From NCBI GenBank assembly GCA_963734275.1, contig CAVTGO010000006.1, forward strand, positions 97,503-161,502: 64,000 nucleotides of DNA, given 5' to 3'. The position numbers and the translations under genes are program-made. Positions 1-64,000 of this stretch are shown one piece after another. The notes beneath the pieces were generated by a model. It was not told the origin of the DNA. It did not search any database and was given only the letters and a program-made list of their open reading frames with translations. This DNA comes from an uncultured Actinomycetes bacterium. Lineage in GTDB: Bacteria; Actinomycetota; UBA4738; HRBIN12. Position 1 is the first letter of the stretch; each line of letters opens with the position of its first letter.

Positions 1-478
1 CGTAGCCGAAGCCTCCCGAACCTCGCGGCTCGGTGACGAGCGTCCCCTCGCACACGCCGTCGGCGTGCAGCTCGCGCCCGTCGGGCCACGCGAGGGCGGC
101 GACGCAGCGATAGCGCGCCGTTCGGACCTCGGCGGGGATCGGCTCGATCGCCCGGATCAGCGCCGCCAGGTTCTCCTCGTCGGTCGCGCCCTCGCCCGCG
201 TAGCGCGCGGACCGCGGCCCCGGGGCGGCGTCGAGCGCGTCCACCTCGATCCCCGAGTCGTCCGCGAGCGCGGGCAGCTCGAGCGCCGCCGCCACGGCAC
301 GGGCCTTCTCGAGCGCGTTCCCGAAGTAGGTGTCGTAAGGCTCCTCGACGTCGGGCCACGGCCCATCGTTCGTGTGGATCGTCACCCACGCGACCGGCCA
401 GTCCGAGCAGATGCGCGCGATCTCGCGGAGCTTGTGCTCGTTCTTCGAGGCGATCGCCAGCCGCTCGGGGAACGGCAC
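1..478 (-). CDS. rdgB: dITP/XTP pyrophosphatase, RdgB/HAM1 family (3' end cut by window edge)
   Basis: Not in the ORF track because there is no stop in the window. Manual minus-strand translation from GTG at 476-478 gives VPFPERLAIASKNEHKLREI...LADDSGIEVDALDAAPGPRSARYAGEGATDEENL...GSGGFGY, which matches HAM1 motifs. It starts 3 nt after the rph stop, as in M. tuberculosis rphA-Rv1341. Confidence 0.8.
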   Translation of the reverse strand, partial: MPFPERLAIASKNEHKLREIARICSDWPVAWVTIHTNDGPWPDVEEPYDTYFGNALEKARAVAAALELPALADDSGIEVDALDAAPGPRSARYAGEGATDEENLAALIRAIEPIPAEVRTARYRCVAALAWPDGRELHADGVCEGTLVTEPRGSGGFGY

Positions 479-481
479 CGG

Positions 482-1201
482 CTAGCCGAGGACCTCGAGC
501 TGGAACTGCGTGAGCTGCTTGATCCCCCGCTCGGCCAGATCCAGCAGGGCGTCGAGGTCCGCTCGGGAGAACGGCTCGCCCTCGGCGGTGCCCTGGACCT
601 CGACGAGCCGACCCGATCCGGTGGTGACCACGTTGCAGTCGACCTCGGCGCCGGCGTCCTCCTCATAGGACAGGTCGAGCACCGGCTCGTCCCCCACGAT
701 GCCCACGCTCACGGCCGCGACCGTATCTGTGAGCAGGTCGGCCGGGGTCGCGCCCGCCTCGGCGAGCGAGCGCAGGGCGAGCGCGAGGGCGATGTAGCCC
801 GCCGTGATCGAGGCGCAGCGGGTCCCGGCGTCGGCGACCAGGACGTCGCAGTCCACCGTGATCGTTCGCTCGCCCAGGCGGGCGAGGTCGGTGACGCCGC
901 GGAGCGAGCGGCCGATCAGCCGCTGGATCTCCTGCGTGCGTCCGCTCGGGCGGCCACGGGTGACCTCACGGCGGGTGCGCTCGGCGGTGGCCCGAGGGAG
1001 CATCGAGTACTCGGCGGTGACCCAGCCCTTCCCGGTCCCCCGGAGCCAGCGCGGACCTTCCTCCTCGACGGTGGCGGCGACCAGCACCTTCGTCCGGCCC
1101 ATCGAGAACAGCACCGAGCCTTCAGCCCAGTCCTGGAAGCCGAGCTCGACCTCCATCGGGCGGAGCTCGTCCGAACGGCGCCCGTCGGGGCGCCCGCTCA
1201 C
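482..1201 (-). CDS. rph: ribonuclease PH
   Basis: This is the last 239 codons of track ORF 482..2170(-): [40 protein letters not shown]...[16 protein letters not shown]...[23 protein letters not shown]. The GTG at 1199-1201 overlaps the upstream stop (GTGA). The rest of the track ORF is out-of-frame read-through across the upstream MBL and murI genes. Confidence 0.95.
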
Positions 1202-1950
1202 GAGCGGACCTCGAAGCTCTTGCCCTCGACCGCCGAGTCGACCGGCCCCGCGAACTCCTCGGCCGCCTGCGCCTTGGAGATCTCGTGATCGAGGGCCGGC
1301 CAGATGTGCGTGAGCACCAGCTTGCCGACCCCGGCCTCCCGCGCGTGTCTCGCGGCCTGACGCGAGGAGAGATGGAACGGCAATAGGTCGTCCCGGTCCT
1401 GCCACGTGGCCTCGGACAGGAACAGGTCGGCGTCGCGCGCGAGCTCCTCGACGTGGTGCGACGGCCCGGTGTCGCCCGTGTACGCGAGCACCTGCCCGTC
1501 GGTCTGGAGGCGGAACCCCAGGGCGGGCAGGCCGAGGTGCACCATCGGCTCGGTCTTCACGCGGAACGGGCCGATCTCGAAACCGTCGCCGGGCGCGATC
1601 TCGGTGAACGCGAAGGCGGTCCGCATCACGACCTGTGAGTCGATCGAGACGATGTCGGCGAGCTTCTGCGTGAAGTCGGTCGGGACGAAGACAGGGAGAC
1701 CGGGCCGGCCGAGCTCGCCGTAGTGCCACGCGTAGAAGCAGGGGTACAGGTCGACGAAGTGGTCCGGGTGCTCGTGCGAGATGACGATCGCGTCGAGGTC
1801 GGGGATGTCGATGTGCCGCTGGAGGTTGGCGAGCGTCCCGGTCCCGGCGTCCATCCACAGGTTGAACCCGTCGTGGCGGATCAGGTACCCGCTCGTGGCG
1901 GTCCCCGCCGTGGGCCAGGTGCCGCTCGAGCCCAGGATCGTCAGCTCCAC
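1198..1950 (-). CDS. MBL-fold metallo-hydrolase, Rv1339-like (atypical cyclic-nucleotide phosphodiesterase family)
   Basis: Track ORF of 250 aa with the HxHxDH motif (ISHEHPDHF), LAYTGDTG and LVLTHIWP. Its position between murI and rph equals that of M. tuberculosis Rv1339. Confidence 0.8.
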
Positions 1951-2777
1951 GAGACCCCTTCGACCTGCGGCACCGCGACCGGCCGAACGCCGCCCACCTG
2001 CGGGCCGAGGAACCGGTGGGCGATGTCACGGAACCGCCCGGGGTCGCCCGTCGTGAGGAACGCGTGCTCGGGCTCGGTCGGGTCGTCGCGGTCGTCGCGT
2101 AGGAGCGCGCCTTCGACCAGCCCGGCGTACACGTCCTTGGCCGTCTCTTCCGCCGACGAAACCAGCACAACCTCCTCCCCCATCACGAGCCGGATCAGGC
2201 CGGAGAGCATCGGGTAGTGCGTGCACCCGAGGATGAGGGTGTCGATGCCTTCGTCCTTCAGCGGCACAAGATACTCCCGCGCGAGGCCGAGCAACTCGTC
2301 GCTGGACGTATCGCCGCGCTCGACGTACCCGACGAAGGCCGGGCAGGCCCTGGATACGAGCCGCACGCCTGCCCCCGTGGCCTCGACCGAGCGCTCGTAC
2401 GCGCCGCTATCCACGGTCGCCTCGGTGCCGATCATCCCGATCCGGCCGTTGCGGGTAGCGTGCACGGCCGCCCGCGCGCCGGGGTCGATCACGCCGACCA
2501 CCGGCACGCCGTGGGCCTGCGTGACGTCGGCGATCGCCGCCACCTCGATCGAGTTGCACGCGACGACGAGCATCTTCACGTCGCGGGATATCAGCTCCTC
2601 CGCGAGCTCCAAGCCGAACCGCCGGATCTCCTCGACGGGACGCGCGCCGTACGGGAACCGACCGTTGTCGCCGAGGTACAGGAGCGGCTCGCGCGGCAAC
2701 AGATCCAAGATCGCGCGGGCGACGGTCAGACCGCCGACGCCGGAGTCGAACACGCCGATCGGCCGCGGATCGCTCAT
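1941..2777 (-). CDS. murI: glutamate racemase
   Basis: Track ORF of 278 aa: [41 protein letters not shown]. Confidence 0.95.
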
Positions 2778-2781
2778 CCGA

Positions 2782-3714
2782 CTACCACCACAGGGACTCC
2801 GAGACGCCCTTCTCCGCCCGATCGAGCTCGGGCGCCCAGGCCTCGGTGGACAGGTATTTCCATCCCCCGTCCGGGAGCAGGCAGACGACCTCCGCCCGGT
2901 CGAGCTCGGCGGCGATCCGCAGGGCGACGTGCAGGACGGCGCCCGACGAGATCCCAGCGAACACGCCCTCGCGCTCCGTGAGGGCGCGCGTGGCGCGCAC
3001 CGAGTCCGACGAGCTCACGAGGAACTTCCGGTCGAGCACGCCCTCGTCCAGGATGGGCGGGACGAACCCGTCGTCGAGCGATCGGAGCCCGTAGACGAGG
3101 TCGCCGAGCTCCGGCTCGGCCGCGACGATCTCGATCGCGGGATCGTGCCGGTGCAGCCGGCGCCCGACACCGGTGAGCGTGCCCCCGGTGCCGAGCCCCG
3201 CCACGAAATGCGTTATCTCGGGCAGGTCGCGGACGATCTCCTCGCCGGTCCCTTCCTCGTGCGCCAGCGGGTTGGCGGGGTTCCCGTACTGGAACGGCAT
3301 GAAGTACCGGTCGTCCGCCGCCAGCCGCCGCGCCACCTCGATCGAACCGTTCGTCCCCTTGTCGCCTGGCGAGTAGACGATCTCGGCGCCGAACAGCTCG
3401 AGCAGGCGGATCCGCTCCTCGCTGGCGTTGTCGGGGATCACGACGGTGAGCCGGTAGCCCTTTCGCCGGGCCACCATCGCGAGCGAGATGCCCGTGTTGC
3501 CCGATGTCGGCTCCAGGATCGTCTTGTCGGCGGTCAGCTCACCAGAGGCCTCGGCGACCTCGATCATCTTCTTCGCGATCCGGTCCTTGGTTGAGCCCGT
3601 CGGGTTCTGACCCTCGAGCTTGGCCCACAGGTGCACGCCGGGTTCGGGGCTCATGCGAGACAGGCCGACGAGCGGTGTGTTGCCGATGGCGTCCAGGATG
3701 TCGGCGTAGCGCAC
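2782..3714 (-). CDS. cysM: CysO-dependent cysteine synthase (O-phosphoserine sulfhydrylase type CysM)
   Basis: Track ORF of 310 aa: GNTPLVGL, LEGQNPTGSTKDR, EPTSGNTGISLAM, FQYGNPANP, ITHFVAGLGTGGTL, GWKYLST, ending LWW. It closely resembles the remembered M. tuberculosis CysM (Rv1336). Confidence 0.9.
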   Translation of the reverse strand: MRYADILDAIGNTPLVGLSRMSPEPGVHLWAKLEGQNPTGSTKDRIAKKMIEVAEASGELTADKTILEPTSGNTGISLAMVARRKGYRLTVVIPDNASEERIRLLELFGAEIVYSPGDKGTNGSIEVARRLAADDRYFMPFQYGNPANPLAHEEGTGEEIVRDLPEITHFVAGLGTGGTLTGVGRRLHRHDPAIEIVAAEPELGDLVYGLRSLDDGFVPPILDEGVLDRKFLVSSSDSVRATRALTEREGVFAGISSGAVLHVALRIAAELDRAEVVCLLPDGGWKYLSTEAWAPELDRAEKGVSESLWW

Positions 3715-3722
3715 GGGGTTGG

Positions 3723-3728
3723 ATTATC
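3723..3728 (-). promoter_or_regulatory. possible -10 element (GATAAT) 8 nt upstream of the cysM GTG, which would give a near-leaderless cysM transcript
   Basis: The minus strand reads ...gcGATAATccaaccccGTGcgc. No Shine-Dalgarno is visible before the GTG at 3714, and the site lies just downstream of the hairpin at 3742-3769. Confidence 0.25.
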
Positions 3729-3741
3729 GCAGCCGGGAAGC

Positions 3742-3769
3742 GAGGGGCCCGGCCGAAGCCGGGCCCCTC
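3742..3769 (-). terminator. GC-rich hairpin terminator candidate after the S8 protease gene
   Basis: Perfect 12-bp stem gaggggcccggc/gccgggcccctc. The 4-nt loop reads UUCG on the minus-strand transcript. The hairpin starts 19 nt after the subtilase stop and has no U-tract. Confidence 0.6.
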
Positions 3770-3787
3770 TCCTGTGGCTTAGCACCG

Positions 3788-6700
3788 CTACGTGCCGGTC
3801 GTCACCACCGTGCCCATGTCGCCGGGCGTGTTGTTGGGGAACACGACGAGGATGCCGGGATCGTCGCCGGCCGCCGCCGAACCCACCGACACGTCGACAT
3901 CGCCCTCGGGCCCCTTCCAGAACCCTCCAACGACCTGGTTGCCGAACACGAGCGCCGGGTCGGTCACGTCGAGCGTCGGCACGTAGCCGGTATCCGGGTC
4001 GACGTCGCCCGCTACGTCGCACGTGGACTCGGGCACGTCGCCCGCGAACACGCCGGTGCACGAGACCACCTGGTACGACAGGGCGTGTTGGCCGTTCGTG
4101 AGGCCGAGCGCTCCCGCGTCCACCGGGAGCCCGACCAGGTCCGAGTTGTAGATCGAGTAGTGCGCGAAGTACGTCGCGTCGCACGCCTCGAACGTGCTCG
4201 GCAGGTCGAACAGGCACACCGTCCCGCCCGAACCCGTCCCCGGGAGGAGGATCAGCATCGCGTCCGCGCCGATCGTGTCGTCCGAGAAGTTGCCGTCGGC
4301 GCCGACGTCGATCAGGACATCCACCTCCTGGGTGTCGGAGTTGTTGTGCGGGTCGTGGCTCTGCACGACGAACTCGATCAGCTCGGTCGGCTCGTCCACC
4401 TGCGTGACGAACTCGAGGAACGTGAGCCCCGCGAGCGGGTCCGTTCCCTCGGGCAGTCCCTCGGCCACGCCGTCGACCTGCGCGCCCACGAACGTGCGGG
4501 CCCCGATCGCCGCGATGTCGGCCTCGCCGCCGATGTCCTCCGGGCTCGTCGCTCCGAGCAGGTAGAGGTCGGCGTAGTTCAAGCCGAACCCGCCTTCCAC
4601 GATGGGGAGCACACCGGCACCGCCGGTGAGGTCGAGGTTGCCGACCCCGACGTCGGTGTCTGCGGTGGCCAGCGCCGACGCGTGCCACGGCACGTGGAAG
4701 GCGTCGTCCTTGCCGTCGGTCTGGACGATGTTCACGTTGCCGTCCACGTTCGGGTTGAAGTAGTACCAGCCGTACAACTGCTGCCACTTCGGCACGCTAT
4801 CGGGATCCAGGGTCACCTCGATGAAGATCGAGGCCTTCCTGCCGCCCTTCAGCGTGAAGGTGCGCGAGTCCGCGAGCTGCTCGTCACCCACCGCCACCTG
4901 CACGCTCGCGAACCTGGGCGAGAAGTCGGTGTACCTGACGTCCGCGCTCACCTCGTACGTGTGGGTGACGCTGTCCAGGTTCCGAAGCGTGACCTTCTTC
5001 ACCATCGTGGTGAAGTCCGAGACGGCGCTCAGACCGAACGACAGGCTGCCCGGCGTCGCGAGGTTGTGCGTCGTCGCCGACTCGAACGCTTGGACCCGTC
5101 CCGATCCGAAGACCGTCGCGGGAACCGGCCCCGTGCCGTCGAGGTTGGTCACGTCCTGGGTCGCCTGGTTCATGATCACGGCCTTGATCCGCGCCGGGCT
5201 CCAGCCCGGATGGATCTGCCGCAGGAGTGCCGCGACGCCGGAGATGTGCGGGGCCGCCATCGAGGTGCCTGAGAACGTCGCCGACCCGTCACCCGTGCCG
5301 CCGTCCGCGGACGTGATGTCCGAGCCGGGAGCGGCGATGTCGGGCTTCAGCTTGTTAGTGATCCGCGCCGGACCCTCGGAGCTGAAGTCCACCATCCGGT
5401 CCTCGTAGCCGGGGATCAGGGCTCCCTCGGCGCCGAGGGTGACGTTGACCGACCCCTCGTTCCACGACGCGGGCGCATTCGGGCTGAGCACCGCGGCGAT
5501 CGCTGCGCTGTCGGCGCCCGACAGGTCCACGGACGGGATCGTCACGGATGCCGCGCTCTCGCCGGGCGCGATCTGTGCCGGGAGCCCGCCGAAGCCGTCC
5601 CAGATGACCACGGCGACGGCGCCCGCCTCTTGGGCATTCAAGACCTTGTCGTCCACCAGGCAGTCGCCGGCCCCGAACGGTCCCTTGAAGACCAGCACGA
5701 TGAGCCCGGCGAACGGGGTCCCCGACACGGGGTCGCACAGGATCTGATCGGTGGGTGCGGGATCTCCGGTCGGGTCGGCCGGCGGGTCGAACTCGCGCGC
5801 GTCGATCAGGTCGCCCGTGAGGTCGGCGTCGAGCGGCGGACCCCAGTCCTGCGTCACGATCGGTCCGCCGTCGGGCAGCTCGAGGTCCGCCGGATCGTTG
5901 ACGGTGAGCTTCTGAGCCACGAACTCGTCGATCGAGGCCGCCACGGCGATCACCCCAGGTGCGCTCGCCGGCGTTCCGCCGATGTACCCGGAGCCCCCTG
6001 CGGGCTGGTTACCCGAGTTGCCCTGCGAGGCCACGAACACGGTGCCGCCGTCCACGACGGCCTGCGCCGCCTGGGCCTCGAGGGAGCTCGGCGGACCGTA
6101 GTCGACGCCGCCGGAGAAGCTCAGCACGTCGACGGCGTCGTTCGTGCTGCCGTCCTGGTTCGGGTCCATCGCGAACTCGTAGCCGGCGACCAGCACGTCG
6201 GCGGTGGAGCTGCCGCTGTGCCAGACCTTGACGGCGACGATCTTCGCCTTCGGCGCCACGCCGGCGCCGATGATCCCGGACACGCCCACACCGCAGCAGG
6301 TGCCGGCGACGTGCGTGCCGTGGTCCCCGTCGATCGCGTCGTCGAGCGGGTCGGGGTCGGGCACGGGGACGTCGTTGGTGGCGTCGTCGTCGAGCACGTC
6401 GTAGTTGCCACCGACGAGGTCGATCCCGGCGATCACCTTGTTCGTCGGGAACGAGTCTGGCTCGATCACCGTTGGATCGTTGGCCTCGTAGGCCGCGACC
6501 GTCCCGGCGCCGTTGAAGTCTGCGTGCGTGTAGTCCACGCCGGTGTCGACAACGGCCACCACGATGCCCTTGCCGTCCACCCCGAGCTTGTTCACGACCT
6601 TCGTGCCGCCGATGAACGGCACGCTCGTCTCGTTGGTCCGGGTGACGATCGAGACCGGCTCGACCATCCGCACGTCGGGGCGCCGAGCGAGCTCCGCAGC

Positions 6701-7060
6701 CGCGGACGCGCTGAGCTCGACCGAGAAGGCGTTCACGAGTCGCGTGTAGCGGAAGATCACGTGACCGCCGAGCGACTCGGCCTGGCCGATCGCGCCGGCC
6801 TGCGAGCGAAGGACGTCGGCCGCGGCGGCGCGCTGCGCGTTTGGTGCGAGGCGACCCTGGTCGAGCACGGTTTGGCCCTCGAGCTGGACGAAGTACCGTC
6901 CGCTGCGGTCGAGCCGGGTGACTGCCGGCCGGAACCCGTCGGGCAACTGGAAACGCTCCGTCCTGGATGCCCTCCGCCCGGCATCCGGCGCGGCGAGCGC
7001 CGGAACCGACAGGACGACCAGGACGACGAGCACGGATGCACATGCGGCACGGAAACGCAT
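3788..7060 (-). CDS. secreted subtilisin-like serine protease (S8) with I9-like propeptide, PA-domain insert and long C-terminal extension
   Basis: Track ORF of 1090 aa. Signal peptide MRFRAACASVLVVLVVLSVPALAAP. Catalytic D (VAVVDTGVDYTH), H (DGDHGTHVAGT) and S (SGTSMAAPHISG). The SD sequence GAGGGAGGG lies upstream of the ATG at 7060. Confidence 0.9.
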   Translation of the reverse strand: MRFRAACASVLVVLVVLSVPALAAPDAGRRASRTERFQLPDGFRPAVTRLDRSGRYFVQLEGQTVLDQGRLAPNAQRAAAADVLRSQAGAIGQAESLGGHVIFRYTRLVNAFSVELSASAAAELARRPDVRMVEPVSIVTRTNETSVPFIGGTKVVNKLGVDGKGIVVAVVDTGVDYTHADFNGAGTVAAYEANDPTVIEPDSFPTNKVIAGIDLVGGNYDVLDDDATNDVPVPDPDPLDDAIDGDHGTHVAGTCCGVGVSGIIGAGVAPKAKIVAVKVWHSGSSTADVLVAGYEFAMDPNQDGSTNDAVDVLSFSGGVDYGPPSSLEAQAAQAVVDGGTVFVASQGNSGNQPAGGSGYIGGTPASAPGVIAVAASIDEFVAQKLTVNDPADLELPDGGPIVTQDWGPPLDADLTGDLIDAREFDPPADPTGDPAPTDQILCDPVSGTPFAGLIVLVFKGPFGAGDCLVDDKVLNAQEAGAVAVVIWDGFGGLPAQIAPGESAASVTIPSVDLSGADSAAIAAVLSPNAPASWNEGSVNVTLGAEGALIPGYEDRMVDFSSEGPARITNKLKPDIAAPGSDITSADGGTGDGSATFSGTSMAAPHISGVAALLRQIHPGWSPARIKAVIMNQATQDVTNLDGTGPVPATVFGSGRVQAFESATTHNLATPGSLSFGLSAVSDFTTMVKKVTLRNLDSVTHTYEVSADVRYTDFSPRFASVQVAVGDEQLADSRTFTLKGGRKASIFIEVTLDPDSVPKWQQLYGWYYFNPNVDGNVNIVQTDGKDDAFHVPWHASALATADTDVGVGNLDLTGGAGVLPIVEGGFGLNYADLYLLGATSPEDIGGEADIAAIGARTFVGAQVDGVAEGLPEGTDPLAGLTFLEFVTQVDEPTELIEFVVQSHDPHNNSDTQEVDVLIDVGADGNFSDDTIGADAMLILLPGTGSGGTVCLFDLPSTFEACDATYFAHYSIYNSDLVGLPVDAGALGLTNGQHALSYQVVSCTGVFAGDVPESTCDVAGDVDPDTGYVPTLDVTDPALVFGNQVVGGFWKGPEGDVDVSVGSAAAGDDPGILVVFPNNTPGDMGTVVTTGT

Positions 7061-7166
7061 CGCGCGCGACCCTCCCTCTCTTCGGACCTCGCGCTGCTGC
7101 GCGTGGGGGCAAGAGCCTACCCCTCCGAGGAGCCTAGGCGCGACCCGTCTCCGGCGACGGTCCGGT

Positions 7167-7191
7167 GGGCGTCCCGGCCTGCCGGACGCCC
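7167..7191 (-). terminator. hairpin terminator candidate after cysO
   Basis: 8-bp stem gggcgtcc/ggacgccc with a 9-nt loop, starting 37 nt downstream of the cysO stop on the minus strand. Confidence 0.4.
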
Positions 7192-7227
7192 AGATCGGAT
7201 CGACCTAGCGCGGTGGTGAGGCGGTCG

Positions 7228-7509
7228 TCACCGGATCCCGCCGGCGACGGCAGGCAGGATCGAGACGGTGTCGCCGTCTTTCACCTCGGTCTCGAGCGAG
7301 CCGAGGTACCGCACGTCCTCGTCGTTCACGTAGACGTTGACGAAGCGGTGCAGGGCGCCGTCCTCGGTCACGACGTTCTTGGTGATGCCGGGGTACCGTG
7401 ACTCGAGGTCGGCGAGCAACTCGCGCAGGGTGCCGCCCTCTGCGTCCACGCGAGGCTCGCCGTCGGCGTGCTTGCGCAGGATCGTCGGGAGCTTCACCAG
7501 GACGGGCAT
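7228..7509 (-). CDS. cysO: MoaD/ThiS-fold sulfur-carrier protein (CysO-like) with C-terminal GG-IR tail
   Basis: Track ORF of 93 aa, MPVLVKLPTILRKHADGE...DGDTVSILPAVAGGIR. Size and beta-grasp pattern fit a carrier, and AGGAGA lies upstream of the ATG. It is flanked by E1 and JAMM genes, with cysM downstream. Confidence 0.8.
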   Translation of the reverse strand: MPVLVKLPTILRKHADGEPRVDAEGGTLRELLADLESRYPGITKNVVTEDGALHRFVNVYVNDEDVRYLGSLETEVKDGDTVSILPAVAGGIR

Positions 7510-7528
7510 CGGTCGTCTCCTGTCTCTG

Positions 7529-8383
7529 TCAGCGGGTGGACACGCCGTGCTCGGCTTCGGAGGGCACGCCTCCCGAGGGGATCCCGCAGAACGCGTCGTA
7601 GTCGATCAGCTCGGTGATGCTCGGCTCCTTGCCGCAGACGGGGCAATCCGCGTCCCAGCGCACCTTCACGGTCTGGAAGTCCATCTGGAGCGCGTCGAAG
7701 ATCAGCAGCCGCCCGATCAGCGGGTCGCCCTTTCCGGTGATCAGCTTCACGGCCTCGGTGGCCTGGATGCATCCGACGATGCCCGGCAGCACGCCGAACA
7801 CGCCGCCCTCGGCACAGCTCGGCACCGTGCCGGGCGGCGGGGGCTGCGGGAACAAGCAGCGGTAGCAGGGTGCGTCCGGCCCCGGCATGAACACGGTCAC
7901 CTGGCCGTCCCACTGGTAGATCGAGCCGTAGACGAGAGGCTTGCCGAGGAACTGCGTCGCGTCGTTCACGAGGTAGCGGACGGGGAAGTTGTCGGTGCCG
8001 TCCACGACGACGTCCCACGGCTCGAGGACCTCGAAGGCGTTCTGCGACGTGAGGATCGCGTCGTACGGCACGACCTCGATCGTCGGGTTGATCTGGCGGA
8101 GGCGGTCGACCGCGCTGTCCACCTTCAGGCGTCCGATGTCGGCGGTCGAGTGGATGATCTGACGCTGCAGGTTGGACTCGTCCACGCGGTCGAAGTCCAC
8201 GATGCCGAGCGTGCCCACGCCTGCGGCGGCCAAGTACATCGCCACCGGCGACCCGAGCCCCCCGGCGCCGATGCAGAGCACCTTCGCGTCCAGGAGCTTG
8301 CGCTGACCGTCGCCCCCGATCCCCGGCAGGATGATGTGCCGCGCATACCGGCGCACCTGTTCCTCGGTGAACGGCTCGCTCAT
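7529..8383 (-). CDS. ThiF/MoeB-family E1-like adenylyltransferase (no rhodanese domain)
   Basis: This is the last 284 codons of track ORF 7529..8929(-): MSEPFTEEQVRRYARHIILPGIGGDGQRKL...CIGAGGLGSP...DFDRVDESNLQRQ, with Zn motifs CYRC and CPVC and SCAEGGVFG. The ATG at 8381-8383 overlaps the mec stop (ATGA). Confidence 0.9.
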   Translation of the reverse strand: MSEPFTEEQVRRYARHIILPGIGGDGQRKLLDAKVLCIGAGGLGSPVAMYLAAAGVGTLGIVDFDRVDESNLQRQIIHSTADIGRLKVDSAVDRLRQINPTIEVVPYDAILTSQNAFEVLEPWDVVVDGTDNFPVRYLVNDATQFLGKPLVYGSIYQWDGQVTVFMPGPDAPCYRCLFPQPPPPGTVPSCAEGGVFGVLPGIVGCIQATEAVKLITGKGDPLIGRLLIFDALQMDFQTVKVRWDADCPVCGKEPSITELIDYDAFCGIPSGGVPSEAEHGVSTR

Positions 8384-8778
8384 GCGACGGTCAACTCCTC
8401 CTCGGCGACTTCGCCGTCCTCGATCCGGAAGCCCCGCAGGACGGGGTTCGCGCGATCCGACAGGGACATCACCAGGTAGTGCGCCTCGGGATAGAACGCC
8501 TGCTTGCGATCCGTGTCCGACGGGAAGGCCTCCGAGTGCGTGTGCGTGTGGAAGATCCCGACGAGCTCCCAGCCCTCGTCGTCCATCTCGTCGAACGCGA
8601 CGAGCTGCTCCTTCGGGTCCAGTCGGTAGGTGACGGGGCTCGCGTCCGCGTTGGTCATCGGGAAGAACTTCACGGGACGGCCCTCCTTGCCCGCCAACAG
8701 TCCGCACGCCTCGTTGGGGAACGCGGCCAGGCCGTGCTCCACCATCTCGTCGAAGAAGCCGCGGTCGATCTGGATCAC
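8380..8778 (-). CDS. mec: JAMM/MPN+ metalloprotease (Mec-like)
   Basis: Track ORF of 132 aa with E (NEACGLL) and the JAMM motif HTHTHSEAFPSDTD. GTG start at 8776-8778. Confidence 0.85.
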   Translation of the reverse strand: MIQIDRGFFDEMVEHGLAAFPNEACGLLAGKEGRPVKFFPMTNADASPVTYRLDPKEQLVAFDEMDDEGWELVGIFHTHTHSEAFPSDTDRKQAFYPEAHYLVMSLSDRANPVLRGFRIEDGEVAEEELTVA

Positions 8779-8808
8779 TGCAGGTGCAACAACTGTAGCA
8801 GCGGGTCC

Positions 8809-9870
8809 CTATTCCCCGGATCCCCCGGCGAGGCGGCCGGTGACCGCGATCGTGCCCGGACGGCCGGCCACCGTGACCCCGATGTCCGCCGCCCGGACCC
8901 CGGCGCCCGCGAGCGCATCGGCGAGCCATTCATGGTCGGTCGCCGCGATCAGGAGCCCGCCGGAGGTCTGGGCATCCGCGAGGACGAGCTGCTCCGGCTC
9001 CCTCAGCCGGCCGAACTGGACGTGAGGGTGGACGTAGGCGAGGTTGCGTTCCGTCCCTCCCGGGACCACGTCCGCCGTCGCGAGCTCCAGCACGCCGGGG
9101 AGCACGGGTACGGCGCCGGCGTCGATGCGCGCCCCCACACCCGAGGCCGCCAACATCCGACGCAGGTGGCCGAGGAGGCCGAAACCGGTGACGTCGGTGG
9201 CCGCCTCAGCGCCGACCTCGACCATCGCCCCGGCGGCAGCGGCGTTCGGCGTCGTCATCACGTCGACGGCCCGTTCGAGGAGCCCCGGCGGGTCCTCCCC
9301 GCGTTTGTGCGCCGTCGTCGCGATCCCGACCCCGAGCGGCTTGGTCAGGAACAGGTGTGCGTCCGGCGGCGCCGTCGAGTTGCGGACGATCTTCTCCGGG
9401 TCGGCGAGCCCGAGGACCACCATCCCGTACTTCGGCTCGGGGTCGGTGATCGTGTGCCCGCCGAGGACCGCGGCGCCGGCCGGACCTGCGACGTCGATGC
9501 CGCCCTGGAGCACGCGCCCCAGCATCTCGAGCGGCAGGTCGTCCACGGGCCAGCCCGCGATGTTGAGCGCGAGGAACGGGGATGCGCCCATCGCGTAGAC
9601 GTCGGAGAGCGCATTCGTGGCGGCGATCCGCCCCCAATCGTACGGGTCGTCGACGATCGGCGTGAAGAAGTCGAGCGTGGCCACGAGCGCGTGACCGTCC
9701 GGGAGCCGGACGACCGCGGCGTCGTCGCCGGTGTCGGCGCCGACGAGCACCTCGCGCGTGGTCCCGGGCAGCGTCAGCGTGCCGAGGAGTCGATCCAGCT
9801 CACCCGGCCCGAGCTTGCACCCGCATCCGGCGCCGTGGCTGAAGCTCGTCAGCCGCCGCTCGATCACCAC
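8809..9870 (-). CDS. selD: selenide, water dikinase (selenophosphate synthetase), Cys-type
   Basis: Track ORF of 353 aa: SHGAGCGCKLGP, DDAAVV, DFFTPIVDDPYDWGRIAATNALSDVYAMG, LFLTKPLGVGI, TDVTGFGLLGHL, VPGGTERN, DAQTSGGLL. It is near-collinear with the remembered E. coli SelD. Confidence 0.92.
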   Translation of the reverse strand: MVIERRLTSFSHGAGCGCKLGPGELDRLLGTLTLPGTTREVLVGADTGDDAAVVRLPDGHALVATLDFFTPIVDDPYDWGRIAATNALSDVYAMGASPFLALNIAGWPVDDLPLEMLGRVLQGGIDVAGPAGAAVLGGHTITDPEPKYGMVVLGLADPEKIVRNSTAPPDAHLFLTKPLGVGIATTAHKRGEDPPGLLERAVDVMTTPNAAAAGAMVEVGAEAATDVTGFGLLGHLRRMLAASGVGARIDAGAVPVLPGVLELATADVVPGGTERNLAYVHPHVQFGRLREPEQLVLADAQTSGGLLIAATDHEWLADALAGAGVRAADIGVTVAGRPGTIAVTGRLAGGSGE

Positions 9871-9896
9871 GGGCCGAGGATACGTCCGACCGGCGC

Positions 9897-11414
9897 CTAC
9901 GCCGTGGTCGAGACCTCCATCCGGTGGTGCTCACGGACGTCGGCCGAGGCGGCCATCGTCGAGGGCCCGAGCACCCGGTCGCCGTCGCGGAGCTGCTCGC
10001 GGATCGCGGCGAGCTCGCGGCGGGTGAAGTCGCAGCGGGGCGGGACGGGCTCGATCCCGTACAGGCGCGCCGCGTTCAGGCCGAGGATCTTGGCCTTCAG
10101 CTCCTTCGTGAGGGCCGGGTAGCCGTAGCGCTCCTGGAACTCCTCGGAGATGCGGAACGCGCGCATCGCCTGGAGCTGCGGCTGCGGCGAGCCGTAGAAG
10201 AGGCAGTCGGTCCCCCACACGACGTTGTCCCGTCCCACGTGCTTCAGCAGCTTGCCGAGGACGTGAGCCGCCTGCGTCGGCGTGCGCATCACGTTCCACC
10301 ACGTCGAGCCGAGCTCCGCGTACACGTTCTCGTTCGGCCCGACCCCGGCCCGCTCCATCGACGCGATCAATCGGTTCACGCCGACCTCGGCGGTGGCCGA
10401 CGTGTACGGACCCTCGAAGCCGCCCGATTCGTAGCCGGAGTGGTACACGACGAACCGCGCGTCCCGGTGCCGGCGCGCGGCCGGGCCGATATCCATCGGC
10501 GAGGAGAACCGGCTACCGCCGGAGAAGCCCTTGTGCACGCAGATCCGATCGATGCCGAGCTCCACGCTCCGGCGGATGAACGGCTCGCCGACCTGCGGGA
10601 GGCCGGGCTCGTGGTCGTCGAGCCACCACGCTCCGCCGCCGGGATCGAAGAAGTCCGGGAAGTGGGTGAACGTCTTCCACGCGACGATCGGGTAGCGCGA
10701 CGCGGTGTCCTGCATCCCGCGGAGGACCGCGTCGAGCGAGCCGATGTTCGGCAGCACCTGGCCGTGGAGGAGCACGCGATCGTCGCGGCACAGACCCTCC
10801 ACGATGCGCCGCGTCTCGGCCATGATCTCGGGCGACAGCGGCGATCCCTCGGGATAGATCGGCAGCGCCGAGAGCACGGCGACGTTCGTATCACTGCGGA
10901 TGAAGAACGCCTCGAGGAAGTGCTCGATCGAGTAGCACACGCGGGGGTCGTCCTCGCCGCAGTCCTGCTGCGGGAAGCTCGCCCAGAACCCTTCGCCGTT
11001 GAACACGGGGTTGAGGTCGTACTCGAGCAGGTGGGCTTGAACGTCCATCACGAATTCCTCGCCGCCGACGGCCTCCTCGGCCGCCTCGGGCTCGGTGCTC
11101 GCCTCGGGGGGGACCTCGAAGCCGCCCCCCGGCCCCGACGTCTGGCGGCTGGGGCGAGCGCGGTGCTCCTCGCGCGTGCAGGCGTCGAGGACGGCGAGGG
11201 TGGTGGCGGCGGCGCACAGCGAGCGGAGGAACCTCCGCCGCGGGATGCGCAGGCGCTCGGCGTCGGCGACGCAGGTCTCCAGCGCACGGCGCTCGGCCTC
11301 CCGCAGCACGGGCGCCATCGGGAGCGGGTCGTACTCGCCGTTCGAGCACGGTCCGAGCGGGATCGGAAGCTCGTCGTCGTTCACGGTGTCCGTGCAGACC
11401 GTACCGCCAGCCAC
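9897..11414 (-). CDS. amidohydrolase-family (TIM-barrel metal hydrolase) protein with twin-arginine signal
   Basis: Track ORF of 505 aa with the Tat motif RIPRRRFLRSLCAAATTLAVL. The C-terminal body resembles Amidohydro_2 proteins. The true start may be internal (for example MAPVLREAERR at about 11318). Confidence 0.65.
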   Translation of the reverse strand: MAGGTVCTDTVNDDELPIPLGPCSNGEYDPLPMAPVLREAERRALETCVADAERLRIPRRRFLRSLCAAATTLAVLDACTREEHRARPSRQTSGPGGGFEVPPEASTEPEAAEEAVGGEEFVMDVQAHLLEYDLNPVFNGEGFWASFPQQDCGEDDPRVCYSIEHFLEAFFIRSDTNVAVLSALPIYPEGSPLSPEIMAETRRIVEGLCRDDRVLLHGQVLPNIGSLDAVLRGMQDTASRYPIVAWKTFTHFPDFFDPGGGAWWLDDHEPGLPQVGEPFIRRSVELGIDRICVHKGFSGGSRFSSPMDIGPAARRHRDARFVVYHSGYESGGFEGPYTSATAEVGVNRLIASMERAGVGPNENVYAELGSTWWNVMRTPTQAAHVLGKLLKHVGRDNVVWGTDCLFYGSPQPQLQAMRAFRISEEFQERYGYPALTKELKAKILGLNAARLYGIEPVPPRCDFTRRELAAIREQLRDGDRVLGPSTMAASADVREHHRMEVSTTA

Positions 11415-11443
11415 CCGGTTCCGCCGAGCGTAGGCTCCGAGCG

Positions 11444-13279
11444 GTGGACGTCCAGGCGTTCCTCGCTCGCTTCCCGCCGTTCGACGCGCTCGATCCGGCC
11501 CGGCTCGCGGAGGTCGCCCGCTCCGTGCTGATCGAGCACGTCGCGCCGGGGACCACGATCCTGATCCAGGGCGGCCCGCCGGCCGAGCATCTGTACGTGG
11601 TGCGGCGGGGCGCGGTCGAGGTGCTCGACGGCGGCCGCCTCCTGGACCTGCTATCCGAGGGCGAGAGCTTCGGCGCGCCCTCGCTCGTGGCGCACATGTC
11701 GCCGACGGCGACGGTCCGCGCCCACGAGGACGCGCTCTGCTACCTGATCCCGCGCGAGGTCGCGACCCCGCTCCTGCAGACCACAGAGGGCATCGCGTAC
11801 GTCGTGCGGGCCCTCAGCCGCCGGATGGCTCGGATCGACGAGAGCTGGGAGAGCGAGCGGGGCGACGACCGGTACCGCACCGTCGGCTCGTTGATCCGGC
11901 GGCCCCCCGTGACGTGCGATCCCGGTACCAGCGTCGCCGAGGCGGCGGCAATCATGGCGCGCGAGCGCGTGTCGAGCCTGCTGATTCCGACCACCGAGGG
12001 CCATGGGATCCTGACGGACCGGGACCTGCGGACACGGGTGGTGGCCGAGCGCCGCGATCCCTCCACCCCGGTCTCCGAGGTGATGACGCAGCGCGCCGAG
12101 ACGGTGGGGCCGGACACGCTCGCCGGGGACGTCCTGCTCCGCATGCTCGAAGGCGGCTTCCACCACTTCCCGGTGGAAGGCCCGGACGGCCTCGCCGGCG
12201 TGGTCACCGACACCGACCTCATGGGCGTCGGCAAGCACACGCCGTTCGCGCTTAAGGCCGCGATCGAGCGCGCGGACGGGCGTGACGCCGTGACAGCGGC
12301 GGGTCGCGGCATCCCCGACGTCGTCGGTTCGTTGATGGACGCGAGCGCCGACCCGGTGGACGTCGGCCGCGTGGTCGCCCTGCTGATCGACGCGATGACG
12401 CGCCGGCTGCTGGAACTCGGCGTCGATCGTCTGGGCGACCCGCCGGCCGCGTGGGCCTGGCTCGCGCTCGGCAGCGCGGCGCGGCACGAGCAGGCCCTTC
12501 GGACCGACCAGGACCACGCCCTCGCGTACGAGCCCGGCGACGCGGCGCTGGGCGAGGTCGACCCCTACTTCGCAGACCTCGCGGCCTCGGTCGTGGACGG
12601 GCTCGAGGCCGCCGGGATCCCCCGCTGCGAGGCCGACGCGATGGCCTCGAACGCCGCGCTCCGTCACCCGATCGCCGGATGGACGTCGCGGTTCGAAGCG
12701 TGGATGCGCGACCTCGGGCCGGTCGGCAGCGAGCAGCTCTCGATCGTCTTCGACTACCGGCAGGTCGCGGGACCGCTCGACGCCGAGGGTCCACTCAACG
12801 CCGAGATCCGAACGGCGCCCTCGCATGCGACGTTCGCCCGCCACCTCGCGAGGCGCGCGCTGGACCTGGGCCCGCCCACCGGGTTCTTCAAGGACCTCGT
12901 GGTCGAGGACCGAGGCGAGCACGCGGGCACGCTCGACGTGAAGCATGGCGGCATCACGATCGTCTCCAACCTGGCGCGCGCCTATGCGGTCGGGTCGGGG
13001 ATCACGGAGAAGCGGACGATCGGCCGGCTCCTGGCCGCCGAGAGCGCCGGCGTGATCGACCGGGAGACGTGCGTCGGGCTCGCCGAGTCGTTCCGGTTCC
13101 TGTGGCACGTGCGGCTGCAGCACCACGTCGTCTTGCACCGGGCCGGGCGGGAGCCGAGCGACCACCTCGACCCCGCGGTGCTCGGGCCGCTCGCGCGCCA
13201 GGGGCTGAAGGAGGCCTTCCGCACGATCAGGCGCGCCCAGCGCGCGCTGGCGCTGGAGGCCGGCGTGGCGATGCGCTAA
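11444..13279 (+). CDS. signal-transduction protein: cNMP-binding domain + CBS pair + DUF294-type nucleotidyltransferase
   Basis: Track ORF of 611 aa. The N-terminus has cyclic-nucleotide-binding-like GESFGAPSL, then a CBS region (VSSLLIP...GILTDRDL), then DQDHALAY and a C-terminal DUF294_C-like helical domain. Confidence 0.75.
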   Translation: MDVQAFLARFPPFDALDPARLAEVARSVLIEHVAPGTTILIQGGPPAEHLYVVRRGAVEVLDGGRLLDLLSEGESFGAPSLVAHMSPTATVRAHEDALCYLIPREVATPLLQTTEGIAYVVRALSRRMARIDESWESERGDDRYRTVGSLIRRPPVTCDPGTSVAEAAAIMARERVSSLLIPTTEGHGILTDRDLRTRVVAERRDPSTPVSEVMTQRAETVGPDTLAGDVLLRMLEGGFHHFPVEGPDGLAGVVTDTDLMGVGKHTPFALKAAIERADGRDAVTAAGRGIPDVVGSLMDASADPVDVGRVVALLIDAMTRRLLELGVDRLGDPPAAWAWLALGSAARHEQALRTDQDHALAYEPGDAALGEVDPYFADLAASVVDGLEAAGIPRCEADAMASNAALRHPIAGWTSRFEAWMRDLGPVGSEQLSIVFDYRQVAGPLDAEGPLNAEIRTAPSHATFARHLARRALDLGPPTGFFKDLVVEDRGEHAGTLDVKHGGITIVSNLARAYAVGSGITEKRTIGRLLAAESAGVIDRETCVGLAESFRFLWHVRLQHHVVLHRAGREPSDHLDPAVLGPLARQGLKEAFRTIRRAQRALALEAGVAMR

Positions 13280-14076
13280 TCGCCCGGCGCCGCCGCGGGG
13301 GCCGCGCCGGCAGAACCCATCGCGTGGTAGCCGCCGTCGACGTGGATCATCTCGCCGCTGATCGCGCGCGCGAGGTCCGAGAACAGGAACGTCACCGCGT
13401 CCGCGACCGGGGAGGGATCGGTCACGTCCCAGCCGAGCGGAGCCCGCGCGTCCCAACCATCGGCGATCGCCTCGAAGCCGGGGATCCCCTTGCCCGCTAT
13501 GGTGCGCAGGGGGCCGGCCGAGACGGTGTTCACGCGGATCGCGTGCCGGCCGAGGTCCCGCGCGAGGTACCGCGTGACGGACTCGAGCCCGGCCTTGGCC
13601 ACACCCATCCAGTCGTAGACCGGCCACGCGAACCGGGCGTCGAAGTCGAGTGACACGATCGAGCCGCCGTGCTCCTTCATGTGCGGGAGCAGCCCAGCCG
13701 CGATCGCCTTGAGCGAGAAGGCGCTCGTCTGGAACGCCGTCGCGACGCTCTCCCAGGGCGTCGTGAGGAAGTTCCCGCCCAGCGCGTCCTGCGGCGCGAA
13801 CGCGATCGCGTGGAGGAACCCGTCGACCCGGCCCCACCGGGACCCGAGCTCGGCGGCGACGGATTCGATGTGCTCGGGCGCGTTCGCGTCCATCTCGAGC
13901 ACGTCGGCCGGTTGCGGGAGGCGACGCGCGACCTTCTCGGTGAGTCCCATCGCGCGGCCGAAGGAGGTGAGGACGATCTCGGCGCCGTGCTCCTGCGCGG
14001 AGCGCGCCGCGGAGAACGCGATGGACCCGCGCGTCAGCACGCCGGTGATCAACAGCTTCTTGCCGTCCAGCAGCAC
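13276..14076 (-). CDS. inhA: enoyl-[acyl-carrier-protein] reductase (NADH), InhA/FabI type
   Basis: Track ORF of 266 aa: LLDGKKLLITGVLTRGSIAFSAAR, WMGVAKAGLES, VNTVSAGPLRT, IHVDGG. It is collinear with the remembered M. tuberculosis InhA. GTG start preceded by GAGGAG. Confidence 0.85.
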   Translation of the reverse strand: MLLDGKKLLITGVLTRGSIAFSAARSAQEHGAEIVLTSFGRAMGLTEKVARRLPQPADVLEMDANAPEHIESVAAELGSRWGRVDGFLHAIAFAPQDALGGNFLTTPWESVATAFQTSAFSLKAIAAGLLPHMKEHGGSIVSLDFDARFAWPVYDWMGVAKAGLESVTRYLARDLGRHAIRVNTVSAGPLRTIAGKGIPGFEAIADGWDARAPLGWDVTDPSPVADAVTFLFSDLARAISGEMIHVDGGYHAMGSAGAAPAAAPGD

Positions 14077-14103
14077 GGTCGTCGCTCCTCGTCGGTTCGG
14101 GGC

Positions 14104-15135
14104 ATGCTATCGGGAATGCCGACGGACCTGGAAGCGCTCCCGAAGGTGGACCTGCACCGGCACCTCGAGGGCGCGATCCGCCTCGCGACGCTGATCGACC
14201 TCTATCGCGATGCCGGCGCTCCCCTCCCCGAGACGACCCCCACCGAACTCGAGGCCCGGGCACGCGTGCTGACGCCGATGAACAACCTCGAGGAGGTGCT
14301 CTCGCGCTTCACCCTTGCGCAGGAGGCGTTCTGGGACGCGGCCGCTGCCGAGCGGATCGCGTACGAGGCCGTCGAGGATCTGGCGCTCGACGGCGTGCGC
14401 CTGGCCGAGCTGCGCTTCTCTCCCGACTTCCTCGCCCGTCCGCACGGCCTGGACTGGAACGCCGCCCTCGACGCGATCGTCCGCGGCGTCGAGCGAGCCT
14501 CGCGCGACCAGGACGTGACCGTCGGCCTGATCGTCATCGCGAGCCGCAACTACGGCATGGGGTCGGCCGAGCGGACGGTGGGGTTCGCGCTGGATCGGCG
14601 TGACGACCTCGTGGCGTTCGATCTTGCCGGCGACGAGCAGGCGTTCCCGCCGTCGATGTACGTGGACGTCGTCGCCCGGCTCGCCGGGAGCGGGCTGAAG
14701 CTCACGACCCATTACGGGGAGTCGGGCGGTCCGGCGTTCCCCCGCGAGGCGATCGAGGCGCTCGGCTCGCTGCGGCTCGGCCACGGCGTGAGCGTGGCGC
14801 GCGACCCCGAGGTCGTCGCGCTCGCGCGCGAGCGCCGCGTCACGCTGGAGATGTGCCCGACCTCGAACGTACGCACCCGCGCCGTCGCCTCGCTGGCCGA
14901 GCACCCCGCGCGCCGGCTCCTCGATCAGGACGTCCTGGTCACGATCAACACCGACAACCCCGAGCTGTTCGGCGTGGACCTCACCCACGAGCTCGGGCTC
15001 GCACGGGACACCTTGCGGTTCACCGAGGACGACCTGCGGCAGGTGACCGCGAACGCGCTCGAGGCGAGCTTCGTGGACGAGGCGGCGAAGGACGACGTTC
15101 GGCGACGGCACTTCGGCTGGGTGGATGCACGCTGA
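14104..15135 (+). CDS. add: adenosine deaminase
   Basis: This is the last 343 codons of track ORF 13669..15135: LPKVDLHRHLEGA, FDLAGDE, THYGES, RLGHGV, EMCPTSN, INTDNP. The start is ATG 14104 (or 14116). Confidence 0.9.
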   Translation: MLSGMPTDLEALPKVDLHRHLEGAIRLATLIDLYRDAGAPLPETTPTELEARARVLTPMNNLEEVLSRFTLAQEAFWDAAAAERIAYEAVEDLALDGVRLAELRFSPDFLARPHGLDWNAALDAIVRGVERASRDQDVTVGLIVIASRNYGMGSAERTVGFALDRRDDLVAFDLAGDEQAFPPSMYVDVVARLAGSGLKLTTHYGESGGPAFPREAIEALGSLRLGHGVSVARDPEVVALARERRVTLEMCPTSNVRTRAVASLAEHPARRLLDQDVLVTINTDNPELFGVDLTHELGLARDTLRFTEDDLRQVTANALEASFVDEAAKDDVRRRHFGWVDAR

Positions 15136-15223
15136 CCGGCCTCCCTCGGACGCCGGTGGGCCAGACATCGGTGAGCAAGACGTCGGTAGGATGGACGCTC
15201 CCGAACGGAAGGAACCCACCTCG

Positions 15224-16879
15224 ATGACCTCCTCCGACGACGCCGCGACGTCCCTCGCCGACCGCTACTGGGAGGGGATGCTCGAGCTCGAGCCGATCCT
15301 CGCGACGATCGTCGGCGACGAGCGCTACGACGACCGGCTGCCGGACATCGGCGAGTCGGGCCGGGCCGCCCGGGACGCCTTCCACCGCGGCGCGTTGTCC
15401 GAGCTCGAGGGCCTGGACCGGGACCTCGAGGACGAAGGGCTGCGGACCACGATCGACGTGCTCGAGGCCATCGCGACGCGTGAGATCGCTTCGCTCGACC
15501 ACCGGCTCGACCGCCTCCAGGTCGTGAGCCACCTGTGGGGTCCGGGCGGCCTGCTCGGGGAGCTGGCGTCGATGCAGCGCGCCGACACGCCCGAGCGCGT
15601 CGACCGCTACATCGGGCGCCTCGTGTCCACCCCCGGGTACTACCGGGACGCGGCCGAGACCGCGCGCGACGGCGTCGCGGCCGGGGTCACCGCGCCTCGG
15701 ATCGTGGTCGAGCGCGCCGTCGCCCAGGTCGAGCGCCTGATCGCGACGCCGATCGAGTCCTCACCTGCGCTCGTGCCCGTCCGGCCCGACGACGCCGAGG
15801 GTCGGGAGCGGGTGGCCGGCGCGATGCGTGACCACGTGGTCCCGGCGCTGTCCGGCTACCTCGACGCGCTGCGCGCGTACCTGCCCTCGGCGACCGAGAC
15901 GATCGGCCTGTCGGCGCTGCCGAACGGCGAGGCGATGTACGCGGCGCAGATCCTGTCGTGGACCTCGCTGGCGCAGGAGGCGGACGTGGTGCACGACCTC
16001 GGCGTGACCGACCTCGCGAAGATCCAGGACGAGCGGCAGGAGTGCGCCATCCGGCTCGGGGCGGCCGACCCGGCGGGCGCGCTGGCCGTGCTCGACGACC
16101 GGGACGGGAACCGGTTCGCATCCAAGGAGGAGCTCGTGCGGACGGCCCTCGAGCAGGTGGCCAGGGGCTGGGACGCGGCGCCCGGCTGGTTCGGCGTCAT
16201 GCCTTCGGACAACTGCGACGTCAAGCCGGTCGAGGAGTTCCGCGAGGCCGATATGCCCTTCGCCTTCTATCAGCCGCCCACCGCGGACGGCTCGCGCCGC
16301 GGGATCTATTACGTGAACGGCGGCGACCTCGACGCCAAGCCCCGTCACCACCTCGCCACGACGACGTACCACGAGGCGAACCCGGGCCACCACTTCCAGA
16401 TCGCTCTCGAGCAGGAGATGGGCGACCGCCCCGCGCTCCGGCGCTTCGGCGGGCTCCTCGCGGGCGCCTCGTTCGCCGAGGGCTGGGGCCTGTACAGCGA
16501 GCGCCTGGCCGACGAGATGGGGCTGTTCGAGGACGAGGGTGAGCGCCTCGGCATGCTGGACATGCAGGGGATGCGGGCGGCGCGCCTGGTCGTCGACACC
16601 GGGATCCACGCGTTCGGCTGGACGCGCGAGCGGGCGATCTCGCTCCTCGAGGAGGCTGGCGTCCCGCACGTGGACGCGGTGATCGAGGCCGACCGATACA
16701 TCACGATCCCGGGCCAGGCGCTCACGTACAAGACGGGACAGTTCGAGATCGAGCGTCAGCGGGCGCACGCCGCGGCTCGAGACGGGGCGTCGTTCTCGCT
16801 CTCCGACTTCCACGACCGCTTGCTCTCGCTCGGCTCGCTCCCGCTCTCGGCGCTGCAGCGCGAGCTCGGACGCACCTAG
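15224..16879 (+). CDS. DUF885-family protein (metallopeptidase-like)
   Basis: Track ORF 15125..16879, with the start moved to ATG 15224 after GGAAGGA. Motifs: YHEANPGHHFQ, FAEGWGLYSE, PGQALTYKTG. Confidence 0.7.
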   Translation: MTSSDDAATSLADRYWEGMLELEPILATIVGDERYDDRLPDIGESGRAARDAFHRGALSELEGLDRDLEDEGLRTTIDVLEAIATREIASLDHRLDRLQVVSHLWGPGGLLGELASMQRADTPERVDRYIGRLVSTPGYYRDAAETARDGVAAGVTAPRIVVERAVAQVERLIATPIESSPALVPVRPDDAEGRERVAGAMRDHVVPALSGYLDALRAYLPSATETIGLSALPNGEAMYAAQILSWTSLAQEADVVHDLGVTDLAKIQDERQECAIRLGAADPAGALAVLDDRDGNRFASKEELVRTALEQVARGWDAAPGWFGVMPSDNCDVKPVEEFREADMPFAFYQPPTADGSRRGIYYVNGGDLDAKPRHHLATTTYHEANPGHHFQIALEQEMGDRPALRRFGGLLAGASFAEGWGLYSERLADEMGLFEDEGERLGMLDMQGMRAARLVVDTGIHAFGWTRERAISLLEEAGVPHVDAVIEADRYITIPGQALTYKTGQFEIERQRAHAAARDGASFSLSDFHDRLLSLGSLPLSALQRELGRT

Positions 16880-17748
16880 GTCAGGCGTGGCCGCTCGGCA
16901 CGGAGCAGCAGGTAGTCGAGGACGCCGTTCCGCCATAGCTGCTCGACCTGCGCGAGCATCGCGCGCGAGGCGAGCCGCATCGCCATCGGCGCCGCGCCGC
17001 CGGCTTCCAGGCGGCCCCGGACGAACCGCAGGGCGGGACCGATCACGCGCTCTCCCACGAGCCGGGTCCGCACGTTCACGAACCCAGCCTCACCGGCGAG
17101 CTCGGCGATCGCGTCCGCCGATATCGCGGCGCCCGAGCCCAGGCCCCACACCCGCAGCTGGGTGAGTCCCGCCACCAGCTCGACCGGCCCCCGGGGCATG
17201 CGGCGCACCGGGACGTCGGACATCGTCAGGACCCCGCCGGGTCGCAGCGTTCGGAACGACTCGGCGAAGAACCGCGCGCGCGACGGGAAATGGAAGGCGG
17301 CCTCCACGCTGATCACGCCGTCGAGGCTCGCGTCGTGAAGCGGGATCCGGGTGGCGTCGCCGTTCACGGCGAGCGCGCCGGATTCGGCCAGGCGCCGCCG
17401 CCCGGCCACCAGCTGCGACCGCGTGATGTTCAGAGCGACGAGCCGGCGAGGCCCCGCCACGGCCGCGATCAGCGGGTCCTGCGCGCCGAGCCCGTTCCCG
17501 ACGTCGAGGATCTCCCCCCCGCGGGGAAGATCGGCCGCCAGGGTGCTGACCAGGCGACGCACGGCGACGGGCGCCTCCGCCGGGTCGCTCCCGTCCCCCT
17601 CCCACAGCCCGAGGTTCAGCCACCCCTCGTCGAGCGCGAGGAAGAAGTCGGGTCCGATCGAGTCGTAGACGGCGGCGGCCGGATTGCGGCCGCGTCGAAC
17701 CAGCGTCAGGGCATGCCGGAGGTGTTCGGGCGTCCAGGTCGTGCTCAC
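16876..17748 (-). CDS. class I SAM-dependent methyltransferase
   Basis: Track ORF 16876..17859, with the start moved to GTG 17746-17748 so that it follows the upstream stop at 17774. Motif I is ILDVGNGLG, and LRPGGVLT is also present. Confidence 0.75.
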   Translation of the reverse strand: MSTTWTPEHLRHALTLVRRGRNPAAAVYDSIGPDFFLALDEGWLNLGLWEGDGSDPAEAPVAVRRLVSTLAADLPRGGEILDVGNGLGAQDPLIAAVAGPRRLVALNITRSQLVAGRRRLAESGALAVNGDATRIPLHDASLDGVISVEAAFHFPSRARFFAESFRTLRPGGVLTMSDVPVRRMPRGPVELVAGLTQLRVWGLGSGAAISADAIAELAGEAGFVNVRTRLVGERVIGPALRFVRGRLEAGGAAPMAMRLASRAMLAQVEQLWRNGVLDYLLLRAERPRLT

Positions 17749-17773
17749 CCGACCACGGTACCCGGAGCCGAAG

Positions 17774-18514
17774 CTACGTCTTCGGGAACAGCGAGTAGGC
17801 GGCGCGCGGGACGCGCTCGAGGACCTCGCCGACGAGCCCAAGGACGTACTCGGGTTCACGATCCTCGAACGCCAGCGTGTCCACGTTCACGTGGCAGAGC
17901 AGCCAGCCGCCCGCGCACTCGATGCCCCATGCGTTCGAGCGCCCCATCAGCCAGTCCATGAGCCGTTGGTCCACGAACGCGGTCGCCATGTACGGGTCGC
18001 GCGCGTAGACCGCGAAGCGTCGGTTGAAGCCGCCGAGCTCCAGCTCGACCCGGGACACGTTCGCCCGCTTCAGCGTGTCCGTGTCCAGCTCGAGCCCGCC
18101 CACCGAGAGCGGGGGCCAGTCGGCGTCCACCGCGACCATCGCGCATGTGAACTCCTGCGAGTCCTCCCCGCCGTGGAGGAACCGGTAAACGCGCACGTGG
18201 CGCCCCTGCCACTCGCCGTGCAGGACGTCGCGGATCCGCGGACCGTGCGGACGCGAGAACAGCGGCATCGGGACGGTCTTCACCGTGTCGAACGGGTCCT
18301 TCCGCGCATACGTGAGCCCGACGCGCCTGGCGCGCTCCGCCCACTGCCGCTGCGCGTGGCGGCGCAGCGGCACCCATGCGATCGCCAGCGGGACGACCAG
18401 CAGGACCGCTGCGACCGGCGGCTCGGGATCGAGGATCGCGACCGCGACCGCACCGGCGAGCGGCAGCAAGATCCACGGCGTGCCGACCCACTTCTTCACG
18501 TCGAACGAGGCCAC
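17774..18514 (-). CDS. hypothetical membrane protein (two N-terminal TM helices, DUF3137-like)
   Basis: This is the last 246 codons of track ORF 17774..18886, starting at the GTG at 18512-18514: VASFDVKKWVGTPWILLPLAGAVAVAIL...VLLVVPLAIAW. The upstream 124 codons are Arg/Ser-rich and run antisense across the 5' end and upstream region of the next gene. Confidence 0.5.
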   Translation of the reverse strand: MASFDVKKWVGTPWILLPLAGAVAVAILDPEPPVAAVLLVVPLAIAWVPLRRHAQRQWAERARRVGLTYARKDPFDTVKTVPMPLFSRPHGPRIRDVLHGEWQGRHVRVYRFLHGGEDSQEFTCAMVAVDADWPPLSVGGLELDTDTLKRANVSRVELELGGFNRRFAVYARDPYMATAFVDQRLMDWLMGRSNAWGIECAGGWLLCHVNVDTLAFEDREPEYVLGLVGEVLERVPRAAYSLFPKT

Positions 18515-18638
18515 GCCGTCACTCCCCCGCGAGCCGTCGGAGGTGCATCGTGCCTCATCTCGGCCCGGCCCGCCTCGCCCGGAGACGTCGCGCGGTACGC
18601 TCCCTCCTCCCCGCCCGCCGACGAGGAGGAGGAGCATC

Positions 18639-20000
18639 GTGGAGAGCACCGTCGACCGTACGCGCCTGGCCGAGCTCATGGCACGCGAGCTCGCTCGCTT
18701 CGACGCCGAGCACCCGAGGAGCCACGACCTGTTCGAACGGAGCAAGGCGAACCTGCTCGCCGGCGTGCCGATGCCGTGGATGACCGAATGGGCCGGCTCG
18801 TTCCCGGTGTTCGTCGCCGAGGCCCAAGGGGCGCACTTCAGAGACGTCGACGGGCGCGAGTACGTGGACCTGTGCCTGGGCGACACCGGGGGGATGACGG
18901 GTCACGCGCCGAAGGAGGCGGTGGCCGCGATCGCCGAGCAGGCCGCGAAGGGCATCACGCTGATGCTCCCCACCGAGGATTCGATCTGGGTGGGCGCCGA
19001 GATGGAGCGGCGGTTCGGGCTCCCTTACTGGCAGTTCTGCCTGACGGCGACCGATGCGAACCGCTTCACGATCCGTCTCGCGCGCGCGATCACCGAGCGC
19101 CCGAAGATCCTCGTCTACAACTGGTGCTACCACGGCTCGGTGGACGAGACGATCGCCACGCTCGACGAGCAGGGCGCGACCGGCCCGAGACCCGGCAACG
19201 TCGGGCCCGCCGTGAACCCGGCCGAGACCACGCGCGTGGTCGAGTTCAACGACCTCGACGCGCTCGAGGCTGCGCTCGCGCACGGGGACGTCGCGTGCGT
19301 CCTGGCCGAGCCGGCCCTCACGAACATCGGCATCGTGCACCCCGACCCCGGCTACCACGAGGCGCTCCGCGAGATGACGCGGAACCACGGGACCTACCTC
19401 GTGATCGACGAGACCCACACCATCTGCGCCGGACCCGGCGGGGCCACGAAGGCGTGGGGGCTGGAGCCCGACTTCCTCACGATCGGCAAGCCGCTCGCGA
19501 GCGGCGTCCCGGCCGCCACCTATGGCATGAGCGCCGAGGTCGCCGAACGCTGCCAGGCCTACATGGAGACGGTTCCCGCGACCGACGTTGGCGGCGTCGG
19601 TGGGACGCTGAGCGGCAACGCGCTGTCGCTCGCGGTGATGCGCGCGACCCTCGAGCACGTCCTCACCGACGAGGCGTTCGAGCGGATGATCGCGCTCGGC
19701 GAGCGATGGGCCGACGGCGTGAAGACCTCGATCGATGCGCACGGCCTCCCGTGGGAGGTCCAGCGCCTCGGATGCCGCGCCGAGTACTGGTTCACCTCGA
19801 CGCCGCCGCGCAACGGCGGGGAGGCCGCTGCCGCGGACGACCACGAGCTCGCCCGGTACACGCACCTGTACGCGCTGAACCGCGGGGTCTTGCTCACGCC
19901 GTTCCACAACATGGCGCTGATGTCGCCCCCCACCACGGAGGAGGACGTGGACGCGCACTCGGCCGTGTTCGACGAGATGGCCACCGAACTCGTGGCGTGA
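18639..20000 (+). CDS. class III (GSA-aminomutase-like) PLP aminotransferase
   Basis: Part of track ORF 18285..20000. GTG at 18639 preceded by GGAGGAGGAG. Motifs: DLCLGDTGGMTGHAP, VIDETHT, FLTIGKPLASG. Confidence 0.85.
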   Translation: MESTVDRTRLAELMARELARFDAEHPRSHDLFERSKANLLAGVPMPWMTEWAGSFPVFVAEAQGAHFRDVDGREYVDLCLGDTGGMTGHAPKEAVAAIAEQAAKGITLMLPTEDSIWVGAEMERRFGLPYWQFCLTATDANRFTIRLARAITERPKILVYNWCYHGSVDETIATLDEQGATGPRPGNVGPAVNPAETTRVVEFNDLDALEAALAHGDVACVLAEPALTNIGIVHPDPGYHEALREMTRNHGTYLVIDETHTICAGPGGATKAWGLEPDFLTIGKPLASGVPAATYGMSAEVAERCQAYMETVPATDVGGVGGTLSGNALSLAVMRATLEHVLTDEAFERMIALGERWADGVKTSIDAHGLPWEVQRLGCRAEYWFTSTPPRNGGEAAAADDHELARYTHLYALNRGVLLTPFHNMALMSPPTTEEDVDAHSAVFDEMATELVA

Positions 20001-20356
20001 TGCGTCCCGCGATCTCGCACGTGATGATCGACTCCCGCGACCCGGGGGCGCTCGCGCCGTTCTGGTGCGAGCTGCTCGAGACCGAGGTCGAAAGCACGCT
20101 CGACGGAGGACGGTTCGTGTTCCTCGCCGCCCCGAGTGGCGGTCCGGCGATCGGGATCCAGCGCGTGCCCGAACCCAAGACGACGAAGAACCGGGTCCAC
20201 GTGGACGTCGAGGTGGACGACCTCGCCGAAACGACCCGATGGGTGCGCTCGCACGGCGGTGCTCGCCTCGCCGAACACAAGGCGGCCGGGATCCGCTGGC
20301 GCATCATGGCCGACCCGGACGGCAACGAGTTCTGTCTCGTGCCCCGCGCCGGCTGA
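20000..20356 (+). CDS. VOC/glyoxalase-family protein
   Basis: Tail of track ORF 17684..20356: MRPAISHVMIDSRDPGALAPFWCELL...VHVDVEVDDL...ADPDGNEFCL. The ATG shares its A with the upstream TGA (TGATG). Confidence 0.7.
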   Translation: MRPAISHVMIDSRDPGALAPFWCELLETEVESTLDGGRFVFLAAPSGGPAIGIQRVPEPKTTKNRVHVDVEVDDLAETTRWVRSHGGARLAEHKAAGIRWRIMADPDGNEFCLVPRAG

Positions 20357-20377
20357 ACCGACAGCGTGGCGTTCGGG

Positions 20378-21538
20378 TCAGGCCCGGCGGATCACCTGCC
20401 GGAGCTTCACGCGGCCCGGCCGCAGCAGCGCGCGGGAGTAGATCCTCGTCGCGAGCGGGATCAGCGCGGCGATCGACGCGATCGAGAACGCGACGGACAG
20501 CACGATCTGGAGAGCGCTGGCCTCGCCCAGCACGACCCGGGTCGGCATGACGAGGGGTGCGGAGAACGGCAGGAGCGAGGCGACGGCCGCGAGCGTCGAG
20601 GACGGGTCCCGCGTCGCGCCGATACCGATGAAGAACGAGACCACGATCAGGATCGTGAGCGGTGTCATCGTGGTCTGCAGGTCCTCCTGGCGCGTGACGA
20701 TCGAGCCAGCCACGGCGAACAGTCCCGCGTAGAAGAAGAACCCCAGCACGAACCAGAACAGCACGAGCCCGACCGTCGCCATCGCGCCCGTCGGGAACTC
20801 GAGCGATCCGACCGCGATGGACGTCCCGAGTCCGACCACCGCGATCACGAGCAGCTGCGCGAGCCCCAGGAACCCGATCCCGAAGATCTTGCCGCGCAGC
20901 AGCTCCGACGGACGGATCGTCGCCAGCAGCACCTCGATCACGCGGGACGACTTCTCCTCCACGACCCCCGAGGCGACCCAGTAGCCGTAGGCGAATAGCT
21001 GCCCGTACAGGGCGAGCACGCCCACGAACGCAACCGCCGCGTTCTCGCGGCCGCGGGCGTCGATCGGCTCCAGCGCGTCCACGGTCAACTGCGGTTGCGA
21101 GAGGGCGGCGTCCACCTGCTGCTCGGTCAGCCCCACCTCCTGGAGCGCCTGTCGCGCACGCTCGCGGATCGATACCGACTGGATCAGCCCGACGAGCTGC
21201 GCGGGCGGCTCGGCGCGGACCAGGACCGACCCGGCATGGATCAGCGCGGCGTCCGCGACGCCGTCCCGGACGGCCTGCTCGGCGGCGGCGACGTCCGGCA
21301 GCGTCAGCACGCGCACCTCCACGCCGAGCGCCGTGGCGGCGCTCGCGACCTCTCGGCCGACCCCGCTCGAGTCCTCGCCGACGACCGCCAGGTCGAAGCT
21401 CCTGGCCCGGCTCAGCAGCGACGTCACCACGATGAACCCCACGAGGATCACGAGCGTGATCGCCGTCGAGATGACGAATCCGCGATCGCGTGCGCGCTCG
21501 ACGAACTCGCGCCTCGCCACGATCCGCCACGCGCTCAC
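20378..21538 (-). CDS. ABC-2 type exporter permease (NatB-like)
   Basis: This is the last 386 codons of track ORF 20378..22267: one N-terminal TM helix, a large loop, then 5 C-terminal TM helices. The GTG at 21536-21538 overlaps the ATPase stop (GTGA). Confidence 0.75.
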   Translation of the reverse strand: MSAWRIVARREFVERARDRGFVISTAITLVILVGFIVVTSLLSRARSFDLAVVGEDSSGVGREVASAATALGVEVRVLTLPDVAAAEQAVRDGVADAALIHAGSVLVRAEPPAQLVGLIQSVSIRERARQALQEVGLTEQQVDAALSQPQLTVDALEPIDARGRENAAVAFVGVLALYGQLFAYGYWVASGVVEEKSSRVIEVLLATIRPSELLRGKIFGIGFLGLAQLLVIAVVGLGTSIAVGSLEFPTGAMATVGLVLFWFVLGFFFYAGLFAVAGSIVTRQEDLQTTMTPLTILIVVSFFIGIGATRDPSSTLAAVASLLPFSAPLVMPTRVVLGEASALQIVLSVAFSIASIAALIPLATRIYSRALLRPGRVKLRQVIRRA

Positions 21539-22443
21539 GTCTCGCCACCGTCGGGTTGCCCGACCGCGCGACGGAAGATCTCGGACAGGCTCGGCTGGAC
21601 GATGCTGAAATGACGCACCTGCCCGGCCGCCCGCGCGGCGTCCAGCACCTCGGCCTCGACCGCGCCCTCGTCGAGCTCGAGGATCGCGCCGTCGGACAGC
21701 CGGTCGATCACGTTGGCGCGCGGCACCCGGTCGAGCCAACCGGGAGCGGCGGCCGCGACCTCGACGCGAACCAGCCGGCGCGCGTCCGTGGACCGCAGGT
21801 CGGCGATCCGCCCCCGGGCGACGACGCGCCCCCGGTGGATCATCACCACGGACTCGCAGAGCCGCTCGACCAGCTCGAGCTGGTGACTCGAGAAGACCAC
21901 CGGGACCCCCGCCATCGCCTGATCCCGCAGCACGCCCGACAGGACGTCGACCCCGACGGGGTCCAGGCCCGAGAAGGGCTCGTCGAGCACGAGGACCTCG
22001 GGACGGTGGACCATCGAGGCCGCGAGCTGCACGCGCTGCTGGTTGCCGAGCGAGAGGGACTCGGCCCGGTCGGTCGCCCGGTCGGCGACGCCGAGCACCT
22101 CGACCATCCGCATCGCCCGGGTCGTCGCGTCCTCGCGCTCGAGCCCGTGGAGCCGCGCGAGGTACACGAGCTGGTCGAGCACCCGCATCTTCGGGTACAG
22201 GCCGCGCTCCTCGGGCATGTACCCGAACCGCCGGCGGACCTCCGCGTCGACCGGGCGGTCCTGCCACCTGACCTCGCCCGCGTCGGCGGCGAGCAGACCG
22301 AGGACGATGCGCATCGCGGTCGTCTTGCCGGCGCCGTTCGGTCCGACGAACCCCACGATCTCGCCGCCGGCGACCGAGAACGAGACATCGTCCAGCGCGA
22401 CGACGTCGCCGAACCGCCGGGACAGGCCGAGGAGCTCGAGCAC
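21535..22443 (-). CDS. ABC transporter ATP-binding protein
   Basis: Track ORF of 302 aa with Walker A GPNGAGKTT, signature LSLGNQQR and Walker B LVLDEPFSGLD. Confidence 0.9.
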   Translation of the reverse strand: MLELLGLSRRFGDVVALDDVSFSVAGGEIVGFVGPNGAGKTTAMRIVLGLLAADAGEVRWQDRPVDAEVRRRFGYMPEERGLYPKMRVLDQLVYLARLHGLEREDATTRAMRMVEVLGVADRATDRAESLSLGNQQRVQLAASMVHRPEVLVLDEPFSGLDPVGVDVLSGVLRDQAMAGVPVVFSSHQLELVERLCESVVMIHRGRVVARGRIADLRSTDARRLVRVEVAAAAPGWLDRVPRANVIDRLSDGAILELDEGAVEAEVLDAARAAGQVRHFSIVQPSLSEIFRRAVGQPDGGET

Positions 22444-22447
22444 CCCC

Positions 22448-23383
22448 CTACGCCTCGGCGTCGATCCTCAGCACCGCCTTGCCGCGCACGCGGCGCTCCA
22501 TCAGGGCGTCGATCGCACTCGCCGCGTCGGTCCACGGGACGACCATGTCGACGTCGGCACGCAGACGGCCCTCAGAGGCGAGCGCGGCCAGAGCGGCCAG
22601 CCTCGATGATCCGATGCGACCCCGGAGCAGCTCGTGCGTCACGAAGTACCCGAGCATCGTCGGCGATCCGCTGCGGTAGAAGGTTCGCGGGTCGAACGTG
22701 CTCGGGTCCCCCGAGGAGTTGCCGTAAGTCACCAGGACCCCGTCGTGGGCAAGGCGCGACACCGCCGCGGCGAGCGACGACCCTCCCACCGACTCCACGA
22801 TCAGCTCGAAGGGCTCGCCCTCGGACGGCAGGCCGACGACGACCTCGGCGGCACCGAGCTCCTCCAGTCCGGACGCGCGCTCGGGCCGCCCGACGACGGC
22901 CGTCACGCGCGCGCCGGCCATGCTCGCGAGCTGCACGGCGAATCGGCCGACGCCGCCCGCCGCTCCCGTGATCGCGACGCGCTTGCCGAGCAGCGACCCG
23001 GGGACCGCGAGGATCCCTGCGGCGGTGAGCCCGGCGACCGGCAGCGTCGACGCGACCTCGAACGACAGCTCGGATGGCAGGACCGCGAGGTGATCGGTGC
23101 GCACCGCGACGCGCTCGGCCCACGCCCCGCCGTTCACCCAGCCGACGACGCGCTCCCCGATGGCCGGCCTCGAGCCTCCCGCGGCACTCGCCGCGACGAC
23201 TCCGGCGAGGTCCCAGCCCGGCCGCCACCCGTCCACCGCGCTCCGCAGCGCCGTGCACTCGCCGCGGTTCAGCGACGAGGCGGCCACCGCGACGACGGCC
23301 TGGTTCGCCCTGGGCGACGGCTCGTCCACCTCGCGCAGCTCGATGGCGCCCGGAGCGTCCGGAGCCGCGACGAGGGCCCGCAT
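22448..23383 (-). CDS. zinc-type alcohol dehydrogenase / quinone oxidoreductase (MDR family)
   Basis: This is the last 311 codons of track ORF 22448..23578 from ATG 23383, with the nucleotide-binding motif ITGAAGGVGRFAVQLA. Confidence 0.8.
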   Translation of the reverse strand: MRALVAAPDAPGAIELREVDEPSPRANQAVVAVAASSLNRGECTALRSAVDGWRPGWDLAGVVAASAAGGSRPAIGERVVGWVNGGAWAERVAVRTDHLAVLPSELSFEVASTLPVAGLTAAGILAVPGSLLGKRVAITGAAGGVGRFAVQLASMAGARVTAVVGRPERASGLEELGAAEVVVGLPSEGEPFELIVESVGGSSLAAAVSRLAHDGVLVTYGNSSGDPSTFDPRTFYRSGSPTMLGYFVTHELLRGRIGSSRLAALAALASEGRLRADVDMVVPWTDAASAIDALMERRVRGKAVLRIDAEA

Positions 23384-25287
23384 CAGGTCACGACCTGGTG
23401 CGCCATCGAGAAGCCTCGCTTCTCCTTCTGCTCCTCGCGGATCAGGTGCACGACCGCGTTCACGAGCGCGAGATGCGTGAACGCCTGCGGGAAGTTCCCG
23501 AGGTGGCGTCCCGTAGTGGCGTCGATCTCCTCGGCGTACAGCTGAAGCGGGCTCGCGAAGGACAGGAGCTTCTCGCACAGCGCCCGGGCGCGCCGTAGCT
23601 CGCCGATCTCGACGAGGGCGGCCACCAGCCAGAAGGAGCAGATCGTGAACGTGCCCTCATCCCCCGACAGACCGTCGTCGGTCTCCTCGACCCGGTAGCG
23701 GAGCACGAGCCCGTCCACGGTGAGCTCATCCGCGATCGCGAGGATCGTCGCCCGGATCCGGTCGTCGTCTTTCGGGAGGAACCGCAGGAGCGGCATCAAC
23801 AGCAGCGACGCATCCAGCGCGGGAGCGCCGTAGTACTGCGTGAACACGCCGCGCTCGTCCAGGCCGTGGGCGCAGATGTCCGCGTGGACCTCGTCGGCGA
23901 TCGTGGCCCAGCGCTCCTGGAGCTCCGTCTCCCCCCGCCGGCGCGCGAGGCGCGCGCCGCGGTCCAAGGCCACCCAGCAGAACAGCTTCGACGAGGTGAA
24001 GTGCTTCGGCTCGCCACGGACCTCCCAGATGCCGCGGTCGGGCTCGCGCCAGTGTTCGATCGCCTCCTCGACCTGGGCGACGACGATCGGCCACACGCGT
24101 TCGGGCAGGCGGTCGCGCGACTTGGCGTGCAGGTAGATCGAGTCGAGCAGGACGCCCCACACGTCGTGCTGCTTCTGGTCGAACGCCCCGTTGCCGATCC
24201 GCACCGGCCTGGCGCCCTCGTACCCGGAGAGGTGGTCGAGCGTCGACTCCGTCAGGTCGCGCTCGCCGCCGACCCCATACATGACCTGGAGCTCCTGTCC
24301 GTCCTCGCACCGGTCTGCGACGAACTCGAAGAACCCGTCGGCCTCTCGATCGAACCCCAGGGTGTAGAGCCCCCACAACGCGAACGTGGAGTCGCGGATC
24401 CACGAGTACCGGTAGTCCCAGTTGCGTTCGCCGCCCGGCGTCTCGGGCAGCGACGTGGTGGCCGCCGCCATCAGCGCCCCGGTCGGCGCATACGTCAGGC
24501 CCTTCAGGGTAAGAGCGCTCCGCTGGAGGTGGATCCGCCACGGATGGTCGGGGAACTCGCCGTGGTTCAGCCACTCGCGCCAGTACTCCTGGGTGCGCCA
24601 CATGCGGTCGGCCGCGTCCTCGTAGGTCGCGGGAGCCTCGTGATCCGACCAGGACAGCGCCACGAACCGCTCATCCCCGTCGCGCAGGGTCGTCGACGCG
24701 TGCGCCCTGCGGCCCTCGAACCCTATCCGCAGGTCGGTGGTGAGGCGGATCGGCAGGTCGCTGCCATCGCTCCGCGCGCGGGCACGGCCGTACCCCTCGC
24801 CCTCGTACTCCCACGTCACGGCCGCGCGCCCGTAGTCGGGGGCGGGCTCGCAGTCCATCGCGAGCTCCACGTGGCCGTTCACGCAGCGGATCGTCCGGAG
24901 CAGGATGTGCTCGGCCTCGTGGTCGCCGGGAGGCCGCTGGTACGCGACCGCGCGCGTGGTGTCGTCGTACCAGGGCCCGACGAGGAGCGCGTCGCGGACG
25001 ATCAGCCATCCCGTCCGCGTCTGCCACGTGGTCTCCAGCACGAGCGTGCCGGGTAGGTAGCGCCGCCCGGCAGGGACGTTGACCTCGGCCGGCCCCAGGC
25101 GGAAGTGTCCGGCCGAGCGGTCGAGGTTGGCCGCGAACACGCTCGGGCTGTCGGGGCGAGGAGCACACAACCACTCGACGTTCCCGCTCGGCGCGACGAG
25201 GGCATGGACGACGCGGTCGGACAGGAACGCGTACTCGGCGATCGGCGGGAACGGACTCCCCTCTGGGTACCGCATGCCCTCGGCCAT
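23383..25287 (-). CDS. glycoside hydrolase family 15 (glucoamylase/trehalase-like)
   Basis: This is the last 634 codons of track ORF 23383..25452 from ATG 25287: AATTSLPETPGGERNWDYRYSWIRDS, WEVRGEPKHFTSSK, GNFPQAFTHLALV. Confidence 0.9.
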   Translation of the reverse strand: MAEGMRYPEGSPFPPIAEYAFLSDRVVHALVAPSGNVEWLCAPRPDSPSVFAANLDRSAGHFRLGPAEVNVPAGRRYLPGTLVLETTWQTRTGWLIVRDALLVGPWYDDTTRAVAYQRPPGDHEAEHILLRTIRCVNGHVELAMDCEPAPDYGRAAVTWEYEGEGYGRARARSDGSDLPIRLTTDLRIGFEGRRAHASTTLRDGDERFVALSWSDHEAPATYEDAADRMWRTQEYWREWLNHGEFPDHPWRIHLQRSALTLKGLTYAPTGALMAAATTSLPETPGGERNWDYRYSWIRDSTFALWGLYTLGFDREADGFFEFVADRCEDGQELQVMYGVGGERDLTESTLDHLSGYEGARPVRIGNGAFDQKQHDVWGVLLDSIYLHAKSRDRLPERVWPIVVAQVEEAIEHWREPDRGIWEVRGEPKHFTSSKLFCWVALDRGARLARRRGETELQERWATIADEVHADICAHGLDERGVFTQYYGAPALDASLLLMPLLRFLPKDDDRIRATILAIADELTVDGLVLRYRVEETDDGLSGDEGTFTICSFWLVAALVEIGELRRARALCEKLLSFASPLQLYAEEIDATTGRHLGNFPQAFTHLALVNAVVHLIREEQKEKRGFSMAHQVVT

Positions 25288-25331
25288 GGGCCGGATAGTA
25301 GCCGGAGGTCGCCGACCTCGATCCCGACGCT

Positions 25332-25799
25332 CTACGGGGTGACCGGTGTCCGGTGGTCCGGGTGGCTCTCCGGATCGAGGACCCAATGTTCCGACGCGGT
25401 TGCCCGAAAGAGGCGATAGGGCGCAGGCGGCTCGACGTCCTCCCGCTTCCACGGACGCGCTCCGTGCGACATCGACCGACGAGCGTAGACCTCGATGCCA
25501 TGGTCGACGTCACCTCCCGTCAGCTCCCCGGCCACGGCCGCCATGTACACGGCCTGTCCGGTACCGATGGGGGCCCGAGAGTCGAACACCACGATGCTCA
25601 GCTGGGGGCGGGTCGCGAGGTTGCGCGAGTGCGCCGCCTCGGGAGACGAGACCCAGTAGAACTCCGCGTATCCGGCCGACGCGAAGTACACGGGCGATAC
25701 CCACGGTCGCCCGGATGCATCGGCGGTTCCGAGCGTCATGTACAGGTTGGAGTCGAGGATGCCTCTCGCTACGGCTCCGAGATCCTCCTGGAGATCCAT
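25332..25799 (-). CDS. pyridoxamine 5'-phosphate oxidase-family (split-barrel flavin/F420-binding) protein
   Basis: Track ORF of 155 aa: NLYMTLGTADASGRPWVSPVYF. The size is typical of the family. Confidence 0.65.
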   Translation of the reverse strand: MDLQEDLGAVARGILDSNLYMTLGTADASGRPWVSPVYFASAGYAEFYWVSSPEAAHSRNLATRPQLSIVVFDSRAPIGTGQAVYMAAVAGELTGGDVDHGIEVYARRSMSHGARPWKREDVEPPAPYRLFRATASEHWVLDPESHPDHRTPVTP

Positions 25800-25801
25800 G
25801 C

Positions 25802-26395
25802 TCAGTCCGACACCCCGACGATGTGCTCGATCCAGTCCGTTCGCTCGAGCGCGTCGAGCACGAACGTCGCGTAGTCGGCCGTGGTGATCGTGCGCCCGGG
25901 CGCCCGCGCGTCCAGCTCGAACCGGTAGGAGCCGACCTGTGGCTCGTCGACGACCCGAGGCGCGGCGCCGATCGTCCAGTCGAGCTCGCTCGCGCGCAGG
26001 GTGTCGCGGTTCCGGCGGTGTTCGCGTGCGTGCGCCGCGAACTCCCCGGCGACCGGGTCGTCGCCGAAGATGTCGTTGTTCGCGGTCACGACGATCCGCC
26101 GCAGGCCCGAGCGCTGCACGGCCTCGACGATCGTGCGCGTCGCCTCGGAGTGCTGCGGCTCGTCCTCGGCGCTGGCGAGCGAGAGGACCGAGACCACGGC
26201 ATCCCGCCCGGCCACCGCCGCCTCGACGCTCGCCGGATCCCGCGCGTCGGCCTCCGCGAGCTCGAGCCGATCGTCGGACACGGTGAGCGTCGCGGCGTCC
26301 CGAACGAACGCGAGCACCTCGTGCCCCCGCGACAGACCCTGGTCGATCACGTGGCGCCCCGTGCGGCCCGACGCGCCGAACACCGTGATCCGCAT
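25802..26395 (-). CDS. NAD(P)H-binding atypical SDR (NmrA/BVR-B-like)
   Basis: Track ORF of 197 aa: MRITVFGASGRTGRHV. Confidence 0.75.
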   Translation of the reverse strand: MRITVFGASGRTGRHVIDQGLSRGHEVLAFVRDAATLTVSDDRLELAEADARDPASVEAAVAGRDAVVSVLSLASAEDEPQHSEATRTIVEAVQRSGLRRIVVTANNDIFGDDPVAGEFAAHAREHRRNRDTLRASELDWTIGAAPRVVDEPQVGSYRFELDARAPGRTITTADYATFVLDALERTDWIEHIVGVSD

Positions 26396-26404
26396 CCCGC
26401 GAGC

Positions 26405-28789
<2,385 letters not shown>

Positions 28790-28904
28790 CTGTTGGGGTA
28801 ACGCCTCTCTCAGGCACGCTATTCCGGTTCGGTAAGCATGATTACAGCGGGCCGAGCCGGCTCCGCGGGTTCCCGCAGCCCGGCGCCCGGCCTAAGGTGA
28901 CGAG

Positions 28905-29579
28905 GTGTTCGAGCGCTTCACCGACAAGGCCCGCAGGGCGGTCGTCCTGGCGCAGGAGGAGGCTAGGACGCTCGACCACAACTACATCGGGACCGAGCAC
29001 CTCCTGCTCGGCCTCCTCCGAGAGGAGGACGGGGTCGCGGCCAGGGCGCTCGGATCGCTCGGCGTGTCGCTCGAGGCCGTCCGGCGCGACGTCGAGGCGA
29101 TCATCGGTCGAGGCGAGGCGGTGCCGAAGGGCCACATCCCCTTCACGCCGCGAGCCAAGAAGGTCCTGGAACTCGCACTGCGCGAGGCGCTCCAGCTCGG
29201 CCACAACTACATCGGCACCGAGCACATCCTGCTGGGTCTCGTCCGCGAGGGCGAGGGCGTCGCGGCCCAGGTCCTCCAGAAGCTCGGCGCGGATCTGAAC
29301 CGGGTGCGCCAGACCGTGGTCCAGCTCCTGTCGGGCTACGCGGGCACCGAGGCTGCGTCGGGCGGCTGGTCGGTCGAGCATGAGGTGGAGAAGGAACTCG
29401 ACGCTCCGCTGCGTGCGGCCGTGACCACCGAGGACTTCCCGACGTGCGTGGCTTGCGGCGCTGCGCTCTCGGAGACGCTCGCCGTGCGAGCGATCGAGGT
29501 GACCGTCGACGAGGCTGTCGCGGTCATCAAGGTCGCGTATTGCGGACGCTGCGGCGGAGCGCTCGGGACCGTGCCGTAG
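28905..29579 (+). CDS. ClpC1 N-terminal-domain-only protein (two Clp_N repeats) with C-terminal Cys4 zinc-ribbon-like tail
   Basis: Track ORF of 224 aa. Residues 1-145 are almost collinear with the remembered ClpC1 N-domain (MFERFTDKARRAVVLAQEEAR...HNYIGTEHLLLGL...PFTPRAKKVLELALREALQLGHNYIGTEHILLGL). It then diverges, with CVACG...CGRCG and no AAA+ module. Confidence 0.8.
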   Translation: MFERFTDKARRAVVLAQEEARTLDHNYIGTEHLLLGLLREEDGVAARALGSLGVSLEAVRRDVEAIIGRGEAVPKGHIPFTPRAKKVLELALREALQLGHNYIGTEHILLGLVREGEGVAAQVLQKLGADLNRVRQTVVQLLSGYAGTEAASGGWSVEHEVEKELDAPLRAAVTTEDFPTCVACGAALSETLAVRAIEVTVDEAVAVIKVAYCGRCGGALGTVP

Positions 29580-29585
29580 CGGCGA

Positions 29586-30464
29586 TCAGGTCGCGTCGGC
29601 GCGCGTGAGCGCGGGGACCAGGACGACGGCTCCCTCGCCGTACCGCTCGTCGACGGCCGCGCGCGTCGCCTCGTCCGCGACCACGACGCCGAGCTGGACC
29701 GTGTTGGTCACCACGTCGGTCGAGGACCACGTCGTCTCGAGGCCGAGCTCCTGCCCGACCTCACCGCTCAGCTCCGACTGGATCCGCGACAGCTCTCGTT
29801 GGGTCCGCTCGTGCTCGACGACACACAGCGGACCGCCCCAGAGCTCGCGGATCTCGGTCGAGTGCCGTTCCAGATCGCCGGTGAAGGCGGCCGTGAGGAT
29901 GATGCCGCCGGGCGGCACGGGCACCTCGTCGTCGACCGGATCCTCGACGTAGTCGATCCACACGCTCGCGGAGTCCGGTTCGGCCTCGCTCGCCTCGATC
30001 GCGGCGGTCAGGTCGTCGTCGGTCGCGCGCGAGACGTCCACCGAGGTCCACCCGCCGGCCGGCTCGGGGCAGGGCGTATCGATGGGGTCACCGGGCTCGG
30101 TGTCATAGGTGGCGGGACCGACCACCTCGAGCACGGTGAAGGCGATGCCGTCGTAGATCCCGACGACGTCGTACTCCCCCCACGTCGTCCCCGACGCGGA
30201 CTCCTCATCCTCGACGGCCGACCAGTCCCAACCGACGAGCTCGAGGCCGGAGCACTGCGGAGGGTACGACTCGGCCACGCCCCCCAGGCAGAGCTCGGGG
30301 CCGTGACCACCGCCATCGAGCACGGTCCCGGTCGCCGAGTAGCGCTGGTCCGGGTCGATAGGCGCCGGCGGCGCCGCCGGGTAGCGGTCCGCGCACGCGC
30401 CGAGAGCCAGAGCGCCCGCGAGCGCGAGCGTGGAGACGCGAAGGGTCCCTCTCCCCATCGTCAT
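29586..30464 (-). CDS. hypothetical lipoprotein
   Basis: This is the last 292 codons of track ORF 29586..31610 from ATG 30464. Signal peptide plus lipobox: MTMGRGTLRVSTLALAGALALGAC. Confidence 0.55.
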   Translation of the reverse strand: MTMGRGTLRVSTLALAGALALGACADRYPAAPPAPIDPDQRYSATGTVLDGGGHGPELCLGGVAESYPPQCSGLELVGWDWSAVEDEESASGTTWGEYDVVGIYDGIAFTVLEVVGPATYDTEPGDPIDTPCPEPAGGWTSVDVSRATDDDLTAAIEASEAEPDSASVWIDYVEDPVDDEVPVPPGGIILTAAFTGDLERHSTEIRELWGGPLCVVEHERTQRELSRIQSELSGEVGQELGLETTWSSTDVVTNTVQLGVVVADEATRAAVDERYGEGAVVLVPALTRADAT

Positions 30465-30560
30465 GCGATACGGGCTCGGACGCCTCCGCGGACGGGCACC
30501 GTTCCCGCAGGGCAGGAAACCGCAATCCCCGAGCGGGACGCCGGGGCCTATCCTTGGCGC

Positions 30561-31517
30561 ATGGCCGGACCCGAACGGGCGCGGGCGCTGTTCAAGGAGA
30601 TGGCCGACCGGGTCGACGAGCGCCTGTTCGGCGTCGGCGAGCCGCTCCGCCTCGTGATGGTGGGGATCCTCACGGGCAACCACGTCCTGATCGACGACGT
30701 ACCGGGCGTGGGCAAGACCACCCTCGTGCGGATGCTCTCGGCGATGCTCGGCCTCGACTTCCAGCGCGTGCAGTTCACGCCGGACCTGATGCCCTCGGAC
30801 ATCACGGGGACCTCCGTGCTGGATCTGAAGACCAACGAGTTCGAGTTCCGCCGCGGGCCGATCTTCACCCAGGTCCTCCTCGCGGACGAGATCAACCGCG
30901 CGACCCCGAAGACGCAGGCGGCCTTGCTGGAGGCGATGCAGGAACGCCAGGTGACCGTGGACGGCGCGACGTACCCGCTCCCCGATCCGTTCTTCGTCCT
31001 CGCCACGCAGAACCCCATCGAGCTGGAGGGCACGTTCCCGCTCCCCGAGGCGCAGCTGGACCGGTTCCTCCTGCGCGTGAAGCTCGGCTACCCGGACGAG
31101 CGCGACGAGGAGCGCATCCTTCAGACACGGCCGGACGAGCGCGGCCTGCCGACCTCGCCCCTGCCCGACCTGCCCCCGCTCCTCGAGATCCGCAACGAGA
31201 TCGCGGCGATCGGCCTCGAGCACCCCGTGCGCTCCTACGTGGTGGCGCTCGCTCGCGCGACGCGCGACCATCCCGAGCTCGCCGTCGGGGCGAGCCCGCG
31301 CGCGGTCGAGCAGATGGGCGACGCCACCCGCGCGTTCGCGATGCTCGACGGGCGCGATTACGTCCTGCCCGACGACGTGAAGGCCCTCGCCGAGCCCGTC
31401 TTCGGGCACCGACTCGTGGCCACCACCGACGCCCGGATCCGAGACCGCGGTCCCGATGAGATCCTCCGCGAGGTCCTGCGCTCGGTCCCGGTGCCGACGG
31501 AGCTCGGCGACCAGTAG
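30561..31517 (+). CDS. moxR: MoxR-family AAA+ ATPase
   Basis: Part of track ORF 29799..31517 from ATG 30561: DDVPGVGKTT, LLADEINRATPKTQAALLEAMQERQVT, FFVLATQNPIE. Confidence 0.92.
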   Translation: MAGPERARALFKEMADRVDERLFGVGEPLRLVMVGILTGNHVLIDDVPGVGKTTLVRMLSAMLGLDFQRVQFTPDLMPSDITGTSVLDLKTNEFEFRRGPIFTQVLLADEINRATPKTQAALLEAMQERQVTVDGATYPLPDPFFVLATQNPIELEGTFPLPEAQLDRFLLRVKLGYPDERDEERILQTRPDERGLPTSPLPDLPPLLEIRNEIAAIGLEHPVRSYVVALARATRDHPELAVGASPRAVEQMGDATRAFAMLDGRDYVLPDDVKALAEPVFGHRLVATTDARIRDRGPDEILREVLRSVPVPTELGDQ

Positions 31518-31524
31518 CGGCGAC

Positions 31525-32676
31525 GTGGACACGCCGGAACGGCGCCAGATCGCTCTGTACGTCGCGACGCTCGTCGGCGTGCTCGCCGTCGCGTGGGGGC
31601 AGACCGTCATCCTGCTGTGGGCCGCGGGGATCGCCGGACTCGCCGTCGCGGCGATGCTGTGGACGCGCTCGGCGCTCCGAGGGGTGACCGTCGAGAACAG
31701 CTTCGAGCCCGCCCGAGCCTTCGTCGGCGAGGAGATCCACCTGCGCGTGCGGATCGTGAACGAGAAGCGGTTCCCGCTCCCGATCGTGCGGCTCCTCGTC
31801 CGGTTCCCACCCGGCGTCTACCCGGGCCACGGCTCGGACCCGACGGCGCTGCGCGGGCACCGGCGCCGCCTCTCGATGGCCGGTCACAGCCAGATCGAGC
31901 TCCTGCTCCCGGTCGTCGCGCCACGGCGCGGCGAGTACTGGCTCGAGGGCGTCGATATCGAGGTCTCGGATCCCTTCGACCTGGCGCCGGTCAAGCTCGA
32001 GGCGGACCTGGACCGACCGCTCCTCGTGATGCCCGAGCCGAGGGTGGGGATCCCGCTGCGCATCGTGCGGCGGCTGCCGTTCGGTTCGCCCGCCCAGGCC
32101 GTTCGCCTGTTCGAGGATCGCGAGCACTTCGCCGGCGTCCGCGACTACGAGCCGGGCGATCCGATGCACCACGTCCACTGGCGCGCGTCGGCGCACACCG
32201 GCCGGCTGCAGACCAAGCGGTTCGAGCCCACGCGCTCGGCCGAGGTCCTGTTCGCGATGGATCTGTCCAACGGCGAGCCGTTCTGGCACGCCGTGGACCC
32301 CGCCACCGCCGAGGAGACGATCGGCTGGGCGAGCTACCTGTCCCGCCAGGCGATCCACGCGGGCTGGCGCACCGGCCTGATCGCCAACACGCACCTGCGC
32401 AAGGGCCGTGGGCCCCTCCGCATCTCGCCCTCGGCCGCAGCCGGCAGCGAGTCGGTGCTGTTCGCGGCCCTCGCGCGGATGCCGAACCAACCGACCAGCG
32501 ACCTCGGCTCGGTGCTGCGCGAGGTCGGACGGCGCATGGTCCGCCGCACCACCGTCGTCGTGATCTCGCCGAGGCCGGGCGCGCTGCTGCTGCACGAGAT
32601 GGAGGTGCTGCGCCGCCGCGGCTCGGACGTGATCCATCTCTCGCCGCTCCAGGCCTACCGGGAGGCGGCCGGGTGA
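31525..32676 (+). CDS. DUF58-domain protein (vWA-like, MoxR partner)
   Basis: Part of track ORF 31456..32676 from GTG 31525. It has two N-terminal TM helices and FAGVRDYEPGDPMHHVHWRASA. Confidence 0.85.
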   Translation: MDTPERRQIALYVATLVGVLAVAWGQTVILLWAAGIAGLAVAAMLWTRSALRGVTVENSFEPARAFVGEEIHLRVRIVNEKRFPLPIVRLLVRFPPGVYPGHGSDPTALRGHRRRLSMAGHSQIELLLPVVAPRRGEYWLEGVDIEVSDPFDLAPVKLEADLDRPLLVMPEPRVGIPLRIVRRLPFGSPAQAVRLFEDREHFAGVRDYEPGDPMHHVHWRASAHTGRLQTKRFEPTRSAEVLFAMDLSNGEPFWHAVDPATAEETIGWASYLSRQAIHAGWRTGLIANTHLRKGRGPLRISPSAAAGSESVLFAALARMPNQPTSDLGSVLREVGRRMVRRTTVVVISPRPGALLLHEMEVLRRRGSDVIHLSPLQAYREAAG

Positions 32677-33998
32677 TCGTCCCGCACGAGGTCGCCCCGC
32701 CCGACGTTCGCGAGCTTCGCGCCTGCGCCCTGGCCGCGCTCGCCGAGGCCGGCATCGTCTATCTGCCGGCGCACATGCTCCTCACCGAGTCACGCGGCCT
32801 GCACTTCTCGATCGTCTCGTTCGCCGTGCCGTTCGTCGCCGCGTACGTGCTGGGCGCGCTCGCCGCATGCCGGTTCCGGGGCTCTCGACACGTGGCGGTC
32901 GCGGCGGCCGTCGCGGCCGTCGCGATCGGCGCCCTCGTCGGTTGGGGCGACGTGAACCGCAGCGTGTTCACGATCGCCGTCGCGCTGCTCGTCTCGTTCC
33001 GGGTGGTGAGCCTCGGGCTCCGGGACTGGCGAACGCCGCTGCACGCCGAGTTCGGCTGGGGCGCGGTCGCCCTCGGGCTCGAGGTGATCCTCGCGTCCGG
33101 AGGCCAGCCCGGGTGGCGCCCGCTCCTGCTGCTGTTCGTCCCCCTGTTCTTCATAGGGTCGCTCGCGAGCCGCGCCACGACCGTGTGGAGCTCGGGCGGT
33201 GCCGGCGAGCTGGACGACGCGGTGCGGGCCGCGTGGATCCGCCGGGCCGCCCTCGCGACGGGGGGGCTGCTGCTCGCGATGGTCGCAGCGGTCGCGTTCG
33301 CCGTCCAGGGCGGCGTCTTCGACGAGATCGGCCAGTGGCTCTCGCCGGCCGTGAACGCGCTCGCCTCGTTCCTCGCGTGGGGGCTCGGTCAGGCTGCCCG
33401 GCCGGTCTTGTGGGCCGTCGACCTGTTCGGCATCGACCCCGAGAACGTGCGCGAGTTCTTCGAGCGCCTGCGCAACGGCAGCTTCGCGAGACGCCTGGCC
33501 CTGGAGACCCGGCCCTCGGGGCCCGCGTTGTGGCAGCGCCTCCTCGGCCTCCTCGTGTTCGTGGCCATCGGGTACCTGATCGTGCGCGCGATCCGCCTCG
33601 TCCGCCCGCCGGAGCGAACGGAGCCCGAGCGCCGCCCGCAGGGATCGGTCGAGGGGTCCGGCCTTCCCGAGGAGCTCCCCACCGGCGCCGGAGCGTTCCA
33701 CAGCGAGCTGCCGGCCGATACCGTCCGGCGCGCCTACGCCGAGGTGCTCCTCGCCCTCCGCGGGCGGCGGATCGCGAAAGACCCCTCGCAGACCCCCGCC
33801 GAGTTCGCGCCGGCGGTCGCCACCGCCTACCCCTCGTGCGCGGAGGCGTTCGGCCGCCTCACCCGCGCGTACGAGGACGTCCGCTACGGGAGCCTGCGCT
33901 TGGACGCGGGCGAGCTGCGGCGCCTCGACGAGGGCACGCGCCGGATCCTGCGCGAGCTCCGCGAGGCGCCGCCGGAGGGGGTTGTCGCCCCCGGGTAG
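32673..33998 (+). CDS. polytopic membrane protein with C-terminal DUF4129-like domain
   Basis: Tail of track ORF 31593..33998. The GTG at 32673 overlaps the DUF58 stop (GTGA). It has multiple TM helices, and the C-terminus reads TPAEFAPAV...YEDVRYG. Confidence 0.6.
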   Translation: MIVPHEVAPPDVRELRACALAALAEAGIVYLPAHMLLTESRGLHFSIVSFAVPFVAAYVLGALAACRFRGSRHVAVAAAVAAVAIGALVGWGDVNRSVFTIAVALLVSFRVVSLGLRDWRTPLHAEFGWGAVALGLEVILASGGQPGWRPLLLLFVPLFFIGSLASRATTVWSSGGAGELDDAVRAAWIRRAALATGGLLLAMVAAVAFAVQGGVFDEIGQWLSPAVNALASFLAWGLGQAARPVLWAVDLFGIDPENVREFFERLRNGSFARRLALETRPSGPALWQRLLGLLVFVAIGYLIVRAIRLVRPPERTEPERRPQGSVEGSGLPEELPTGAGAFHSELPADTVRRAYAEVLLALRGRRIAKDPSQTPAEFAPAVATAYPSCAEAFGRLTRAYEDVRYGSLRLDAGELRRLDEGTRRILRELREAPPEGVVAPG

Positions 33999-34010
33999 GA
34001 TGCCTCCTTC

Positions 34011-35033
34011 ATGGCCGACTCCGCGATCTCCGTCCAGCACATCGCGAAGCGCTTCGGCGACGTCGAGGCCCTCCGCGGCGTGGATCTGCAGGTGCCTTAC
34101 GGCACCGTCCTCGGCTTGCTCGGACCGAACGGGGCCGGCAAGACCACGATGGTGCGGATCCTCACGACGCTGCTCCGTCCCGACGAGGGGAACGCCACCG
34201 TCGCCGGCTACGACGTGGTGAAGCAGGCCGAGGAGCTCCGCCACGTGATCGGCCTGGCCGGGCAGAACGCGGCGGTCGACGAGAACCTGACCGGCTTGGA
34301 GAACCTCGAGATGGTCGGGCGCCTGTACCACGTGCCCGCCCCCGAGGCGCGCCGCCGCGGCGCGGAGTTGCTGGATCGCTTCGAGCTGACCGAGGCGGCG
34401 CACCGCACGGCGAAGACATACTCGGGCGGCATGCGGCGGCGCTTGGACCTCGGCGCGAGCCTGGTCGGCCACCCGAAGGTCCTCTTCCTCGACGAGCCGA
34501 CGACCGGCCTGGACCCGCGGAGCCGCCTGGAGATGTGGGACATCATCCGCGAGCTGGTGAAGGACGGGACCACGATCATGCTCACCACCCAGTACCTCGA
34601 GGAGGCCGACCAGCTGGCCCACTCGATCGCGGTGATCGACGGGGGCCTCGTGATCGCCGAGGGCACCTCGGACGAGCTGAAGGCCCGCGTCGGCGGCGAG
34701 GTGCTCTCGCTGCGGATCGCGGACCGCGACAAGGTCAGCCAGGCAGCCGGCGCCGTGCTCGGCCTCGGACCCGGCGGCGGCACGGTGGAGAACGAGACGG
34801 GAGAGATCAACATCCCGGTCGGCTCCGAGGGGACGGCGATCCTCACCGAGGCGATCCGGCGCCTGGATGCCGAGGGCATCACGCTCGCCGACGTCGCGCT
34901 CCGCCGCCCCACCCTTGATGACGTGTTCCTCTCGCTCACCGGCCACGTGGCCGAGGGCGGAGAGGCGACGCCCGCCGAGGGTGACCAGAAGAAGCAGCGC
35001 AAGAAGCGGCGGAAAGAGAAGGAGCCGGCATGA
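34011..35033 (+). CDS. ABC transporter ATP-binding protein, DrrA (daunorubicin-resistance) type
   Basis: Track ORF of 340 aa: GPNGAGKTT, YSGGMRRRLDL, LFLDEPTTGLD, with a Lys/Arg-rich tail. Confidence 0.9.
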   Translation: MADSAISVQHIAKRFGDVEALRGVDLQVPYGTVLGLLGPNGAGKTTMVRILTTLLRPDEGNATVAGYDVVKQAEELRHVIGLAGQNAAVDENLTGLENLEMVGRLYHVPAPEARRRGAELLDRFELTEAAHRTAKTYSGGMRRRLDLGASLVGHPKVLFLDEPTTGLDPRSRLEMWDIIRELVKDGTTIMLTTQYLEEADQLAHSIAVIDGGLVIAEGTSDELKARVGGEVLSLRIADRDKVSQAAGAVLGLGPGGGTVENETGEINIPVGSEGTAILTEAIRRLDAEGITLADVALRRPTLDDVFLSLTGHVAEGGEATPAEGDQKKQRKKRRKEKEPA

Positions 35034-35872
35034 GCACGACCATCACGCAGAAGGCGCCGAGCCGGATCTCTTCCACGGTCTCGGACTGGTGGGTGCTGAC
35101 CAAGCGGAACCTAGTCACGTACATCCGCAAGCCCGACCTGCTGGTCTTCTCGACGATCCAGCCGGTGATGTTCGTCCTGCTGTTCGTGTACGTGTTCGGC
35201 GGGGCGTTCGAGCAGATCCTGCCGCGGAACATCTCGTACGTGGACTTCCTGATGCCGGGCATCTTCGTCCAGACGGCGATCTTCGCCGCGCTGCAGACCG
35301 GCGTCGGGCTGGCCGACGACCTGCAGAAGGGCCTCATCGATCGGTTCCGCTCGCTCCCGATGGCGCGCTCGGCCGTCCTGGCGGGACGGACCGCGGCGGA
35401 CACGGTCTCGGTCGTCTTCCAGGCGCTCCTGATGTTCGCCGTGGCATGGCTGGTGGGCTACCGACTGCACGAGGGTCTGTTCGAGTCCCTGCTCGCGTTC
35501 GCGATCCTTATCGGCGTCGGCTACTCGTTCACGTGGCTGTCCGCGTTCGCCGGCCTCTCACTGAAGACGATCGAGGCCGTCCAGGCGGCGACGTTCACGA
35601 TCGTGTTCCCCTTCGTGTTCGTGAGCTCGGCGTTCGTCCCCGTCGAGACCTTCCCGACCTGGCTGCAGGGCGTGGCGAACGCCAACCCGGTCACGATCTG
35701 GGTGAACGCGGTCCGCGTCCTGACGCTCGGCGAGCTCTACACCGAGAGTACGAGCCCGCTGTTCCAGAACATCCCGTCCCTCGGGGCGCTGCTCTGGCAG
35801 TCGGCGGCCTGGGTCGCCGGGATCATGGCCCTGTTCTGGTACCTCGGCGTGCGGGTCTACCGCCGCACGTAG
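35030..35872 (+). CDS. ABC-2 exporter permease, DrrB type
   Basis: Track ORF of 280 aa with six predicted TM segments. Its ATG overlaps the upstream stop (ATGA). Confidence 0.8.
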   Translation: MSTTITQKAPSRISSTVSDWWVLTKRNLVTYIRKPDLLVFSTIQPVMFVLLFVYVFGGAFEQILPRNISYVDFLMPGIFVQTAIFAALQTGVGLADDLQKGLIDRFRSLPMARSAVLAGRTAADTVSVVFQALLMFAVAWLVGYRLHEGLFESLLAFAILIGVGYSFTWLSAFAGLSLKTIEAVQAATFTIVFPFVFVSSAFVPVETFPTWLQGVANANPVTIWVNAVRVLTLGELYTESTSPLFQNIPSLGALLWQSAAWVAGIMALFWYLGVRVYRRT

Positions 35873-35934
35873 CGCGCCACAGGCCTCAGGGAAGGCCGGG
35901 ACCTGCCGATACCTCCGCGGAAGGAGGCGTCCCG

Positions 35935-36657
35935 ATGCAGGCTCCCAGCACGCCGAGCGGCGTCCCGGCACAGCAGCCGGACGAGCGTCCCTGCCCGGGC
36001 TGCGGCGCGTCCAACGGCCCCTTGGCCGCGTTCTGCTGGCAGTGCTACCGCCCGTTCGGTGCCCATCCCGGCGCCGACGCGATGCCCGCTTCCCCCGTTC
36101 CCGGCGTGTACGCGCCGGCCCCGGCCCGGCGGGGCCTCGTCACCATGGTCGGGGTGGTGCTCGTGACCCTCGCGGTCGTCGGCGGCGCGGTCTTCCTCTT
36201 CACCCGTGGCTCGGGCGTCGAGCTCCCCGAGTCATTCGGCGGGCTCACGCGGGTCACCGGCTCGGAGGCCGAGGCGGTCTCGACGGAGTTCCGCACTGCC
36301 GCCGAGGCCGAGGGGCTCGAGGGTGACATCGCGATCTACGGGTCGGGCCCCGTGCCGAGCGCGGCGCTGATCTGGATCGGTAACGCCCCCGTCCCGAGCA
36401 CCGAGGCCGCCTTCGAGGAGTTCGCGGCCGGGTTCAATGAGGGCATCGGCACCGGGGGCGCGCTCGTTCCCGGCTCCCAGGTCGGCAAGGTCGTGGACGG
36501 CGTCGAGTACGTGTGCGCCTCGGTCGTGAGCAACGTGCCGGGCGGGCTGTGCATGTGGCAGGAGGACGACGTCTTCTACCTGCTGTTCGACCTATCCGGC
36601 CGGGCGCTCAAGGACTCGCGGGCGCTCGCGGTCACCGCGCACGTCGCCACCGCCTGA
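35935..36657 (+). CDS. zinc-ribbon, single-pass membrane protein of unknown function
   Basis: Tail of track ORF 34867..36657. ATG 35935 follows GGAAGGAGG. Motifs: CPGCG...CWQC, then the TM helix MVGVVLVTLAVVGGAVFLF. Confidence 0.55.
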   Translation: MQAPSTPSGVPAQQPDERPCPGCGASNGPLAAFCWQCYRPFGAHPGADAMPASPVPGVYAPAPARRGLVTMVGVVLVTLAVVGGAVFLFTRGSGVELPESFGGLTRVTGSEAEAVSTEFRTAAEAEGLEGDIAIYGSGPVPSAALIWIGNAPVPSTEAAFEEFAAGFNEGIGTGGALVPGSQVGKVVDGVEYVCASVVSNVPGGLCMWQEDDVFYLLFDLSGRALKDSRALAVTAHVATA

Positions 36658-36745
36658 TCCCGCCGGGGGGGAACAACACCGCACGCAGGACGGTTGTCAC
36701 CAGCCGTCGCTACAGTGACGGGCGCCCGAACCCGGAGGAGACCCC

Positions 36746-38329
36746 GTGCCGCTGCTCGGATTCGAGGGCGAGAACGCCCGCGAGAAGGTCGTCGTCCTGC
36801 TCACGATGTGCTTCGCGCTCGCGATGGCCATGCTCGACAACACCGTCGTCAACGTGGCCCTTCCCACGATCAGCCGGGAGCTCGGCACCGGCGTCAGCGG
36901 CCTGCAGTGGATCGTCGACGGGTACGTCCTCGCGTTCGCCTCGCTGCTACTGACGGGCGGGATCGCCGGCGACCGCTACGGGCGCAAGAGGATGTTCCTC
37001 ACCGGGCTTACGATCTTCACGATCGCGTCCGCCCTGTGCGGGCTCTCGCAGACGACCGGTCAGCTGATCGGCGCCCGCGCGATCCAGGGCGTCGGGGCCG
37101 CGCTGTTGATCCCGGGGACGCTGTCGATCATCACCGTCACGTTCCCGCCGCACGAGCGCGCCCGCGCGATCGGGCTGTGGGCCGGCATCTCGGCCCTGGC
37201 ACTCGCGCTCGGGCCGACCGTCGGCGGGCTCATGGTCGAGCATCTCGGGTGGGAGTCGGTGTTCTTCCTGAACGTCCCGATCGGCATCGTCGCGTTCCTC
37301 ACCGCCCGCCGCACCGTGGGCGAGTCCACCTCGGAGGTCACACGAGAGTTGGACATCCCCGGGCTGGTGCTCGGCTCCTCGGCTCTGCTGGCGGTCACCT
37401 ACGGCCTGATCGAGGCGAACCAGAAGGGCTGGACCGACCCCTTGATCCTCGCGTCGTTGATCGCGGCGGCCGTGCTGCTGGTGACGTTCCTGCTGTTCGA
37501 GATGCGGAGCCCGAAGGCGATGATGCCGCTTCGGTTCTTCCGGATCCCCGCGTTCTCCGCCGGCAACGCGGTGGCGTTCAGCGTCTCCCTCGGGATGTTC
37601 GCGACCTTCTTCTTCATGTCGCTGTACATGCAGTTGATCCGCGGCTACACGGCGTTCGAGGCCGGCCTCCGGTTCCTGCCCATGACCGCGATGATCATCG
37701 TCACGGCGCCGGCGGCCGGCCGCTACGCGCAGAAGCACGGCGCGCGGATCCCCATGACGTACGGGCTGCTCCTCGCCGGCGGCGGGCTCCTCGTGCTGTC
37801 GCTCCTGAGCGTCGACACCTCCTACCTCGTGATGCTCCCGGTCTTCGTCGCGATGGGCCACGGCATGGGTGCCACGATGGCGCCCATGACCGCCGCCGTG
37901 ATGCAATCCGTCGGGCCCGAGCGCGCCGGGCTCGGATCGGCGATGACCAACACCTCGCGCGAGGTCGGCGGCGTGTTCGGCATCGCGCTCCTCGGCACGA
38001 TCCTGACGTCCCGCCTGCGGACGGTGCTCGACCCGGCGCTCGCCACGATCGGCCTGACCGATGCGCAGCGAGCGTCGGTCGAGGCCGCGGCGGGAACCGG
38101 GCAGCTCGACCCTTCGGAGCTCGCGGGCCTGCCGCCCGAACAGCGAGCGGCCGTCGTGAACGCGTTCCGCGAATCGTTCATGGCCGGGTTCCGCCTCTCG
38201 CTGCTCGTTGCCGGGCTCGTCCTGGTGGCCGCGGCCCTGATCGCCAACCGCTTCATCCCCGGCCGGTCCCACGCCGCCCAGATCATGCGCGAGGGCGCCG
38301 GCGAGCCGGCCCCGGTCCTCGAGGTTTAG
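36746..38329 (+). CDS. MFS drug:H+ antiporter, DHA2 (EmrB/QacA, 14-TMS) type
   Basis: Track ORF of 527 aa: LDNTVVNVALPTI, GDRYGRKRMF. GGAGGAG lies before the GTG. Confidence 0.9.
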   Translation: MPLLGFEGENAREKVVVLLTMCFALAMAMLDNTVVNVALPTISRELGTGVSGLQWIVDGYVLAFASLLLTGGIAGDRYGRKRMFLTGLTIFTIASALCGLSQTTGQLIGARAIQGVGAALLIPGTLSIITVTFPPHERARAIGLWAGISALALALGPTVGGLMVEHLGWESVFFLNVPIGIVAFLTARRTVGESTSEVTRELDIPGLVLGSSALLAVTYGLIEANQKGWTDPLILASLIAAAVLLVTFLLFEMRSPKAMMPLRFFRIPAFSAGNAVAFSVSLGMFATFFFMSLYMQLIRGYTAFEAGLRFLPMTAMIIVTAPAAGRYAQKHGARIPMTYGLLLAGGGLLVLSLLSVDTSYLVMLPVFVAMGHGMGATMAPMTAAVMQSVGPERAGLGSAMTNTSREVGGVFGIALLGTILTSRLRTVLDPALATIGLTDAQRASVEAAAGTGQLDPSELAGLPPEQRAAVVNAFRESFMAGFRLSLLVAGLVLVAAALIANRFIPGRSHAAQIMREGAGEPAPVLEV

Positions 38330-38338
38330 GCTACGGAC

Positions 38339-38587
38339 ATGACCAACGACGACCAGGACGTGATCGCCCAGATCGAAGACCTCGCGCACACGGAGCACGG
38401 GCTGTTCGAGAAGGAGTCGCGCGGTGAGGCCTCCACGCAGGAGCGGGAGGAGCTGAAGCGGATCGAGGTCCAGCTGGACCAGTGCTACGACCTCCTGCGG
38501 CAACGCCGGGCCCGGCGTGCGGCGGGACTGGACCCGGACGCCGCCGAGGTCCGCCCGGAGACCGTCGTCGAGGGCTATCTCGGCTAG
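38339..38587 (+). CDS. DUF2630-like small helical protein
   Basis: Track ORF of 82 aa: IAQIEDLAHTEHGLFEKE...DQCYDLLRQRRA. Confidence 0.5.
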   Translation: MTNDDQDVIAQIEDLAHTEHGLFEKESRGEASTQEREELKRIEVQLDQCYDLLRQRRARRAAGLDPDAAEVRPETVVEGYLG

Positions 38588-38588
38588 C

Positions 38589-39437
38589 GTGCCCCACGGC
38601 TCCCGCCGGGTGGGCGAGGTGGAGATCCTCGCGCTCTGCGATGGTGTCGTGCTGGGCGGCGGGCCCGCCACCCAGAGCTTCCCCGGCGCCACGGATGCCG
38701 TCTGGGCAGAGACCCGGGAGCGCTATCCCGACGTGTTCGACGGCGACTCGTGGTCGCTCCACGTCCACTGCTTCGCGATCCGCTCCGCGGGGCACACGAT
38801 CCTCGTCGACACGGGCGTCGGACCCGAGAGCGCCCCGGCGTTCGCCTGGTCGGCCACGCGCGGGCGCCTGCCCGAAGAGCTGGCGGAAGCCGGCGTAGAT
38901 CCACTCGAGGTCGACACGGTCGTGATCACGCACGTCCACGACGACCACCTCGGGTGGAACGTCGTGGAGGGCGGTGCCGAGCCGATGTTCGCGAACGCCC
39001 GCTACGTGGTCCACGGGGCCGACTGGGACCTGATGGCCGCTGCGGAAGACGAGCAGGACCGCGCGATCTTCGCCGCGGTGCTGGAACCGCTCCGGCGCGC
39101 GGGCGTCCTCGATCGCTCGGAGGCCTCGCTCGAGCTGACGCCCGAGGTCACCGTGCTCCACGCCCCGGGCCACACGCCGGGGCACCAGGTCGTGCTTGTG
39201 GATTCGGGCGATCATCGCGCGATCGTGTGCGCCGACATCGTGAACAACCCGGTGCAGCTGCTCCAACCAGGCGTGAACGGCACCACGGACATGGACCCGG
39301 ATCTCGCCGCCCGCACCCGGGAGACCTTCCTCGACCGGATCCACCGCGAGCGTCGGCTCGCCGCGCCCGCTCACCTCGCCGAGGCCTTCGGCCGGTTCGT
39401 CCCCGACGCCGACCGCCGTTCCTGGCGGCCCGAGTAG
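38589..39437 (+). CDS. MBL-fold metallo-hydrolase
   Basis: Part of track ORF 38517..39437 from GTG 38589: VITHVHDDHLGWN, HAPGHTPGH. Confidence 0.8.
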   Translation: MPHGSRRVGEVEILALCDGVVLGGGPATQSFPGATDAVWAETRERYPDVFDGDSWSLHVHCFAIRSAGHTILVDTGVGPESAPAFAWSATRGRLPEELAEAGVDPLEVDTVVITHVHDDHLGWNVVEGGAEPMFANARYVVHGADWDLMAAAEDEQDRAIFAAVLEPLRRAGVLDRSEASLELTPEVTVLHAPGHTPGHQVVLVDSGDHRAIVCADIVNNPVQLLQPGVNGTTDMDPDLAARTRETFLDRIHRERRLAAPAHLAEAFGRFVPDADRRSWRPE

Positions 39438-39520
39438 CGCCGGCGGGGCCCGAGGAGCCGCCGGCGCGGCCCGCCCCGCGCGTGGGCTAGGGTGGGCTCT
39501 CTTCGGACGAGGAGGCGTCG

Positions 39521-40336
39521 ATGGATCCCACCGTCCCCGAACCACCCGGCAGCCCCCGCCTGTTCCGACCTCGGTCCGTGGGCGAGATCCTGCTCCACGC
39601 GCTGGAGCTGTACCGGCTCCACTGGCAGAACCTCATCGTCCTGGTGGCGGTCGTCGTGATCCCGCTCTCGCTCACCGAGGTCCTTCTGACCGAGGCCTGG
39701 ATCGAGGGCAACCTCCGCGACGTCGAGGTCCGCGGCGGTGTGGAGGTGGTGACGGGCGGGGCGCTCGCCGCCGCGCTGGTCGGGACCCTCGTCATCGTCC
39801 TGTTCAGCATCCTGATCTACACGGCGCTCACCGGCGCGATCTCTCGGGCGGCGGCCGGTACGTTCCTCGGCCGCGATATGGACATCGCCGAGAGCTACCG
39901 GTTCGGGCTCGCCCGCTTCGGGTCGATCCTCCTCGTCGGGCTGCTGTCGGGACTCGCGATCCTCGGTGGCTTCATCCTGCTGGTGGTCCCGGGCTTCATC
40001 GTGCTCACCCGGCTGACCGTGACGATCCAGGTCCTGGTCGTCGAGGACGTGAGGGGGACGGCCGCGCTGAAGCGGTCGTGGAACCTCGTGAAGGGCCACT
40101 CGTGGCCGGTGTTCGGGACGATCGTGGTGGCGGGCATCCTCACGTCGATCGTAAGCAGCATCCTCACCGCGCCGTTCGACGAGCTCACGGCCCGGTCGAT
40201 CGCGTCCGCGATCGCGGCCGTGATCACGACGCCCTATACCGCGCTGGTCGGCGTGCTGCTCTACCTGGACCTGCGGATCCGCAAGGAGGGCTACGGCCCG
40301 GCCGACCTGGAGCGGGACCTGGCTCGATCCATCTAG
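39521..40336 (+). CDS. hypothetical polytopic membrane protein
   Basis: Track ORF of 271 aa with about 6 TM segments. GAGGAGG lies before the ATG. Confidence 0.5.
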   Translation: MDPTVPEPPGSPRLFRPRSVGEILLHALELYRLHWQNLIVLVAVVVIPLSLTEVLLTEAWIEGNLRDVEVRGGVEVVTGGALAAALVGTLVIVLFSILIYTALTGAISRAAAGTFLGRDMDIAESYRFGLARFGSILLVGLLSGLAILGGFILLVVPGFIVLTRLTVTIQVLVVEDVRGTAALKRSWNLVKGHSWPVFGTIVVAGILTSIVSSILTAPFDELTARSIASAIAAVITTPYTALVGVLLYLDLRIRKEGYGPADLERDLARSI

Positions 40337-41001
40337 GGCTGTGCGGGATCGCTGAAGCCGACGCGCTCATGCGTGCCGTCGCAGAACGGCTTGTTGCGCG
40401 AGCGCCCGCACCGACACAGCGTCTGGCGGTTGCGGACCTCGTACGGGGCGCCGTCCTCGGAGACCACGGGGATCCCCCCTCGCACCCAGTACGAGGCGTT
40501 CGGCTCCACCCCGACCGAGGGCTCGAAGGTCGGTTCCACGGGCTCGGGATCGGGCGGGGTGGCGACGGCGAGCCGTCCCGAGGGACAGCGATGCACCATC
40601 GCCCTCATCTCGGCGTGCTCCCCGGGATCCTCGAGCATCTCCCAGACGCCGGTGCTCACGGTGCGGCAGAACCCGGCGTGCGTGCAGAGCGACGTGTCGT
40701 CGTAGAGCAACGCGCCCTCGCCCTCCCACGTCTCCCGCCGCTCCGACACGGGGCCGCGGTCGGCCGTCTCGGTCCCGTCGAACGGGACCCGCTCGTGCGT
40801 CGAGTCGCAGAACGGCTTGGTCGAGGAGTTGCCGCACCGGCAGAGCAGGTAGGTCTCCCCGTCGGTCCCGAAGGTCGGGCCCTCGTCCCAGGCGACCGGC
40901 TCGCCGCGCTCGGTCTTCACGATCGCGGTGCGGAGCAGCGGCACGCCGCCCTCCACCCGGTAGGGCCCGTTCTGCTCGACGACGATCCGGCGCTCCCCCA
41001 T
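40333..41001 (-). CDS. CDGSH iron-sulfur protein with two CDGSH motifs flanking a Cys-rich middle domain
   Basis: This is the last 222 codons of track ORF 40333..41535 from ATG 41001: CRCGNSSTKPFCDSTH ... CTHAGFC ... HRCPSG ... CRCGRSRNKPFCDGTH. Confidence 0.85.
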   Translation of the reverse strand: MGERRIVVEQNGPYRVEGGVPLLRTAIVKTERGEPVAWDEGPTFGTDGETYLLCRCGNSSTKPFCDSTHERVPFDGTETADRGPVSERRETWEGEGALLYDDTSLCTHAGFCRTVSTGVWEMLEDPGEHAEMRAMVHRCPSGRLAVATPPDPEPVEPTFEPSVGVEPNASYWVRGGIPVVSEDGAPYEVRNRQTLCRCGRSRNKPFCDGTHERVGFSDPAQP

Positions 41002-41012
41002 AGGTATCGAGT

Positions 41013-41822
41013 CTAGGCGCTGCCGGCGCGCCGGCGCGCGGCGCGGACGGCGAGGATCCCCGCGGCCAGCGTGAGCAGGGAGACCGCCGTGGCCAGGACC
41101 GCCAGCGCGAACGCGCCCGGCGGCGGGTCGTCCTGCGAGCGCCCGCCGAACAGGAGCACGGGGATCGTTCGACACTCGTTCGGGAAGCAGAGGTACCGGC
41201 TGATCACGATCTGGTTGAACGACAGTGTGAACGCCACCGTGGCCGCCACGACGATCGCGGGCGCCAGCAACGGCAGAAGGACCCGGCGGACGATGTCGAG
41301 CGGCGGCGCCCCCAGATCGACGGCCTGCTCTTCGAACGAGCGATCGAGGAACCACAGTCGCGCCCAGACCACCAGTGCCACGAAGGGCAGCGCGTACGAG
41401 ATGTGTCCGATCAGCTGGGCCTGCGTGGACAGCCCGATCCGGAACACGAAGGCGAACAGGTAGAACAGGACCATGGCCGTCGCGACCGGCGGGATCGCCA
41501 CCGACGCCAGCAACCCGGCGCCGAGGATCCGCCACCCCCGCCCGGCCAGGTGTCGCAGGGCGATCGCGAGCGAGGTCCCCAGTGGCACCGCGACCGCCAC
41601 AGTGATCAGCGCGAGCTTCATGCTCTGCACGAACGCCGCCGTCGTCTCCCCACCTCCGAGCGCGAACCGGAACGGGTCGAGCGAGAATCCCTCGGGCGGC
41701 GTCTCACCGGTCGCATTGACCGAGGCCCGCAGCGCGTACAGCACCGGGAAGAGCGACCAGACCAGGTACCCCCACGTGACGGAACCGAGGACCAACCGGG
41801 CCTTGCGGTCGCCGACGCTCAT
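41013..41822 (-). CDS. binding-protein-dependent ABC transporter permease (PotC-like), orphan
   Basis: Track ORF of 269 aa with six TM segments and the EAA loop EEQAVDLGAPPLDIVRRVLLP. No ATPase, partner permease or solute-binding gene is adjacent. Confidence 0.8.
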   Translation of the reverse strand: MSVGDRKARLVLGSVTWGYLVWSLFPVLYALRASVNATGETPPEGFSLDPFRFALGGGETTAAFVQSMKLALITVAVAVPLGTSLAIALRHLAGRGWRILGAGLLASVAIPPVATAMVLFYLFAFVFRIGLSTQAQLIGHISYALPFVALVVWARLWFLDRSFEEQAVDLGAPPLDIVRRVLLPLLAPAIVVAATVAFTLSFNQIVISRYLCFPNECRTIPVLLFGGRSQDDPPPGAFALAVLATAVSLLTLAAGILAVRAARRRAGSA

Positions 41823-42814
41823 CCGGCGCGATCGTGCCAGAGCGCCAGCAGCTCGGCCTCACGCTCGGGGGCGAGGCCGCGGTCCTCGCGCAGAGACACC
41901 TCGGCCCGCGTGCGGTCCCAGCGCCAGCAGTCGCGGAGGCTGAGCTCGACCGGGCGCGGCGCCAGCCCGGCCGCGAGCGCCTTCGCCGCGTCGAACCTCG
42001 CGAGCGCGGCTTCGGCGGGCGGGTTCCACCAGGGCAGCGCCTCCCACGCGTCGAGCCCGTGCTCCACGAGGAAGTCCTCCGAGGCCCACGTGAACGTCGC
42101 CTCGGCGCTCGTCACCCGCGCCGCGAACCCCAGCAGGTCGCCGAACCGGTGCGGCGTCTGCGGCGCGCAGAGGTTGAACACGCCGCCCTCGCCCCGCGCG
42201 GCCAGCATCAGCGCGAACCGCGCGACGTCGCGCGCGTCGATCAGCTGCACCGGCGACTCGGGCGAGCCCGGCGCGAGGATCTCGCCGCCGCGCTCGACCC
42301 GCCGAAGCCAGTACGGCATCCGGTCCAGGCTGTCGTACGGCCCCCCGATGTAGCCCGGCCGCAGGATCAGCGCCCGCGCCCCGAACACCTCTTGCACCGC
42401 CAGCTCCGCGAGGACCTTCAGCGGGCCGTACGAGGTGTCGGTGACCTCTTCGGCCGTCGGATCGTCGATCGCCCCGACCGCCGCGGTCTCGTCCTGCCCC
42501 GTGGACGTCGCGTCCTCGTAAACGGACAGGCTCGACACGAACGTGTAGTGCATGGTCGAGCCGAGGAGCGCCTCGGCCGACATGCGCGCGACGCGCGGGA
42601 CGTAGCACGAGGGGTCGAACACCGCGTCCCACGTCCTTCCCGCGAGCGCGTCCAGCGAGACCCCGCGGTCGCCGATCACGGTCTCGAGGTCGGGGAACAG
42701 GTCGGGCGCCGTCCGTCCGCGGTTGAACAGCGTGACCTCGTGGCCGGCCGCGAGCGCCTCCTCGACGTAGGCGCGCCCCACGAACCTCGTCCCACCCAGG
42801 ACCAGCAGCCGCAT
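41819..42814 (-). CDS. NAD-dependent epimerase/dehydratase family protein
   Basis: Track ORF of 331 aa: MRLLVLGGTRFVGRAY. Confidence 0.8.
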   Translation of the reverse strand: MRLLVLGGTRFVGRAYVEEALAAGHEVTLFNRGRTAPDLFPDLETVIGDRGVSLDALAGRTWDAVFDPSCYVPRVARMSAEALLGSTMHYTFVSSLSVYEDATSTGQDETAAVGAIDDPTAEEVTDTSYGPLKVLAELAVQEVFGARALILRPGYIGGPYDSLDRMPYWLRRVERGGEILAPGSPESPVQLIDARDVARFALMLAARGEGGVFNLCAPQTPHRFGDLLGFAARVTSAEATFTWASEDFLVEHGLDAWEALPWWNPPAEAALARFDAAKALAAGLAPRPVELSLRDCWRWDRTRAEVSLREDRGLAPEREAELLALWHDRAG

Positions 42815-42836
42815 CGCCCGACCCTACCCTGGATAC

Positions 42837-44213
42837 TTGGCCCCGATGGAGCGGACGCGTTCCGGCTGGAGGACGGCGTTGCTCGCCGCGACCGCGACGG
42901 CCGTCGGGGTCGCGTTCGCCGACTCCTCCATCGTCGTCCTCGCCCTCCCCGAGCTCTACGAGACGTTCGACACCACGATCGAGGGCGTCGCGTGGGTGGT
43001 CACGTCGTACAACCTCGTGCTCGCGGTCGGCGCCCTCGCGCTGGTCACCGTGATCCCCCGCGCACGCGCTCGCGTCCTGCTGGCCGCCGGCTCGCTCGTG
43101 TTCGCGGGCGCGTCGATCGCGTGCGCGGTCGCTGGCTCGCTCGAGGGCCTCGTCGTGGCGCGCTCGGTGCAGGGGCTCGGCGGTGCGCTGCTGCTCGCGG
43201 GTTCGCTCCCCGTTCTCGGTGCGCTCGCGGGCTCCACGGGCCGCGGCGTTGCCATCTGGGTGATGGCGGGCACGCTCGGGACCGCCGTGGGACCGGGGCT
43301 CGGCGGGATCCTCACGCAGGCCTTCGACTGGCGGGCGATCTTCGTCGCGCAGGTGCCGGTCGTGGGCGTCGCGCTGGTCGCCACCGTCGGCTCTCACGTC
43401 GCGGCGGACCCCGACGCACGACGGAAGGCCGCGCTGCTTCGGACGCTGCCTGCGAACCTCGGCCTCGCGCTCCTCTCGGGCGCGCTGGTGGGGGCGCTGT
43501 TCCTCGGCGTCCTGCTCGTGATCGACGTCTTCGGGTACTCGCCGATCCAGGGAGCAGCTGTCGTCAGCCTCATCCCCGCGGCGGCCCTGCTCGCGCGACC
43601 GCTCGCCCGGCAGCTCGCCGGCGTGTCCGCGATCGCCGGCGCGCGCCTGCTGGCCTCGGGACTCGTCGGCCTGGCGCTCCTCCCCTCGAGCGCCCTCGGC
43701 TACGCGCTGGCGTCGTTCGCGCTCTGCGGGTTCGGGTTGGGGCTCGCCGTGCCGGGGCTCACGCACGCGGCGCTCGGCGACCCGGGCGGAGGGATCGGAC
43801 GCAGCGCGACGATCACGGTCGGCGTGCGGCACCTCGGCCTCGTGCTGTCGCTCGCCGTCGTCGCCCCCGTCCTCGCGGCCGACCTGACGGATGCCGCGGA
43901 CGTCGCGACGCTGAACGGGACGGCCGTCGTCATCGACGGCGGCATCCCGGCAACGACGAAGGTCCCACTCGCGCTCGACATCCGGGACGCCCTCCGGCGG
44001 GCCCCCGAGGGTGCGATCCCCGACCTCACGGCGCCCTTCGAGGAGCACGGCGCGAGCTCGGACGCCGCGATCCGCGCGCTGCGGGCGGACCTCGAGGCGA
44101 CGATCGAGCAGGCCGTGACGCGGGGCTTCCGCGTTTCCTTTCTGTTCTGCGCGTTCCTCGCCGCGATGTCGCTCGTGCCGGCGCTCGCGGTCCGACGGAG
44201 GCTGACGCCGTGA
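42837..44213 (+). CDS. MFS transporter
   Basis: Track ORF of 458 aa with multiple TM segments and a DHA2-like N-terminus (DSSIVVLALPEL). Confidence 0.8.
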   Translation: MAPMERTRSGWRTALLAATATAVGVAFADSSIVVLALPELYETFDTTIEGVAWVVTSYNLVLAVGALALVTVIPRARARVLLAAGSLVFAGASIACAVAGSLEGLVVARSVQGLGGALLLAGSLPVLGALAGSTGRGVAIWVMAGTLGTAVGPGLGGILTQAFDWRAIFVAQVPVVGVALVATVGSHVAADPDARRKAALLRTLPANLGLALLSGALVGALFLGVLLVIDVFGYSPIQGAAVVSLIPAAALLARPLARQLAGVSAIAGARLLASGLVGLALLPSSALGYALASFALCGFGLGLAVPGLTHAALGDPGGGIGRSATITVGVRHLGLVLSLAVVAPVLAADLTDAADVATLNGTAVVIDGGIPATTKVPLALDIRDALRRAPEGAIPDLTAPFEEHGASSDAAIRALRADLEATIEQAVTRGFRVSFLFCAFLAAMSLVPALAVRRRLTP

Positions 44214-44665
44214 GCCGCCGAGCCGCGATCGTCGTGCTCGTGGCACTGTTCGCGGGGGCGGGCGCGCTCATCGGCGTCGAGCTCGCCAGCGGAGCCGTGC
44301 AGGCAGGCTCTCTCGCCGTGCGGAACCCGTGCGAGCCGCGCCTCGCGTTCCCCGGAGATGGGATCGACGCGATCCTGCAACGGATCGTGCTCGACGGCCT
44401 CGACGGCGCGGCGTGCGAGCTCGAGACGACGCGCGAGGACCTCGTGCTCTCGCTCGCGCCCGGCTCCGGCGTCTCGCGGATCCCCTGGGACGACGAGACG
44501 ATCGAGCAGGCCCTGCGCGCCGGGCTCGTCGACGCGATCTCCGACGCCGAAGAGCGAGGCTCCCTGAACGCGATCGTCGCCTTCGCCCTGCGCGAGCTCG
44601 TGGAGCTCGGTCCGGTCGACTGGCTGGTCGACGGAGGCCAGGGGATCACCGGCCTGTTCGACTGA
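44210..44665 (+). CDS. hypothetical membrane-anchored protein
   Basis: Tail of track ORF 41834..44665. The GTG at 44210 overlaps the MFS stop (GTGA). N-terminal anchor: AAIVVLVALFAGAGALIGV. Confidence 0.45.
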   Translation: MSRRAAIVVLVALFAGAGALIGVELASGAVQAGSLAVRNPCEPRLAFPGDGIDAILQRIVLDGLDGAACELETTREDLVLSLAPGSGVSRIPWDDETIEQALRAGLVDAISDAEERGSLNAIVAFALRELVELGPVDWLVDGGQGITGLFD

Positions 44666-44674
44666 CGCGCTGGT

Positions 44675-44700
44675 CACGACCCCGCGGGGGTGGGGTTGTG
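44675..44700 (+). terminator. hairpin after the MFS operon
   Basis: 9-bp stem cacgacccc/ggggttgtg (one G-U pair) with an 8-nt loop, starting 10 nt after the stop at 44665. Confidence 0.45.
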
Positions 44701-44728
44701 ATGGTCGCGGATCGGTGGATAGCCTCGA

Positions 44729-44762
44729 ACACGTGCCGGCCCGCCCCGAGGCCGGCACGTGT
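44729..44762 (+). terminator. strong hairpin (terminator or operator) upstream of the S1 protease gene
   Basis: Perfect 13-bp stem acacgtgccggcc/ggccggcacgtgt with an 8-nt loop. It lies 24 nt before ATG 44786, and the SD GAGAGGGAGG sits in between. Confidence 0.5.
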
Positions 44763-44785
44763 GAGTCGGAGAGAGGGAGGTTGGG

Positions 44786-45703
44786 ATGGTTCGGTTCCAG
44801 AGCACGCGTCTGATCCCGAGGAGGATCGCCGTCGCATTCATCGGGCTCGGAGCGCTCCTCGCCACGACCGTACCGGCCACGGCCATCACGGGCGGCACCG
44901 AGGACACCTCGAACATCTACGAGAACGTCGGGATGGTCGTGTTCTATCAGCCCGACGGCCGGTTCCGATGCTCGGGCACCCTCATCGCGCGGCGGGTCGT
45001 GCTCACCGCCGCCCACTGCACGTTCCAAGACATCGGCAAGGTGATCGTGACGTTCGACCCGGTGATCTCTCGCACCGAGGCGGAGGCCGAGCGCGATATC
45101 CCGCGCGCCTCCGACGACACCGGTCCCAACGACACGATCTCGAAGATCGGATTCGTCGAGGCCGACCTCAAACAGGGCGAGCAGGAGTGGGTGCTCGGAA
45201 CGCCTCGGACGCACCCCGAGTACAGCGACTTCACGGACATCGACAACTGGAACGACACCGGCGTCATCATCCTCGACGAGGCGCCGGACCTGCCCGTCGC
45301 GCCGCTGGCGCCGAGGAACTACCTCGACCAGTTCGCCCAGCCGGCGCTGAACCACACCCTCTTCCTCACGATCGGCTACGGCACCGAGGTCCGCGGCAAC
45401 CCGCCCACCCCGATGCGCCAGCCGATCGTCCGCCGGTACACGACCGAGGTCGGTCAGTGGCTGTCCGACCAGATCCTGCAGATGAACGGCAACGAGCACG
45501 ACCCCCGTGGCGGGGGTGGCAGCTGCTTCGGCGACTCGGGCGGCCCGGCCATGCACGACAGCTTCGTCGTGGGTGACACGAGCTATGGGTACACGAGCAA
45601 CTGCCGGTACCTCGGCGGCTACCAGCGCATCGACATCCCCGTCGTGCGCTCATGGCTGCTCGACTGCACTGCCGACCTGGTCTGCCCCACCAAGAGCGAC
45701 TAG
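44786..45703 (+). CDS. secreted trypsin-like serine protease (S1 family)
   Basis: Track ORF of 305 aa with a signal peptide, VLTAAHC (His) and GDSGGP (Ser). Confidence 0.85.
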   Translation: MVRFQSTRLIPRRIAVAFIGLGALLATTVPATAITGGTEDTSNIYENVGMVVFYQPDGRFRCSGTLIARRVVLTAAHCTFQDIGKVIVTFDPVISRTEAEAERDIPRASDDTGPNDTISKIGFVEADLKQGEQEWVLGTPRTHPEYSDFTDIDNWNDTGVIILDEAPDLPVAPLAPRNYLDQFAQPALNHTLFLTIGYGTEVRGNPPTPMRQPIVRRYTTEVGQWLSDQILQMNGNEHDPRGGGGSCFGDSGGPAMHDSFVVGDTSYGYTSNCRYLGGYQRIDIPVVRSWLLDCTADLVCPTKSD

Positions 45704-45717
45704 GGCAACGAGCGTCT

Positions 45718-45756
45718 GCGACGGCCCCGCGATCCACGGATCCGCGGGGTCGTTGC
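45718..45756 (+). terminator. imperfect hairpin between convergent genes
   Basis: Positions 45718-45731 pair with 45743-45756 (14 bp including 2 G-U pairs, core ccccgcg/cgcgggg). It lies between the stops at 45703 (+) and 45765 (-). Confidence 0.45.
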
Positions 45757-45764
45757 TCGTTCGG

Positions 45765-46154
45765 TCAGAACATCGTGTTGCTGTTCGCCGCCTCCTCGGG
45801 CACGGGCTGGAGAACGTCCCAGTGCTCGACGATCTTGCCGTCCTCGAGTCGGAAGATGTCCGCCGCGGCCATCCCACGGTCCTCGGGCGAGGTCTTGATC
45901 ACACCGTGCGTGACGACGAGGTCGCCCTCGGCGACCATCCGCTTGATCTCGATCGAGAGCTCCGGGAACTGGCCCCGAAAGCCGTTCACGAACACGATGA
46001 ACGCCTCCCCCCCGTCGGGTGCCTGCGGGTTGTGCTGCGTATACGTCGGGCCGAGATACGTCTCGACCGCGCCTTCCGGGTCGCCGTCGTTGAACGCCTG
46101 CTCGTAGTACGAGCGCACCGTCCGCTTGTTCGCCTCGAGATCCGCCATGGCCAC
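45765..46154 (-). CDS. SnoaL-like / NTF2-fold protein
   Basis: Track ORF of 129 aa: ANKRTVRSYYEQAFNDGD...FRLEDGKIVEHWDVLQ. GGAGGAGGGA lies before the ATG. Confidence 0.7.
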   Translation of the reverse strand: MAMADLEANKRTVRSYYEQAFNDGDPEGAVETYLGPTYTQHNPQAPDGGEAFIVFVNGFRGQFPELSIEIKRMVAEGDLVVTHGVIKTSPEDRGMAAADIFRLEDGKIVEHWDVLQPVPEEAANSNTMF

Positions 46155-46282
46155 TCCCTCCTCCGTCCCTTGGATGAGGGCTATAACCTGGGGCCGACGA
46201 CGCCAATTCCCGAGGCCGGGCTCGGCCGGCTGGGTGCTACTGGGGTCATGGTCACAGACCCGGGAAGGTGGCGCACCCTAAG

Positions 46283-46435
46283 ATGGCCAAGATGAAGGCA
46301 GCCAAGAAGTCGACGTCGTCCCACGCGGTGAAGAGGCGGCCGGCCAGTCGGACCGTGAAGTCCTTGGGGAAGCAGGGCACCGTCCCGATCAGCAAGATCC
46401 GGGCCGCCGTCAAGGAAGTCTCCGCCGCCGGGTAG
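46283..46435 (+). CDS. possible 50-aa Lys-rich small protein (below the track size cutoff)
   Basis: Manual read gives MAKMKAAKKSTSSHAVKRRPASRTVKSLGKQGTVPISKIRAAVKEVSAAG*. GGAAGGTGG lies about 12 nt upstream, and the stop is 3 nt before the next ATG. Confidence 0.3.
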   Translation: MAKMKAAKKSTSSHAVKRRPASRTVKSLGKQGTVPISKIRAAVKEVSAAG

Positions 46436-46438
46436 CGG

Positions 46439-47084
46439 ATGACGGCGGGATACGCCGACAGCGTCTTCATCAACTGCCCGTTCGACGACGATCATCAGCC
46501 TCTGTTCCGGGCGATGTCTTCACGATCCACGATGCGGGCTTCGTGCCCCGCTGCGCCCTCGAGCTCAGCGATGCGACCGAGGACCGGATGTCGCGGATCG
46601 CCCGGATCATCCATGACTGCCGGTTCGGGATCCACGACATCTCGCGGACGGGGCCGAACGAGGCAGGATCGCCGCGGTTCAACATGCCGTTCGAGCTCGG
46701 CGTGTTCATCGGGTGCCGGAGATCGGGGGGACGAAGCAGCGCTCCAAGATGTGCCTCGTCCTGGACCGTGAACGATACCGGTACCAGACGTACCTATCGG
46801 ACATCGCGGGTAACGACATCGAGGCGCATGCTGGCGACCCGAAGGTGGCCGTGAAGCGGGTTCGAGATCGGCTTCGAACCGCCTCGGCTAGGAGCACGAT
46901 CCCAGGCGGGGCGCGGATCTGGAAGCGCTACGAACGATTCCAACTCGAGCTACCGTCGTTGTGCGACGCGATCGGTGTGGACGAGACCGACCTCGCCTTC
47001 GCGGACTACTCCAACACGATCGTTCAGTGGCTCAAGGAGAACGCGCCACGATCGCCGGCGCGTGAGCTCCTAGCGGCGCGATAG
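46439..47084 (+). pseudogene. TIR-like / nucleoside 2-deoxyribosyltransferase-like Rossmann protein, disrupted by two frameshifts
   Basis: Three consecutive track ORFs in three frames join into one sensible protein: MTAGYADSVFINCPFDDDHQPLFRAM | VFTIHDAGFVPRCALE...RFNMPFELGVFIG | GGTKQRSKMCLVLDRERYRYQTYLSDIAGNDIEAH...VQWLKEN. The shifts are at about 46505-46518 and at the G6 run 46725-46730. The family assignment is from memory and tentative. Confidence 0.6.
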
Positions 47085-47522
47085 GGCCTGCTCGAGCTCG
47101 TCGAGGTGCTCCCGCCGATGCTCGGTGCGGTCGATGTTGATGATGCCGCCCATCTCCTCGTTCCTGGCGAGCAGCTCGTCGGACATGCCGGCCACACCTC
47201 GGTCGGCGCCCTCCGCTGCGTCCACGGCGGCCTGGGCAGCGGCCCTCGGTGGCATCGCGAGGAAGATCGGCTTCGCCGCGTCGTTGATCCAGTCGACGGC
47301 CTCCTCCTCGTACGTCGGCGGGGTCCCGTGGCCGTCGGGGCCCCAGCGGTCGAGCATCGTGACGATCCGGTAGTCCCAGAAGGCCACGTGCGCGAGGACG
47401 GACGCGACGGTCCAGCTCGCCGGCATCGGGTGCGCGAGCTCATCGTCGCTCAGCCGCTCGACCAGCTCACGCAAGCGCCGCAACTCGCCCTCGTTCTCCG
47501 CGATGTATGAGCGGTCTGCCAT
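47070..47522 (-). CDS. DinB-family (four-helix bundle, mycothiol/metal-dependent) protein
   Basis: Track ORF of 150 aa: WTVASVLAHVAFWD...EHRREHLDEL. Confidence 0.65.
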   Translation of the reverse strand: MADRSYIAENEGELRRLRELVERLSDDELAHPMPASWTVASVLAHVAFWDYRIVTMLDRWGPDGHGTPPTYEEEAVDWINDAAKPIFLAMPPRAAAQAAVDAAEGADRGVAGMSDELLARNEEMGGIINIDRTEHRREHLDELEQALSRR

Positions 47523-47567
47523 CCGTGGCTCCGTTTCGGGCGGAGGTCGTCCGGAAGGATACGAGCG

Positions 47568-48110
47568 CTACCAGACGTCGCCAGGCCGCCACTCGCAGCT
47601 GATCGGGGCCGCCAGGTCGAGCTCGGGGGACGTCGGCGTCAGCCGCACGAGGACGAACCCGTCCTCGTCGGGAGTCGGCTCCACCCCATCGTCCGTGCGG
47701 ACCGACGTCGGACCCTCCCACACGGTCCACCCGAGCCGTCCGTAGAATCCGAACAGGTCCGTGCCGAGCGCGCCGAGCTCGAACGTCCGGTCGATGTGCT
47801 CGCCGGCCTCGACCATGACCGCGGAGCCGAACCCGCGCTGCCGGTGCTCGGGCAGGGTCGCCACACCCTCGACGTACCCGGTCGCGAGCCGGAAACCGTC
47901 GGTCTCCAGTTCGCGCTCGACCACCGAGGCGTGCGCCACGATCTGCCCGTCCACCTCGATCACGAAGTGCTCGCCGCCGAGGGCATGCTTGAAATCCTCG
48001 GCCTCGAACCGATCGTCCGGATCCGGCCAGGAAGCGTCGAACAGCGCGCGGAGCGCGGACAGCTCCCGATCCGTGAGCTCCTCGGTCGGGAGCCGCCGCA
48101 CCTCCGTCAC
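47568..48110 (-). CDS. aac(2'): GNAT aminoglycoside 2'-N-acetyltransferase AAC(2')-I-like
   Basis: Track ORF of 180 aa: GYVEGVATLPEHRQRGFG, GPTSVRT, with a C-terminal CEWRPGDVW. Compare the remembered M. tuberculosis AAC(2')-Ic, which ends CDWRAGDVW. Confidence 0.8.
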   Translation of the reverse strand: MTEVRRLPTEELTDRELSALRALFDASWPDPDDRFEAEDFKHALGGEHFVIEVDGQIVAHASVVERELETDGFRLATGYVEGVATLPEHRQRGFGSAVMVEAGEHIDRTFELGALGTDLFGFYGRLGWTVWEGPTSVRTDDGVEPTPDEDGFVLVRLTPTSPELDLAAPISCEWRPGDVW

Positions 48111-48117
48111 GGGTTGC

Positions 48118-48495
48118 TTATTGCGGGGCGGGCATCGGGCTCATGATCTGGAAGTAGTTGTCGTCCGGATCGGCGAACGTCGCGATCGCCATCCCTGCGA
48201 CCTCGTCACCGGGCTGGCCCGGGTCGTACGGCTCCTGGACCACCGTGGCACCGGCCGCCTTGAACCGCTCGAACTCGGCCTTCACGTCCGGCGTCTCGAT
48301 GTTCCACAGGATCCGGCCGGGGGCGGGGTTCTTGCCCTTGACCTGATCGTGTGGCCCGATCGTGAGCGCGCCGTTGCCGATCATCCAGCCCGTGTAGCCG
48401 TTCTCGTCCCATGTCGGGTCTCCGAAGAGCTTGGAGTAGTACTCCACCAGCCCCTTCGGGTTCTCGGACCCGATCAAGATGCTGTTCAGGTTCAT
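48118..48495 (-). CDS. VOC/glyoxalase-family protein
   Basis: Track ORF of 125 aa ending FADPDDNYFQI. GAAAGGGG lies before the ATG. Confidence 0.75.
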   Translation of the reverse strand: MNLNSILIGSENPKGLVEYYSKLFGDPTWDENGYTGWMIGNGALTIGPHDQVKGKNPAPGRILWNIETPDVKAEFERFKAAGATVVQEPYDPGQPGDEVAGMAIATFADPDDNYFQIMSPMPAPQ

Positions 48496-48624
48496 GCTGA
48501 CCCCTTTCTCGTCGACGCCCCTCGTGACTCGGGCTTCTCTCTCTCATCCTCTCTCATCGATTGTCCCTGATTGGACTGAGTGTGACCTCGGAACTCATCG
48601 GTGTGCCTGGCGTCATGGTTCGGA

Positions 48625-49257
48625 TCAGCTGAGCCGCCGGTTCGCAGCCCATCGGCTGAGCTCGTATCGATTCGTCAGCTGCAGCTTCCGCAGGACGGCG
48701 CTCACATGGGTCTCGATGGTCTTGATGCCGACGCCCAGCTCCCGGGCAACTTCCTTGTAGGCGTAGCCACGGGCGATGTACCGGAGAACCTCTCGCTCCC
48801 TGGGAGTGAGCTGGTCGAGCTCGGGATCGACATGTGGCGTCTCGCCGTCGGCGAACGAATCGAGCACGAACCCCGCGAGCCTCGGCGAGAAGACGGCATC
48901 GCCCTCTCGTACGCGGCGGATCGAGCTCGCAAGCTCGGAGGGCGAGATCGACTTCGTGACGTAGCCCCTCGCGCCTGCCCGGATCACCGCGATGACATCC
49001 TCGGCCGCGTCCGAGACGCTGAGCGCGAGGAACCGCACCTTCGGCTTCGAGCGGCCGATCGCCTCGACAACCGCGGCACCGCTGCCGTCGGGCAGGTGCA
49101 CGTCAAGGAGCACGACATCCGGCTCCGCTTTCGGAATCGCCTCGATGGCCTCGGCGACCGTCCCTGCCGACCCGACGACCTCGAACTCCACACCCAGCTC
49201 GCCGCGGACCCCGCTCGCGAAGAGCTCGTGATCCTCGACGAGGAACACCTTGATCAC
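48625..49257 (-). CDS. two-component response regulator, NarL/LuxR family
   Basis: This is the last 210 codons of track ORF 48625..49677 from the GTG at 49255-49257 (GTGA overlap with the kinase stop): VVLLDVHLPDGSG and the HTH LTPREREVLRYIARGYAYKEVA. Confidence 0.9.
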   Translation of the reverse strand: MIKVFLVEDHELFASGVRGELGVEFEVVGSAGTVAEAIEAIPKAEPDVVLLDVHLPDGSGAAVVEAIGRSKPKVRFLALSVSDAAEDVIAVIRAGARGYVTKSISPSELASSIRRVREGDAVFSPRLAGFVLDSFADGETPHVDPELDQLTPREREVLRYIARGYAYKEVARELGVGIKTIETHVSAVLRKLQLTNRYELSRWAANRRLS

Positions 49258-50450
49258 GCGCGGCTCCGGGGGATCCGCAGGGCGACCTCCGTACCTTGCC
49301 CCGGCTGGCTCTCGATGACCGCGACGCCGCCGTTGCGCTCCATGCGGCGCTCGATCGACTCGGCGATGCCGTGGCGGTCGGGCGGGATGCTCGAGCGCGA
49401 GAAGCCGACACCCTGGTCGCGCACGAACGCCGTGACCTGGTCGTCCTCGACCTCGACGTAGACCGACACGCCGCGAGCGCCAGAGTGACGGGCAGCGTTC
49501 ACCATCGCCTCGCGACTCGCATGCACGAGCGCGAACACGCCGTCGTCGAGCGGGCAGTCCCCCACCATCACGACCTCGACGCGCGTGCGGTGGGTACGCT
49601 CGACCTCCGCGGCGACGGTGTCGAACGCGGCCGAAAGCGAGTCGGCGCCGCCGACGGGGGTCTTGCCGTACAGCCACGTGCGGAGCTCACGCTCCTGGCC
49701 GCGCGCCAGGGCGACTATCTCGCCAGGGTCTTCGGTGCGCTGGATCAGCGCGAGGGTCTGGAGCACCGAGTCGTGCAGGTGCGCGGCCATCTCGGCGCGC
49801 TCCTCGGAGCGGATGCGCTCGCGGCGCTCCTCGGTGACCTGCCGGGCCAGGCGCATCACCCACGGTCCGGCGATGACCGTGACGCCGAGGAGCACCGCTG
49901 CGACCGCGAACGGGGCGCTCAGGCCGAGCGGGCGGTTGGTGGACAGGAACGCGACGAGCGCGCCGAACACGAGCAGGCCGCCGATCGCGAGCCGGATCCG
50001 GCCGACGTCGGTGGGGTTCGAGACCCAGCGACCCCAGCGAGCGCGGTCGGCCTCCGCGCCGCGGGTGTAGAGCACGGCCGAGCCGAGACCGAGGAGCGCC
50101 GCCGGCCAGCCGACGCCGTCGCCGAACCAGAGGCCAGCCTGGCGGAGCAGGAGCAGCATGCCCCCGACGATCAGCGAGACAGCCAGCACCTGCTGCGGGC
50201 TGCTCCCCGGACGGGGGACGCGAGCTTCGGGGTCGGGCGCGCGCGAGACGAGCGCGGCGGCCACGTAGAGGAGTACGCCCACACCGCCGGCCAGCGCGAG
50301 CACGACGAGGGCCAGCCGGACGATCACGGGGTCCGCGCCGAGGCGCTCCCCCAGGCCGCCGGCGACCCCGGCCAGCACGCGGTCGCCGGAGCTGCGTCGG
50401 AACACCGACCCGATGGTGGCACGTCTTCGGCCGGGCGGCATCGGGGACAT
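49254..50450 (-). CDS. PspC-domain sensor histidine kinase (HisKA_3 type)
   Basis: Track ORF of 398 aa. N-terminal PspC motif RVLAGVAGGLGERLGADPVIVRLALVVL, TM helices, H-box AHLHDSVLQTL and an HATPase C-terminus. Confidence 0.85.
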   Translation of the reverse strand: MSPMPPGRRRATIGSVFRRSSGDRVLAGVAGGLGERLGADPVIVRLALVVLALAGGVGVLLYVAAALVSRAPDPEARVPRPGSSPQQVLAVSLIVGGMLLLLRQAGLWFGDGVGWPAALLGLGSAVLYTRGAEADRARWGRWVSNPTDVGRIRLAIGGLLVFGALVAFLSTNRPLGLSAPFAVAAVLLGVTVIAGPWVMRLARQVTEERRERIRSEERAEMAAHLHDSVLQTLALIQRTEDPGEIVALARGQERELRTWLYGKTPVGGADSLSAAFDTVAAEVERTHRTRVEVVMVGDCPLDDGVFALVHASREAMVNAARHSGARGVSVYVEVEDDQVTAFVRDQGVGFSRSSIPPDRHGIAESIERRMERNGGVAVIESQPGQGTEVALRIPRSRA

Positions 50451-50500
50451 CCCGGAGGCCCGGGCACGCGGTCTCAGGGTTTTTCCAGGGACATCCCGGA
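50444..50500. repeat. 13-nt direct repeat GGGACATCCCGGA x2 in the divergent PspC promoter region
   Basis: Copies lie at 50444-50456 (it contains the kinase ATG) and 50488-50500, 44 nt start-to-start. On the minus strand the second copy opens a 6-codon uORF, MSLEKP* (50494-50474). Confidence 0.6.
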
Positions 50501-50527
50501 TGGCGCGCGGCCCGGGCGGTCGGCAGG

Positions 50528-51856
50528 ATGGGCTCGATGATCGACGAGCCGCGCCCGACGGTGACCCAGGAGGCGCCCGTGCGTGCTCCGCGCCGCCGGC
50601 TCCGGCGCCGAGGCGAGGACGACCGCGTGATCGCCGGCGTCGCGGGCGGGATCGCCGACCGGTTCGACATCTCGACCACCCTGGTGCGAGGCGTGTTCGG
50701 GGCCGCGGCGGTCGGCTTCGTCCTGTTCGCGTTCCGGGCGCTCGTCGGGGATGCGCCGTTCAGGCTGCTCAGTGAGCTCGGTCTCGGCCGACTCGGGCGG
50801 TTCGAGCGGCTCCTCGTGCTCTTCTCGTGGCTCGGTGTCCTCACGTACTTCGTGCTCTGGGGCCTGGTCCCGGCCGAGGACCTCCCGGACTCCGCGGGCC
50901 AGCGCGCCGCGCGGCGGGTCCCGAGGGTCGCGAGGCACCTGCGGACCTGGCTCGGCGTCGTCCTGATCGTGGCCGGCATCGCCTTCGTCGGCGAGGAGTT
51001 GAACCTGTGGGATGAAGGGGTCGCCTTCGCCGCGATCCTGATCGCACTCGGCGTGATGCTGTACCGGCGCGACCAGCAGGTCGTCGAGGAGACGTTCGGG
51101 GCTCCGCCAGAGCCTCGGCTGGAGCCCTCGTCCCCGCAGCCGGCCGCCGTGGAGGTACCCGTGAGGATCCGAGCGCCTCGGGAGCGCTCGCCGCTCGGGT
51201 GGATCGTGCTGGGCGTCGCCCTGCTCGCGGTGGGCGTCGCGGCGATCGCGGTCAACCTCGGCGTGGGTCACCTCACGTTGCAGCAGTACCCGGCGATCGC
51301 GCTGCTCGTGCTCTCGATCGGCATGCTGGTCGGGGCGTTCGTCGGGCGGGCCCGTTGGCTGTCGGTCGTCGCGGTGCTCGTCGTGCCGTTCCTGCTAGCG
51401 GCGAGCCTGATCCACGTGCCGCTCGAGGGCGGGTACGGCGACGTCTACGTGCGGGCCCGGACATCGGGCGCCGTCGCGGGGAGCTACCAACGCGTAGGGG
51501 GCGGGATCTTCCTCGACCTCACCCCCCTGAAGGGCGACGACGGTCGGCTCTTCACGAGCGTCACGACGGGTTTCGGCGACGTGAACGTGTTGGTGCCGTA
51601 CGACGCGCACGTGGTGCTCTCGGCCGAGGTCGGCGCCGGCGAGATCTGGATCGGGGCGCGGAACGAGGAGGGTGCCGAGATCGCGGTCTCGGGCGTTCGG
51701 TGGGAGCCGAAGTACGGGGACGGCGTGACGTTCGAGATCGCGGCGGCCCTGGGGATCGGAAGCGTGTGGATCACCCGGGTCGCGCCGACGAAGAAGGAGA
51801 AGCGGCTGCTCGAGCGGGAGCTGCGGCTGGCGGAGCGCGAGGGGGCGGCCGCGTGA
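50528..51856 (+). CDS. PspC-domain membrane protein
   Basis: Track ORF of 442 aa: RVIAGVAGGIADRFDISTTLVRGVF, multiple TM helices and a beta-rich C-terminal domain. Confidence 0.8.
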   Translation: MGSMIDEPRPTVTQEAPVRAPRRRLRRRGEDDRVIAGVAGGIADRFDISTTLVRGVFGAAAVGFVLFAFRALVGDAPFRLLSELGLGRLGRFERLLVLFSWLGVLTYFVLWGLVPAEDLPDSAGQRAARRVPRVARHLRTWLGVVLIVAGIAFVGEELNLWDEGVAFAAILIALGVMLYRRDQQVVEETFGAPPEPRLEPSSPQPAAVEVPVRIRAPRERSPLGWIVLGVALLAVGVAAIAVNLGVGHLTLQQYPAIALLVLSIGMLVGAFVGRARWLSVVAVLVVPFLLAASLIHVPLEGGYGDVYVRARTSGAVAGSYQRVGGGIFLDLTPLKGDDGRLFTSVTTGFGDVNVLVPYDAHVVLSAEVGAGEIWIGARNEEGAEIAVSGVRWEPKYGDGVTFEIAAALGIGSVWITRVAPTKKEKRLLERELRLAEREGAAA

Positions 51857-52092
51857 AGCCGCATCGGTTCGATCCGATCTCGTTCGTCCTCGGCCTCGTG
51901 TTCCTGGTAGTCGCCCTCGCCTTCCTCGGTGGCGAGCGGAGCGTGGCCGACATCGGCGAGGTGTGGCTGTGGGCCCTGCCGGTGAGCGCGGTCGGGCTGT
52001 TGATCGTCGCGTACGGACTGCGACGCGCGCTACTGCGCGAGGAGGAGCCGTCGCCGCCGGATCATGTCGGCCGCGCCGACGACGAAACGTAG
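51853..52092 (+). CDS. small two-TM membrane protein
   Basis: Tail of track ORF 51199..52092. The GTG at 51853 overlaps the upstream stop (GTGA): FVLGLVFLVVALAFL...ALPVSAVGLLIVAYGL. Confidence 0.45.
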   Translation: MKPHRFDPISFVLGLVFLVVALAFLGGERSVADIGEVWLWALPVSAVGLLIVAYGLRRALLREEEPSPPDHVGRADDET

Positions 52093-52170
52093 CGCGGCTC
52101 CATCGGAACTACCCGGCCGGGTGTGACGTGGTTCACTGCGCGTCGAACGCGCGGTCGGTACCGTCGGCGC

Positions 52171-53349
52171 ATGGGCATGCTGCGATCGGCCTTCGACGAG
52201 CTGCGGGCCGAGGATCTGCGCTTCGCGGGAGACGACGATCTGGAGTCCGACCTCGTCGAGCTCGAGCGCGCGGCTGGCATCCTCGAGGTCGAGCGATCCC
52301 GACGCATCCTCGAGTTCGAGCGTCGGCAGGTCTTCCGGCGCGACGGGCATCTATCGGTCGCGTCGTGGATCGCCGCGCGGTTCCGGCTCTCGTGGTCGTC
52401 GGCGATGGGGCAGGTCCGACAGGCGCGGGCCTTGGACCGGATGCCGCGTGCGCGTTCGGCGCTCGCGGAGGGCGAGGTGTCGCGATCGGCGGTCGGGATG
52501 CTCGCCACGGCGCGCGAAGCGGACCCGTACGCGTTCGCGCGCGCCGAGGCCGGACTGGTCGAGGCCGCCCGCTCCATGCCGATGGCGGAGCTGAAGGGCA
52601 CCCTCGCCTACTGGCGGCAGGTCGCCGAGCCCCAGCGCTTCGAGCGTGAGCACGAGCGCATGCTGGAGCGTCGACGGCTCCACGTGTCGGCCACGTTCGA
52701 GGGCATGGTGCGCGTCGACGGCGACCTCGACCCCGAGACCGGGCAGACGCTAATGACGGCGCTCCGCAGCATCCAGGACGCGCATACGCGGAGTGGCCCC
52801 GATCTGCGGAACCCGGCGCAGCGGCGGGCGGACGCCATCGGCGAGCTCAGCCGCTGGTGGCTCGACGGGTCGGACCGGCCGGTGGTGGCCGGCGAGCGCC
52901 CGCACGTGACCGTGACGATGGACCTCGAGGCGCTCGAGGGGCGCGTGGGCCGGCGGTGCCAGCTCGACGACGCGGGGAGGGTGCCCCAGGAGGCGGCGCG
53001 GCGGATCGCGTGCGACGCCACCGTGGCGCGTGTGATCACCTCGGCGCGCTCGGAGCCGCTCGACGTGGGCCGGCGCACATCGGTCGTACCGGCGCCGCTC
53101 CGTCGCGCGGTCGCGATCCGCGATGCGCGCTGCCGGTTCCCGGGCTGCGACCGGCCGCCGGGCTGGTGCGACGCGCACCACGTCCGGCATTGGGCCGATG
53201 GCGGGGCGACCGCGCTCGACAACCTCGTGCTGCTGTGCCGGGCGCATCACCGGATCGTGCACAAGGGCTTCGGGCTGGAGATGGTGGACGGGCGGCCGGC
53301 GTTCTCGCGTCCCGACGGGTCGGTGATCGAGGACCGGGCGCCGCCGTAG
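52171..53349 (+). CDS. HNH endonuclease with DUF222 N-terminal domain (13E12-repeat-like)
   Basis: Track ORF 52123..53349, with the start moved to ATG 52171. Motifs: RCRFPGCDRPPGWCDAHHVRHWADGG...LCRAHHRIVH. Confidence 0.85.
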   Translation: MGMLRSAFDELRAEDLRFAGDDDLESDLVELERAAGILEVERSRRILEFERRQVFRRDGHLSVASWIAARFRLSWSSAMGQVRQARALDRMPRARSALAEGEVSRSAVGMLATAREADPYAFARAEAGLVEAARSMPMAELKGTLAYWRQVAEPQRFEREHERMLERRRLHVSATFEGMVRVDGDLDPETGQTLMTALRSIQDAHTRSGPDLRNPAQRRADAIGELSRWWLDGSDRPVVAGERPHVTVTMDLEALEGRVGRRCQLDDAGRVPQEAARRIACDATVARVITSARSEPLDVGRRTSVVPAPLRRAVAIRDARCRFPGCDRPPGWCDAHHVRHWADGGATALDNLVLLCRAHHRIVHKGFGLEMVDGRPAFSRPDGSVIEDRAPP

Positions 53350-53357
53350 CGGGCGCC

Positions 53358-54902
53358 TCAGTCCTCCTCGTGGCCGTTCCCGTTGGCGTTCGCGTGATCC
53401 GGCGGGCCGGAGCCCTCGTCCTTGCCGTGGTCGTCCTCGGACCCCTCGTCGGGGGCGGGCTCCTCGGTGACGGCTGCGGGCGGGGCCAGCTGGATCGCGA
53501 CCACGACGTCGTCGAGTGCCGCGCCGATCCGTGACGCCGCCTCGATCGTGGCGTCGTCCTCGGAGACGGCCTCGGCCAGGGTCGTGCGCACGTCGTCGAT
53601 CGGCCCGGCTAGCTTCTCGAGGTCGTCGCCCTCCTCGTAGTGCTCGAGGATCGACTCGACGTCCTTGCGCAGATCCCCTGCCACCCCTTCCGTGATCTGG
53701 CCGCCCGCCTGCTCGGCGGCGACGGCGGAGAACAGGCCCGCGAACGCGTCGGTCACGCCGAGCGACCCGGCGGGCGACGTGCTGGCCGTCGGACCCGTGG
53801 GCTCCTCGGTCGTCGCACCCGCCTCCTGGGACCGGCGGAGCTCGCGGCGCGCCCCGGCCAGATCGGAGTCATCGAGGAGCAGGACGGCGAGGACCCCGAG
53901 GATCGCGAGCCCGGCGACGATCGGGATCCAGTTCGGGAAGCCCCGCGACGCCCGGTGCTGCCCCGCGCGGGGCACGATGGGCACGGGCCGGGTCTCGGCC
54001 GCGTCGTCCTCGACCACCGCGACGAGCGGCATCGTTGCGGTCGGGTCATCGTCGATGACCGCAGCCGCGAGGGCGTGCTCGAGCTCGGCCGCCGAACCGT
54101 AGCGCTGCGCCGGATCCTTCTCGAGGGCGCGGACGACGACCGCGTCCAGGTCCTCGGGGACGGGGACCACCGACGAGGGCGGTGGCGCCGGCTCGTTCAC
54201 GTGCTGGTACAGGGCCGCCACGGGTGAGTCCGCGACGAACGGCGGCCGGCCGGCGAGCATCTGGAACACCACGCACCCGAGCGCGTAGATGTCGGATCGC
54301 TCGTCGCCGGGCTCGCCGCGCGCCTGCTCGGGCGACAGGTACGAGGCGCTGCCGATCACCGCGCCGCTGCGGGTGAGCGCGTCGGTCCCGGCGGCACGCG
54401 CGATCCCGAAGTCGAGGACCTTCACGCGGCCGTCCTCGGTGAGCATCACGTTGCCGGGCTTCACGTCACGGTGGATCACGCCGGCCTCGTGGGCGGCCGC
54501 GAGCGCGTGACACACCTCGGCCGCGATGGTGACCACTCGCCGGGGATCGAGGCGTCCCTCACGCTTGAGGAGCTCGCCGAGGGTCTCGCCCTCGACGAGC
54601 TCGGTCACGATGTACTGCGTCTCACCGTCCGAGCCGCTGTCGTAGACCGCGACGATGCTCGGGTGGTTGAGGGAGGCGGCGTGGCGAGCCTCGGCCCGGA
54701 ACCGCCGCACGAAGGACTCGTCCCGGTCGTACGGAGGCGCCAGCACCTTCAGCGCGACGGGGCGGCGGAGCTTGCGGTCGGTCCCGCGATGGACGCGAGC
54801 CATCCCACCCTCGCCGAGCAGGGGCCCGAGCTCGTACCGGTCCGCGAGGACCGTGGTCGCCTGCTGCACCCGAGAACTGTACCCGGAGAGCTGCCCGCTC
54901 AA
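53358..54902 (-). CDS. Ser/Thr protein kinase (Hanks type) with TM helix and acidic extracytoplasmic domain
   Basis: Track ORF of 514 aa: GEGGMARVHRG, VALKVL, HRDVKPGNVML, DFGIAR, SPEQARG, and the TM helix WIPIVAGLAILGVLAVLLL. Confidence 0.92.
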   Translation of the reverse strand: MSGQLSGYSSRVQQATTVLADRYELGPLLGEGGMARVHRGTDRKLRRPVALKVLAPPYDRDESFVRRFRAEARHAASLNHPSIVAVYDSGSDGETQYIVTELVEGETLGELLKREGRLDPRRVVTIAAEVCHALAAAHEAGVIHRDVKPGNVMLTEDGRVKVLDFGIARAAGTDALTRSGAVIGSASYLSPEQARGEPGDERSDIYALGCVVFQMLAGRPPFVADSPVAALYQHVNEPAPPPSSVVPVPEDLDAVVVRALEKDPAQRYGSAAELEHALAAAVIDDDPTATMPLVAVVEDDAAETRPVPIVPRAGQHRASRGFPNWIPIVAGLAILGVLAVLLLDDSDLAGARRELRRSQEAGATTEEPTGPTASTSPAGSLGVTDAFAGLFSAVAAEQAGGQITEGVAGDLRKDVESILEHYEEGDDLEKLAGPIDDVRTTLAEAVSEDDATIEAASRIGAALDDVVVAIQLAPPAAVTEEPAPDEGSEDDHGKDEGSGPPDHANANGNGHEED

Positions 54903-54912
54903 GCCGGGGAAG

Positions 54913-55530
54913 CTACCCGGCCCCGCCGCCGGTCCCGCCGCCGCCTCCTCCGCCTCCGCCCGAGAACCCGCCCGAGCTGAAGCCGCTCGACGAGCTGCTC
55001 GAGCCGGATCCGCCGGTGGTGCTGCGGCTCACGCTCGCCATCGACGACACGACGATGGCCGGGGTCGCGGCCTGGAAGCTGCGCCACGCGTTGATCCCGG
55101 CCAAGCCGCTCGGCCCGCCCGGGATCGGCGAGCGGAGCGTCTCGACCGGCACGAGCGCCGTCACCTGCTTCTCGACCTCGTCGGCCACGTTCAGCGCGAC
55201 GGCCCACTCGAGGTAGCGGTCCCAGATCACGACCGCGAGCGCGGGCGCGTTCGGGAGGTCGGAGAAGTCCTTCAGGTACGTTCGGAACGCGCCGAGCCGC
55301 ATCACGCGCCGACGATCGTCCACGTGCAGCCTCGCCGGGATGATGCGGAGCGCCGCGATCAGGGAGAGCGCCGCGACCGGCACGAGCCACCACCCGATCC
55401 GGCCGCCGAGCCCCCACACGGCCGTCCAGATGCCGTACCCGGCCGCGGCGACGACCACGACCGCCGCCCCCGTGGACTCGAAGCGAGCGTCGCCCTTCTG
55501 GATCCGGCGGATCATGTCGGCGGACTTCAT
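54913..55530 (-). CDS. DUF2207-C-terminal-like membrane protein with Gly/Ser tail (possibly 5'-truncated fragment)
   Basis: This is the last 205 codons of track ORF 54913..56742 from ATG 55530. It has two TM helices, FRTYLKDF...VIWDRYLEWAVALNV and the tail GFSGGGGGGGGGTGGGAG. Its stop lies 10 nt before the kinase start. Confidence 0.5.
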   Translation of the reverse strand: MKSADMIRRIQKGDARFESTGAAVVVVAAAGYGIWTAVWGLGGRIGWWLVPVAALSLIAALRIIPARLHVDDRRRVMRLGAFRTYLKDFSDLPNAPALAVVIWDRYLEWAVALNVADEVEKQVTALVPVETLRSPIPGGPSGLAGINAWRSFQAATPAIVVSSMASVSRSTTGGSGSSSSSSGFSSGGFSGGGGGGGGGTGGGAG

Positions 55531-56730
55531 CCGCACGCCGCTCAGCCACGTGTTGTAACGGGCAGGATGGCCCGGCTGTTGCCAGTGCCGCTGCCAGCGG
55601 AACACCTTGCAGCCGGGGACGCCCAACCGGGTCATCGCCGCGCGCACGAAGTCGGGAACCACGCCCAGGTCCTCCGCCACGATCGTGGCGCCAGACGCCA
55701 GGAACACGCGCAGCACGTGTTCGCCCAGCGCCACCTGCGCCGCTTCCTCGGCCGGGGTGAAACCGAACGCGCCGCCGGGCTCGCGGAAGAACGTGCGGAA
55801 GAAACCGACCACGTGGTCCACCCGGTAGCCGTCGAACAGGTCCGCGTTCCGGCGGGCGCGCGCCGTCAGCCACTCGAACCCGCCGCGCTCCATCACGTCC
55901 CATCGGTAGACGGGCAGGTTCCAGTCCTGACCGGTGTCGCTGAACGCGTCGGGCGGAACGCCGAGCGACACGTCGAGGCGGAATTCGCCTTGACGCGCCC
56001 AGACGTCGGCGCTGTCCAGCGCCACCATGAACGGCAGGTCGCCGAAGATGACCACGTCTCCGGCGGCGTCGCGCGCCGCCCGCCACTGCTCGTCGGCGAT
56101 CCACTGCAGATACGACCGGTAGCGGATCTCGCCGTCCAGCGCGGATTCGCGCGGCCTCGAGCGCCCCGGCTTCCCGGTCGCGCAGCGAAGCCGGCCACTC
56201 GGTCCAGGGGCGGCCGCCGTGCTCGTGATGCAGCGCGCGGAAGAGCGCGTAGGCCTCGATCCACCACTCTTCGCGCTCGACGAAAGCGCGAAACGCCGCG
56301 CGCGCGTCGCCGTGCCGCCGCGTACGTCAACGTCATCGAAGCGCGCGAAGGCGCGGCGCAGCGCGTGATCCTTCAGCGCGCGCACCTCGCGGTAGCTCGA
56401 CGCGGGCGCGAGGCGCGGAGCGCGGCCAGCCTTTCGGTCCACTGCGGCTCGAGCCCGCCCTCGCCGCCCAGGGCCTCGAAATCCGGCAGCCCGGCCAGCG
56501 AGATGAACGCCGGGTCGATCGCCATCCCGCTGAGCGCCGAGTACGGCGACGTCTCGTGCGCTGGCAGCTCGTTGATCGGCAGCAGCTGGATCAGCGACGT
56601 TGGCCGGCCGCCTTCGAGCCAGCGTGCGCAGCGGGCCCAGGCCGCCGATCTCGCCGATGCCCCAGTCCAGCCGCGACCGCAGCGAGAACAGCGGCAGCAT
56701 CAGCCCGGCGCGGCGCCCCGGGCTCATCAT
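55531..56730 (-). pseudogene. malQ: 4-alpha-glucanotransferase (GH77, MalQ) remnant: at least 4 frame changes, C-terminal ~125 aa missing
   Basis: GLMLPLFSLRSRLDWGIGEIGGL, YLQWIADEQW, GDLPFMVALDSADVW, PPDAFSDTGQDWNLPVYRWD, YRVDHVVGFFR, AEDLGVVPDFV, PGCKVFRW. Interior segments (LIQLLPINELPAHETSPYSALSGMAIDP, EREEWWIEAYALF) are readable only in other frames. Confidence 0.8.
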
Positions 56731-57909
56731 GACGGCGTGCACGCGTGCCGCAGCGTGCGCTCGAACGCGTCAGCGAAACGTGGCGTCCGCCGGCAGCAGG
56801 CTGACCACCAGGAACGCCTCGTGCGTCGAAGTCGAAGAAGTAGCCGGGGTGCGCGAGCACGTGCTCGCGTTCCAGCAGGCTCAGCGGCCAGCGCCTCCTC
56901 GGATTGCAGCGCCGGCACGCGGACGACCACCGTCCAGCCGCCCTCCACCGGCAGGACGGTAGCACGCGGGAAAGCTGGCCGCGATGCTCGCGGGCGTGCG
57001 CCAGGTTCCGCGCGCACGCGGGCGTGTATCGCCTCGCGCACCGCCCCGCCCGCCTGGAGCAGCGAGCCGGCGGCCAGCTGCACCGGCGTGCCGACCGACA
57101 GGTAGGTGTCGGCGATGTGCTCCAGACCGTCGAGCGCCTCGCGGCGCTCGGCGTCGGGGCCGCCGACGATGATCCACCCCAGCTTGACCTGCGGCAGCCC
57201 CAGCGTCTTCGACGCGCCGCCCAGCGAAAACGTCAGCACCGGCGCGTTCACTGCCAGATCCGATCGCGGCGCCCGCGCGTCCAGCAGATAGTCGGCGAAC
57301 ACCTCGTCCACGATCAGCGCCCAGCCGCGATCCCGGCAGATCGCCTGCAAGGGCGCGCACCTCGCCTTCGTCGAGGCAGGAGCCGGTCGGGTTGTTGGGC
57401 GACACGAGCGACGCAGCGGCCCTGACGTGCTGCCGGTGCGGCCTCGACCGTGGCGAGATCGACCTCCCACCGGCCGTGAAAGCGCAGGCGGTAGGCGTGC
57501 GTCGCCACGCCCTCGGCGCGGGCCAGGTGCTCGAACAGCGGGTAGCTGGGCCGCGGCACCAGCACCGCTCTCGCCGGGTTCGCACAGCAGCTTGAACAGC
57601 CAGCCGTAGGCCTCGCTGGTGCTGGCGGTCAGCACGACCTGCTCGGGGGCGACCACCGCGCCTCGCGCGCATGGTCGGCGGCCACCGCCTCACGCGCCGC
57701 CGGCAGCCCGAGCGGCTGCGGATCGTAGCGCAGCGCCGACGGCTGTCCGAGCGGCGCCAGCAGATCGCCGGGATACGGCAGGCCCACGCGGGTGGGGTTC
57801 GACTCGGTCAGATCGGCGATCGCCACGCCGCCGGCCCGCAGGCGCGTCGAGCGCGCGCGTCAGCTGCGTTCGGCGCTGCGCCTCGCGGCACCCGGGACGA
57901 CAGGGTCAT
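56727..57909 (-). pseudogene. class I/II PLP aminotransferase with at least 8 frame changes
   Basis: Fragments spread over three frames: IADLTESNPTRVGLPYP, VVLTASTSEAYGWLFKLLCEPGE, VPRPSYPLFEHLA, VSPNNPTGS, ALIVDEVFADY, SLGGASKTLGLPQVKLGW, HPGYFFDF. The ATG at 57909 and the stop at 56727 overlap neighbouring genes. Confidence 0.75.
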
Positions 57910-57927
57910 GAACGGTTCATTCGCGCG

Positions 57928-59864
57928 TCAGGCGCGAGCGAGCGCGGAGTACTCCAGCATCTGCGCCTCGAGGTCGCACGGATAGGACACCTCGACGTCG
58001 ACGATGCTGCCGTCGGGCCCGCGCCGGGCGACAGGCGGGGCATCACGAACGCGGAGTAGGACGGCAGCCGCAGCGCGTCCACGCGCGCCACCACCTCGTC
58101 GCGCAGCGACGGATCGAAGTGCACGCCGTAGTCCTCGATCAGCGCGCGCGCCGCCTCGTAGTCGCCCTCGCTCTTGATGCGCTGCACTTCGGCGAGCAGC
58201 GCGCCGACGCCGGCGTGAAACGCGCCGGCGTCGACCATCGACGAAGTAGGTCTTGCCGTCGCGCCGGCGCACCTCGATCGCGTTCGTGTGCGCGGCGCAG
58301 CCAGTTGACGATCAGCTGGCGGTTGCGCATGTGATCTTCTTCGAGCTGGCTGCCCTCGCGCACGCGTCGCAGCTGCATCAGGGCGCCGCGCGTGTACTGT
58401 TCGTATTCGGCCGGCACGATCTCGTCGTGCGCGTGCGGCCGGCAGCAGGCCCAGCTCGACCAGCTTGGGCTCGGGCAGGAAATACAGCGCCACGAGATCG
58501 GCGCGCGCCTCTTCGAGCGCCGAGTACTGCTCCCGCAGCAGCTCGTGGCGGCGACTGCGTCAGGCCCGGGGCCATGCGGCCCGAGCCGTGCCCGATCACC
58601 TCGTGCAGCTCGGTGGTCAGATCGCGCGACAGCACGCCCCACACGCGCGTCGCGCTCGGCCTCGGCCTGCGTCCCACGAGAACTCGGTCCGCAGCCCTTC
58701 GGGCGTCGAGCGCTCGTACGCCTCGTTGACGTTGGCGAGCGACACCGACTTGCTGCCGTAGCGCTCGCGGACGGCCTGGTCGTTGGGCAGGTTGATGCCG
58801 ACCGGCGTGATCGGGCCCGAATCGCCGGTCTCGATCACGACGTCGATCGCGCTGCGCGGAGACGCCGGTCACCTCCGGCTTGCGGAAGCGCGGCGCCCAC
58901 GGCGTGTGATCCTCGAACCACTGCGGCGTGCGCGGCGATGGTCTCGATGCGCCGCGTCTTGTCGCGGTTGACGTAGGACACCAGGCCCTCCCAGGCGCCC
59001 TTCGCGCCGCGCGGGTCGAGGTAGACCTCGACGAAGCCGTTGACGGTGTCCACCGGGCTGGCGTCGTCGCGCACCCAGGCGATGTCGTAGGCCACGCGGT
59101 CCGCGTCGTCGCCGGTGCGTGTAGAAGCGGATCAGCGCGCGCAGCGCCTCGGCCGTCGGCTCGGCGGCGCGTAGGCCAGCGCATCCTCGAGATGCCGACG
59201 ATGCGGCGGATCTCGCGGTCGTAGCGCCCGCCGATCCGGCACACCTCTTCCACCAGGCCGTCGCTGCGTCTTGACCAGCCGCGAGTTCAGCGCAAAGCGC
59301 TCGCGCGAACCCCTCGAGGTCGCGCATCGACACGCCGACGTAGAGGTTGTTGGCGCTCGACTCCAGGATGTCGCGGCCCGTCACCCGGCGTCTTCTGCGT
59401 GAGAATCGGATCGACGGCCGGATCGAACAGCACCGGCGCCAGCCGCGCGGCCAGCTGCGACGGCGGTCTCTCCCTCGCGCGTCCGGAGCGGCGCGCCGCC
59501 GTCGCCGGCCGCCGTCACCGCGCGCACCCACTCGTCGGTCGTCAGCCGCAGCAGCTGCTTGCGGGCGGTGACGCCGTTGTGGGGCCCGCTGTTGATCCAG
59601 AACAGCTTCGTGTAGCGGCGCACTTCGTCGACCACGTGCGCCGGAAGGCCGCGGGCGTGGGTGAGGATGCCTTCGAGCACCGCGCGCAGCTCGAGGTTGT
59701 GGGCGTAGCGCTGGTCGTAATAGATGTCGCGTCCGGCCAGCGCGGCCAGGTAGAGATGCCACGCCAGCAGCTTGTCCGCGCAGCGGCAGCGCGGCGAAGC
59801 CGTCGGCGTAAATCTGGACGACGGACACGTCGTCCACTTGCTCGAGCAGATAGCGGCGGCTCAC
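57928..59864 (-). pseudogene. M49 (dipeptidyl-peptidase III-like) zinc peptidase with at least 14 frame changes
   Basis: Fragments: LHEVIGHGSG (HExxGH), ALEEARADLVALYFLPEPKLVELG (EExRAD), [52 protein letters not shown], and the C-terminus DVEVSYPCDLEAQMLEYSALARA*. The GTG at 59864 overlaps the upstream stop. Confidence 0.75.
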
Positions 59865-61242
59865 ACCGGGACCGTCTCGCCGTGGCTGGGCGTGTGGGCG
59901 TCCCACCCCAGCCGCTCGCGCACAAGGGCCTTGAGGGCATCCATCGGCCCGGGCTCGCCGTGCACCAGGAACAGGCGCGACGGCGCGCGCCGGCATCGCC
60001 CCGAGCCAGCGCAGGATCTCGCCGCGGTCGGCGTGCGCCGACATCGAGTTCACTTTTTCGATCCGGGCCCGCACCGGCACGAGGCGGCCGTGGATCTTGA
60101 CCTCGGTCGCGCCCTCGATCAGCTGACGGCCGCGCGTGCCCTCGGCTTGAAAGCCGGCGAAGAGCACCGTGTTGCGCGGGTCCGGCAGCGCCGCGGCGAG
60201 GTGGTGCAGCACGCGTCCGCCGGTGGCCATGCCGCTCGGCGGAGATGACCACGGCGCTGCGCCGGTTCGCGGTCAGCGCCTTCGACTGCTGCGGCGACAC
60301 CGTGGTCTGGAAGCGCGCGGTGGCGAAGGCCGACACGTTCTTGATGGTCGGGCGGATGTCCGCGATCCAGTTCGGCGGTGCGCGCGGCGTAGAACTTCAG
60401 CGCGTCGGCCGCCATCGGGCTGTCGACATAGACCGGCAGCACGGGAATGCGCCGCTCGCGCTCGAGGCGGCGAATCCAGTAGAGCAACTCCTCGACCCGG
60501 CCGATCGCGAAGGCCGGCACGATCACCTTGCCGCCGCGGGCGAGCGTGTCCCTGATCACGCGCGCGAGGCCCTCGCCGTCGTCGTCCGGCTCGTGATCGC
60601 GATCGCCGTAGGTGGATTCCACCAGCACCAGGTCGGCCGCGACCGGATCGGCCGGATCCGGCAGCACCGGACGGGCGTAGCGGCCCAGGTCGCCGCCGAA
60701 GAGGATGGTCTTGCCGCCGGACAGCCGGGCGATCACGTAGGCGGATCCCAGGAGGTGCCCCGCCGGCACGAACTCGACGCTGACACCCGGCGCGACCTCG
60801 ATCGGGCGCGCGGTAGGCCACCTGGTACAAGTGCGTCAGCGCACGGTTGGCCGCCGCTTCGTCGTAGAGCGGCTGCGCCGGCTGATGCCTGCGAGTAGCC
60901 GTGGCGGTTGGCCTGCCGCGCGTCCTCTTCCTGGATCCGTCCGGAGTCGGGCAGCACCAGGCGGCACAGGTCGGCGGTGCCCGCGGTGCAGAACACGCGG
61001 CCGTCGAACCCCTGCGCGACCAGCCGCGGCAGGTAGCCCACGTGGTCCAGGTGGGCGTGGGTCAGGACCACGGCGGCGATCGACGACGGCGGCACCGGGA
61101 AGGTCTCCCAGTTCCGCTCCCGCAGGGTCTTGAGTCCCTGGAAGAGACCGCAGTCGAACAGGACCTTCGTGCCGTCGTGCGACAACAAGTATTTCGACCC
61201 GGTGACGGTGCGTGCCGCACCGAGGAAGGTGAGTTCGGTCAC
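59861..61242 (-). pseudogene. beta-CASP MBL-fold RNA-metabolising hydrolase with at least 6 frame changes
   Basis: [111 protein letters not shown] and the C-terminus SHGETVPV*, read across several frames. Confidence 0.75.
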
Positions 61243-61283
61243 CGGGGGCAAGATATCAGGTTTCGGCGCCGGTCGACCCGCCC

Positions 61284-62024
61284 TCAGCGCAGGTGACGGC
61301 CTCCGTCGACGCGAATCGTCTGGCCGGTGATGAAGTCGCTCTCGACCAGCGACACGACCGCCTTGGCGATTTCGATCTCGCCGCCCCAGCGTCCGAGCGG
61401 CGTGGCGCGCTCGACGGCGCGAAACTCCCGGTCCGAGGTGCCCTCCGGCGCGACGATCGGCCCGGGAGCCACCGCGTTCACCAGGATCTGATCGCCGGCC
61501 AGCTCGAGGGCCAGCGCTTCGGTCAGCGCGATGACCGCGGCCTTGGCGACGTAGTAGCTCAGGTAGCCGGTGTAGCGCGGGCGGCCGCTGGCCGCCACCC
61601 AATCGGAGAAATTGATGATGCGGCCCCCGCGCAGGCGGCGCATGTGCGGCACCGCCGCCTGCGAACACAGCCACGACGCGCGCAGGTCCACGTCGAGCTG
61701 GCTGTTCCAGTCCGCCACCGTCAGATCGTCGAGCGCGATCGACTTGTAGAGCGAGGCCATGTTCACCAGGATGTCGAGGCGCCCGAGCGACGCCACCACC
61801 TCCTCGACGACCCGCGCGCAATCGTCCTCCTGGCCGAGATCCGCCTCGATGACCTGGGCCCGGCGGCCCTGAGCGCGCACCACCTCGGCGGTCTCTTCGG
61901 CGTCCGCCCGAGACGATCGAAAGACCAGCGCGACGTCGGCGCCCCCGCGCGCCAGGTGATCTGCCACCACGGCGCCGATCCGCTTGCCGCCCGTGATGAG
62001 CGCCACGCGATTGGTCAACTCCAT
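61284..62024 (-). CDS. short-chain dehydrogenase/reductase (intact)
   Basis: Track ORF of 246 aa: [39 protein letters not shown]. Confidence 0.85.
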
Positions 62025-62312
62025 AGCGCCTTAGTCTCAGGCGAGGGTCCGGACCTCGCTACCACACGCGAAAGGGCTTTCCGGGGCCGTAATACCGCCG
62101 GGGTTTTCCGTTGAAAAACGCTGGAGATCCCGCGCGTCAAGGGTTGGCCCGGATCCTGCTGAAACGCTCGAAGGGTGTGCCTCGAGATCCGAGGGTCGGT
62201 GCTTCGAGAATCGCCCCGGACCGTGTGCGTCGTGTCCCCGCCGCGACGCGCACGGCCTTTGTATTCGCGGGCTGCGGGCCACAGGCTCCGGGCTCCGGGC
62301 CCGCTCAGTCTT

Positions 62313-62352
62313 CCTTTGGCCTTTCGCCTTTAGCCTTTCGCCTTTCGCCTTA
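62313..62352. repeat. heptanucleotide tandem repeat CCTTTNG x5.7, immediately upstream of a start codon
   Basis: The units read cctttgg cctttcg cctttag cctttcg cctttcg cctta. A second mini-tandem, ggctccg x2, lies at 62284-62297. Confidence 0.8.
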
Positions 62353-62362
62353 CCATGGCCGA

Positions 62363-63116
62363 ATGCGAAGGGCGATCGCCGTCGCGGTTCTGCGCGGCGG
62401 TCGGCTTGCACGCAGCCGACCTCGACTTGGATCCCCGCGAAGTTCTGGAGGCGATCGCGCTAGGACAGTCGTCCTTCGACGACGACCGCCTTCGATTTCA
62501 TCGGCCATACCGCATCGACATCTCCCGCCCGCCGCTCGACTCGGTGGACGTGGTGACGCCGTTTCGACGCGTGGTGATCGCGGCCGAGATTCGCGCGCGG
62601 GCCGGCGATCGCCGGTTCGGCCAGCGTGACGGGCTGGAGGTGGTGGATCGCTATCCCCGCCAGGTCAGCGTTCACGCGGAGTTCACCTTCCACCCGCAGA
62701 ACACGATGGTGCTGGTACCGCGCTACGCGGTGCGCTGGCTCACCGCGAGCGGCGCCAGGATCGAGCCAGCGTTGCTGGAGGCGTCTCCGCGCTACTTCCC
62801 CAGGATCGGGAGTGGAGCCCTGCCGACGCCGTCGGGCGCAGGCGTGGTGCCTCCGAGCCTGCCGGGACGCAGTCAGCCGATGCTGGGAGCAACCGTGGTG
62901 GCGTTCTTCGATGGAGCGGCGTTGTCGAAGCCGGAGGACCCGGCGCGGACGGTGGTGATCGAGGAGGCGGGCCAGGAACTGGCCCGCCTCCCAGATCGAC
63001 TTGGTAACGAGCGTTGCGCTGAGCTTACGACAGGACCTTCACGACCACGCGGCGGTTTTCCGCACGGCCGGTGCGGTTGTTGTTCGGCGACACGGGCTTG
63101 TCCTCGCCGTAGCTGA
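62363..63116 (+). pseudogene. hypothetical secreted protein, apparent frameshift in the signal-peptide region; 3' end uncertain
   Basis: ATG 62363 gives MRRAIAVAVL, then the frame must change to continue FCAAVGLHA/ADLDLDPREVLEAI... (track ORF 62355..63116). The tail overlaps the convergent OmpA gene and is probably read-through. Confidence 0.3.
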
Positions 63117-63721
63117 TCACGTTCATCTTGTGGAGCGGCACCTGGTGCTGCTCGTAGAGATACCGCTTCACGGCTTCCGCGCGCTCGAGGCCGAGACGCT
63201 GATTCAGCTCGGGACCGCCGACGTTGTCGGTGTGGCCCTCGATCTCGATGAACACGTTGCGGGTGTCGGCCTTCAGCTGACCGACCACTGCGTCGAGACG
63301 GGCCTTCGCTTCATCCGGCAGATCGACCTTGCCGGACTTGAAGTTGCCCTGCGCCTCGTTCAGCGTCACCTCGAACAGCAGCTTGCGCGACGCCGCGATC
63401 GCGGCGTTGGTCGCGGCCACTTCGGTCACCACCTGATCGACGCGCCCGTTGACCTTGCTGCGCCGACGCCGCAGCCGCGTCCGCCGCGCCGCGCGCTTCC
63501 TGCGCCGACCGGCCAGCCGCCTCGGCCTTGGTATCCACCGTGCCGATGCGCTCTTCGTTGCGCCGCGTCCGCTCCTGGGTCTCCTCGAGCGAGCCGCTCA
63601 GCGTGTCGACCTTCGCGTTGACGTTGCCAACCTCGCCGCGCACGAATTTCTTCGTCGCGCAGGCCGGGGCAACCGCCACCGCCAGCGCGAGAACCGACAT
63701 TGCCCACAGGTTGCTACGCAT
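63025..63721 (-). pseudogene. OmpA-family peptidoglycan-associated lipoprotein with coiled-coil N-terminus (one frameshift near 63470)
   Basis: ATG 63721 follows AGAGGAGAG. Signal peptide plus lipobox MRSNLWAMSVLALAVAVAPAC, then a coiled coil. After the shift comes the OmpA_C domain (track ORF 63025..63432): IEIEGHTDNVGGPELNQRLGLERAEAVKRYL...NRRVVVKV. Confidence 0.75.
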
Positions 63722-63746
63722 GATGTGTCTCTCCTCTATGAACGAG

Positions 63747-64000
63747 CTAACTACCGGTGCGGGTTCCGGCCATGTAGCCGCCCCGCGCATGCACCACCAA
63801 GTTCCGCTTCTTCGTCCGCACTTCGAGGGGATGCCATCCAGGCCGCTCCCCAGGCTCAAAGGTGATCAGGTACTGATGACGCAACTCCGCCACCAGGCTC
63901 TGCACCGCAATCGATGCGTGGCTGGGCACGCTTGCAAAGTAGGCCTCGCCGCCGGTCCAGCGCGACAGATCCACGAGCGCGCCTTGTCCCGTAGCCCGCG
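63747..64000 (-). CDS. C-terminus of a VWA-type protein (acidobacterial VWFA-related domain-like), 5' end beyond the window
   Basis: The reading frame is open to the window edge: ...GQGALVDLSRWTGGEAYFAS...ELRHQYLITFEPGERPGWHPLEVRTKKRNLVVHARGGY. The family is recalled from memory. Confidence 0.5.
   Translation of the reverse strand, partial: RATGQGALVDLSRWTGGEAYFASVPSHASIAVQSLVAELRHQYLITFEPGERPGWHPLEVRTKKRNLVVHARGGYMAGTRTGS

Follow-up and report, generated by a model that had tools for sequence, protein, structure and literature searches.

A MalQ–DUF2207 open reading frame in an actinobacterial metagenome-assembled genome probably marks a chimeric assembly join between two phyla

A long open reading frame in the metagenome-assembled genome (MAG) of an uncultured actinobacterium appears to bridge DNA from two phyla, and sequence comparisons make it very probable that metagenome assembly created the junction within it, at positions 55566/55567, as a chimeric join. 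The window analyzed here is a stretch of 64,000 nucleotides of GenBank contig CAVTGO010000006.1 (C6:97503–161502), which belongs to a MAG of 18 contigs, 2.7 Mb in total and 88.5% complete. Three lines of evidence carry this reading: firstly, the two flanks of the junction come from different organisms; secondly, another contig of this assembly, C8, preserves an intact and syntenic alternative path; thirdly, the donor gene continues past the break in independent data. The original prediction had called the junction chimeric or recombinant while leaning to misassembly, and that leaning is borne out by the intact C8 path, by conserved gene order, by an error-laden right flank from another phylum, and by a third phylum on C8.

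The fused frame runs over 54913..56742 on the minus strand and stays open for 609 codons (609 aa), and its makeup, as described from the letters alone, holds up in the ORF listing and in Pfam. A Glyco_hydro_77 (PF02446) match covers residues 193–397 (profile positions 155–368 of 465, E 5e-57) and is followed by a DUF2207_C match over residues 418–526 (profile positions 132–246 of 247, E 1.2e-14), so that a GH77 MalQ, represented by its first ~386 residues, runs into a DUF2207 membrane protein of which the final 217 residues remain. Residues ~30–190 are out-of-frame nonsense. That the frame remains open across the junction is a matter of chance, since both genes lie on the minus strand, their phases happen to coincide and, at 72% GC, stop codons are rare. 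The MalQ–DUF2207 gene is almost certainly an assembly artefact rather than a biological fusion.

Aligning the window against the whole assembly with blastn revealed a segment of 1872 bp (53695..55566) that is 100% identical to C8:17688–19559; beyond it, in either direction, the two contigs no longer agree. Because the identity to C8 ends at 55566 and the sequences diverge afterwards, we place the chimeric breakpoint at 55566..55567: the actinobacterial genome (genome A) ends at 55566, and homology to acidobacterial DNA of the second type (genome B) begins at 55565–55568. This lies inside the interval of 55,531–55,575 that had been predicted. The A at 55567 is assignable to neither side, and the search for microhomology at the junction yielded a short, offset GGCCC-type similarity alone, which is not meaningful at 72% GC.

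The shared segment is a genuine overlap of two unmerged contigs of genome A. On C6, actinobacterial sequence with a complete kinase (514 aa) and the last 217 residues of DUF2207 is followed on the right by an acidobacterial tail; on C8, a Mesorhizobium-like head stands to the left of the segment, the kinase copy is cut at its 3' end and so lacks its C-terminal end, DUF2207 is complete (636 aa), and genes for a PLP-dependent decarboxylase, an adenosine deaminase-like protein and Fpg follow on the right. With the kinase complete only on C6 and DUF2207 only on C8, the two contigs are complementary, and the left part of C6 together with the right part of C8 restores two intact genes.

The genes to the left of the junction place it in Actinomycetota. 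The Ser/Thr protein kinase gene of genome A (53358..54902, minus strand; Pfam Pkinase, E 5e-48) is complete, and full-length homologues of its product are encoded directly downstream of DUF2207 at L086 and L090, among other loci. The adjoining 3' part of the DUF2207 gene (54913..55566, minus strand) encodes residues 420–636 and the stop codon; the 5' part is found at C8:19560–20816. The whole C8 frame (L084:1907–3817, minus strand) specifies 636 aa in which Pfam detects both PF09972 and PF20990, whereas the window ORF holds PF20990 positions 132–246 only. The suspicion that the large N-terminal domain had been lost was therefore correct: the first 419 of 636 residues, PF09972 included, are missing. 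Full-length DUF2207 homologues with 64–72% identity occur in uncultured Actinomycetota MAGs, in keeping with the actinobacterial character first ascribed to this flank.

Gene order points the same way. Six related Actinomycetota MAGs (L086, L087, L088, L090, L091 and L092) share the arrangement Fpg, PLP decarboxylase, DUF2207 and Ser/Thr kinase, the order obtained by placing the C6 left flank after the C8 right flank. Within the family itself, genome G019:C12 gives one unbroken alignment at 75% identity over the site where the window breaks. Parts of the block along the C8 path are matched in all 30 family or order relatives; the DNA to the right of 55567 is found in none of the 30. Between a PspC module and the kinase, Pfam also identified a DUF222 and HNH endonuclease gene (REP13E12-like; 52123–53349, plus strand), which is probably a mobile insertion, given that the related loci examined show no such gene at the equivalent position, and which is unrelated to the chimeric join.

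To the right of the junction the sequence is acidobacterial. Pfam and protein comparison identify the 5' three-quarters of an acidobacterial malQ (GH77) at 55567..56742 on the minus strand, corresponding to residues 1–386 of 522, and next to it a class I/II aminotransferase gene with many frameshifts (56727..57700, minus strand; Pfam Aminotran_1_2 on one fragment). Both belong to a Vicinamibacteria-like tail (55567..64000) that is colinear with CAWEBF010000034.1 and extends past the window to at least C6:166935. The best relative of this side is L063, a locus on CAWEBF010000034.1 from an Acidobacteriota MAG, whose MalQ is also the best match to the window fragment (89% protein identity); the fragment's other relatives are Acidobacteriota, mostly Vicinamibacterales, which gives a phylum to what had been called Gram-negative-like. 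By blastn, window positions 55565–62159 are colinear with L063 at 82% nucleotide identity in an alignment that ends at the junction, and farther along this acidobacterial genome G001:C34 82445–89871 aligns at 81%, bringing the colinearity to at least 13.9 kb in total. The last ~7 kb of the contig (C6:166936–173865) lie beyond the stretch matched in G001:C34, for which a single 8-kb query ending at C6:167499 was used; the final ~6 kb have 59–61% GC and no long ORFs, and this region may be yet another foreign piece.

Comparison with L063 also reveals what the window malQ has lost. The L063 protein (522 aa, GH77 profile positions 1–460 of 465) continues past the last MalQ residues of the window as ...WQTPGQPFVDPAEYPVRSMATTGTHD..., that is, QPFVDPAEYP...TGTHD..., for 136 residues beyond the junction. 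Measured against this 89%-identical orthologue, the window protein lacks 136 of 522 residues (26%), in agreement with the original estimate of roughly the last quarter. Its sequence breaks off after ...RHWQQPG, short of the TGTHD of L063, and hence includes an incomplete catalytic domain; the conserved THD motif in this C-terminal GH77 segment carries the third catalytic Asp, as in Thermus amylomaltase. A tblastn search found the missing C-terminus nowhere else in the MAG, and the downstream half of L063 likewise has no match there. Being both truncated and frameshifted, malQ as assembled is not a functional gene.

Independent soil metagenomes supply the continuation. Contigs from four independent soil runs are 96–97% identical to the right side, and all of them lose similarity to the window at 55565–55568. 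Those of three runs (X1, X3 and X5) carry on past this point as normal MalQ sequence: on the coding strand, X1 and X3 continue with GCCGTTCGTGGACCCGTCGGAGTATCCGGT, encoding QPFVDPSEYP, and X5 has a close variant; one X3 contig of 3660 nt spans the breakpoint site. From this continuation it follows that malQ is uninterrupted in the donor lineage. Index searches and read comparison turned up no public run that contains both sides joined or that represents the source sample, the best word share among public runs being 0.28 when the junction was the query and 0.14 when it was the left flank. The right side has ~97% matches in runs X1–X6, and the left side has short ~95% matches in X11, X26 and X27.

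The original prediction described the left side as frame-perfect and the right side as error-rich, a contrast that proved well founded. Third-position GC keeps a constant phase from 54.9 to 56.1 kb and switches every ~300 bp farther right, so the right side is full of frame changes. Relative to L063 it contains 53 single-base insertions and 20 single-base deletions in 6.5 kb, an indel rate of ~1 per 100–200 bp with an insertion excess of 2.5:1, in sequence that is only ~3% diverged from free-living acidobacterial DNA. The extra bases belong to the window, since L063 keeps long open frames. Many of the insertions fall at, or a few bases from, one-base gaps in Illumina-derived contigs (X1, X2 and X5); positions 56398, 56628, 56884, 56963, 57407, 57413, 57417, 57433 and 57570 are examples among many. 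Against such contigs, malQ shows extra bases at 56398, 56407 and 56628, and the aminotransferase gene shows them over 56884–57570, with further indels against L063. Within malQ, the stretch from 55567 to ~56130 is by chance free of indels, which explains the clean GH77 match beside the junction; farther on, several single-base indels occur.

Natural decay of bacterial pseudogenes is deletion-biased and involves far fewer indels per substitution. The errors on the right side look instead like those of an under-corrected long-read consensus. They show no clear concentration in homopolymers and so do not allow the sequencing platform to be named. Within the tail, 61275–62030 has 0 gaps against L063 and includes an intact SDR gene, as compared to ~1 per 100–200 bp over 56130–61078; since acidobacterial colinearity is unbroken there, this abrupt drop at 61250–62030 looks like a change in read support or sequence quality rather than a second join.

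Composition changes at the same place. Measured from the MAG core, tetranucleotide distances are 0.012–0.017 over the 16 kb to the left of the junction, inside the core's own spread of 0.0154 ± 0.0048, and 0.033–0.036 over the 15 kb to the right, which are closer to acidobacterial than to actinobacterial MAGs. The tetranucleotide comparison of the two sides that had been proposed as a check therefore reveals a step that coincides with the junction.

A similar picture emerges at the other end of the overlap. The head of C8 (1–17687) is ORF-poor, with frameshifted genes and a foreign composition. The LacI-type gene adjoining the overlap, which is cut ~9 codons before its stop at C8:17687, has 97% protein identity to Mesorhizobium sp. 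KR9-304, and C8:14396–17684, the part over which a Mesorhizobium-like origin was traced, aligns to that genome at 87% nucleotide identity. With an acidobacterial tail on C6 and a Mesorhizobium-like head on C8, one actinobacterial locus is joined to two other phyla. A single acidobacterial insert made up of the C6 tail and the C8 head was considered and rejected, as the head, besides being Mesorhizobium-like, has no colinear match in the acidobacterial genome G001.

Elsewhere in the MAG, ORF-poor 5-kb bins with deviant tetranucleotide composition cluster at contig ends (C1, C4, C5, C6, C7, C8, C10, C11, C12, C14 and C18) and make up ~10% of its bases. The far end of C8 (~92000–100742) has 54% GC and no long ORFs, such that both ends of this contig look foreign. 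At C5:143355–149590, ~17 head-to-tail copies of a 366-bp unit, 99.7–99.96% identical, run up to the contig end; the array could be a real satellite, a repeat-protein gene or an assembly artefact. Contig ends match contig interiors exactly at C3:1934–3473 and C7:62783–64322 and at C17:173029–173540 and C12:18128–18639, and a near-exact overlap (99.5%) links C6:9078–11891 with C9:10990–13802. These additional overlaps suggest more unmerged or misjoined places in the MAG.

We propose that C6 would follow genome A as far as 55566 and then pass into a low-coverage, poorly corrected piece of the acidobacterial genome B, while genome A would continue on C8, which itself would bear a Mesorhizobium-like foreign head before the overlap. 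The ends of well-covered actinobacterial contigs would thus have been extended with a few reads, or along a low-coverage path, from other organisms, and C6 and C8, though true neighbors, would thereby have been left unmerged with their 1.9-kb overlap. The most likely cause is either chimeric long reads or an unresolved branch of the assembly graph.

Taken together, all biological alternatives are unlikely. The foremost among them is a scar of horizontal transfer or rearrangement, in which the acidobacterial block truly sits inside the actinobacterial DUF2207 gene and its foreign genes are decaying into pseudogenes. It would account for a contig that is continuous over the junction with an open frame and for foreign genes that are broken and pseudogene-like, and the mobile-type DUF222-HNH gene lies only 2.2 kb away. 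However, an intact DUF2207 locus sharing 1872 identical bases is present in the same assembly, none of the 30 relatives has the insert, a third phylum adjoins the overlap on its far side, and like tails recur at many contig ends; nor does the combination of so high an indel rate, biased to insertions, with such slight divergence resemble decay. We therefore regard a scar as very unlikely. That the join is real in part of the population, with at least 14 kb of acidobacterial chromosome lodged in the DUF2207 gene of a soil actinobacterium, seems to us slightly less probable still; if true, a recent transfer between phyla would have been caught in the act, and the apparent errors would represent very rapid, insertion-biased decay.

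Less probable again is a Campbell-type integration, in which the chromosome took up by recombination a circular element with its own 1.9-kb copy of the kinase/DUF2207 region, so that two direct 1872-bp copies would now flank at least 38 kb of foreign DNA (from the C6 tail to the C8 head). The order of left genome A, copy and foreign DNA on one contig, and of foreign DNA, copy and right genome A on the other, is formally the topology that such an event predicts. Yet such an insert would need to combine chromosomal DNA from Acidobacteriota and from Mesorhizobium in one mosaic. Each piece follows the chromosome of its taxon colinearly and breaks off within a gene, the foreign DNA carries sequencing-type errors, and the two pieces are linked to each other nowhere; in an unsystematic look, we saw no element genes beside either junction. 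An expressed fusion protein, a shortened 4-alpha-glucanotransferase with a membrane anchor, has a single 609-aa open frame in its favor and can be dismissed as next to impossible, because the N-terminal third of the frame is out of phase (the GH77 match being limited to profile positions 155–368), the segment with the conserved TGTHD motif is missing, and no homologue with the same architecture exists among 80 MalQ and 16 DUF2207 loci.

If the C6 tail is a misjoin and the true genome A runs on via C8, as we consider most probable, the fused ORF would exist in no real cell. The last ~20.8 kb of C6 (window positions 55567–64000 and the sequence beyond) would not be attributable to the actinobacterium, nor would the initial ~17.7 kb of C8. 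Features between 55.5 and 64 kb would accordingly be read as acidobacterial genes with uncorrected sequencing errors, and not as actinobacterial biology, programmed frameshifting or pseudogenization. The deviant bins that make up ~10% of the bases are suspect; tracing to other phyla covered just two of these regions, the tail of C6 and the head of C8. Marker-based (CheckM-type) contamination of the MAG is 1.63%, and this low value does not exclude such joins. The finding matters for data hygiene only, as a warning about this MAG.

Set beside known systems, each half of the fused ORF is a known kind of protein cut short. The DUF2207 part matches the final 217 residues of the C8 protein without a difference, the latter being an Actinomycetota member of this family of predicted membrane proteins with PF09972 and PF20990; the window retains the C-terminal third alone, while on C8 the gene is ordinary and intact. 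The MalQ part is 89% identical to the MalQ of CAWEBF010000034.1 and 60–69% identical to many Vicinamibacterales MalQ proteins, from which it differs in ending after residue ~386 of 522 and in having a frameshifted first third. As for the join itself, a preprint reports that inter-species chimeric contigs are common in near-complete MAGs and that marker-based estimates miss foreign sequence joined within a contig (bioRxiv 10.64898/2026.10.15.759294). Here, too, two unrelated genomes share one contig, genes are cut on both sides, and a taxonomic and compositional step at the join went unseen by the marker-based estimate. Unlike such contigs, however, the foreign part in the present case is markedly error-rich, with single-base insertions, and because the correct path survives on C8 with an exact overlap, the artefact can be diagnosed without the reads.
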